A model generated the notes under the pieces. That model made no database searches and had not been told where the DNA came from. It worked only from the letters and a program-made list of their open reading frames with translations. The translations under genes were made by a program, and so were the position numbers. This document shows, piece by piece, positions 1 through 64,000 of a stretch of DNA of 64,000 bases. Origin of the DNA: Haliotis cracherodii (lineage: Eukaryota); contig NW_027266270.1 of the NCBI RefSeq assembly GCF_022045235.1, positions 4,278,001 through 4,342,000 of the forward strand, in the 5' to 3' direction. Each line of letters starts with the position of its first letter. Position 1 is the first letter of the stretch.

Positions 1-500
1 AATCTTTATGCATAGATCTAAAAAGGGAAACAGATGAGGCAGTCTCACCGGTCTTCATTATTTCTAGTTCATGTGGAAGTGAATTGGATATTTGGAGGTT
101 ATTTAATGATAATAGATCATTGATATACCTGAAACTTAAGTTAAACCTCTTGGCCAAAATTACCTTGTTTTGGCTTGACTTTGTCAATCCGAGCAGAAAT
201 TCCGATTCATATGCATAAAGAAACAGATCCACAAGAATCTGGGCCCAGCAATATATCACTCTTTGAACGAATTTGTATGGAGATCTGGAATCCAGTACAA
301 AAGAGGAATGGACATGTCATGGAAATGAGGAAATCCATGGGCAGATTTCTTCCTCAGTTAACATTCTTGCCTTATATGTCACTTATACCACGTTCTTTGC
401 TCAAACAGTTAATGTAGTGATGCTAACTTTATCATTAATGGTTATGTTATTTACAACCTTGTCAGTGGGAACAACTGCAACCGTTTCATGTAGGGCAGCC
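1..500 (-). pseudogene. Decayed Penelope-like retroelement (Naiad-type) reverse transcriptase fragment with internal deletion
   Basis: Manual minus-strand translation gives VVPTDKVVNNI, HYINCLSKE, PLLYWIPDLHTNSFKE*YIAG, DLFLYAYESEF, FNLSFRYINDLLSLNN and PHELEI in order. These match Naiad-type PLE RT motifs (LYWIPKLHK..RYIAG; DLFLYSYE; FRYIDDVLSLNN). Stops, frameshifts and a deletion of the central RT between ~241 and ~229 are present. Confidence 0.8.
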
Positions 501-1245
501 AGACCTGGATGACATCTGGCTGGGAATGTCTCATCGTATGTTAAACACATTTAAACAAACTAAGTATGTATCTAATAAATTATTGAGTCAAATATTTGCT
601 TCACGTTTGAATAAAACATATACAGATTAATGATTATTTGGACATCAACACTCATGTGAAAATCTGATACTTCGAAATGAATTGGAACAGATAATAATAC
701 AACAGGTCGGACCTGTACACAATCACGCCCGTCCCTCATACCATTGTCTTCATCAATAGCCGAAATCGTAAAATCAAGTATGCATTAAGCAAAAATTTCT
801 TATGATCCCATCATATAATTTTCACCGCAAGTTGGACTTTAACGCCTAATGGAATCTGTTTCAGCGGTTAATCGAGACTGGTTATTCTCTGGCGTTGACG
901 TTTTATGATTATGGAAAGTGATTTGTCACTTATATTTCTAGTAATGGAAAACCTGAGGGCACACAACAGATAACAATTTTGTCTTCATCATATTCCATTA
1001 TTTCTTCGTGACGTGACACCTATCTTAATAAAAGAGAAACACACACAATAATGTTCACTGTAACCGTCGCCGTGGTATGGTATCACACAACATTGTCAAC
1101 GCTGTCACTGTCTCATACAACATAACAAGTAGAAAATAAATACGTTGTATTTCTGAATTTGAAACAAATGGGATACGGAATCTAGAATGAGTGCACGTTA
1201 TTTGGAGCTTGGTATAATCTATTCATGACACGCGAACTTCATATA

Positions 1246-1742
1246 TACTCCACAAAAAAGAAACGGAAAAATAGTAAAATCGTAAATATCTGACATTTAG
1301 TTGCCAACATCCATAATGATACAAAATTAATACCAAATATGAATTGGTCATTTCTGTATGAACTTGGATTGACTTGTGTTGAAAGAATGAGGTACTCCAG
1401 AAATTAGGTGAAAAGATGGAAAAATCGGCAAAAACCAAACCACGTGAGATCCTGTGGTGGAAACACACCAACATGACCTGCACGTGCAACATCACGTGTT
1501 AGGCTATGAAAACGCTTGGTTTTCATTTGCATACCATCACAATCTTACAGCAAGTGTATAGCTAAAACCTGCTACGACTGACGGAAGCCCTACTCAACAA
1601 CGCCATCGACAGACTGCAAATAGGAGAATCATCTTCAGCTGCAGACAGTTTTTCCAAGTCACACAAAGCACCATTACAAGACTGTGGATCCGTTATCAGA
1701 CGCATGTGACTTTCCCAGAACCGGTCGACCAAGTATCACTAT
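1246..1742 (+). mobile_element. Tc1/mariner 5' half (TIR plus N-terminal transposase fragment), cut by a SINE
   Basis: TA followed by TACTCCACAAAAAAGAAACGG terminus at 1246. 1570-1740 translates with frameshifts to LRLTEALLNNAIDRLQIGES..FQVTQSTITRLWIRYQ..DFPRTGRPSIT (paired-like HTH plus GRP motif). Confidence 0.7.
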
Positions 1743-1744
1743 TA

Positions 1745-1859
1745 GAGTGAGTGAGTGAGAGAGTGAGTATGTTTTACGCCGCTTTTAGCAATATTCCAGC
1801 AATATCACGGAGGGGGACACTAGAAATGGGCTTCACATATTGCACCCATGTCGGGAATC
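1745..1859 (-). mobile_element. tRNA-derived SINE family A, 5'-truncated
   Basis: (GAGT)n tail plus TTTTACGCCGCTTTTAGCAATATTCCAGCAATATCACGG..GGGGACAC..GAAATGGGCTTCACA, identical in layout to full copies at 39416 and 52256. Confidence 0.85.
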
Positions 1860-2074
1860 TATTATATATATACGATTTGTACATGTACAAGTATAAACAT
1901 GCAGACTTATATGCACAGAGATGTGCAACAACAAGGGGAGATTAAAGCATTTGATTAATAAAGGCAAATAACCTAAAGAATAATTTAACATTATTTGTAC
2001 AAAGACGGCTGCGAAGTCGTACACCATAATTAATGTATAGGATAGTATTCTTTTGTTGCTCGTTAGATATTTCA

Positions 2075-3098
2075 TCAAAACGGAGGAGCTTGATTAGTGT
2101 ATTGATGCTTTGGGGTAAACCTTGGAAATATTTTGTTCTGATAACAAACGTCGTTGTTGTTGTGTAGACAGGCTCTTGTGATCCGTGCTGTATGCGGCCG
2201 AGCGTTGTCCTGCTGGAATACACCGTTGCCGTTGGCTGCAATTGGAAAGACGTGTGGTAGTAGAATTTCGTTGATGTATCGTTGAGGCGTAAGATTGCCC
2301 TGGATATGGACCAAACGCCCTTCCATCATAACGCTAGACCCACCAAACCTGTCCACTTCCTGTACGCAGTCCAAGGCGTAACGTTATCCCTGACGTCTGA
2401 AGACGGGTGCTCTTCCATCCCCTCGACGGAGGAGAAATCTTGATTTGTCGCTGGACCAGACATCTCTCCATCGCAGTTGAGGCCATACACTGCGTTGATG
2501 TCGTTGTTGACGATGTTGTCGTCTCAATGTGACGCGTCGGACAGGACGTCTTATTCGTAGACCTGCTGCTCTTAAACGGTTTCGTACGGTTCTGTGCAGT
2601 CCGGGTATTTGGGATGCGGTTTAGGTGGTTGTGGTCGTGCTTTCACGTTGGTGGCAGTCGGGCGGGGTTGGTTACTCTTGGTCGTCCCGACCTTGGCCGA
2701 TCACGTGTTGACCCATGCTGTTAAAACCGATCCCATAGCCTTGTGGTGGTGCTGGGCGCTACATTGAAAACCCTGGCTACAGCTGATCGGAATTCTCCTG
2801 CCTGCAAGCGGCCTATGACGTTGTTTCTTTGCACTGCTGTTTATCTTGGTCGTTAATCTAATACCGTTCATAGTAATGCTGCACGTGCAGTACGTGCAGC
2901 TCCATGGCCCTTTTGTTAATGCACTGGGTGCGTTTTTGTCCGAATCGTACGTGTTTCCCGACTAATGGTTTCCATGTCCTTGTTGTAATCATTTTGATCC
3001 GGGAAATTTGTCTGTGACACTATAACACATTACATCTCCTCATTTCGCACCTGTTATGGCCCAAAATATCCATATTGCGTTTCTTTTTTTGAAGAGTA
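2075..3098 (-). mobile_element. Tc1/mariner element with decayed DD34E-type transposase and 5' TIR
   Basis: Terminus TACTCTTCAAAAAAAAGAAACGC at 3098 flanked by TA. The minus strand encodes ..QRNNVIGRLQAGE..VARVFNV.., DRPRSGRPRVT, CVQEVDRFGG.SVM, GNLTPQRYINEIL and FQQDNARPHTAR. The start codon is mutated and the 3' end is lost. Confidence 0.85.
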
Positions 3099-3473
3099 TA
3101 TATCTGCTTACATACGTATATTGATGACAGAATATCAATAGTAATTTCGACGTTAAATACTAGCTAGTTATCAGGACTTCGCACTCTCCCAAAAGCATGC
3201 ATCATTTATTCCATTTATCAACACACACCTGATTCCCCTCGAATCTACACAACTCGAGAAAGCCTTCTTCGGCTGAACGAAACCCTGGTATCGAGGAGTT
3301 CAGCAAGTCTCAGCTGAACGTTTCTGAAAGGGCAGTGTAGATACTTGCTAAAAGCAAAAATACAGATACTGTATTCAGAAGCATCTAATGCTGATCGAAA
3401 GTTACACGGGTAAATAAATTTTCATTTCAAGGCTGGATTTAAGTCTGCTGATCTACAACTTGCAAATGATTAA

Positions 3474-3550
3474 GAATTTCTGCTTGGATTGGCAAAATCA
3501 CAACAAGGAATTTGGCAACGAAGTTTAACTTCAGCCTCAGGTATATCGAT
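3474..3550 (+). pseudogene. Second Penelope-like RT fragment, inverted relative to the fragment at 1-500
   Basis: GAATTTCTGCTTGGATTGGCAAAATCA..TTTAACTTCAGCCTCAGGTATATCGAT (EFLLGLAKS..FNFSLRYID) aligns with the reverse complement of ~116-203. Confidence 0.65.
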
Positions 3551-4488
3551 GTTTTGAATCCATTCAATAACGGTCAAAAAGCCAGTTCCCATACATTGAT
3601 TTACCCACCTGTCAAGACTGTCAAGACACCACTTCTTGACAACCACCTCGTTTCATTCCGATCTATGCCTACAGAGTAACAAACATGTATCTACAAGACG
3701 GTGTGACAAGAGTGATGACTTCACGTTTCAAATAGTTAACTTTCCTTTGATGTCCAGCAATATTTGAGGAGCTCCAGCCTCTGGATTCTCCATTCCACAA
3801 ATGTTGATATATATTCGAGCATGCTCTTCCCACCAAGATTCCAAAGAGCGTTATACGACTGTTGCTCAAGGCCTCAAGTAAAGCTCTCAAAACGTTTTCT
3901 GGAAGAACCGTGGATGAATGTCTAAATTTGATACATCAGTGACAAAATAGATGTTTTATTATTTCTGGTGATTATGGGAATGGTTTTGTCACTATGTTTT
4001 CATGTGGAAATCCTTGTAAGATTTCTCATGTTATTGCCATGAGCTACTTGCTTTTCAATAAATATTTCAGCAGCAGCATTCTTAATTATGGGTTGTGATC
4101 CAGACATCGCAAGTCTCTTTTCCTTCACAATCACATAGCAGAACCCCAATATCCATACAGAATCACATAGCACAACTCAAATATCCATACAGAAAACATT
4201 AATCAGGTCAGGAAAATCAAAACAAAAGAACAACGCTTCACGGAGTGACATACTAGCATCTTGTGTCGTTCATGTTGCCAAACAACCCTCTGTTATCTTC
4301 TTGAGACGTAAAACATGTCATGCCTTCACAAATGCCAACGGGGTTGCGGGTCGCCTTGTCTGTATCGCGTCAATTTGCTGTGCAGATTTTCGCCTCTTAT
4401 GTGTGCTTGCAACTTATTTATGACTGTGTTCGAATCCCAAAGTATCCCCGATTTTATATCCAAACGTGTCTTGGCCCTCCCGGAATGT

Positions 4489-4650
4489 GTAAGTGAGTAT
4501 TATCTCACGCCGCTTTTATTAATACTCAAGCAATATCAGGGCGGGGAACACCAGAAAATGGCTTCACACATTGTACACGTGTTGGGATTCGAACCTGGTT
4601 CTACGGCGTGACTTGCAAACGACTTCTCCACTAGGCTACCCCACCGCATC
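4489..4650 (-). mobile_element. tRNA-derived SINE family A
   Basis: The reverse complement has A box GTAGCCTAGTGG, B box GGTTCGAATCC, body AATGTGTGAAGCC..TTTCTGGTGT and an ACTC tail. Confidence 0.85.
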
Positions 4651-4699
4651 TCTGGGCTTGTCTGGTCGACTGAAGTAAACTTTAATAAGTTGACTAAGT

Positions 4700-5278
4700 G
4701 TTCCGATCTATTCCATTCAGATAAACTTTAAATAAAAATCATATCTGTATATGTTTCTGTCAGAACCCTTGACAGACTATTCGTCAAAATAAAGAACTCT
4801 TTCGCTATCCGAAACACAAACTTAAATACGTTACCGTTGATTTGTATTAAATAACATAAACCTACACTCTTCAAAAAAGGAAATGCACGGGTAGTATGTA
4901 GTTCATTGAACCTGACTACATGAAACATCCGGTATATGAATTGAATATATGTTATTGGAAAATGTTGGTGTCCTGATATTCGACAAACGGTGCGTAGCGG
5001 ATTCTTACAAAAGTTTGCACATTGGTTTTTCGATTCATACCTCAATGAACCGAAAAAAATACACAGTCAATCCTTAAATATATCCTGAACTTTCTTGTCG
5101 ACTGTCGTAAACCATATTTAGAGGCATATATGTTCTGATCCATTCTATTTAGATAATCTTTAAATCATTCGTCAAAATAAACTCTTTGGCTATAGGTAAT
5201 TTGATTTAATGTGTTTAAATCCGAAACACAAACCTAAACACGTTCCTGTTGAATTGTATTAAATAACATAAACCTATT
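4700..5278. repeat. ~150-bp diverged direct duplication (4700-4864 vs 5132-5276) bracketing a lone Tc1-like terminus at 4863
   Basis: Shared blocks GTTC.GATC.ATTC.ATT.AGATAA, ATTCGTCAAAATAAA and TCCGAAACACAAAC.TAAA.ACGTT..TTGTATTAAATAACATAAACCTA. TACACTCTTCAAAAAAGGAAATGC starts at 4863. Confidence 0.6.
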
Positions 5279-8200
5279 TCCTGACTTTTGTTTGATTTCT
5301 TGGTCCTGCGATGACCTTTCTTCAAGGCTCCTGTTAGATGAAATACTGTCCAAAGCAGCGTTTAGCTGACCTCACTCCCTCAAGGTCCATGAAATTTGTA
5401 TACTGATGGATACAACAGATGATGTGAGGTGAACGTACTAAAGTACTGCACGTGTTCTCACTGTGAGGAAGGTAGCTATGGAATGTCAATATTTAATATA
5501 TTCTCAACGTTATCCTGAACACATTTATTTCTAAAGATTTTTAAAATTAAGGCATGATGTGGGTACCGGTGTGTCGAGATCTTAGCCAATATCTTGTAAG
5601 CGTCTTTTGATCAAATGTTTTGCTGTCCTTATGGAAGCCTTCAACAACTCCAACGTTCCTTACACATCACTCTACCTCTACATAGACGATAATAATGAAT
5701 GTTCACGTTTGATATGTGCTGTTCAGATTGTAATCCCGTCCAATCCAACATTTTCTACAGACGAATCTGCCTTATAATAATCTCTTATTCAATGATCCAT
5801 ATATAAATTCAACATGTCAGTTTTGTCGGTAATAAATGTTTCAATCATCCACTTTTCAATGCTAACTACCGGCATTGTTTGACATGACAACAAAGGAAAA
5901 CAATGTTTCCATGATTCTGCCAATAATTCCATTTCCTTCTCTTAGATCATATTGTTATTGTCTGTTTTGTATGTGTCAGAAACAATTCACATCACAGTCA
6001 CTTTGTTAGGAGGATTATTTTCAAGGATGGCAGTTTCCTCATCTAATGACAGACAAGGAGAGTGCCGAACTACGCTTTGCGTAATGATACAGTGCCTTTT
6101 TCACGCGTGTCCGCTCGGCAAAGCGCCGCCTAATCGGTGTCTGTTCGAACATTGCGCATTAATCGTTATTGCGTAAGGAGGACTCACCTAAACAAACGAC
6201 ACATGTAAACGTAAGGTTGGTCTTTTGATCACCTCGACTGATTAACTGTTACAGGATACGCGGCCCATCATAATGGTCCAATTACGTGCTAATTTCCCAA
6301 TTTCAATTCCTGCGCGGAGGGACACAGTCCACGAAGGTAGTGCTTCGATCATCCGGTCCCCTGACGTCGGGTTGATATAGCCCAAGCATGCGAAAACCTT
6401 ATCGAAATGCTATGATTGACTGGTTTGGGAATTCTGTGTGAGTGTGTGCCCCTTGAGATGGGCTTTGCCTGACATTTTCCCTTCTAAAAGACGTTACCTA
6501 TGGACAAAAAGCTTGTCGATGACGTTGATTCTTGTTTGTTTTCCTGAGAAAAGTTACGCTCACGTCAGCGTCAAATGACAGACACACGAGACCAGTTGAA
6601 AACAAAATAGCCAACTGCCTGTACACGTTTGCAGCGTAGCTGCCAGCGGAAAAAGTTGTATTTTTTCAAAATCGTATTTGGAAAACCTCCATACTCAAAA
6701 GACACAGTTAACAATATGTTGTGACGGTTGATGCTTCTTCAATACTAGGACACTCCATGGGACCGATGTAAATGTCAGGTTAATCGTTGTTGTCATTACA
6801 TCAATAGAGACAAACGTTGACTGGTTAATGCATAGCAACATAAAGTTTTAACATGGGATGCAAACAATTACTTTTTTATGTAAATTGTGTGAGTGGCGGT
6901 GACTACCGGTAGTGCAGGGCACGTTTTCCCTTTTCATCATCACTTATTATCAGGGATCCATTCATATAATTGTAACCGTATTTTCTAAGCCCAATGTAAT
7001 CTATCTCATTGGATAATAGAAAATAGGTATTCTCTGGCGTTGACGTTAAATATTGTCAATATCAGTAAACTTTTTTTCGAAAAATGGAAACATATACTTT
7101 TGAAAAACATAATACCCAGTGTTATGTGTAAATGAAAACATATAAGTTTTAGCTGTCCAGAAAATCGCGAAATCAAAATAAATATCAAACACTAACCGTA
7201 AGGCAAATATGAACAACGTGGAAAATGGATTATAAATAAATAACTCAGAACGATTAACGCCAAGCAAAGTCATTCCTACACATGGAACATTTGTTTCAAA
7301 GTAATCTGTCAAACTGAATGGTTTATATCATCTTGGTAAGCGACACAACTACAGATCAATAGTAGCAGAAACAAGGCTTGGTTCCAGATGCAGCTATACT
7401 GCCTTTCGTCGGTCGTCCTGTCCTTGGCGTTTTACTGTGTTCATACCTTGCTGATAAATGTTATTAATTCATTTTTCATAACACGCGCTACATCAAGTGA
7501 CACTTTGACTAAGCATAAATCCTGGAGAAAAGTTAATGAATAAAAGAGAAACGACCTGTTTGTCTTCAGTTGGCTAAGTATTATGCACTATTTCACACGG
7601 AGTTTACATTTCAATGACGGATTAGATTTACGGCTAAATACACTAAAGGACATTTGGGGTTGAAATGACCCCTCGTGGTAATGTCCCCTTAAATATAATG
7701 GCGTAACCTACAGTGATCGTCCTGAGAACTCGCTGTCCAGAATAACGGGGTGCGGACTGAGAAGGTTTAATTTTCATAAAACTAAGACATACGTAAGTGA
7801 AAGTTTGGGATGAAATTTAATCCAAAGAACTCTACTTCACAGTACAATGCATAGCACAAACGTCATCAATAAACTTAAGAGAGGCAGTTTCTATGCAGTT
7901 GGTATATTGCAACATACAAGAAATTCCGTGTCTGAATTTTCAACTTCGATTGACTGAATCGTGTCCATGGCAATACCTGATTGACTAAACTTTTTTCGTG
8001 TTGTGTTATTGGTGTCCGTCACCCGTCCCATGTGTGACAACAAGACATCCTGATACATGAAGCTGTGGTCTTGTCTGATTAAAACGAACACAACTGACGG
8101 CGGATATCTCCGACGATGACTGTATATGTGGAGGTTTCATGGTGAGACGTGACTGGACTTACAACAAGAAAGTAAACGGGATCCGGTTTTTGACATGCAA

Positions 8201-9827
8201 CACAAAATGAGTTGTGTCAGTCCTAATTTCTGAAAATCAGAAATTTATCATGATGAGAGGTAGGGTTAAAACCCTCGTAAGTTCTGCTTTGTCTGTTAAA
8301 GTGAGGCTGTAGGACAATCTCCCCTTCACTCTGTGTAATGTAAGGTCTTTGATCAGGCTCAGGCTTGTTACGGGCAGTTCGCCGTGTGAATGTAATCCTC
8401 CTAACACACGCCGGCTTGGTGTGATTCTGAAGTACTCACAGAAAAGTGATATGTCATAATCGATCATGATTGAAGAGTCTTAAAGTTTCGGATTTTAATA
8501 CCTGTTGGTTAAATATTAAAGATTAAGATTTTGAAATAGGACGACAGTAATAAATGTCATGTGCTAAAAAGAGCGTTGAAATATCTAAAAATACAAATTT
8601 ACATTTTGACTTTGTAATTCGGTTTGAAGAGACTAATTGTGATTCTGTTAGAGTTTGTGTCATTAATCAATTTTCATGTGAAACGTTACACCCTCCTGTC
8701 TAATCACGACTACTATACATATAATCTGACTGGTAAATAATTCAACTCAACAACAAATATATATCATGCTTATAACACCCGTGGTAGACACCGTTCACCC
8801 CGAAAGGCCTATCAGTAAAAATTGACTTACTTCTAGCTGACCATACGCTTTAAAGCAAACAAATGGATAAGCCAGTCCTCAGGAGCTACAGCCATAATAT
8901 CATTATTGCCATTTCCTGATCCATTCCTATTGGATATAAACCAACGTTCTAGTCATAAGTGTAGACACAAATCCCAAACGTCTAAGAAACGTTTTAGAAG
9001 CAGGCATAAAGCATTATCACCGACGAGCATCGCCCTCAACTTGCCAGAACCTTCCCCTAAGGAACGTCAAGATGTAGCGGAAGTTCTAAAGAGGTATAAT
9101 GTCCAGATTCACAACGAAGGCCTTAGTACAATGTCCCAGATTGGCATCCACAGAACAATGGTAGCATTGTGGGGAACATAGTGATCATTTTGTACCACAC
9201 AAAACATCAGAAACATTCCCGGTTGACAGCTGCCTGGAACTTTTACGCCAAATTTGATTCCACTCTTACCACAAGAAATATGTTCAAGAAACCATACAAT
9301 GTTTCAACGTCAAATGGGATTTTTCTTTGAAAGTAGCATTTAATTTGGCATCAGACTCTCTCCTCGAGAAGCGAAATGTAATGAAATTAACTTCTGGAAA
9401 CTAATGGGCAGTGTATACAGATGCACATAGGGCATGCCAGAAGCTTGTAACTATATATATCACTTTGTCAATGAATGAGCGTCCATATATCAACGCCTGA
9501 ACACTTATTGTAGAATACCCATCCACTTCGCCTGAAAGAGTATCCGAAAAGACGCTGATTTGAAAATCATGCACTCCTTCTGAAAGCCTCACATATACTT
9601 TTACAGTGTCTGTGAAATCTCCAGTTGTGGAGTAATATTCCATCAGCTCCGGCCTTTGGTGTCTACATTTCAAAACGTGTAAGGTACAGTCAAGCATTCC
9701 CTTTCTATGAACATTTCAAAGATCGTAAAACGAGTCTTGCTTAAAATTTGTTTGATCAAGTTTACAACATTCATGACCTTAGTGAGGCTTTCAAAACCTA
9801 TTGAGGGTCAGAGCCGTACAATGGACT

Positions 9828-11006
9828 AGAATCGGAACCTTTTGTCATCCACCCGGGACCCGCCAAGTCAGCCACGTTGACAGGTACACGCCATACACAT
9901 GTCATGATAACTCAGATATGCCGTATCGCATTATTATATGCACTTTGCTGCTGACTGCGCACCTTTCGTTGTCCGCATTACTGATCAGTAATCAATATGT
10001 ATTTTTGAATCTGATATTTGATCACTTCACGGCGACAGAAACTACATTCTTTTGTGTCTCATGTGACGTCACCAACCCGAGTTGTGACCTAGTTTTGTCA
10101 CCGAATCTTGCCTCACCTGCACGTGAAAAGTGTTTCCTTGGGGGTGACGCGATTCCCGTGGGAGTCATAACACAGCTCCTACTGTGCTCTAACGATATAG
10201 AGACAAATCCAGGCCCAATAACTCTCCAAGAAGTACAGGAGAAAATACTTGCAGAAATAGGGAGCATGAAATCGGAGTTACGAAACGTCAAAGCAGATTT
10301 AAGCACACAAATTTTAGAACTAAAGAATGACATCCACACTATCAGTTCTAAATGTGAAAAACTGGAGGAATCTGTTACAGAATTACATCGTGATCTAAAC
10401 ACTATGAAACAGAACCATGATATAATGTATGATGACATTGATGCACTTTCAGGCAAGGTGGATACAGTGTTTGATCAGATGTCAAAAATTGATCACGAAC
10501 TAGATAGACTTGAGTCCTATAGCAGACGTGATAATATCCTCATCCACGGAATACCGGAAGCTGCAGGCGATGAGAAATCAATGGCATGTAAAGATACTGT
10601 GTTATCCGTCCTCAATGAACATGCTAAATTCAAAACGTGGCAACCATTGGACATAATACGTGCGCACAGACTTGGCGTTAAACGTGTAAATGCAAATCGC
10701 CCTCGCCCAATGATTGCTAAGCTACACTCGTCTGACGACAAAGTTCGTACATTGAAAGCGAGACCCACATTCAAGGAAGGGGGACTCGGAATTTCTAGTG
10801 ACCTAACGTCACGTCAGCGTCAACAGCTTCAGGCACTTAAGGGAACAAACACTTTCGGGTATTTCAAAGATGGTCGTTTGGTAACAAAACCCCGCACCAT
10901 GGAAACAACATCAACAACGTTTAGCACTTCAAACACGACACGAGGAAGCCGATCTTCTCATAGAAGAACGGATGGAACAACAGTGTCACATGCTTCTATC
11001 AGCTAG
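9828..11006 (+). CDS. LINE ORF1: hydrophobic leader + 2A-like peptide + coiled coil + L1-ORF1-like RRM domain (5' end probably truncated; first in-element ATG at 9918)
   Basis: Heptad-rich segment LQEVQEKILAEIGSMKSELRNVKADL..LDRLE, then YSRRDNILIHGIPE, RAHRLG..RPRPMIAKL and GISSDLT, typical of L1-type ORF1p. The ORF-track start at 9801 lies in host DNA. Confidence 0.88.
   Translation, partial: RIGTFCHPPGTRQVSHVDRYTPYTCHDNSDMPYRIIICTLLLTAHLSLSALLISNQYVFLNLIFDHFTATETTFFCVSCDVTNPSCDLVLSPNLASPAREKCFLGGDAIPVGVITQLLLCSNDIETNPGPITLQEVQEKILAEIGSMKSELRNVKADLSTQILELKNDIHTISSKCEKLEESVTELHRDLNTMKQNHDIMYDDIDALSGKVDTVFDQMSKIDHELDRLESYSRRDNILIHGIPEAAGDEKSMACKDTVLSVLNEHAKFKTWQPLDIIRAHRLGVKRVNANRPRPMIAKLHSSDDKVRTLKARPTFKEGGLGISSDLTSRQRQQLQALKGTNTFGYFKDGRLVTKPRTMETTSTTFSTSNTTRGSRSSHRRTDGTTVSHASIS
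10176..10217 (+). other. 2A-like StopGo (ribosome-skipping) motif LLLCSNDIETNPG/P
   Basis: GAT ATA GAG ACA AAT CCA GGC CCA at 10194-10217 is an exact D(V/I)ExNPGP match, in frame with ORF1 and preceded by a leucine-rich tract. Confidence 0.85.
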
Positions 11007-21060: not shown

Positions 21061-24000
21061 TCAGATGGTAATCCCGTCCAATCCAACATTTTCTACATAC
21101 GAATCTGCCTTATAATAATCTCACAATCATTGACCCATATATAAATTCAACATGTCAGTTTTGCCGGTAATAAATGTTTCAAACATCAACTATTCAATGC
21201 TAACTACCGGCGTTGTGTGACATGACAACAAAGGAATACAATGTTTCCATGATTCTGCCAATAATTCCATTTTCCTTTTCTTTGATCATATTGTCCTTGG
21301 CTGTTTTGTATGTGTCAGAAACAATTCACATCACAGTCACTTTGTTAGGAGGATTATTTTCAAGGATGGCAGTTTGCTCATCTAATGACAGACAAGTAGA
21401 GTGCCGAACTACGCTTCGCGTAATGATACAGTTTCTTTTTCACGCGACAAAGCGCCGCCTAATCGGTGTCTGTTCGGACATTGCGCATTAATCGTTATTG
21501 CGTAAGGAGGACTCTCCTGAACAAACGACACATGTAAACGTAAGGTTGGTCTTTTGATCACCTCGACTGATTAACTGTTACAGGATACGCGGCCCATCAT
21601 AATGTCCAATTACGTGCTAATTTCCCAATTTCAATTCCTGCGCGGAGGGACACAGTCCACGAAGGTAGTGCTTCGATCATCCGGTCCCCTGACGTCGGGT
21701 TGATATAGCCCAAGCATGCGAAAACCTTATCGAAATGCTATGATTGACTGGTTTGGGAATTCTGTGTGAGTGTGTGCCCCTTGAGATGGGCTTTGCCTGA
21801 CATTTTCCCTTCTAAAAGACGTTACCTATGGACAAAAAGCTTGTCGATGACGTTGATTCTTTTTTGTTTTCCTGAGAAAAGTTATGCTCACGTCAGCGTC
21901 AAATGACAGACACACGAGACCAGTTGAAAACAAAAATGGCCAACTGCCTGTACACGTTTGCAGCGTAGCTGCCAGCGGAAATAGTTGTATTTTTTCAAAA
22001 TCGTTTCGGAAAACCTCCATACTCAAAAGACACAGCTAACAATATGTTGTGACGGTTGATGCTTCTTCAATACTAGGAAACTCCAAGGGACCGATGTTAA
22101 TGTCAGGTTAATCGTTGTTGTCATTTCATCAATAGAGACAAACGTTAACCGGTTAATGCATAGCAACATAAAGTTTTAACATGGGATGCAAACAATTACT
22201 TTTTTATGTAAATTGTGTGAGTGGCGGTGGCTACCGGTAGTGCAGGGCACGTTTTCCCTTTTCATCATCACTTATTATCAGTGATCCATTCATATAATTG
22301 TAACCGTTTTTTCAAAGCCCAATGGAATCTATCTCATTGGATAATAGAGATTGGGTATTCTCTGGCGTTGACGTTAAATATTGTCAATACCTGTAAACTT
22401 TTTTCCGAAAAATGGAAACATATACTTTTGAAAAACGTAATATCCAGTGTAATGTGTAAATGAAAACATATAAGTTTTAGCAGTCCAGAAAATCACGAAA
22501 TCAAAATAAATATCTAATACTAACCGTAAGGCAAAAATGAACAACGTGGAAGGTGGATTATAAGGAACTTGACTTGACGATTAACACAAATCGAAGTCAT
22601 TCCTACACATGGAACATTTGTTTCAAAGTAATCTGTCAAACTGAATGGTTTATGTAAACTTGGTAAGCGACACAACTACAGATCAATAGTAGCAGAAACA
22701 AGCCTTCGTTTGGTCGTCTTGTCTTTGGCGTTGTACCGTGTTCATACCTTGCTGATAAATGTTATAATTTATTTTTTCATAACACGCGCTACATCAAGTG
22801 ACACTTTGACTAAGCATAAATCCTAGAGAAAAATTTATCAATAAAAGAGAAACGACCTGTTTGTCTTCAGTTGGCTAAGTATTGTGCACTATTTCACATG
22901 GAGTTTACATTTCAGTGAAGGATTAATTTTACGGCTAAATACACTAAAGGGCATTTGGGGTTGAAATGACCCCACGTGGTAATGTCCCCTTAAATATAAT
23001 GACGTAACGTACAGTGTTCGTCCTGAGAACTCGCTGTCCAGAATAACGGGGTGCGGACTGAGAAGGTTTAATTTTCATAAAACTGAGACATACGTAAGTG
23101 AAAGTTCGGGATGAAACTTAATCAAAAGAACTCTACTTCACGGAACAATGCATAGCTCGAAAGTCATCAATAAACTTAAGAGAAGCAGTTTCTATGCAGT
23201 TGGTATATTGCAACATACAAAAAATTCCGTGTCTGAAATTTCAACCCCGATTGACTGAATCGTGTCCATGGCAACACCTGATTGACTAAGGTTTTTTCGG
23301 GTTATGTTATCTGTGTCCGTCACCCGTCCCATGTGTGACAACAAGACATCCTGATACATGAAGCTGTGGTCTTGTCTGATTAAAACGAACCTAACTGACG
23401 GCGGATATCTCCGACGATGACTGTATATGTGGCGGTCTCTTGTTGAGACGTGACTGGACTTACAACAAGAAAATAAACGGGATCCGGTTTTTGACATGCA
23501 ACACAAAATGAGTTGTGTCAGTCCTAATTTCTGAAAATCAGAAATTTATCATGATGAGAGGTAGGGTTAAAACCCTCGTAAGTTCTGCTTTGTCTGTTAA
23601 AGTGAGGCTGTAGGACAATCTCCCCTTCTCCCTGTGTAATGTAAGGTCTTTGATCAGGCTCAGGCTTGTTACGGGCAGTCCGCCGTGTGAATGTAATCCT
23701 CCTAACACACGCTGGCTTGGTGTGATTCTGATGTACTCACAGAATAGTGATATGTCATAATCGATCATGATTGAAGAGTCTTAAAGTTTCAGATTGGAAT
23801 ATCTGTTGGTTAAATATTAAAGATTAAGATTTTGAAATAGGACGACAGTAATAAATGTCATGTGCTAAAAAGAGCGTTGAAATATCTAAAAATACAAATT
23901 GACATTTTGACTTTGTTATTCGGTTTGAAGAGACTAATTGTGATTCTGTTACAGTTTGTGTCATCAATCAATTTTCATGTGAAACGTTACACCCTCCTAT

Positions 24001-26097
24001 CTAATCACGACTAGTATACATATAATCTGCCTGGTAAATAATTCGACTCAACAACAAATATATATCATGCTTGTAACACCCGTGGTGGACACCGTTCACC
24101 CCGAAAGGCCTATCAGTAAAAATTGACTTACTTCCAGCTGACCATACGCTTTAAAGCAAACAAATGGATAAGCCAGTCCTCAGGAGCTACAGCCTTAATA
24201 TCATTATTGCCATTTCCTGATCCATTCCTATTGGATATAAACCAACGTTCTAGTCATAAGTGTAGACTCAAATCCCAAACGTCTAAGAAACATTTTAGAA
24301 GCAGGCATAAAGCATTATCACCGACGAGCATCGCCCTCAACTTGTCAGAACCTTCCCCTAAGGAACGTCAAGCTGTAGCGGAAGTTCTAAAGAGGTATAA
24401 TGTCCAGATTCACAACGAAGGCCTTAGTACAATGTCCCAGATTGGCATCCACAGAACAATGGTAGCATTGTGGGGAACATAGTGATCAATTTGTACCACA
24501 CAAAACATCAGAAACAATCCCTGGTGACAGCTGCCTGGAACTGTTACGCCAAATTTGATTCCACTCTTACCACAAGAAATGCGTTCAAGAAACCATACAA
24601 TGTTTCAACGTCAAATGGTTTTTTTCTTTGAAAGTAGCATTTAATTTGGCATCAGACTCTCTCCTCGAGAAGCGAAATGTAATGAAATTAACTTCTGGAA
24701 ACTAATGGGCAGTGTATACAGACGCACATAGGGCATGCCAGAAGCTTGTAACTATATATATCACTTTGTCAATGAATGAGTGTCCATATATCAACGCCTG
24801 AACACTTATTGTAGAATACCCATCCACTTCGCCTGAAAGAGTATCCAAAAAGACGCTGATTTGAAAATCATGCACTCCCTCCGAAACCCTCACATATACT
24901 TTACAGTGTCTGTGAAATCTCCAGTTGTAGAGTAATATTATATCAACTCCGGCCTTTGGTGTCCACATTTCAAAACTTGTAAGGTACAGTCAAGCATTCT
25001 CTTTCTATGAACATTTCAAAGATCGTAAAACGAGTCTTGCTTAAAATTTGTTTGATCAAGGTTACAACATTCATGACCTTAGTGAGGCTTTCAAAACCTA
25101 TTGAGGGTCAGAGCCATACAATGGACTCTGCTTTTATTTTTCTTATGGAAAGTGTTTTGTCCTTAGATTTATAATTTGAAGTAACCAGTTTGTTTGTGAC
25201 AGAGATACGAATATAAATTAAGCAAGTGTCTTAACGTTTTAGAGCAATAATATAAACTATCATGGAACATGATATATAGACATCCATGCATTGCCAACCC
25301 CAGAGATGAGCATAGTGGATTTAACTTGCTGTGGTATATCAGAGGTCCAACATCATGGAAATAACAGAACAATAGATCGATTCAATTATTAAAGCCATCC
25401 TGGCGTACACTGTTATACTATATTGTAACTATTAACAGATATGTATTGAAAGCTGGTGAACAGATTGCCTTCCCTTACATCCCTATTCATAAACCCTATG
25501 CCCTCTGTTGTATGCTTCCGCTGGACCCCGTCAGCCCGGTCCCAAGGGCTTCAAGATTTATTGATAGTAGTGGTGTTTAGATAAACCCTTAGCACTGAAA
25601 CAAACGGCCTTTCATCTCACAAGAAGACCGCTATTTGTTTGACTTCATATATCCTGTATTATGACTTATCATAGCACCAGTGGCATCTTGAAGTGCAGGG
25701 AGTGCTCGGGTATTGTCCAAATGCCGATGGTCAACGGCTTATGCCAATAACAAAACATTAGTGCGGTCTCAGGGGCATCATATTGATGCGCGGAACATCG
25801 TCACGTCTGTGGTGACTCGTTTGTAGAATTTTTGATTGGCTATGTGCGTGACAGAGTGTCTGTTGGAATGTCTTTACCTGTTTTAAATAACTTTATAGAT
25901 ATATTTGAAGACACAATTAAGACGTCATAGAAAAACCATTATGTCTGCACAGCGAGATTCTGTTTGTTGGACGTAACCAAATTAATCGTATTTATGACTT
26001 ATATTCTTTGTTGTTATCACTTGTCATACGTTCTGGGGAGATATTGCATACAACGACACCTCGTCAGTCCGGACCTTACCGTTCTCAGGGAAATCGT
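21061..26097. repeat. Tandem segmental duplication, copy 3
   Basis: Colinear with copy 2 up to ACCGTTCTCAGGGAAATCG at ~26097. Identity drops sharply after ~25973. Confidence 0.95.
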
Positions 26098-26109
26098 CGT
26101 GAGTGAGAA

Positions 26110-26210
26110 GTGTGGGCGTGGGCGTGGGTGTGGTGTGCGTGTGGACGTGGGCTTGGGTGTGGGCTTGGGCGTGGACGTGGGCGTGGGCGTGGGCGTGGGC
26201 GTGGGTGTGG
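26110..26210 (+). repeat. (GGGCGT)n-type hexamer repeat
   Basis: About 16 degenerate GGGCGT/GGGTGT/GGGCTT/GGACGT units. Confidence 0.9.
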
Positions 26211-26305
26211 TAGCATATCTAATGGTGGTTGGTAATCACACTGTTTATCGAATCTATCGTAGTCAATCGACGTGGCTAGAATTCAAATGCTCACACCACA
26301 CATAA

Positions 26306-26452
26306 GGAGCGGTTAGGTAAACTAGTGGTTAAAGCGTTCGCTCGTCACGCCGAAGATCCGGTTCGATTCCCCATATGTGTGAGGCCCATATCTGGTGTCC
26401 CACCCTGTGATATTGGTGGAGTATTGCAAAAAGCAGCGTTAAACCAAACTCA
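26306..26452 (+). mobile_element. tRNA-derived SINE family A (further partial copy at 26711-26790)
   Basis: CTAGTGGTTAAAGCGTTCGCTCGTCACGCCGAAGA..GGTTCGATTCCCC..TCTGGTGTCCC..GTATTGCAAAAAGCAGCGTTAAAC. Confidence 0.85.
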
Positions 26453-27149
26453 ATGACTTACACCACATTGTTCCATGTTGATAATTTAAAGGCTGTCCTT
26501 TGGCGTGACGAGCCAACGTTTAACCGTCTTTACAGTTCTTGCTATCAGCAGAAATGGGAACCGCCATGTTTTAAATATCATTAGACACCAACGAATCTAC
26601 AGTCGGACAAGACATGTTTCGCGAAGACCTGGTGCCGTAAAATATGTTAATGCAATTGATAATATCTGTTGTTGGTTCTTACATTTTGTATTGACCTGTT
26701 CTATTCCTTTGTGGTAAAAGCCTTCGGTTTTCACGCCGAATACCCGGTTCGATTCCTCACATGGGAACAATGTGTGAAGCGGCGTAAACCTATACCCACG
26801 CACATGTCGAGTTATTCGAATATCAAGACAAACTCAGTGCCGGCAACGATTCTGGAGAACAAAAGGTTATAAATTCTTAGAATATTTATGAACTGAATGA
26901 AGTTCGAATGAACTAAGTTTCACTGTATATATTTCGCCACAGTGGGTAAAGTGAGTTTGATTTAGTGCCGTTGTGAACAATATTTACATAATAATAGCAA
27001 GTCCGTTTATAATGCCTCAGATTCAACAGTGAATACTCACGGCTTTTCATCATTGTAATCTCGGTCTTTGGACCAGTGTGCACTGCAATTTCATTCTTAG
27101 CCCCCATGGGGTATTGATGCTATTTCAGTTAGATCACAGCATATCTACT

Positions 27150-27315
27150 TGAAGTAATGCAGGTCACCACTTCTGTGAAGTCCACGAGCACAGGTATGAT
27201 GCTGACAAACCTAGAATCAGAATCTGGGATTCGAACCCACGACCATTTGTTCAGATTCCGGCAAGCCTAAGGGTCGCAAATCCGCACAACAAATTGAGGC
27301 GCCTGAGAATCCGCC
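27150..27315 (-). mobile_element. SINE family B, degraded
   Basis: CCACGAGCAC.GGTATG.TGCTGACAAACCTAGAA..GGGATTCGAACCCAC is the reverse complement of the 43883 copy. Confidence 0.7.
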
Positions 27316-28119
27316 ATGAATTCAAGACTTAAATCCAATTTTGGAGTTTTCAATACCAACGTATTGACCTCAGTTGATTCTGAGACATTTAATTTTGTTA
27401 AAAAGTGGGTAGTTTGAAAACCATAATGAACAATGCTTCAACTGTGTTCATACAGCAGATGGGCAAGAGTGGTATGTACATTAGCCCGGACTCCCACACA
27501 TCTGCCTAATGGTATCAATCGGGCCCATGACCCAAGGCAGTTAAAAATGTCGGCTTTCCAAGATGGCCGCCCCCTATTGGTCCACCTGGGGTTTGCAATG
27601 CACACTAACCACATTTCCTTGTCTCTTCCTGGCTGGACCACGGGTATAATTAGAACACTATTGCATTAAAAGTGGACATTGATTAAACCTGAACAGCCAT
27701 GGGATCACTATGGAAGCATGTGATCTACCCAGCACCGGGAAGTGGCGAGCTGGGTCCACCTGGGACCAATCAAAACCTTCCTTGTCACATGCTGCTGAAA
27801 TTAACGTCGAACGGTATGTTTTACTTAGGGCATAAACGAGTCGTTGCTGGGGAGCATTATGCCAAAGAGGCTATGGGCCATACGTTAATCAATGATTGTT
27901 ATTAAATCGTTTTAAAGAACATAAACATGTATGTTGGACGTCATGTTTCGTCCAGCTCTCGGAGTATTGTAGTTTTCAGATGCATTTATGATGTATTTTT
28001 CAGTACAGTAACTCATTTACTTAATTCCTTTTTTTTTTTTTATGATTATATTTCTTTTTGGAGTACACAAACAATAAGTTTACAGAATATAGTTGACATA
28101 CAATTCCTTTTTCTGTTCT

Positions 28120-28290
28120 TTGTGTTTCATGCCGCATTCAGCAATATTCACGCTGTACTTGTGCGGCCTGTAAACACGTATACTTGAGTCTGGACCAGAC
28201 AAGGTCAGTGACTGATACTACTGAGTCACGTCCTACGCCGTCGGGGTACCATGACACGCAATCAACCGGGACCCAGTTACACAAAGCGAT
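28120..28290 (-). mobile_element. SINE family C, degraded
   Basis: GCCGCATTCAGCAATATTC..GAGTCTGGACCAGACAA..CAGTGA.TGA is the reverse complement of the 54600-54785 copy. Confidence 0.65.
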
Positions 28291-28535
28291 CTGTCGTAAG
28301 CCTAGTGTTGGAATATCACATGCGTCATCTGTAAGATAGATCGTCATTTTTGTTTTGGAATTTTACATATGGCGTTTGTAACATTGCTCGTCATCATAGT
28401 GTTGTATTCTTATGTGTGTAATATTCCTCGTGATTATATTTTGACTTATATGATATGTCTCCCGTGTTAGCTCAGTAGAACAATTGACTTGCCTTTGCTT
28501 GTGTGTGTGACTTTTTGTTTGTTACAAGTGAGAGC

Positions 28536-29109
28536 ATGGTTGTTATTATATAGATATGTGTTATCAGATACCAGTGTAGTTGTAATAATATTCATGTGTG
28601 TTGTCAAATACTAGTATTGTTGTTATCATATACATATCTGTTATCAGATACTAGTATTGTTGTTATTATATACATATTTGTTATCAGATACTAGTATAAT
28701 TGTTATTATATACATATTTGTTATCAGGTGCCAGTATGGTTGTTATTATATCCATATGTGTTATCAGATACCAGTATGGTTGTTATTATATCCATATGTG
28801 TTATCAGATACCAGTATGGTTGTTATTATATCCATATGTGTTATCAGATACCATTATGGTTGTTATTACATCCATATGTGTTATCAGATACCAGTATGGT
28901 TGTTATTAGATACATATGTGTTATCAGATACCAGTATGGTTTTTATTATATACATATGTGTTATCAGATATCAGTATGGTTGTTTTTATATACATATGTG
29001 TTATCAGATATCAGTATGGTTGTTTTTATATACATATATTTTATCAGATACTAATATGGTTGTTATTATATGGATATATGTTATCAGGTACTAGTATGGT
29101 TGATATTAT
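28536..29109. repeat. 40-bp minisatellite, ~14 units
   Basis: Unit TTATCAGATACCAGTATGGTTGTTATTATATCCATATGTG. It abuts the Tc1 terminus at 29113. Confidence 0.95.
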
Positions 29110-29112
29110 CTG

Positions 29113-29904
29113 TACTGAACCGCAAAAGAAACGTCACCCCAAGCAACATTGCATGAAAAATTGTCATTTAAATATCTGTGTAATTTATGTCAAAGTTTCT
29201 AAAATTCAACATGACCTTGTCCGGAAAAATGAAATTTGAAGATAAAAAAAACCAAAAGCAAATGACAATAAAACCGATCATCCAAACGCATCACGGCAAC
29301 GGCAATGGTAACCCGATGCACATGAGTTCCGTGAAAATTGAAATGCACATGCGTTCCCCCATTTCTTGCCCTATAATAATCCACCCAGATCGGATGACAT
29401 TCATTATTGAATTGCTACCACATGCCAAGGTTGACAAGAAATCAGCGACACCAAGCTCTTGGACGATTGCAAGCTGGACAAACCGCCCGTCAAGTAGCCA
29501 ATGCGTTTCAAATCCACGTAAGGACCATATACAAGCTACGGCAACGGTACCAGACCACCAACAATACAGATGACCGACCACGTAGTGGAAGACCAAGGGT
29601 CAGCACCCGACGTCAGGATCGTCAGATTGTGCGACAGCATCTTCAAGATCGCTTTGTTACTGCTGCGGAAACTGCTCGGCAGACCATGGGGACACACCAG
29701 CGACAGATTAGTGCGGACACCGTGCGTCGACGATTGACGAGCAGACACCTCCACTGTCACAGGCCACACCGAGGACCCATTCTGACACCACGTCATCGCC
29801 GGGACCGTCTTCAGTGGGCAACACAGCACCAGCATTGGCGCCACCAGCATTGGAGAAGAGTCCTCTTCTCAGACGAAAGCCGTTACGTATCTCAACAGCA
29901 GATG

Positions 29905-29956
<52 letters not shown>

Positions 29957-30600
29957 TCTGGCGACGCCGTGGGGAACGTTATTTGGATGTTTGTGTTGTT
30001 GAGAGAGACTCATGGGGTGGTCCGTGCATCATGGTGTGGTGTGGAATTGGTCTTGCACAGGGGGTCGGCCCTGTGGTCTTCCAGTACATCGGTCCAGGGA
30101 GAGGGAATGGTGTCACAGCAGCTCGGTACATTGATCAAGTCATACCGCATTTGGCACGTCGCCGCAACAACGAGTTTCCGCATGATAACGCCCATGCCCA
30201 CACTGCGAAAGCAACAAGAGACTTCCTCCAGCAGAATGGCATCAGAAGCATGAAGTGGCCTGCCCTCAGTCCCGATTTAAATCCCATTGAGCACCTGTGG
30301 GACGGGATTCAAAGACGGCTGAATGACGTCTGACCAAGGCCGACAACTGCAGCTGAACTGCGTCAGGTGTTCCTCAGAGTGTGGACTCAAGTGCCTATGG
30401 CCTTCACCAACCACCTCATCCATTCCATGTATCGACGTTGCACGACAGTCATCAATGCACATGGCGGACATACCATATGCTGACTTGTGATGCCATTTAC
30501 TCAGAGACTAGTGTTGTGTTTCACTTTAAGAACATTTGACACTTTAATGTCAACCTTTATGATCAGTTTTGCCAAGTTTCATCTTTTTAATATGTCTCAG
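29113..30600 (+). mobile_element. Tc1/mariner element, 5' TIR present, 3' TIR not found
   Basis: Terminus TACTGAACCGCAAAAGAAACG followed by a transposase gene. Confidence 0.85.
29422..30483 (+). pseudogene. Tc1-type DD34E transposase with internal (GA)n expansion and premature TGA at 30331-30333
   Basis: MPRLTRNQRHQALGRLQAG, DRPRSGRPRVS, VLFSDESR, PHDNAHAH, WPALSPDLNPIEHLW. Homology continues past the stop (PTTAAELRQ..LIHSMYRRCTTVINAHGGHT). Confidence 0.92.
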
Positions 30601-33600
30601 CCTGTTAACAGTGTTTGGACAAATAAGGCTTCTCATATAAATATATGAATAAGTATTTGTGTTATTATGTAAATATAGATTTTCGCAAGAGACTCTCCTG
30701 TATCAGGATGTCAGTAATGTGTCATGATCCTAGGACAGATAAATCAATACTCGATAGAAAGGAAATCGTAAAGGCGAGTATCCACTGGAGTACTCCAGTT
30801 CTGGGACATTACTGCTTGTGTGTATGGAACCCACTGGTGATAATGATAGTTACGAAGTAGCATTTACAAGACGACCATCACTTCGCTAAATAGCTATGTA
30901 CCAGAGAAGCATAGATCATACATATGTGTTCTGGGTTAGCGAGACTCATAAGTGCCATAGCGGTGTACAAAGATGTTGACATAGCCTGTGATAAACCCCT
31001 AAAGCAGCGTCATGTCGGGAAACCATTTTACCAATACCAATAAAGGTCTGCTCTGGCAGCGCCCCTACTATTTGGTTTTGTTTGCATGCACTTTTTCGCA
31101 CAGTGAAGATCAGCATCATTTTAATAAACAATTTTAAGAACTGACTTTAATTTGTTTTGCGTTTATCGAATTTCTAAATTTGATGCATCAGCGACAAAAA
31201 TGATGTCCGATACAATACCCTATTTTGACTTGTACCATATGTTCCCGTGTTCAGATGAACAATTGACTTGCCTTTGCATGTGTTTCTTAAACACAAGCTC
31301 ATAGTCGGAATAGTACAATCGACTCTGCTTTTAACAGAAATGTCTTGTGGCTATGGAAGGGTTTTGTCACTCTTATTTCCGTTTATAGCTCCATAAACAC
31401 AAACAATGATAAGATCAATTCTGGTAAATAAACAAGTCAGCAATAACAACTGCACAGACGATTTATTTAATCACTGTTGACAACAATACGAAATCAGACA
31501 CATCTATCAGCGCAACAATGCAGCACAAACCACACAAATTATTTATTTATTCATTCATTCATTCACTCATTTATGCATAAACGGATATATCTATTCAACT
31601 TCTGCAAAATAGCATGAGAGGGGAAACTGACAAACGTAATAACGTCCGTGCTAAAAGTATATATTCATTAACATGTTGTAATTATGTGGGCAAACGTTGA
31701 ATCATTATGCTTAAATTGGACTATGTACATATTATGTATGCAATACAATGCCGCGATATAAATGAAGTAGTGTTCAAAGCATACCTCACTCACTCACTCA
31801 CCCAAAGATTTTACAGTAATCTGACACGACGTCAAAGCGGCGTGAAGCCAACTAACTCTAATGCTGAATATAAATGAATGTTGCGACCGGATCGTAACAA
31901 GTTCAAGTCTGATAATCTGAGTCCTATCGCAGCCAGTACTTAACCTCATGCACAGCCATGGGTAAACTACACAAGCCGCTGTTTATTACACATTAACAGG
32001 TGGCTAAGGATGACGGCAGACACCATTAGGAATGTTCTGTATCGAACAGCTGGTTACGCCATCGAGAAGACCACCAAGGCAAGGCAACTTTGTCGACATA
32101 ACACCATGTATCTATAAATTATTCATCACTGCCAGATGGCCACGAGAGGCGTCGTGGATAGGGATAACTATGCCCCAGGGGAACTTGTTATTCTGCAATT
32201 ATCAAGTTTGTAAACAGTATTTATACCCCAGGTAATTTTTAGTGTGCATATTAGTTACGTGATTCTTGGTTATTGCGTCCTAATTGCTTTTCAATACAAG
32301 AACTACGTAACGGCCCGTCACTTTCTTTCGGTCACTGCAATTAATTTCTGCCATTTTGTAACAGCCTTATAATGACTTGCCTGTAGAGACGATAATATTT
32401 ATTTATGAATATGCTCCTGCAAACATCGATTGTTCAATTCAAAGCCTTTAATTTCCAATTTAAACTTTTCAAAGTTATTTTGATTTTGCGTAATAATTGG
32501 GAATTGTGTATCTATAATATTCAAATTTAACTTGACATGTTCAAAGGGGACAAGAATAGACACGCTGGCAGTCGTAGTTAGCAATTTTAATTCATGCTTA
32601 AGTTATCTAAACTCATATTTATATACCAATACAGAGTTTAATGATTAAAATAATACCTGATGAACTGCGAGGAATTAAATCACAGACAATCGGGATCCGT
32701 TAGATGCGGTTATTCTTTTATATTACCCAAAGTAACTTTTCTGAGGAAATGTAGGAAACAATTTGGGTTTTCGATCTCAAGGTGGCAGCTCAGGCTCAGG
32801 TAGTTTTGGAACGTTATTGTTGAAAATCGTTTGTGACGTCATGAACAACATGCGTCCTATATGCGTTCGTGACGTCACGTTGATATGAGCCTCTCCGCAA
32901 AAAAAGAGACCAACGAAGCAGTTGGTAATGCAAAAGAAAATAACTGAAAATATGTTCAGCAGAATCATTGCGACTAAGTAATATTACCCTTGTCATGCAA
33001 AGGTGATTTGAAAGTTTCAAAAATGGCGTTTATAACAATGTTTAGACATATAATAGAAAACAGTACCAAACTTCAAACCATAGTCCCTCTTTGATGTGTT
33101 GTAGGAACACAGCTATCAAATATTCTTCAAACATGCCAATTTTACAATTGACAATCATATTGGACTGATATTTGCGTCACTTGCGTTGTACACAGTAGTA
33201 CACGGAAGTAATAACAGATGCTATGAACATCTGTCTATTCGAAATTGCTATGAAATGAGATAATATTAACGTATGTCACGCCGATGTCTTATAATCATGG
33301 TTTTGCTGTTGTCTTTATATGCTTGTACAGTGTATAAACGAATCCCTCTGGGATTAACTGTCTGCAAAGACTAAAGGTGATCAATTATTTGTCAAGTTAT
33401 ATATATGTAGTAATTGAATTTCTGAACAAAGATAAATCTATGAATAGTATAAATATTCTTAGCAAAGCTTTTATAGCCGTGTAATAAAACATTATCCATG
33501 ATATGAACACAATTCATTGGTTTAAGTACACCAGTATGAAGCAGATCTTTGATCTTCAGTGAATGAGTTCGGTTTATCGCCACTTTGAACAGTATTTTAG

Positions 33601-34914
33601 TAATATTATGGCGTGACAACTTCAAGTGGGAGGAGAGCCTGAAGTCTTACAATCGTACTATCAACTCTGCCTTTAACGGATATTTCTTATGATTATGGAA
33701 AGGATTGTCGCCTTTAATGAGACGCTCACCAATGTCCTGAAACTCACGGCTGGTCTGGATGATGGGTTTAGTGGCACACACAAGGGACGCAACTCTGCAA
33801 AGTGAATTGCGACGCCTCAGACGACTTGGCCACCAGTGATACCCCTTCCCCTCCCCCTCCTCCCCCTCCCCACCCCCGCCAGCTCAAAACATAAAGCTCT
33901 GTCAATGTTATTTCACATTGGACCGACTTATTAGACTTTCTATCAGCCATTTCATATTTCCAAATTTGACGCCTCGGTGATCACGATGATGTGTCCGAGA
34001 TTGTGCAGGTGAAACCTTGACTTGCCTTTGCATGTGTGTGTGACGGGCGCCACCGGCGGGGCAGAATACGCCCATCGATTCGCGAAAACCTAGTACCATC
34101 ACTATTTGATAGTGATTCATAAACACATGCTTGTGATAGTGTCGCAATCGTAATCTTTCAGTAAATATTTTTTATGGAAAGGTTTTATCGCTTATATTTG
34201 CAATTTGCGCCCATGTGCACCGTCTTAACCCAAAGCTATCCATTATTTGATTTTAATATCCTGGTATGCTCTGAATACGCACATCTTCACAGCGAATTGT
34301 AGCGCTTTAGACGACTGAACCATGCGAAGAAGTTCCCAGTACCCAATTCTGCCTGTAGTCCCATGTAAATGTAAGGCACCAATTCGTCCAAGTATGCAAT
34401 GCCTCTCTGCCTGTTGGGATCCGGGGCCGAATAGGAGTACCAGATGCCTCTCTCAGTGCGTGAGTGAGTGATTATTGTTAACAACGCATCAACAATTTAC
34501 CAGCTTCTCTCAGTAATCGACTGAAATGCATATAAGGCGTCTATAATGTGTAACATGAATGTTAAACGTGTTGTTGTTTACAGCAGATTTCACAGTGAAG
34601 GATGAGCATACAGTCGCAGACAGATGGCCACGGACGCCGCGGGCAATATCGAACAGAGTGATATGTCCCTTCACGGAAACAATACACATCGGGACAAGGG
34701 CTAAATAAATGGAGATTCAAGTATTGGCCCGATATACCATCAACTAATACATCAATATAACATTTGCATCGACCAGCCTTTCATAACTACCTCATTTCAT
34801 GTCCAAACAAAGTTGTTACAGTAAGTATGAATACATATATATATTGCAAAGTCTTCATCTTAAAAAGATAGACACGTGGCGGACATTTCCAAATATATCG
34901 CCTCTGTAACAAAA

Positions 34915-35176
34915 ATTATGTCCGATGCAATACCCTATTTTGAAATGTAACACATGTTCACGGTTCTTTCATGTGAACAGTTGACTTACCTTTGCATGTG
35001 TTTGTGACAGATGTCACCGATGGGCCAGGATACTCTTATCTTTTCGCGAACACCTACAATACTATTTGATAGTGATTCATAAACACATGCGCATGATATA
35101 ATCAGAATCGTTCAATAAACTCTGCTTTCAGCAGATATTTCTTAGGATTACGGAAATGGTTTGGTCGCATGTATTC
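34915..35176 (+). repeat. Unclassified dispersed repeat family D (other copies ~905-940, 28440-28512, 31195-31380, 33648-33712, 34015-34200 on +; 42585-42800 on -)
   Basis: Recurring blocks TGTCCGAT.CAATA.CCCTATTTTGA, GAACA.TTGACTT.CCTTTGCATGTG, ACTATTTGATAGTGATTCATAAACACATG and ACTCTGCTTT..A.AGA.AT...ATGGAAAGG.TTT.TC. Confidence 0.75.
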
Positions 35177-35177
35177 C

Positions 35178-35777
35178 TTGTGTTGGTAAATCGAGGGCAT
35201 GTATGCCCTAGTGATCATTGTGTTGGTATATCGAGGGCATATATGCCCTAGTGATCATTGTGTTGGTATATCGAGGGCATATATGCCCTAGTGATCATTG
35301 TGTTGGTATATCGAGGGCATGTATGCCCTAGTGATCATTGTGTTGGTATATCGAGAGCATGTATGCCCTAGTGATCATTGTGTTGGTATATCGAGGGCAT
35401 GTATGCCCCAGTGATCATTGTGTTGGTATATCGAGGGCATGTATGCCCTAGTGATCATTGTGTTGGTAAATCGAGGGCATGTATGCCCTAGTGATCATTG
35501 TGTTGGTATATCGAGGGCATGTATGCCCCAGTGATCATTGTGTTGGTGTACCGAGGGCATGTATGCCCTAGTGATCATTGTGTTGGTAAATCGAGGGCAT
35601 GTATGCCCTAGTGATCATTGTGTTGGTATATCGAGGGCATGTATGCCCTAGTGATCATTGTGTTGGTATTTCGAGGGCATGTATGCCCTAGTGATCATTG
35701 TGTTGGTTTATCGAGGGCATGTATGCCCCAGTGATCATTGTGTTGGTGTATCGAGGGCATGTATGCCCAAGTGATCA
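35178..35777. repeat. 40-bp palindromic minisatellite, 15 near-identical units
   Basis: Unit TGTGTTGGTATATCGAGGGCATGTATGCCCTAGTGATCAT, containing AGGGCAT-RT-ATGCCCT and TGATCA palindromes. Confidence 0.97.
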
Positions 35778-36487
35778 AGAGACCCAATGGCCTATGGCTC
35801 AGAAACCCGTTGTCCAAAATCCTGCAAGGATCCGTCCCCACTGTTTATGCAAATGGACCATAATTTGACCTTAGGTTAACAAAACAAAAAATCCACTGGA
35901 CATTGGGAAACAAATGTTTTATGACTGGAAAGGAATTATTTGACGCTTACTTTCAGACAAAATAATGCATGTCTCGACAATTATTTTATCTCAAACCAAA
36001 ATACCTAGTGAGAATATTCGTCAAGGTTGACACGCCGTCTTATGACTGACTACTGACAAAGGCTGACATGCCTACCTATGATTGACCACTGGTCAAGGCT
36101 GCGTTATTGAAAACTGCCTTTGGAGGAGATATATATCAAAGAATACCACGTCTACAGTAAAATCGGGTGTGACTTTACCCGTTTTGATGGCTGTCTGAAA
36201 CTGCCCTTCAACAGACTACTGGAGGCTGCCGTGATTGGTGTCCATGACTCCATTGGTGATTTGGGAAACGACATCAATTATTGTCTGCCAGACCCTATCC
36301 CGCCGTCGCTGCAATTACATCAGTGCAATAGCAAAAGTAAATAGTATTATAAGGATAATGATAACGACCGATCTTTGTTATCACAGAAGAAAATTGACCC
36401 CGTTTATTTCAAAATTAAAATTGCTTATTTAATTCTGTAAACTAGTTAAAATATATCATTATGATTATGATTATGATTATGATAATC

Positions 36488-37300
36488 AGATTTTAAAAAA
36501 GGCTTGGGGTGATCCCGGCACAGTCAGGCTGGTTAGATACATCAGCTTAGGGCCCTTGCCCCCTCAACACGAAGCCCAGACAGTGAATGGGACTTCCCCC
36601 CAGGAAGCGCTGCCAAGTCAAACCCACCCACAACCTTTCGGAGAATCAGAAGAACTAATTCAAAACACTGCGGCCTTCTGTATAAACCATTTTGTCAGAA
36701 GGGCTGTACTCCTGGGTACTTTCCCAATGTCAGTCAACAGGTTGGGAGGTATCAAACCTAAGGCACCAAGAACAATGGGGAGTCGGACAACTTGGTATTT
36801 GAGATGCAGCCGTGATGGGAGGTCAGCATATTTGCCGTGTTTTTCCTGAATCTTGTCAATCACATTAGTGTCAAAACGGACAGAAAATTCGATAATAAAA
36901 TGATTTCATTGGATTTATCAAAAAGGACAGGATCAGGTTTGTTGGCCTGGACACGTCAATAGGCTGTATACGGGCCTATTCCAAAAAATTCTGTATTTAA
37001 TATTTTCCTTGACGCCCTCTACATATTCCGGGTCGTACCATGGATGGACCCATGTGTCAAAACCACAAGCATGGTGAAGACGGTTATAAAAAAGATCGGG
37101 CCACTCCATCATGTCGCTTTAGATACTGTGTTTGTGCCAAAGCTGGGCATCCACTGACAATGTGTTGGACAGTCTCATTAAATTCGTTGCATAATCTACA
37201 TTTACATTTTGATGCAAAATCACACATTGACGGTTTCGTGTGGGAAGCCTTCTGTTTCACTTTTCAGGCCAGTCGACCAAGCGAAGGACTCAATACGCCG
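36488..37300 (-). mobile_element. 3' fragment of an R4/Dong-like REL-endonuclease non-LTR retrotransposon
   Basis: Minus strand encodes SFAW.TGLKSETEGF, CRLCNEFNETVQHIVSGCPALAQTQYLKRHDGVA (CCHC plus RHD), ANKPD, EKHGKYADL, PIVLGALGLIP and IQKAAV. It is flanked by (ATGATT)n at ~36461-36483 and (TAG)n at 37303-37340. Confidence 0.9.
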
Positions 37301-37303
37301 TAC

Positions 37304-37339
<36 letters not shown>

Positions 37340-37397
37340 TAATGTAGTTACTAGTAGTTACAGCAGATACTGCATGTGTAATTACATTTTATGTTCC

Positions 37398-37550
37398 AGT
37401 GAGAGAGTATGGTTTTACGCCGCGTTTAGCAAGATCTCTACGATGGCGTGGGACACCTGAAACGCTCTTCACGCATTGTACCGATATGGAGAATCGAACC
37501 CGGGCCTTCGTCGTGGCAAGCGAACGCTACCACTAGGCTACCCCATAACC
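37398..37550 (-). mobile_element. SINE family A, diverged
   Basis: TTTTACGCCGC.TTTAGCAA..AATCGAACCCGGGCCTTCG.CGTG.C.AGCGAACGCT..CCACTAGGCTACCCC. Confidence 0.8.
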
Positions 37551-38016
37551 CCATTATCTCCCCGAAACAGAGTCAAACTGGTGATAATTAAGACCTTGTC
37601 TTGTCTATGCTGATGCGACTCCATCAACCCTTCACAGCCATACCATGTTACGCGCGCTTCTAATACAGACAGGCTGTGTGATGACTCATCCTTGTTAATG
37701 TTATTTTTTCCATTTCTGATACAATGACTGATACAATAACTTGTTTCAGTTTCTCTGGCAAAATTTATTTTTCAAAATAATGAATGCGTTTTACTTGATG
37801 TTTCGTGTGATGCCTTCTGGTGCTTATTATTTTTGCTTTCAAGCTCGAAAAAGTTGTTTTGACCAGGCCCTTAAAACTTAAGACGATGAAAGTAAATTGG
37901 GTTTTGCGCGTGGTGAGAGCAATTAAAGTATTCGAGTTTGGAACAGACAGATCATTGTTCGATAGATGGGGAGGTGAAATGGGGGTGAACGTCGCGTTCA
38001 AGATTATTGCGCTTTT

Positions 38017-38151
38017 GAGTGAGTGAGTGAGTGAGTGAGTGAGTGAGTGAGTGAGTGTTGGGGTTGAGGGTTGTCATGTGTCCCATGTGGGAATCGAAAA
38101 CGGGTCTTCGGGACGACGGGCAGACACTTTTACCACCAGGCTAATAACCGC
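38017..38151 (-). mobile_element. SINE family A fragment with expanded (GAGT)10 tail
   Basis: (GAGT)n followed by CCCATGTGGGAATCGAA..CGGGTCTTCGG..ACCACCAGGCTA. Confidence 0.7.
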
Positions 38152-38714
38152 CAATCAATCTTACCCTTATACACCCTCTATTACTATTACCACAGCAAAA
38201 TTCCAATTGTATTCTTTAAACGCCAGTAATGGGTGCTGACTGTTCCCTGGAATCCACAAGGGGTTCATACTGCAAGATGCACCTGTGCTTGGCGGAAGCC
38301 AATCCTCAAGTCACATTTATCCAGGGAAAAGTGGCAAATTCAATCAGTTTAAACCGGGGGAATTTGAAGAGAAAGAGGCTGTTTGGAAACGGAGAGGGTT
38401 AAAAGACAATACTTGAACGTTTCATGTACCTGGTAATGCTCACACTGTCTAAATGAGACAGGCAGGTTTCTGCCATGAAGACGCTGGCTCTGTCTTCCTC
38501 ATCTCATATAAATGCTACAGACTGTATATCTTGAAATTAACGCGAGCGTGAATTAAAAGCGAAAGAATTGAGTGGTATTTGCTCGCATTAATTAAACTTC
38601 GCTTTTATGGGTTAAGGTAAGGTTGGATTAAGGTAAGGATATGTATCATTCCACTGGGGAAGGGAATGCGTGGAGTCGCAGTAATATTCATATATATCAA
38701 ATGCTGACAGAGTG

Positions 38715-38935
38715 TATTATATCACGGCGTGTCAGCTTAATGTGGGAGGAAAGCCTTAGACGTTTACTACTTCGGCGAATCCCACGAGCACGGGTATGGT
38801 GCTGACAAACGTTGAAACATAATCGGGGCGAACCGGAATTCGAACCCACAATCATAGGTTTCTGGCGTACCCAAGGGACACAACTCTGCACAGCGAATCG
38901 CGGCGCCTTAGACGACTGGGCCATCCGTGCCCCTT
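38715..38935 (-). mobile_element. SINE family B, near full length
   Basis: Reverse complement of 43883-44120 with a short internal deletion. Confidence 0.9.
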
Positions 38936-39415
38936 AAAAATATCTAAAGATAGCCGTATTATATCGAAACACTGAACTGAACTGGCGCCTAGTCAGCACA
39001 CAAGGATTACATCTACATGTTTGTGTTATAAATATAAAAATTGTGAATATAACTTAATACAAAACTGCTGGTGGATAACTTATCTGTGGAAATGAATAAA
39101 ACAATTTCGGCACACTTTTACAACAATTCAAACATGGTGGGGGTCACGTGGTTGCAAATGCGTTTGTTACCGCAGTCTTCATTGAATCAATTTAGTTTTA
39201 CACAAAATTACCCAGCCACAGGTTGCGTTTTACAAACTGTTGCAGGAATGGAGGATAGCAAAATAGACATAGTCAAATTTAACAAAAGTTCTTTCAATTT
39301 TCAATTACACAAAAGACATTATGGTATACTGTTTTGCCCTTTATAGTGCAAGAGACTGAGATAATATACTCAAACATGATACTTCGCTCAACTATTTTTG
39401 TACAAGTAAGTGAGT

Positions 39416-39560
39416 ATTGTTTTACACCACTTTTAGCAATATTCCAGCAATATCACGGCGGGGGACACCAGAAATGGGCTTCACACATTGTACCCATGTC
39501 GGGAACCCGGGTCTTCGGCGTGACGAGCGAAAGCTTTAACCACTAGGCTACCCCACCGCT
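39416..39560 (-). mobile_element. SINE family A with 12-bp TSD
   Basis: AAGTAAGTGAGT at 39404-39415 and 39561-39572 flanks a near-consensus copy. Confidence 0.9.
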
Positions 39561-39591
39561 AAGTAAGTGAGTGATAATAATAGTAGTACTT

Positions 39592-39650
39592 ATAATACTA
39601 CAAATGCTTTTGCTGTACCGGTCCTTCCGTGTTCTTTTGGCGTTGTTAGT
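39592..39650 (+). pseudogene. Tiny R4/Dong-like RT-thumb fragment
   Basis: NAFAVPVLPCSFGVV resembles the INxxAVPVLxYSFG(I/V)I motif of this clade. It directly follows TAA/TAG microsatellite-like DNA. Confidence 0.5.
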
Positions 39651-40929
39651 CACTTAAACCCTCTTTGCTGCATTTTATATTTTAATCTATATTTATTCAT
39701 GATGATACTAACAACGATGATGGCAATAATGATGATAATCATTAATACACCATCATACAAACTTATTCTTTAAAACTTAATAAAAGCTATTTACTTTTTT
39801 GTTTCATTTTATGAACTCATCAACAATGTACTATATATATTCACACAATGAAGTTGTAACTTAATTACTACTTCCTGTATACGCTCCATATAAACAAATG
39901 CTAAGTTAAGCAGTCCGTTTAATGTTTGTTACAGCTTTAACATCAAATAACATATTACTCTACATATAACGTATGAACAGATAAATACAAGGATGAAAGA
40001 CGTACTTTTGCACACGAAGGCAAAGACACGTAATTAGCATACTAACGAAAACATTTGGAAGATAAATTATTTTTCTTTGGAAAGTTTGTAAAGAGTATTG
40101 ATAGTGCGCAGTGTCGTGTTGAAAAATAGCGTTGGTTGCATTGCAAGGTTTAAATGTCAAACTTCGTCTATGTTAACATTTGTTTAAGCTGTTGGTAATA
40201 GTTGTTTCACCATGCTAAATTGCTTCCGTGACAGTGAGGTGTGACAATCTATCAAACGTGTCATATTTGAAATAGGGAGCGACTTATTGCATGTCGTCAT
40301 TAGCCAACTGTTTTCAGGGTCACAATATCATGTCCAAGGTCAAACAATCCAGATTAGCCTAATTTCTAATTATATTGATCCCCAAAACACGTAAACGACA
40401 AAAACAAAAATTATTGATTAATCATGAACAATTGCTTAAACACAGCTCTAAAACAAAGCATCAAGTTTTCGGTAGATAATGAACCACTCCGTTTCTTATT
40501 TGAATGAAACAACAGCTTGTTATTGAAGGACATGTTTACAAGACGAATGGCGATTCTATCCTTCTGAGACGTTCCCAAGCTAGTTATGAAGTCTTGCCGG
40601 CACTTTCACAATCTAATATGAAAGTTTGTGTTATTTGATTTTTTCATCGCTTTTGTCTTTGTGATTCTCAAATCACGAGATGGTCGAACATCCTGCCAGG
40701 GATAAGTCCAGGCCGCTGCACTGACAATGAAATTAAGCGACCATCTTTGCAGCTTGCGTGCCCGGCTGATTGAACCGATGGCGCAGTCAAAATTCATACA
40801 CCGCTTGTCCGTGCAATGGCCCGATCAATGATCATTTAGAACATGACGATAATTGGTAGAAACTTCCACTTGCTGGCTAAACATGGGCTGTTGGAGCGGG
40901 CTTGGTGGACAAGGCTGACTAAACTGCTT

Positions 40930-41060
40930 TGCGAGCACATTTGCATATTGATAGAGTGTGTGGGAGGTCCAAAAGTATTGTTTAAACTTTGCCCACATCC
41001 ACTCATGGGTCACGTGACTTGTGGGATAAAAGACGCACCGTACATAGTTTCTTCCATTGA
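40930..41060 (+). promoter_or_regulatory. Candidate Pol II promoter of the FMRFamide precursor gene
   Basis: Octamer ATTTGCAT 40939-40946, palindromic E-box GTCACGTGAC 41009-41018, TATA variant GATAAAAG 41025-41032, and Inr-like CCATTG with its A at 41056, 31 nt downstream of the TATA-like box. Confidence 0.55.
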
Positions 41061-41144
41061 CTAACCCACAGTTCCGAGCGCACAGGGTATAGGGGCCGTA
41101 CGGACACACGCTAGACCACTACACACCAAGGATATTGAAAACAG
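41056..41144 (+). other. Candidate non-coding first exon (5' UTR) of the FMRFamide precursor gene
   Basis: ATG-free 89 nt ending in a perfect donor CAG|GTAAGT (41144/41145). The next recognisable exon on this strand starts at an acceptor and contains the ATG, so an upstream non-coding exon is required. Linking the two is inference. Confidence 0.55.
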
Positions 41145-43882
41145 GTAAGTCAACTATTTTATTCTGCAAGAAAAGTGAGGATGTCTACCACAAGACAAGG
41201 AGAAATTTATATTTGTTTCAATATGTGACATTTTATTATGTGAAGTTCATGAATAGGTATTTATGAATATTTGACGTGTAGCCAATAGCAACTAGTTATG
41301 TATGTAAATGCACATGTACTTGTTACGATGTGGACAAGACATAGCGCGAGCTTAACGATATATCAGTTGCAGATGAAGTATCAAATTTAATAATTGAACT
41401 ATTCAACACAGATTTATTTATGCAGCTGTAGAAATGGTTTAAAAGTTAATTAATGAAGACAAAAAGAATTTCAACCCAAATGTATAATAAAGTGTATTGG
41501 TTAAAAACTTTTTTCTTTAGTTCATATATATTGCCATTTTTCGAAACCAATTTCGACCCTGTTTAAAATTACAAGTATTACCATATTCGAACCATCCCCA
41601 TCGACATGACCAACAGACTCGTGTATGCATAGTTAGCGACTGTAAGTTTAATCCGTATAGCAGGTGTACGTCATGTAATGAAGGCGGGTATCAATTTCAC
41701 AGCGACACACGTCATGAATCAAACCTCGCTATCAATCCACAACCATTGATTCCTTCAGAACATGTGTAATTTAGCATCATGTGATAATTACACTGTGAAG
41801 ATAAGACTGACGACTTGCAGGCTGTTCTTCTTAACATTTTAACCAGATTCCAGCAACTAGATAATAGCGTCACGCGAAATGTCCTCAACAGTTTGAATCT
41901 TCCCGTGAGAGGTGAGACGGCAATGGCTTTCTGACGCCTGCGAGTTCTATATCAAGCACTCGGTAGACACAAGGGTATAGTTGAATTAGTTTGAAGAGCG
42001 ATGAAGAAAAGCGGCGAGAACGAGCTGGATGTCTTAAAAAGTGTCATTGACACACACCGTATATTCAGTCACTTGTCTGGTTGGAAGACGTTTGAAATCT
42101 GCAATTTTTTAAATGAATATTCGAACAATGCTCCATTTAAAGATAAGACAGTTAGCATTCTGAAGGGCTTTGCCGGAATATAAAATTTAATCTTGGTTTT
42201 TTAACTAAAAATATTTTATGGTCTGTGCTAACAAGGTACTGAACTTGGTTTTTGATATTTTGGGCATGCATTTCAAATTATATAGAAAAATATGTAATGT
42301 TTGCAATAAGACTACTCTAGATTACATCATAAGTTGAAATGTAAGAAAGCTCTAACTTATCCACTGAAATCGCGTCCCATCGCGTATGTCGAAACTATGA
42401 ACGGTGAAAACGTCAAATAACGGAGGTAATTGTCGTATCATTGGTGATTTCTTTGAGACAAGGCAGTAAAGGTACATGTAGAGAACTTGAGTATGCTATC
42501 AAATATATCTAACAGTCATGATGTATTGCCAAGGCTTTACAGACGTATCAATGAGGTTATGCGAAGTGGTGTATATTGTAAATAGAAATCTCTGCTAAAA
42601 GTCGAGTGTACGATTCCGACTATGTCATGTCTTTATGAATCACTATCGAATGGTGTTAGTACCAGATGTTCACGAAACAGTAAGCCGAACCTGCCCCACT
42701 GGTGGTACCCGTAACAAATACATGCAAAGGCAAGTCAAATGTTCATCTAAAAACAACGTGAACATATGGTACAAGTCAAAAAAGGGAATTGCATCAGTCC
42801 AATTTTGGTCACTGATGCGTCAGACTGCGAAATGTAAATCAGTCCGTTCTTATAAATTCAATCCCTTGCATATATCGGACTATGTTTTGTTCCGGGACAC
42901 GGTGAACCCTGTCATCTATGTATCGCAACTCGCTTTGCAGTGTCGCGCCACTTAGGCGTGCTTGAAACCATTAATCGAGGGTTCGAATTATGTGTCTAGA
43001 TTTGTCATGGCCATGTTCATATGTTTCACCAAAGTGGTAAATCTCTAGGACCTGCATCACTTCGGGCTTTCCTCACACACTGAGCTGACACGCCGTCACA
43101 TAACTGGAATACAGTTAAAAGCGGCATTAACCTCACTCACTCACACACTGATGTATCTACCACAATCTCATACTTTTACGCGCTCTCGCAGGCTCGACAG
43201 AAGACCAGTTTCATTTTCAGCTTAATCCAGAAGGTGAATAGGTAAAGATTACCGAACCTATCGCTGGTATAGAATACCAATTCAAAACCAAATTTGTAAT
43301 GAAAACATTGTCTTATAACTACGAACCCATTACAATCCCATTTTGACAGTATTTGTACAGAATTCTGTTTTGATATTTAAGGCCAAGAACAAATTAAGTG
43401 GGAACGTTAGGTAACGTTACTGACTCAATACATAGATATACATGAATGGAAAATGTCCCCATTCGTCGGAGATAAACTGTTTCGAATGGAGAGTAGACGA
43501 TATTGGTATCTAGAGGTTATGGAAGAAAGTGAAGCGTCGTCTGATTGTCAACACACCATTCTGACTCTCATTCATTTTAAAGAATACAAATAGTTATGGT
43601 TTCTATTGTTTCTATATTCTATGGTTTCTCGAGATCACGAAATTTACACTGTTGACAACCAGGACGCTTAATCGTATTCATTTACAAGCTGTATTGTACT
43701 GATATTTTCCGACTAACAAATACTGATATATAAACACACTTTTCATGACCTTTAGTCACCACTGTAGAAGAAATATTCAAAATAGTCTTTTAATTAACAA
43801 AGAACACTTCTTTTCGATATACAGCATGTTAGAATGTATATGTAACATAAAGATTATGTAATCTATAAAATACCTATTTATA

Positions 43883-44160
43883 AGGGGGTACGGGTGGCCC
43901 AGTCGTCTAAGGCGCCGCGATTCGCTGTACAGAGTTGCGTCCCTTGGGCACGCCAGAAACCTATGATTGTGGGTTCGAATCCCGGTTCGCCCCGATTATG
44001 TTTCTAGGTTTTTCAGCACCATACCCGTGCTCGTGGGTTTCACCGAAGTAGTAAACGTCTGAGACCTGCATCACTTCGGGCTTTCCTCCCACATTAAGCT
44101 GACACGCCACGATATGACTGGAATACTGTTAAAAGCGGCGTAAACCAAACTCACTCACTC
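43883..44160 (+). mobile_element. SINE family B, full length, tRNA-Leu-like head (other copies ~33560-33640, 33770-33850, 45520-45770, 47570-47670, 48235-48300 on -; 43030-43145, 54190-54420, 56625-56800 on +)
   Basis: A box TGGCCCAGTCG followed by TCTAAGGCGCC, B box GGTTCGAATCC, central TTCGGGCTTTCCTCCCACA, tail GGAATACTGTTAAAAGCGGCGTAAAC(ACTC)n. Imperfect TSD ACCTATTT..TAAGG on both sides. Confidence 0.92.
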
Positions 44161-44189
44161 ACCTATTTTTTAAGGACATTCACATAATA

Positions 44190-44340
44190 CCCTTTTCGTG
44201 AACATCTGGTGCTATCGCTGATGCTTAGTGATCCTTTCATGTGATTACCACCGCTAGTGTACCGTTTACCCCAACTGGAATCTGTTTCGGGGGATAATCG
44301 AGAATGGTCATTCTCTGGCGTTGACGTTTTATATTTACAA
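44190..44340 (+). repeat. Unclassified dispersed repeat family E (other copies ~800-906, 6880-7058, 16950-17128, 22208-22387, 52563-52593 on +; 44795-44950, 47328-47500 on -)
   Basis: Conserved end TGGAATCTGTTTC..GATAATCGAGA.TGGT.ATTCTCTGGCGTTGACGTTTTATATT in the longer copies. The 52563 copy keeps only the last ~30 nt and the 44795 copy lacks them. Confidence 0.8.
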
Positions 44341-47254
44341 CTTAAGTCAGTGAGTTATTTACAAGGACTCCGACTACTTTTACGAGTACAGTAGATGGAC
44401 TACTCTATTTGAGCATCTGGCTTGTCTAGCAGAGTTCCAGTAAATGCATCTCTTCCTTCTGTAACCAGATGAGCAGTACCACCGTCCTCATCCTCTCAAC
44501 TCACGTCGCTATTACTGTCACGTTAATTACCGCAATAAGATTATAAACCGTCTTGCGCCCAATACTCTGTCAAACATACTACCAGCGACACGACTGGTAC
44601 CACCTCCACAAGAACAGGGTAGTGTGGCGAGTATCTTAAGCCAACGGTGTCTTTCCACAGAGCGATCAGAACAACGACCCACTTTCAGTTTAGTTTCGAC
44701 TGTTTGTAATTATTCGTTATGATGACAGAGACAAGATTATGAGCCATATAATGCATTGACTAATGGTCGCGTTCTCCAAATATAAAGTCAGTGTCGATTA
44801 TCCCCCGAAACAGATTCCATTGGGCGTAAAATGAGAATTAACGGTGAAAAATATATGGATGGATCACTGAAAATCAGTGATGACACCAGGTGTTCGAAAG
44901 AGGGTAAGCATGTCTTGCCCTAACGGTAGCACCCGCCACTAACACAATTTGCATGAGAATATGTGTTTGTTTCTTTACACCGCACAGCGGTAGACCGCAA
45001 AGACGTCTTAGTGTTAACTGGCGCCAGTTGCGACAACGTCTTTCCATCTGTATTGAAGCAAACGGACACTTTCCACAAAATAAAAGATTTTCATAAACCT
45101 GTTATAGGGTTGGAAACCAGTCAAGGAAACTGTCTGAAACCGACATATGGCATGATCATATAACAAAGCACTAGGGAGCCGTTAATAAAATCTAGAACGG
45201 TTGATGTAACCCTTGATAAGTCTTATATTGAAGAACACATAAAATTTTGTTCTGAATAAATCATGTTACCTTTTTTGAAAACGGACAAATCCCAATTGCT
45301 TCAGAAGTTGTACGTGGATAATTTTAATAATTTAGACGACTACTTGAATTTTGCACGTAATGAAAGTCACGTATTTGGATATAAGGGACTAGTTAAGTAA
45401 ACGTAGTCCAAATTTATATTTGTTATTATAAGGAACAATAATGGTCACTAAATATCTCAATGCTTTGAATATATTTAATAATAATCATAAATAAAAATAT
45501 AATAAATATGACACAACCAGTGAGTAAGTGAATGAGTGAGTTGGCTTAACGACGCTTTGAATTGTACTTCATTTATATCATGGCGAGTCAGATTGATGTG
45601 GGAGGAAAGTCAGAAGTCAACAGGACTTAGACGTTTACCACTTTTATTAAGCCCGTGAGCATGGGTATGGTGCGGACGAAACTAGAAACATAATCAGGTC
45701 GAAACTTGGATTCGAACCCCCAATCATGTGTCTCTGACACGCACAAAATACGTAACTCTGAACAAAGAGACACAATCGGGAATGTACACTCACGAATATG
45801 TCCGTTTTTATTGATCACCTCAGTTTTTGAGACCCTATTGAGTAACTCTATCTCTTCACTGACGTAAATACCCCTCTCACAGTGCTTAGCTCAAATGTGG
45901 AAAGAGACCAGATGAAGAAGTATGACATTACCGATTCCACAGTGGAGGCATTTTCTACAGGTTCCTAAGGGTCTTCTTCAGATACATTGATTCTTTGATA
46001 ATTGAAGTAAATACGACTGATGACACTACTCCCCAAAAGACTATTCAATGTCAAACTGTAATTGGTGGAAACTAAAGGCTAAAAATCTAACCCAACACAA
46101 CTAATGACATTCACAAAAGTGTGTCAAATGTATGAACAGAAAAACAAGGCAGCTTGTCTCTAAGTCAAAACTCAACAATGTTGCTATTTTGTCCTGTCGC
46201 TGGAGGCGAATCTCTCTCGAACACAATCTGGCAGCGTAGGTAGACACAGAGGTCAGACTGTGTAATGCAATGCCTAATAGCATCGGTGTAGTAGCATTAG
46301 TGTATTAGCAGTGTTTACCAAACTTACCTCTAATCTTCACCATTCTACCTTCGGCATCGGCATCACTGTCACTTCCCTGCCAAGTTTTTACCAACCTAAT
46401 AGAGTTTTGGTAAGGTTGGAATCAGATTAAGGGTCCGTTAGAGGAATATGTCCTTATTTCTAGAAAACATCAGCATCTCTGGAGCCCCCCTAAGGCTATT
46501 GCATGGTGGAGATTGATTTAATGAACAAAACCCATAATGTTTTAAAATCTAACATCAGAAACTGTGCCAACCCAGTAGCCTGTCCATTTTGGTAGATTCT
46601 TCATCCGAGTTTGGTAAGAAAATTCAAAATAACTTGGTTATGTTCCGCGGAGGTATTTTCTTACACGGTTATTTGTCAAATAATAAAATGTACCAAGCCT
46701 GTGATTTCCCGTGTGGTGGAAAAGAGTTATGTCACGCGCTTTGACTGACTCGTTCAACAAAGGCCCAGTGGTATTTAAAGAACAGCAATGGTTTACTTTG
46801 GATCATTTCAAGGGTGTGGGTGTCAAGTATCAGTAACATCTGTCTCTCCTTACATGTCAATGCTTTAGCTGTCTTCACAGTTTGATACAAAAATAGGAAC
46901 ATGTTTTATCAGTAACGTGCACATGATCATGGCGAATTGGTATCCAATGCGTATAAGAACAACATATGGAAAAGTGCTTCCTTAACACTTGCCTGCAATC
47001 CTTCTCTCTGAAGGCTTCGGGTTAAAATCTCACTTACATCTAACGACTCACTAGAATATACGATGTTTTGGAGATTTAATGTTATTAAATGAATGAAAAA
47101 CAAAAGTTTACAACTTTACAGCGGGGTAACTTAAACCTTAGAACTACAATGGATGAAGGCATCTGCTGCTTTACTGGTCTAGTGGGTAGAGCGTCAGAAC
47201 GGAGAGCGGAAGGTCTGTTGTCGGCTCGGAGTCTACGCAGATACATTCTCTCTC

Positions 47255-47255
47255 A

Positions 47256-47295
<40 letters not shown>

Positions 47296-47520
47296 CACAC
47301 ACACGAAATCACGCACGAATGCGACGTTAGATATAAAACGTCAACGCCAGAGAATAAGCAGCCTCAATCATTCGAAGAAACAGATTCCATCGAGCGTAAG
47401 AGGAGAAATAGCAGTGAAGCGCTAAAAATCAGTGGTGAAACCGAGTGTTTCCGAAAAGGGTAAGCGTGCCCTGGTCTACGGGTACACTCCAATTAACACA
47501 CACACACACACACGCACGCA

Positions 47521-47551
<31 letters not shown>
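47255..47551. repeat. Two (GCAC)n/(CA)n microsatellites flanking a family E copy
   Basis: 47255-47305 and 47497-47551, read directly. Confidence 0.9.
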
Positions 47552-50500
47552 TGTGTGTCAGCATGTTGTGGAAGGAAAGCCAGGAGTGAGGCAGATAGGT
47601 TTTCAGCAGTAAGCTGAAACCCACGAGCTCGGGTATGATGCCAAACAAAAAACACATGACAGGGGCGATTCTATGAAGGCTTGGTCAGAGATAACAACCC
47701 ATGATATATATACGGAACCTCAGAGATAACCGTTACATTATGCATGACCGAGACAACACAAACCACAGATATCACAGCGCAAAGCTTGTCGTTATATTCA
47801 ACCCGGCCCGCCCCTCGTCCATTTGACATTAACAGGAAGAAGGGTTTTGCTAATAACATGTGCTATTGAGATACGAATTGGAATGTCTTCAATAATTACG
47901 TTACAATCTGGCTTCTATCGATCAAGCCACAAAAGAAGTGAATCTTCCCGCTTCTGTATATGAATGTGCGGCATGTTGAAAACTGGAAATGGAATATTGA
48001 AATGTCCGCGGTTAGTCCCTGATCAACTTTCGGCAAACCTCGCTGGTATTATATCAAGTTGAAAGTATGGGGTTTAAAAAAAGTTAGACTTCTGTTTGAA
48101 TTTTGTTTGTTTATGGAAGTTCCGTATTCCGATATTAAGGACAATACAAACTCCTGTGTCATATCAATGCCGTTAAGTTATTTATGTCCGTCCGCAAAGA
48201 AACGCAATCCAAACATGATGAAAGCAAAATAGAGAGTGAATCAGTTTGGTTTAACGCCGCTTTGGACGATGCTTAAGTTATTTCACGGCTTCGTGTGGGA
48301 AAAAACCCCAAATGCAATACTTAACGTTTACCAATTTGAGGAGCCGACAAGGAATCGTTATGTGGTTGAATATAGCCTCCAATAAACGGTTGAGGAATGT
48401 CCAAAGTGAAGATCTCAGATGTTTAACGTTTGGATGACAAACCAAAAATCATGAAGACGAACCTGGCCGCCAAGAAATAATTTACATTATTTCACAAATC
48501 TACTACTTTGACAAACATGTGATTGAATCTCGAAATATCTAAAAGAAGACATCGTTCAGGACCACTACCATAAGTAATAAACCCCCAGAACGTGCCCCGC
48601 CATGAATAACGGTGCGCTATCCCGCTATTCCGCCGTCACTTCTCACAGACTGATGCATGAAACAAGCAGAAGCATTACTCCCCTGACCCGAGACCCCCGG
48701 GGTATTGTATCTCATCGCTATTTCACTCCTTACGTGCCTAATAGATTACTCTTTATGGGGATACGGACATCGCAGCCCCATGGGCTCTATCACTGCGTTT
48801 CGTGAACGTCCCCCGTACCAATCAACTATCTGTATGTATTTTAACTGCAACAAACGAGTCCCTTCTGACTTGGCATGGGTCAGAGTTAGCCGCTGTAAAC
48901 AAATAAAGTACAAAATCTTTTCCTTGCTTGTTGAGAACACTGGAAGTCTTTGCTTTTGGGGGCCTTTGAAGATGTTGGTGCTTAATGCTCTACAGCAATA
49001 TAATTACAACAGTTTGTGCATTTATGATCTTGAAAACATCGAATGAAACTGCAAAGATTTTGAGGGTGTCAAAGATCATAAACGATGTATTGTCGCAGTG
49101 AAATCCTTGTAGAGTATATAACCATAGTATGTCCTGGAATAATTGTAAATTATAAAAGCAACAACACCATTTCAATGATCATATAGAAATCTCAATTGTA
49201 TGATTTCAACTACATCGTAAGAATGTGTTTACTGTGTGAATGTGAATCACTATCGCATAATAATGATGGCAAGCCAAGCGTTAAACATTGGACAGATTGC
49301 TGAAGAAAGCTATAGATTGGACATGAGTGGTCATTGATAATAGTCAATTCCTTTCGGAGATAATGAACCATTCCTTCAGTTGCAATAACTAGATAAATGT
49401 TGAGATTGCAAATAGATATGTAAAATGTTATGGACTCATTGAGATAAGATGAAAACCTATTCTGGGCAAACATATTGGGAATAATTCGCGTAACCTTAGG
49501 AAACAGGCAATAATGCAACAACAATGAATTGTAGTAATTTTCAATTTGTAGTCGTAATAAATGATTTATTCATTTCTTCAGAAAATACAATAATACTTAC
49601 TATTTCATTGTATCCTAATGAAATATCCATGTTTACCTTTGGAATATTTCTTTTTCAAAATTTGGTATTCAAAACGATCCCTTAAATTATATAAAACAGA
49701 ATTATACTTTTCGAAATATAGTTCTAATTCATGTTTAATCCGTGTTATTCAATATGGAAAAAAACCCATATCAATATATGAATATAACACAATGGACTTA
49801 GCCAACAAATAGGACCTAATACAACCGACCACGGTTACGGGTTAGATTGCGATCAACTTCGTCTGTACATAACCTAAAACACTAATCGATATCGTTATTT
49901 CTTCGTGAAAGATATTTTCCGTGGTATTGTGTCCCTATACCAATACGTCACGTTTCTTGACACCGATAATGCTAAGACAATGACTGGGCGCTGACCAGAG
50001 TGCTGATGGTGGGGTTAAAAGCAATACATTATACAACAAACATTTTAAGCATATCAGATGGGACACTTTCACTGTGTTGTGAACACACGAGCACACGTTC
50101 TACATTAAGATTAGTTTATTAGCACTCAGTCTAAAACGACTTATATTTTTGACGAAAACGTTAGGAGAATTTGTTTAGAATTGAATTAAACAAAAACGTG
50201 TGATTAGCTCATCATTAATAGACGGTTTTTGTTTTAAAGAGTTTCCGAAAAGGTCTCGCGTTAGGATTACGGCAAAGGAAAAACAATCGAAACAATCTAA
50301 ATCAACACGGTTTCAATTTCCTAGATTTTCTTTTAAAGAACGTAAGCCCTGTTGCAATCTCTGCCTGGTATAGAACGTAAGCCGCATTGCAATACGTTTC
50401 ATGGCATTTGTTTCTATCCTTCCATTCCGTTGAATAAAAAAACAATTAACAATTTTAAGAACTTTCTAATTTGCCTTTTTGCAGTAATTGAAAGCCTTCG

Positions 50501-50628
50501 AAACAACAGACACAATATCAAGACATATTGCGTATTTGTGAATTCCGTGTACATTTAATATGTCATGTTATCTGTGACAAAACGTCAAAGAATATTTCTA
50601 ATTGTTAATTGAGGAAAATGAATTAAGT

Positions 50629-50631
<3 letters not shown>

Positions 50632-50710
<79 letters not shown>
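50632..50710. repeat. (TA)n microsatellite, ~39 units
   Basis: Read directly. Confidence 0.98.
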
Positions 50711-50714
<4 letters not shown>

Positions 50715-51708
50715 CTTCTTAGCAATGATAGGAGGCGAGTAAATAAGACTGGACGCCAACCGACGAATATTGATAAGCGAATGGCGATTTTTAGTAACTC
50801 AGTTCTTGTCTCGATGCAGTAGTTATTAAAATTACCGTGAACGTGAAAAGGAAATTTAGAAATAACGAGCTGATTTTAACTGTCCTCATGCGCTGGTTAG
50901 AATAATGCCCCAGTGTTTACTTCGCGGAGAAACAAAGACGACCTGTCTTACAACTGCTCCTAACCACGAGGCCGGATGATTAACGACATAAACAGCCTGC
51001 CACTGTCTCCAGATATCCTACAAATTGGCCTAAGATGTTCATCCTTGAGTACATAATGAATGTTGGTATGGAATTGTTTACACCAACCATTGATCGCAGG
51101 AAGATAATCTAAACGAACCCTATACATCAGGAGAGTTAATTAAGACGAATTTTTATAATATTCGCGCCGGTGTCACTTGATAGGCATGGGTAATATAGGG
51201 TAGGTATTATTTTCGTATATACCTCTGAGATTGGATTCATAGTGGGGAGACTTGAATTTCAAATTAGGGTTCATTTGTTTTCTTTGTAAATATAATTACC
51301 GTTGAAACCTTGTTAGGAAAGTTTCTTTCAGCAAGAGGTTTCCACGTCGAGTATTAATTATTGATTGGTTAAATGAAACTTTATTTCTTCAGCTAGTGCA
51401 CACAACGAGATAGAAGTACATAGCATGAGAATTATCTTTTTAAATGGTAAACGTGCTGCACCAGAATAGATTTTGTTAGCGTTTTATTCAATATGGACAA
51501 AACAATACCAAAATATTTAACACAATGGACAGTGACAACAAATACAACCCTAAACAACCGAACGTGGTTTAGGGTTAGATCACAAACAGCCGCGTCTCTT
51601 AATATCCTTCAAAATAATCGATATCGCTATTTTTGTGTGAAAGATAATTGTTCATGTCGAGTTAAATATTTTGGGTGTGGAGGTGTGCGGAGGGGGCTGT
51701 GATTTTTG

Positions 51709-51872
51709 TTGCAAACAAGATATTTCAAACCATGAATGATTTCTGTGAAAACCAAAAATTCAAAACATTTCTAAGACATCCGACACGTCTTAAAAATGTT
51801 TGGAAATTTGTTTTGTTTTCACAGAAATCATTCATGGTTTGAAGCAGTGACCGAAAAATATCTTGTTTGCAA
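51709..51872. repeat. Long inverted repeat (hairpin), probably internal to a MITE
   Basis: TTGCAAACAAGATATTT / AAATATCTTGTTTGCAA, TTCAAACCATGAATGATTTCTGTGAAAAC / GTTTTCACAGAAATCATTCATGGTTTGAA and AAACATTT.TAAGAC / GTCTTA.AAATGTTT. Confidence 0.9.
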
Positions 51873-52255
51873 TCTTTGTTTTGTAAAACCTGAGGTCGAT
51901 CTTTCCAATTTTAGTCTGGAAAAAATTATCTGTTTAAAACAAACGTCCTTGCCCACTCCCAGTACATGAAATGGTCGGTCTCCTAGAAATATGAAACCAT
52001 TACCCTGATCTGACCTTGTGTGCGTGTAGAAATAGACTTGGTGAGCGATGCTCTGTGTGAACGTTATGTGTGTGAAGGCCTATCTCCGAGACTGTGGTTA
52101 GCTCCTCTGCTTATATCACGGCGTTCTGTACATGTTGGAGTATGGACTTAACAAACCAGTGACTGACAGCATGAGCAATCTCACATGATGACACACAATC
52201 AACCAAGTTGCTGAATCCGAAAATCCGATTGCATTTAATCGACTCTTGCAGGAAG

Positions 52256-52405
52256 GGGAGGTGAGGTAGCCTAGTGGTTAATGCGTTCTCTCGTCACGCT
52301 GAAGGTCAGGGTTCGATTGGGTTCAATGTGTGAAACCCATTTCTGGTGTCCCCCGCCGTGAATTTGCCGGAATATTGCTAAAAGCGGCGTAAAACAATAC
52401 TCACA
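52256..52405 (+). mobile_element. SINE family A, full length (inserted next to a degraded family C copy at ~52100-52250)
   Basis: GGTAGCCTAGTGGTTAA.GCGTTC.CTCGTCACGC.GAAG..GGGTTCGATT..AATGTGTGAA.CCCATTTCTGGTGTCCCCCGCCGTGA..GGAATATTGCTAAAAGCGGCGTAAAAC. Confidence 0.92.
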
Positions 52406-52594
52406 GGCAAATAGAGTGCTGGAGACCTATCATCACCCGGGTCTCCACGGGGCCTTATTCTGATGCTTCTCAATATATGACTTGCTACATACGGACGGGT
52501 TGACTGTTTTTTGACGGATTGGCTCGTGTGTTAAATAAGGTTTCACAATACTGATGCTTGTGTGTTCTCTGGCATTGACGTCTTATATTGACAA

Positions 52595-52996
52595 AAGGCT
52601 CGACTGCATTGATGCTTGTTCTTGTTGGCCGATATTTGACAGACTTACTCTTGTGTTACAGAAGGCTCGACTGCATTCATGCTTGTCCTTGTTTGCCGTT
52701 ATTTGACAGACTGACTCTTGTGTTACAGAAGGCTTGACTGCATTGATACTTGTCCTTGTTGGCCGATATTTGACAGACTTACTCTTGTGTTACAGAAGGC
52801 TTGGCTGCATTGATACTTGTCCGTGTTGGCCGATATTTGACAGACTTACTCTTGTGTTACAGAAGGCTCGACTGCATTCATGCTCGTCCGTGTTGGCCGA
52901 TATTTGACAGACTTACCCTTGTGTTACAGAAGGCTCGACTGCATTGATACTTGTCCGTGTTGGCCATTATTTGACAGATTTACTCTTGTGTTACAG
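52595..52996 (+). repeat. 67-bp minisatellite x6, each unit ending in a 3' splice site
   Basis: Unit AAGGCTCGACTGCATTGATRCTTGTCCKTGTTGGCCGATATTTGACAGACTTACTCTTGTGTTACAG. The AGs end at 52661, 52728, 52795, 52862, 52929 and 52996. Confidence 0.95.
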
Positions 52997-53035
52997 AAGG
53001 GTCCCCTGTTCCGTGGTCTAGCAGAAGGCCAAGTT

Positions 53036-53159
53036 ATGCGGCCCTGGACATCTGTAGCCCTGCTGGCAGTCGTGCTCATCAAGTGGATCAGCTGCATCAA
53101 CGGCTTCAGCGACTTCTGCAACAAACCCGTCAACTCCAGAATCTGTGCAATCCTGAGCG
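53036..53159 (+). CDS. FMRFa: FMRFamide neuropeptide precursor, first coding (signal peptide) exon; exon probably 52997-53159, followed by a phase-1 intron
   Basis: MRPWTSVALLAVVLIKWISCINGFSDFCNKPVNSRICAILS(G): a signal peptide followed by a two-Cys spacer, with strong GC3 bias, acceptor TTACAG| and donor G|GTAAGA. From memory it closely resembles gastropod FMRFamide precursor N-termini (Aplysia MRPWCQLALLACLSLKWLT.., Lymnaea MKTWSHVALLACLSIKWLT..). No FMRF/FLRF-encoding exon was seen in the window. Confidence 0.85.
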
Positions 53160-53783
53160 GTAAGATGCCAACTTCTCACATTCAAAAGAAGCCTGACAAT
53201 CGGAACATAATTTTGTATTTTCTCAAAAGTATTCATTCCGAAAACGTGTCTGTGTTTACTAATTGATATGACGATTAAATCGCATGGAGCAAATGATAAC
53301 GTCATAAAACTGAGAACCAGAAAGGTCGCTGCGTCGATATTTGACAATATCGAAAAGGAACAGGGATAAACTAGTGGATGTATGTTAAATGAAATCCATT
53401 AGTATGTATTCAACTCTCCTATGACATACATTACTGATTTCGTTGGGTTAAAAAGTACACGCTAAAAGATTCTTCCAGTATATTAGTTCAGATGTTAATA
53501 TTGGGAAAGCGATATTGTCGTGGGTCCAAATGAAAAGAAATGTGGAAATTGCAAAACAATTTCGATAATGACCTGTTTTAGGATGGGGGAGTTCATAAAT
53601 AAAATGAACGAATATCCCACCCTTTGCATGTCAAGTCAAAGAGTTACTCCAGTTCATATATTAAGCGAAGAGAAAACGTCATAAAAGAATGCCCAAAAGA
53701 ATAAGAATGGTATTTGATGTCATTTAATGATTTTTGTGTCATGTGGGCATTGTTAACTTACAATTTGTTGGCTTCCGCACCGG

Positions 53784-53870
53784 CACAGACACAGAGACAG
53801 ACACTGACACACACACTCACACTCACACTCACACGCACACACACGCACGCACACTCACAGGCACACACAG
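53784..53870. repeat. Compound (CA)/(CACACT) microsatellite
   Basis: Read directly. Confidence 0.85.
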
Positions 53871-54569
53871 TCAGGCCTCTGCAAAAAGAGGGATGTTTGA
53901 GGCTCATTGGTGGTATTGAATTGCGTCCCTTGTTCATACCTATCCAATATTTGCCTCAATAACCGCCCTTGATTTCCCAGCACCATACACGTGCTTGTAG
54001 GTTTTACCAAAGGGGTACACTTCAGCGATCGGCGTTACTTCTCCCTCGATACGCTAAAAGGCAGCGGTGACATTGAAACACTGCTCAAAGCGTGTTAAGC
54101 TCACCTCACACATTTTTAGCATCGTTGCTTCAACTCACACGTTTAACACTAGAATGTCTCTTACCAATATTTTATAATCTGCTTCTATGCTAGGGCACCG
54201 GTTTCCCAATCGTCCCATGCACTGCAATTAGCTGTGCAGATTTGCATCCCTTGGGTGTGCTATAAAGCTATGATCGTTGTTTCTTTGTTTCTAAGCACCA
54301 TACCCGTGCTCGTGGTTTTCATGAAAGTGGTAAAAGTCATAGACCTCCACAGCTGACACGCCGTTATATTACTGAAATACTGTTTAAAGAGGCGTAAAAA
54401 CTCACTCACTCATTCACTACCTCAATGCTTAAATATATACTGCTACAGCTTAACGAATGGTGTACTTGTATATGTCACTTGTCCACATTAGACATGCTAC
54501 TGATGTAATGAGATGACTGACTTTGATTTGATTGCAATGCAGTAAATATCCAATAACAGGCAGTAGTCA

Positions 54570-54785
54570 TCTCAGTGGGCTTGAAGCAACCACGCTTAGT
54601 GTAAGAGGCGACTAACGGCATCGGGTGGTCAGGCTCTCTGACTCGGTTAATCGTATCCCAATCGCGTAGAATGATACTCATGATGTCAATCACTGGATTG
54701 TCTGGTCCAGACTCGATAATTTCAGACAGCCGTCATATAGCTGGAATATTGCTGGGTGCGGCGTTAAACAACAAACAAACAACCA
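54570..54785 (+). mobile_element. SINE family C
   Basis: GTAAGAGGCGACTAACGG.ATCGGGTGGTCAGGCTC..CACTGGATTGTCTGGTCCAGACTCGAT..ATAGCTGGAATATTGCTG.GTGCGGCGTTAAAC(AAAC)n. Inverted copies lie at ~28120 and ~52100. Confidence 0.8.
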
Positions 54786-55063
54786 AGGGGCTTGTTATCT
54801 CGACCTTATAGCTGGACTTGTTTTCTACAAATCTCAATGTCATTCTGTTCTGGTTTATGAATATGAAAAAACTATTTTTCAACGACACTGCGACCATGAA
54901 AAACAATAATCAAAAACACAATAAAACAACAACACACTGTCAGGAAACCGAATGTGTAGTTACAACATAGTACAAAATCCCAATATTTCATTTTCAACGT
55001 TCTAGGCGTAGATTAACGTATGACCTACGGTTCTATGTACTTCTTGTTGCAACATCGATGTTG

Positions 55064-55472
55064 CTGAAACGTCATTATTTCTGAAACGTCAGTGTCGTTT
55101 GAACGTTTTTATCACTGAAACGTTATTGTCGTTGAAACGTCATTATTACTGAAACGTTATAGTCGTTGAAACGTTATCATTACTGAAACGTTATTGGCGT
55201 TCAACGTTATTATTACTGAAACGTTATTGTCGTTGAAACGTCATTACTACTGAAACGTTATTGACGTTGAAACGTTATTATTACTGAAACGTTATTGGCG
55301 TTCAACGTTATTATTACTGAAACGTTATTGTCGTTGAAACGTTATTGTTACTAAAACGTTATTGTCGTTGAAACGTCATTATTGCTAAAACGTTATTGCC
55401 GTTGAAACGTTATTATTACTGAAACCTTATTGTCGTTGAAACGTCATTATTACTGAAACGTTATTGTCGTTG
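55064..55472. repeat. 33-bp higher-order minisatellite of alternating 16/17-bp subunits, ~12 units
   Basis: Alternating TGAAACGTTATTGTCGT and TGAAACGT(C/T)ATTATTAC. Confidence 0.92.
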
Positions 55473-56383
55473 AGAGACTGAGCTTCACGACACTATCCGT
55501 ATACAGAACCGAACTTAGCTCTTAACCGAAAGAGCGAAAGCTTTAGCTACAAGGCCACACCACCGCACCATTGTTTCAGATGGAGCCATTTACACACTCA
55601 AACCAACCACTCACTCCAAATTATCTCTGTCAGGTAATGTCAAAACACATAGATTGTACCGTGCCTATTACCTCTTAATAAGGTCAGTTTTACATTTTTA
55701 TCGACATGAATTCCTTTATCTCTTATAAAATCACAAGCGGTGTCCGGTCCATGGAATCATTGCCTGCACGTTAATGTATCGTTGCATTTTGCATAATGAG
55801 AGGCGGTTATCCTGAGGCCCAAGCGTCATTGTTCCATCATCGCGTGTAAATGCATTTGAACTGCCAGCTCTAATTTGTAGGTTTTGTTTCAGACGTGTTA
55901 AGATGATATTTGTGGACGAAGAAAGCGTGAAATGACATATGTTATTATTTCATCACAACAGAGTCTGTTTGATGGCGTTCTCATTCAGAACCAATGTGCT
56001 TCAGTATTGAAGTGTTTCCAGTGGAACTGTGTTTTAAGGCCGTTGGGTTCATGCTGAGATCTCTTTGAACCAGCTATCTTCAGTTCTATACTCCAACATA
56101 ATTTGGATCAATGTGGTTCGTCATCAATTTCTTATATATTCACTTATGCTTTCGTAAGTGACCCAAGAAAATGCCTGACTTTCTATCGCTAAACTAATTT
56201 TACCACGATGATAACAGGTTGATTTTCATTTCATATTTTCAAATATTAAGTTAAACTACATAGACAATATTATCTCAGCATTAAAGCCACTCCATTGTCA
56301 TCAACTGGCAATATATGACATCTTCTAATATATTCTACTCAACTTTGATAAGAATATTTCTATGATTCCACGACATACCAATA

Positions 56384-56545
56384 CAGTTTAAAATGAACAC
56401 GCACATAACGAACTGACTGATATAACTTATTTTTTAGTCCCGTGAATTTGTTGTACATATGCTGTAAATATGCTTATAACGAACTACTGTTATCACGAAC
56501 TTAAATTTGTGGTCCCTTTGAGTTCGTTATAATCGTAGTTTACTG
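56384..56545. mobile_element. pogo/Tigger-like MITE
   Basis: TA-CAGT...ACTG-TA ends. ATAACGAAC occurs near the left end and internally, with GTTCGTTAT near the right end. Confidence 0.65.
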
Positions 56546-57837
56546 TACTTTATATATGAAGTGTAGGTATTTTCAGTTTTAGCATCATGTATGGAAGCCA
56601 GTAGAGACTTCTAAGAGGAAGTGGCTTAGGTGGTTCAGTCGTCTAAGACGTCGCAATTCGTTGTGCAGAGTTGCGTCCCTTACGCGTAGAAGTATCCTAA
56701 GATTTGTCGCACAAATACCAAATTAGCACTGATTATTAATCTCTATTTTTGTGGGTTCACAAAGTGGTACACTCAGACCTCCATCACTTCAGTCTTTCCA
56801 CCAGTTTTTCGCTAACACCCAGGATTACAACTGCAATACTTTCAAAATCGGTGTTGAGCCGCGCGCTCTCTCGCCCACTCTGAGTGAGAGCCAGTAAACC
56901 TATATCAGATTCTATAAAACAAACAATATTCTTAACTCGTTGTCTTGCAAAATGGTTCTGCGTGATCAACTATTTATATCACTGCAAGGTCAAATGTATT
57001 AGAAAACGTACATGGTAACACCTAAGTCTTTAATCATTTTCAGTCAAGAAAGGATTAACAAACAGTTTTACCGCACCCCTATTCGTTCGTGTTATGTGTG
57101 ACGCTTATAGAATGGCATCACTGCATCTTGCACAAACCCGTGGCACGACCATAGAACCTCTCCAGCAGCACAACGTATCATGTCCCAGACATACAATTCA
57201 CGCAAAACACATTTTCAATGAAACCATCGTTTATGTTCCTCTTAATGCCATTATGATCCTGACAATCCAGTTCCTGAACTATTTCTATAGCTGTAATTCA
57301 CACATCTAAAGAGATGCAGCGAAAATGTGGTTAGGAAAAACAAAATATAACATATCAAGTTTCTGTTCTTTCGTCATAGCTCAAAACACAAGTGAGGAGA
57401 AGTCGTGAGACAATTACTTTTGTTGTTATTCAGAACAAGATCCCTTTGCAATTACCAGACAGGCTTCGTCTTTCTAGCATTAGACCAGGGCTTGGTTACG
57501 TGTGATATTCTACAGGAATCCCCGAACACCCAATAAACGTCAGCTTTACAACACAAACGTAGGCTGATCGATACAATGTCCCAAGATTCACAATAGCTTG
57601 ATGGGCGTGGGGTACGTAATAGGGCTTAGACGCTGGTACTCAAAAGTCAAAATACATCTACCATTGGCGGCTGATGTAAGGCATTGTGTATTTTTTTAGT
57701 TTTTGGTTTACGGATCCGCCGACAATAGATACCAAAAATGTTAGAAAGAATTTTATTATTGTTTGAAGTTTTTTGAACCATTAACGCCTTTCCTGATAAT
57801 CAAGCGTATGTATAAGAAATCTGCCTCACAGAGACAG

Positions 57838-57997
57838 GTGAGTGGTTATTGTTTTGTGCCGCTTTTCGCACTATTCCAGTATCCCACGGGGGTGGACAAC
57901 AGTATTGCACCCACATGTTGTACCCATGTGGGGAATAGAACCTTGGCCTTCGGCGTGACGAGCGAACACTTTAACCACTAGGCTACCCCACCGCCCC
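57838..57997 (-). mobile_element. SINE family A
   Basis: TGTACCCATGTGGGGAAT.GAACC..CTTCGGCGTGACGAGCGAAC.CTTTAACCACTAGGCTACCCCACCGCCCC. Confidence 0.88.
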
Positions 57998-58555
57998 TGT
58001 GACAAGTGGTACATGCTCAATACTTCATCGATTCTCAGGTCAAGGCATTGCTGTTAAATCTAAAACATTCCTGTCATATTAAACAAAAAAAATCACAACG
58101 TAAATAGAGAATTTTCTTTTTCTCATTCTACTGATTCTGTATTCTTACATAAACGAGGGAATTAATGAACAATGTACTTAAAGTTTTCATCAAAGCTCTT
58201 GAGAAAAAAATCCGTGAAGCAATCAATAAATTAATGTTACTACCAGGTTTAAGGACCGGAAAGCTATGCCATGCCATGTACATATACCACCATGCTACGA
58301 CAAAATATAGAAGCATCTTCAATGTGACAATGACCAAATGACATTCGACAGCGCGTGGCGTGGTGGCCTTGGAGACGATCTCATGAAAACAACTTCAAAG
58401 GCGAACAGATAAATCGAGAACATTTTGGTACCGAAAATTTGGTTTTAGGGGATAGAGATCTCCCAAATCTCAGGTTCTGTAAGATTTCCATGGTAATAAT
58501 TGTGTTGTAATAACAGTATTAAGACACTAATTGTTTTTTTATAGTTAGATTCAAG

Positions 58556-58966
58556 TAGGGCTGTGACGAGTCCAAATTTACTACCCGGGTACCCACCCTT
58601 CTATTACCCGACCCGACCTGAGTACCCGCTGTAGTTCTCAGGAGATGTCTCAAAATGTCCGATTGGGAACATTTTTAGAATAGCCCTGGCAAAACGTATT
58701 TAGATACATGTATTAAACAATCTGGTCATTCATACACTGAAGTTGAATTAAGTTATATCTTTATTCCATCATAAGAAAAATCAGAAGGAATGGGTGCATA
58801 GTCAGAAAGAAATGCGAACATTCGTGACTTGTAGCGTAACCATAGTGTTTTAGATAATTTTTGTCAATAAACAATATATCACGTGACTAACCACGGGTCC
58901 GGGTAGTCCCGGGTCCTACACAGTACCCACCCGACCCGGGTACCCGAGTTACCCGCCCCAGCCCTA
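58556..58966. mobile_element. hAT-family MITE, 411 bp
   Basis: Perfect 8-bp TSD GATTCAAG (58548-58555, 58967-58974), TIR TAGGGCTG...CAGCCCTA, and subterminal ACCCG/CGGGT repeats at both ends. Confidence 0.93.
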
Positions 58967-61861
58967 GATTCAAGGTATGTCTTCCAGTCAGAAATTAGGT
59001 AACAGAACAATTAGAACCAAATAATTAGTTGAAACAGTTTTCTATAAACATGACAAATTAATTAGAGGGTTTAACTGCACCTATTTCCGTTGTTAAAGAG
59101 GTCCATTCAAATTGTTGGCATCAATAAATGAGAAACTAGCTAACATTACAAAGTTCATTCACCAGGTGTTTTTGAGTGAAACTAACATTTGACAGGCAAC
59201 CCCTTATTTAAATATAACAATATCATTACAGCATCCAAACGAAAAGTTCCAAACGCGTAACTTGATTTATTTCCCTTGTGATTCTTAAAGAATCAATGTT
59301 AGCACAATGACATCCGGTTCATGGCGATAAAGGCGCCATCTATGGAAGGTCACTGCTGATCACGTTTTACTATTTGGCATCACACCCCTCAAGACCTGAG
59401 TCAGCGCATAAAGCGGATAAAATGATAATATTTAAGAACCGCGAGACGGGGTTACCATAATCTTGAAAAGACGTGCAGGGAAAGTGCGCGACCGCATTGA
59501 GGGGTTCTATCAACGCATCAACAGTTTAGTGTCACGATCATCAACGATCTCTAGGTTCATCTCTGCCCGTCTCGAGGATCATGATCAAACAGTTTGTAAA
59601 GGCCCTGTAGCCATAGCTTCGTGTTCTTGTATATACATACATCGTAGTTGACGCATACAGGAAGCCCCGTGGGCGTAATTGACAACAGGAAATTATATTT
59701 TTTTGTAATTCTTGCAAAAAAGTCGTCCAGAGGAAAACAACAAAGACATAGCGGTTTTTTAACACACGGTACGTGTTTCTAGCAGAGGGTCATGAGTGCT
59801 TGTGAAACGATATATTTTGAAATAAGCAAAAAATTAAATCAGTTAACATTGAGTGTCACTGTGAGTCGACAAACGAGCGTCATAAATCCAATTTGGCAAA
59901 CATCAGTATCCAAAGAAATCTCCCGAGTCTTCTACATGGGATGTTAACAATTCAATTACTGTTTTCCAAGACGGTGTAGATAGAAGGGTTGTCAGTCAAC
60001 GTCTGACGTTTTTCATGAACAGACCTTTGAGGTCAACACTAAAACCAATTCAATTTCCACTGACAGTTTATCATCATACTTTTTGCGAAGAAATTCAATA
60101 TTTCGATTTTTCAACAACCAAGCTCACGTTGACAGATCTTGGGGTTAAGTAGGGGGTACAATATGAGATCAAAGTTCAGAACGTTGTCCGCTAGTCGTTC
60201 TGACACATCGCAAATATTTACTCTCATTTTGACAAAGGTCTTCATCTTTAACATCAAATTCCCTGTCTATCGTGGAGTGATTGCATCTATTTCTCCACAA
60301 CGTTCTGCATTGGGGGACAACGCACGTTTTGTACAAGAAAAAGAGGACGAGAGAGATGTTTTCGAAGTCGTAAATTTGATTCTTTCACAAAAATGAGACA
60401 TGAGCATCTTATCATTTTAAACTTATGGAACTAACTGACTTTCTTACATATGTCATTTTGTGTGTCAGAAAGAGGCTAGCGTAATGGCTCGTCGGATAAT
60501 AAAATATCTTCTACAAATGATAGTTGGCTACAACATTTGAATTTCAACTCCCTCAAACCGGGGTATGTATGTAGTCTGGATCAGACACACCCAGGGGCGA
60601 CCCATACTGTAGATGTACGATGACATACTCAACCAGGTCACACATTGGATTGCCTCCTATACCCGCTTTAATCGACATTTAGGGTGAGATATCGCAGGGC
60701 CTGGTGCATCCCCCGACACAATAATGTATTGTAATAAAAAACATGTTTTAAGAGATTTAAATGTATGTCTTGAAGCAATAACTGTAAAACATATTCTACA
60801 GCCAACAACATCCAATCCATGCTTACTTTCATCCCTCCCATATGCTATATAAGGATTAGTGTTCTCAGGACATTTGGCCAGTTTACACCTGGCATTCCGG
60901 TGGAGAATGCTTGTAATGATCACACAAATTGCGTTCTCAGCATATTTGATCTGTATGTGTATGAAATTGGAATGAAGGGTAAAAAGCATTCATATTCCCT
61001 TCCCTCCATGTAATAAAATGGGTATTTGTAATACGTTTGTTATCGAATACTGTATATATTATACCAGAAGGGATATGTCAGTTATAAGTATCGGTCCATT
61101 ATAAAACTCTTCTTATACAGTTTGTGTTAATATAAGAAAAATAGCCAAGTGGTTAAAGCAATCTCTGGTCGCTGTTCGATTCTCGTCATGATTGCAATGT
61201 GTGCGACTCACTATCGGTGCCCCACGGCAAAATATCGAAGTACAAAAATGTTGAATTTAACGCTGAACGAACCCTGGCAAAGGCAGCATAAAAACAAATA
61301 CTCGTCCAATGTTGATAATACCTATAGCTCCCGTGAGATGAATCTCTAAGCGGTTGACTATCTGTCACGATTCTCGGTTATGTCCAAATAGTACTAACTT
61401 GCGAGTTCATGATCTCAAGTCATAGGGAGCTTGGGTAATATCATGGGAGCCGATGTGAATGACAAGGCAACTGGAGAATTGATTTGTTCACATTCAAATC
61501 ACAAATTGGCATCTCGATTGGCATTGTCTTGTGTTGACTTGTCAATAGCGATTTTCTGATGTTGAATCCAGTTACCAGATCAATTCTGTAGATTTATTCT
61601 AAAGGGAGTTTCTATTTGTTTAACATCATCACTTGTTTCGCCATGCTCCTGACATTCACGCTATTATTCCAGTAGTACCACGATACCTGGGGATTGGTGT
61701 GAACAGTGTAAAGGTGAAGGCCATTGCCCTGGGATGCTATAATTCTCTATCAAGATGATTAATAACTTTTGGGAAATGCTTCTTATAACCCCCCGTAGCA
61801 CTGCCAGGATCCGCTGTCTGTGTGTTCGAATCCTCGGTTCATCGCGATTATGATTCCTCAG

Positions 61862-62052
61862 GAATCCCGGTTCGCCCCGATTATGTTTCTAGGTTTGTCA
61901 GCACCATACTCGTGCTCGTGGGTTTCACCGAAGTGGTTAACGTCTGAGACCTGCATCACTTCGGACTTTCCTCCCACATTAAGCTGACACGCCGTGATAT
62001 AACTGGAATAAGGTTAAAAGCGGCGTTAAACTCCACTCACTCACTCACTCAC
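61862..62052 (+). mobile_element. SINE family B, 5'-truncated, 13-bp TSD
   Basis: TATGATTCCTCAG at 61849-61861 and 62053-62065. The body is near identical to 43977-44160. Confidence 0.92.
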
Positions 62053-64000
62053 TATGATTCCTCAGAACCATACAATGATTTTAACCAAATTAGATTCCCC
62101 TGCCCTGGTCTTGGTCCATGCGCTACAGCAACGTGACATACCTATGTGACCATTACCCCTATGATAGAATAAAAAGCACGACAATTTTAGCGGCAAAACC
62201 CTTTCGATGACCATATGAAATCTCTGCTCAAGTCCGTTGTACGATCCCAACTATTTCGTGAGCATGTCTCTATGAATCACCATTAAATAGTGGTGACACC
62301 TAATGTTAGCGAAATGGTGAGCGTAGAATGCTCCGTTGGTGGCATCCGAAACATAGACATACAAAGGCAAGTCACCTGGACAAGTCGAAATACAGAATTA
62401 CATCAGACGTTTTTGAAAATGTTCTTAACATGTCCACCATACAACTTTGAGAAAGTTTTACTTTACCATGTGAATTAAAATATCAATACCTTTGGGGTAT
62501 TTTGTCTATCACTGTTACGTTAGCAGATCAAAGTAAAACAGAAGCGACATTCCATAGAAGCCTGGCCTCAAGAGACATTGCTAACTCAATGTGATGACAC
62601 CAGGTGTCCCACGCGAAGGAGCATCATTGCCCTTTGTATCACGATTACATCAGATATTATATAGATGCGTTGTCCCGAGAGACGGTAACGCATTTTTAAC
62701 ATGATCTGTTTCATCCCTAACGAGAACCAAAAAAGGGTCCTGATGAAACTAATTTCATCTTTGCACTATCCGTTCCCACACACTGATCAACCAAAAGTAG
62801 GGACTTTGAGATAATTCATTTCAAGATATCGGCATCCGAACGTAATTTCATAATTCTTAAGAAGTATTCGCAATAAACAGAAACTTAAAAGCAAAGATTT
62901 GAAAAGGCCTCTTTTTACTAGTCGATAAGATCTGTTCTAATAAGAACCCTTATCCTGCGGGACCACAAGGCAATGCGGGACGCCATCAGCGGGTATATCG
63001 TAGCGCATTTTAAAACATGGAGTTTTGGAAAGAAATGTAAGATATGTTATATCAGCAAGGTTGACCTTTCTATGATGGTAATTGATTCCCATGCAGCTGA
63101 TTAACGTCATGTACCTGTTACGAGGCAGGTGGCGGTCAGAATCGTATTCTAGTCCTGTGAGAGTGGGTTCTATATGAACGCAGAGATCCGACACTGTGGT
63201 ATAATGGCGTTCTGACAACATCTTGTTCCGTCCATTAAGTGGACCTGAAGAAATGTCATACTCAAAATTCTCCTTCGATTAAAAACAATTCAAAATGTTA
63301 CGCGAATAAGTTGCTGTGTTTGTAAAACAATGAATAATAATGCGGTAATTGGGTGATAAAAATGTTAAATAAAAAATGACACCAATTACGACGGAAGCAG
63401 AGTTTCGAGCAAGTGCTCATTTTCTCACATCATTAAGAGGCGCATCCGCAATCAGTGCGGTGTTAAAACAGAAGTAGATTTGGATTCATTTGCACGACAC
63501 GTCGCGTCTCCTAATGCCAAATAAATAGTTCCATGAGATAGTTTCAAGAGCTCCTATTCGCCCCAGTTGCATGATGAACTGCTATTTGTTACAATATTTA
63601 ATCTTTCAATAATGCTATAATATCGTCTACTGCTGAAGTGAGTTAATGCAAACAGACAAATTGGGTGTGTTTCATGAAATCCATTACATCTTTCACAGAC
63701 AATACGTATAGAGTCCTCCTTGACAGACTAGTGATAACTATCGAGGAAGGGTGATGAAGATGACACGTTGGTCGCAAAGTCATCGGTTGTATGGTCATTC
63801 CCATCCCCAACACAATGCACTTGTCTCGACTGTGTGCTTTCTCATTGTATGAAGAGAAGTTTGTCACGCACGTTGACTAGCCTACGGACTGTCAGCAGAC
63901 TGGTGTCTACGATAAGACACTTCATCTTAACAGCTTGAAATAGTTGAGTATTCTACGAAGCCAGTGTTCATGGGCTACGGAATAGCCACCTGAACACCTA

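Follow-up and report, generated by a model that had tools for sequence, protein, structure and literature searches.

A probably silent six-copy minisatellite spans the 3′ splice site of the signal-peptide exon in a putative abalone FMRFamide precursor gene

Tandem repeats that multiply a splice site have been described for amphioxus and human genes, and the following account is limited to the parts of the respective reports drawn on here. The closest described systems are the so-called mirages of amphioxus, minisatellite-like duplications of intron/exon boundaries with units of 10–160 bp that leave splicing undisturbed and for which haplotypes with 6 versus 3 units occur (PMC3087553). The mirages of amphioxus Adh, troponin C and PGBD5 likewise did not disturb splicing (PMC3902484). 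In human CBS, the insertion 844ins68 (c.844_845ins68) duplicates 68 bp across an intron/exon junction; splicing strongly prefers the distal copy, and the resulting mRNA is normal (PMC2630376, where the relevant text speaks of a “donor”). On the donor side, a 37-bp VNTR in intron 7 of human F7 multiplies the splice site, the first copy being the authentic one while the pseudo-donors stay silent (PMC1557585). The 25-bp VNTR in intron 18 of human ABCA7, which is long, highly variable and also located on the donor side, provides the precedent for a minor use of neighbouring copies, as a minor isoform includes one repeat unit, and for effects of repeat length on splicing (PMC5954066).

Compared with these systems, as far as the cited parts describe them, the abalone array resembles the amphioxus mirages (Adh3, troponin C, the globins BflGb6 and BflGb9, PGBD5) most closely: the 3′ end of an intron and the 5′ start of an exon are repeated in tandem, the 67-bp unit and its identity fall within the ranges found there (10–160 bp and 81–100%), the splice signals are kept, the number of six units equals that of one BflGb6 haplotype and a normal mRNA is formed from the authentic copy. 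Unlike those mirages, it occurs in a mollusc and not in a cephalochordate, its exonic part comprises only 4–12 nt of 5′ UTR and it is flanked by decayed copies. With CBS it shares the junction duplication in which the distal copy is favoured, although there two copies, arising by a polymorphic insertion, concern a coding exon, whereas six copies precede a 5′ UTR exon here. The study to which PMC2630376 refers for CBS reportedly carries 3′ splice-site selection in its title. With F7 it has in common that a minisatellite multiplies a splice site whose extra copies are normally silent, and with ABCA7 that the repeat contains a splice site; an effect on splicing has been shown for ABCA7 and none in abalone.

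The window, i.e. the whole 64-kb stretch of Haliotis cracherodii DNA which was analyzed, contains the features outlined in Table 1. Tandem Repeats Finder unveiled a period of 67 at 52591–53000 with 92% matches, no indels and a score of 673, and all six occurrences of TTACAGAAG in the 64-kb window lie inside this array, to which the unit is thus confined within that stretch. In agreement with the alignment of the units, the preliminary description of six near-identical 3′ splice sites within a minisatellite was thereby reproduced. The head-to-tail units cross the intron/exon boundary of the host at 52996/52997, and every one of the six fresh units ends in TTACAG followed by AAG. Pairwise, the units differ at 2–8 of 67 places (at two places for units 3 and 4), and the mean distances of 4.8, 6.4, 4.4, 5.2, 6.0 and 6.0 for units 1 to 6 set neither end unit apart from the rest. 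The 12 bases upstream of the AG are invariant in all six units, which leans towards acceptors that have been kept but is not significant (chance 0.057; 0.18 for an 18-base invariant run anywhere in the unit). On a simple tract score all six acceptors are equal, with pyrimidines at 8 of the 10 positions from −14 to −5. The start of the unit matches the start of the exon at 9 of 12 bases, the 8 bases beyond AAGG having a chance of 0.03 for a length picked post hoc. Nearly all copies of the unit are open in two of their three reading frames. The GTs within the array agree with the donor consensus at no more than 5 of 9 places.

Upstream of the array, local alignment identified decayed older copies with a score of 63, compared with a maximum of 38 among 1000 shuffles and of 31 among 324 other tiles of the window. 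Both decayed copies lack the CAG, whereas AG and tract are intact in all six fresh units. A 17-base dispersed-repeat motif occurs seven times in the window (885, 7030, 17099, 22358, 44311, 47354 on the minus strand, and 52565), and one of these copies sits inside the decayed unit directly upstream of the array. Minisatellites are common in the window, since arrays with a period of at least 10 occupy 3.6% of it; further examples are located at 28536–29109, 35178–35777 and 55064–55473 (40 bp × 14.4, 40 bp × 15 and 34/101 bp, respectively), the first of which exhibits an acceptor-like TTATCAG motif in most units.

Table 1 Features at and around the repeated acceptor (positions of the window).
Feature	Position	Strand	Basis and remarks
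Non-coding exon 1, without ATG	41051..41144	+	3′ end shown; 5′ end approximate (41031–41051)
Intron 1, 11,852 nt, GT-AG	41145..52996	+	Junction in RNA-like contigs
Decayed older unit copies, ~1.6	52482..52590	+	Local alignment; CAG lost in both
Minisatellite, 6.1 × 67 bp	52591..53000	+	Unit = intron 3′ end + first 4 (perhaps 12) exon bases
Five upstream acceptor copies	52660..52929	+	AG ends 52661, 52728, 52795, 52862, 52929; no use seen
Potential 11-codon uORF	52679..52714	+	Exonic only with the first acceptor; weak start context (T at −3)
Potential 52-codon in-frame extension	52880..53035	+	Intronic up to 52996 in observed mRNA
Used acceptor (sixth copy, AG end 52996): candidate branch-point A 52974 (−23), T-rich tract, TTACAG	52974..52996	+	Junction from RNA-like contigs; branch point predicted
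Exon 2, 163 nt: 39 nt of 5′ UTR, ATG 53036, signal-peptide coding	52997..53159	+	X4/X12 contigs; FMRF2 match

The 42 codons starting at 53036 showed 100% identity to FMRF2 of Haliotis discus hannai (one hit among four candidates), and tblastn placed residues 1–41 of this precursor (QXP00688; P0001) at 53036–53158, again at 100%. This match supports the earlier assignment of the exon to the signal peptide of a putative FMRFamide precursor gene. The matching database protein contains F(M/L)RF-G repeats between basic sites; no FMRF- or FLRF-coding exon was found within the 64-kb window, and the exon 2 donor reads GTAAGA at 53160.

In order to determine which acceptor is used, sequencing runs were searched with the array locus, yielding 24 runs, among them 17 guessed to be RNA and 6 unlabelled runs that contain the locus; none of the runs with the locus is recorded as RNA. 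Assembled contigs of two of the 17 (X4 and X12) and two of the six (X18 and X22) were aligned to 52905–53700, a stretch that starts in the last part of unit 5 and extends through unit 6 and exon 2 to 540 nt into intron 2. X4 and X12 carry two organism labels and belong to two studies, X12 being shallow. Each of them contributed one contig covering 52993–53161 with no difference from the window and with loose ends on both sides, at a depth of 94.9 for X4 and 4.1 for X12. The upstream loose end of 30 letters is identical in both runs and has a single exact match in the window at 41111–41140 (0 in 100 shuffles), which is followed by ACAG/GTAAGT. As ACAG terminates both exon 1 (41141–41144) and intron 1 (52993–52996), the alignment is ambiguous by 4 nt, and the GT-AG rule resolves this ambiguity in favour of a 41144/52997 junction. 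Because their contigs join 41144 to 52997, X4 and X12 represent spliced RNA, exon 2 is internal and its acceptor is genuine. The acceptor in use is the last copy, 52996, in the dominant form of both runs. The CAGAAG pointed out earlier as a NAGNAG is indeed present, and splicing took place at its first AG in the observed contigs.

Contig cover of the repeat at 52905–52985 was zero in both RNA-like runs, with the proviso that contigs lose rare variants and show presence rather than absence, so that a minor upstream use is compatible with this result. A transcript starting its exon 2 at an upstream copy would traverse unit 6 and would have shown cover there, and the unbroken contig across the junction suggests that no competing branch survived assembly. 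All junctions at 52996/52997 is the outcome that the preliminary description itself had named as speaking against its proposal of six competing sites that tune the 5′ UTR, translation or secretion, and as far as contigs can reveal it, the 41144-to-52997 junction was the only one in two of two RNA-like runs. For comparison, all 17 RNA-guess runs shared 0.15 of the words of 52400–53400 (expected: 0.14 for exon 2 alone, 0.21 with an extra unit), a figure not taken as evidence, 15 of the 17 runs being known by it alone.

The cited part of a study on Hdh-FMRF2 reports a 5′ UTR of 133 nt determined by 5′-RACE (PMC9856054). The UTR portion of exon 2 from acceptor 6 leaves 94 nt for exon 1 (start at 41051), acceptor 5 would leave 27 nt, and acceptors 1–4 alone exceed 133 nt. 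The loose part of the X4 contig, 110 nt, would reach 41031 if it were colinear beyond the 30 letters shown. The sum 94 + 39 = 133 is set-up arithmetic on lengths only, its weight lying in the exclusion of acceptors 1–4 and in the closeness to the X4 length; in this sense the 133-nt 5′ UTR fits the last acceptor. As exon 1 contains no ATG, the observed mRNA is free of upstream ATGs. An alternative exon 1 at 38507–38632, proposed from a TATA box and donor spacing, was rejected, as the RNA-like contigs put the 3′ end of exon 1 at 41144. The sequence just upstream of the RACE-implied start contains GATAAAAG (41025) and, near 41046, an initiator-like TAGTT, and the motifs at 41025–41050 may represent a weak promoter candidate.

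Abalone FMRFamide transcripts are described, in the section cited, as having the signal-peptide exon in common and differing in their downstream parts (PMC4208409). The X4 and X12 contigs run past exon 2 into an exon which is unlike FMRF2 and reads GGPPQNEDKRF, the loose end stopping at KRF, and thus also differ from the FMRF2 precursor, with which they share the exon 2 product. The signal-peptide exon is accordingly common to alternatively spliced transcripts. Presumably, the exon following exon 2 in these contigs is that of the FMRF1 form. It is absent from the window, and because it must lie outside, intron 2 is longer than 10.8 kb. Three further proteins, P0002, P0003 and P0004, comprising the FMRF2-like RefSeq models for H. 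cracherodii and H. rufescens as well as a Logan protein, begin with other N-termini and are devoid of the signal-peptide exon; errors in the gene models, caused by the great length of intron 2, are the probable reason.

With a probability of roughly 0.8, we consider the array to be a silent mirage minisatellite, close to neutral, of which only the last copy is spliced. A stretch comprising the last ~55–63 bases of intron 1 and a few bases at the start of exon 2 would have been duplicated in tandem, and ordinary minisatellite turnover would have expanded and homogenised the copies, giving six fresh and two decayed ones. In the two RNA-like runs, the last copy was the only one to which the spliceosome had joined exon 1. 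As the six acceptors are equal on the simple score, position and not sequence must decide. Splice sites can be chosen by the principle of exon definition, which would be the likely reason here: the donor at 53160 lies 163 nt beyond the last AG, the only one to precede true exon sequence. Each upstream copy leads into further repeat and has no donor, which would keep it silent. The mRNA and the precursor would then equal those of a repeat-free gene. In the remainder of intron 1, 15 YAG sites possess an equal or better tract. Messenger RNAs from acceptors 2–5 would contain neither a premature stop nor a uORF. Nonsense-mediated decay was therefore rejected as the cause of their absence, which reflects a choice at the splicing step. 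Micro-exons within the array were likewise rejected, the units containing no adequate donor. Against neutrality stand the invariance upstream of the AG and the persistence of the array, at much the same apparent number of copies, in relatives with introns that differ by 4–8% (see below), neither of which is strong.

The branch-point consensus is yUNAy. The preliminary description had ascribed a branch-point-like ACTTAC or ACTGAC to each unit, which does not hold for unit 6, the one in use, where ATTTAC is found. Moreover, the A of this motif is located at −15, closer to the splice site than the 19–37 nt quoted as typical in the part of the source cited (PMC10078293). A TTGAC motif, invariant in all six units, carries its A at −23, and because this distance falls within the typical range, it would be the better branch-point candidate.

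A leaky variant, in which a few percent of transcripts would be spliced at 52929 beside the dominant last acceptor and would gain an ATG-free 67 nt of 5′ UTR with no change to the protein, appears unlikely to us, although the copies are equal in their local sequence and a minor branch of 67 nt could vanish during contig assembly. No such contig was present in X4, despite its depth, or in X12, nor did any repeat contig in these two RNA-like runs indicate a use of units as alternative splice sites of the ABCA7 type.

For comparison with other abalones, the DNA-like runs X18 and X22 (organisms E and F), whose contigs cover all of 52905–53700, were considered. In the intron, their contigs depart from the window sequence at 35 of 447 and at 31 of 746 bases, respectively, and on account of these differences both are diverged relatives. 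Among the 18 pieces listed out of 32, each run has contigs crossing from unit 5 into unit 6 as well as several unit contigs with variants; the deepest of them reach 4.9–6.3 times (X18) and 6.4 times (X22) the depth of the single-copy flank, a rough hint at about 5–6 copies. In X18, a contig connects one of the units with the flank upstream of the array. Because X18 and X22 contain unit junctions, the array predates the split of these lineages. The direct comparison with the other runs covers the end of unit 5 and unit 6, and no contig spans the whole array. In organisms A and C, the sources of X4 and X12, the array is probably present as well, since their exon is identical to that of the window and the array occurs both in the window and in the more diverged E and F. 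According to the cited part of a further report, this abalone has intronic minisatellites of polymorphic length (PMC6905558). At 53254–53266, two X18 contigs with facing loose ends, one of which carries a GTGA-type repeat, overlap by 13 bases; this probably marks a mobile-element insertion with target-site duplication that organism E carries in its intron 2 and that neither the window nor X22 has.

Still less probable than a leaky last acceptor is a regulated or allele-dependent use of upstream acceptors which, by an N-terminal extension or a uORF, would tune translation or secretion. The underlying arithmetic of the preliminary description proved correct: recalculation gave exon sizes of 163–498 nt depending on the acceptor, an ATG at 52880 that is in frame, stop-free and adds 52 residues if the acceptor lies at or before 52862, and an 11-codon uORF from ATG 52679 with the first acceptor. 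These reading frames, the junction bases invariant among the units and the retention of the array in diverged relatives speak for such a use. Against it, none was seen in two of two RNA-like runs, the RACE length excludes acceptors 1–4 unless the clone was truncated, and the extension is absent from all four proteins of the FMRF2 cluster, a weak test. Furthermore, both upstream ATGs have a T at −3, and the ATG at the unit position of 52880 occurs in three of six units, its being in frame a one-in-three chance. Considering the weak start context, these three units and the two open frames of the repeat, the 52-codon extension would need no special explanation, the open frame being a property of the repeat. 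It is similarly improbable that some six copies have been kept across abalones because certain neurons or stages use upstream copies. If upstream use were real, a leader of 52 residues or a uORF, encoded by the repeat, would hide the signal peptide or depress translation, and the unit number would constitute a heritable dial on FMRFamide output, i.e. a mirage with a function. Finally, a single acceptor duplicated in the assembly, which the preliminary description had also named as fatal to its proposal, is practically negligible: although no compared record spans the whole array, the units differ among themselves, X18 and X22 contigs cross unit-to-unit junctions and include variant unit contigs at 4.9–6.4 times the flank, and the upstream flank is joined to a unit in X18.

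In the literature on FMRFamide and minisatellites no published account of the abalone array was found, most subscription journals lying outside this search. The array is a mollusc addition to the known mirage repeats, and the abalone FMRFamide gene now has a position for its non-coding exon 1. A length-dependent use of upstream copies would tie a minisatellite to neuropeptide output; the evidence points against this. With six locally equal acceptors of which one is used, the locus offers a natural test of 3′ splice-site choice, in an FMRFamide gene that is easily assayed in the ganglia of a farmed animal.
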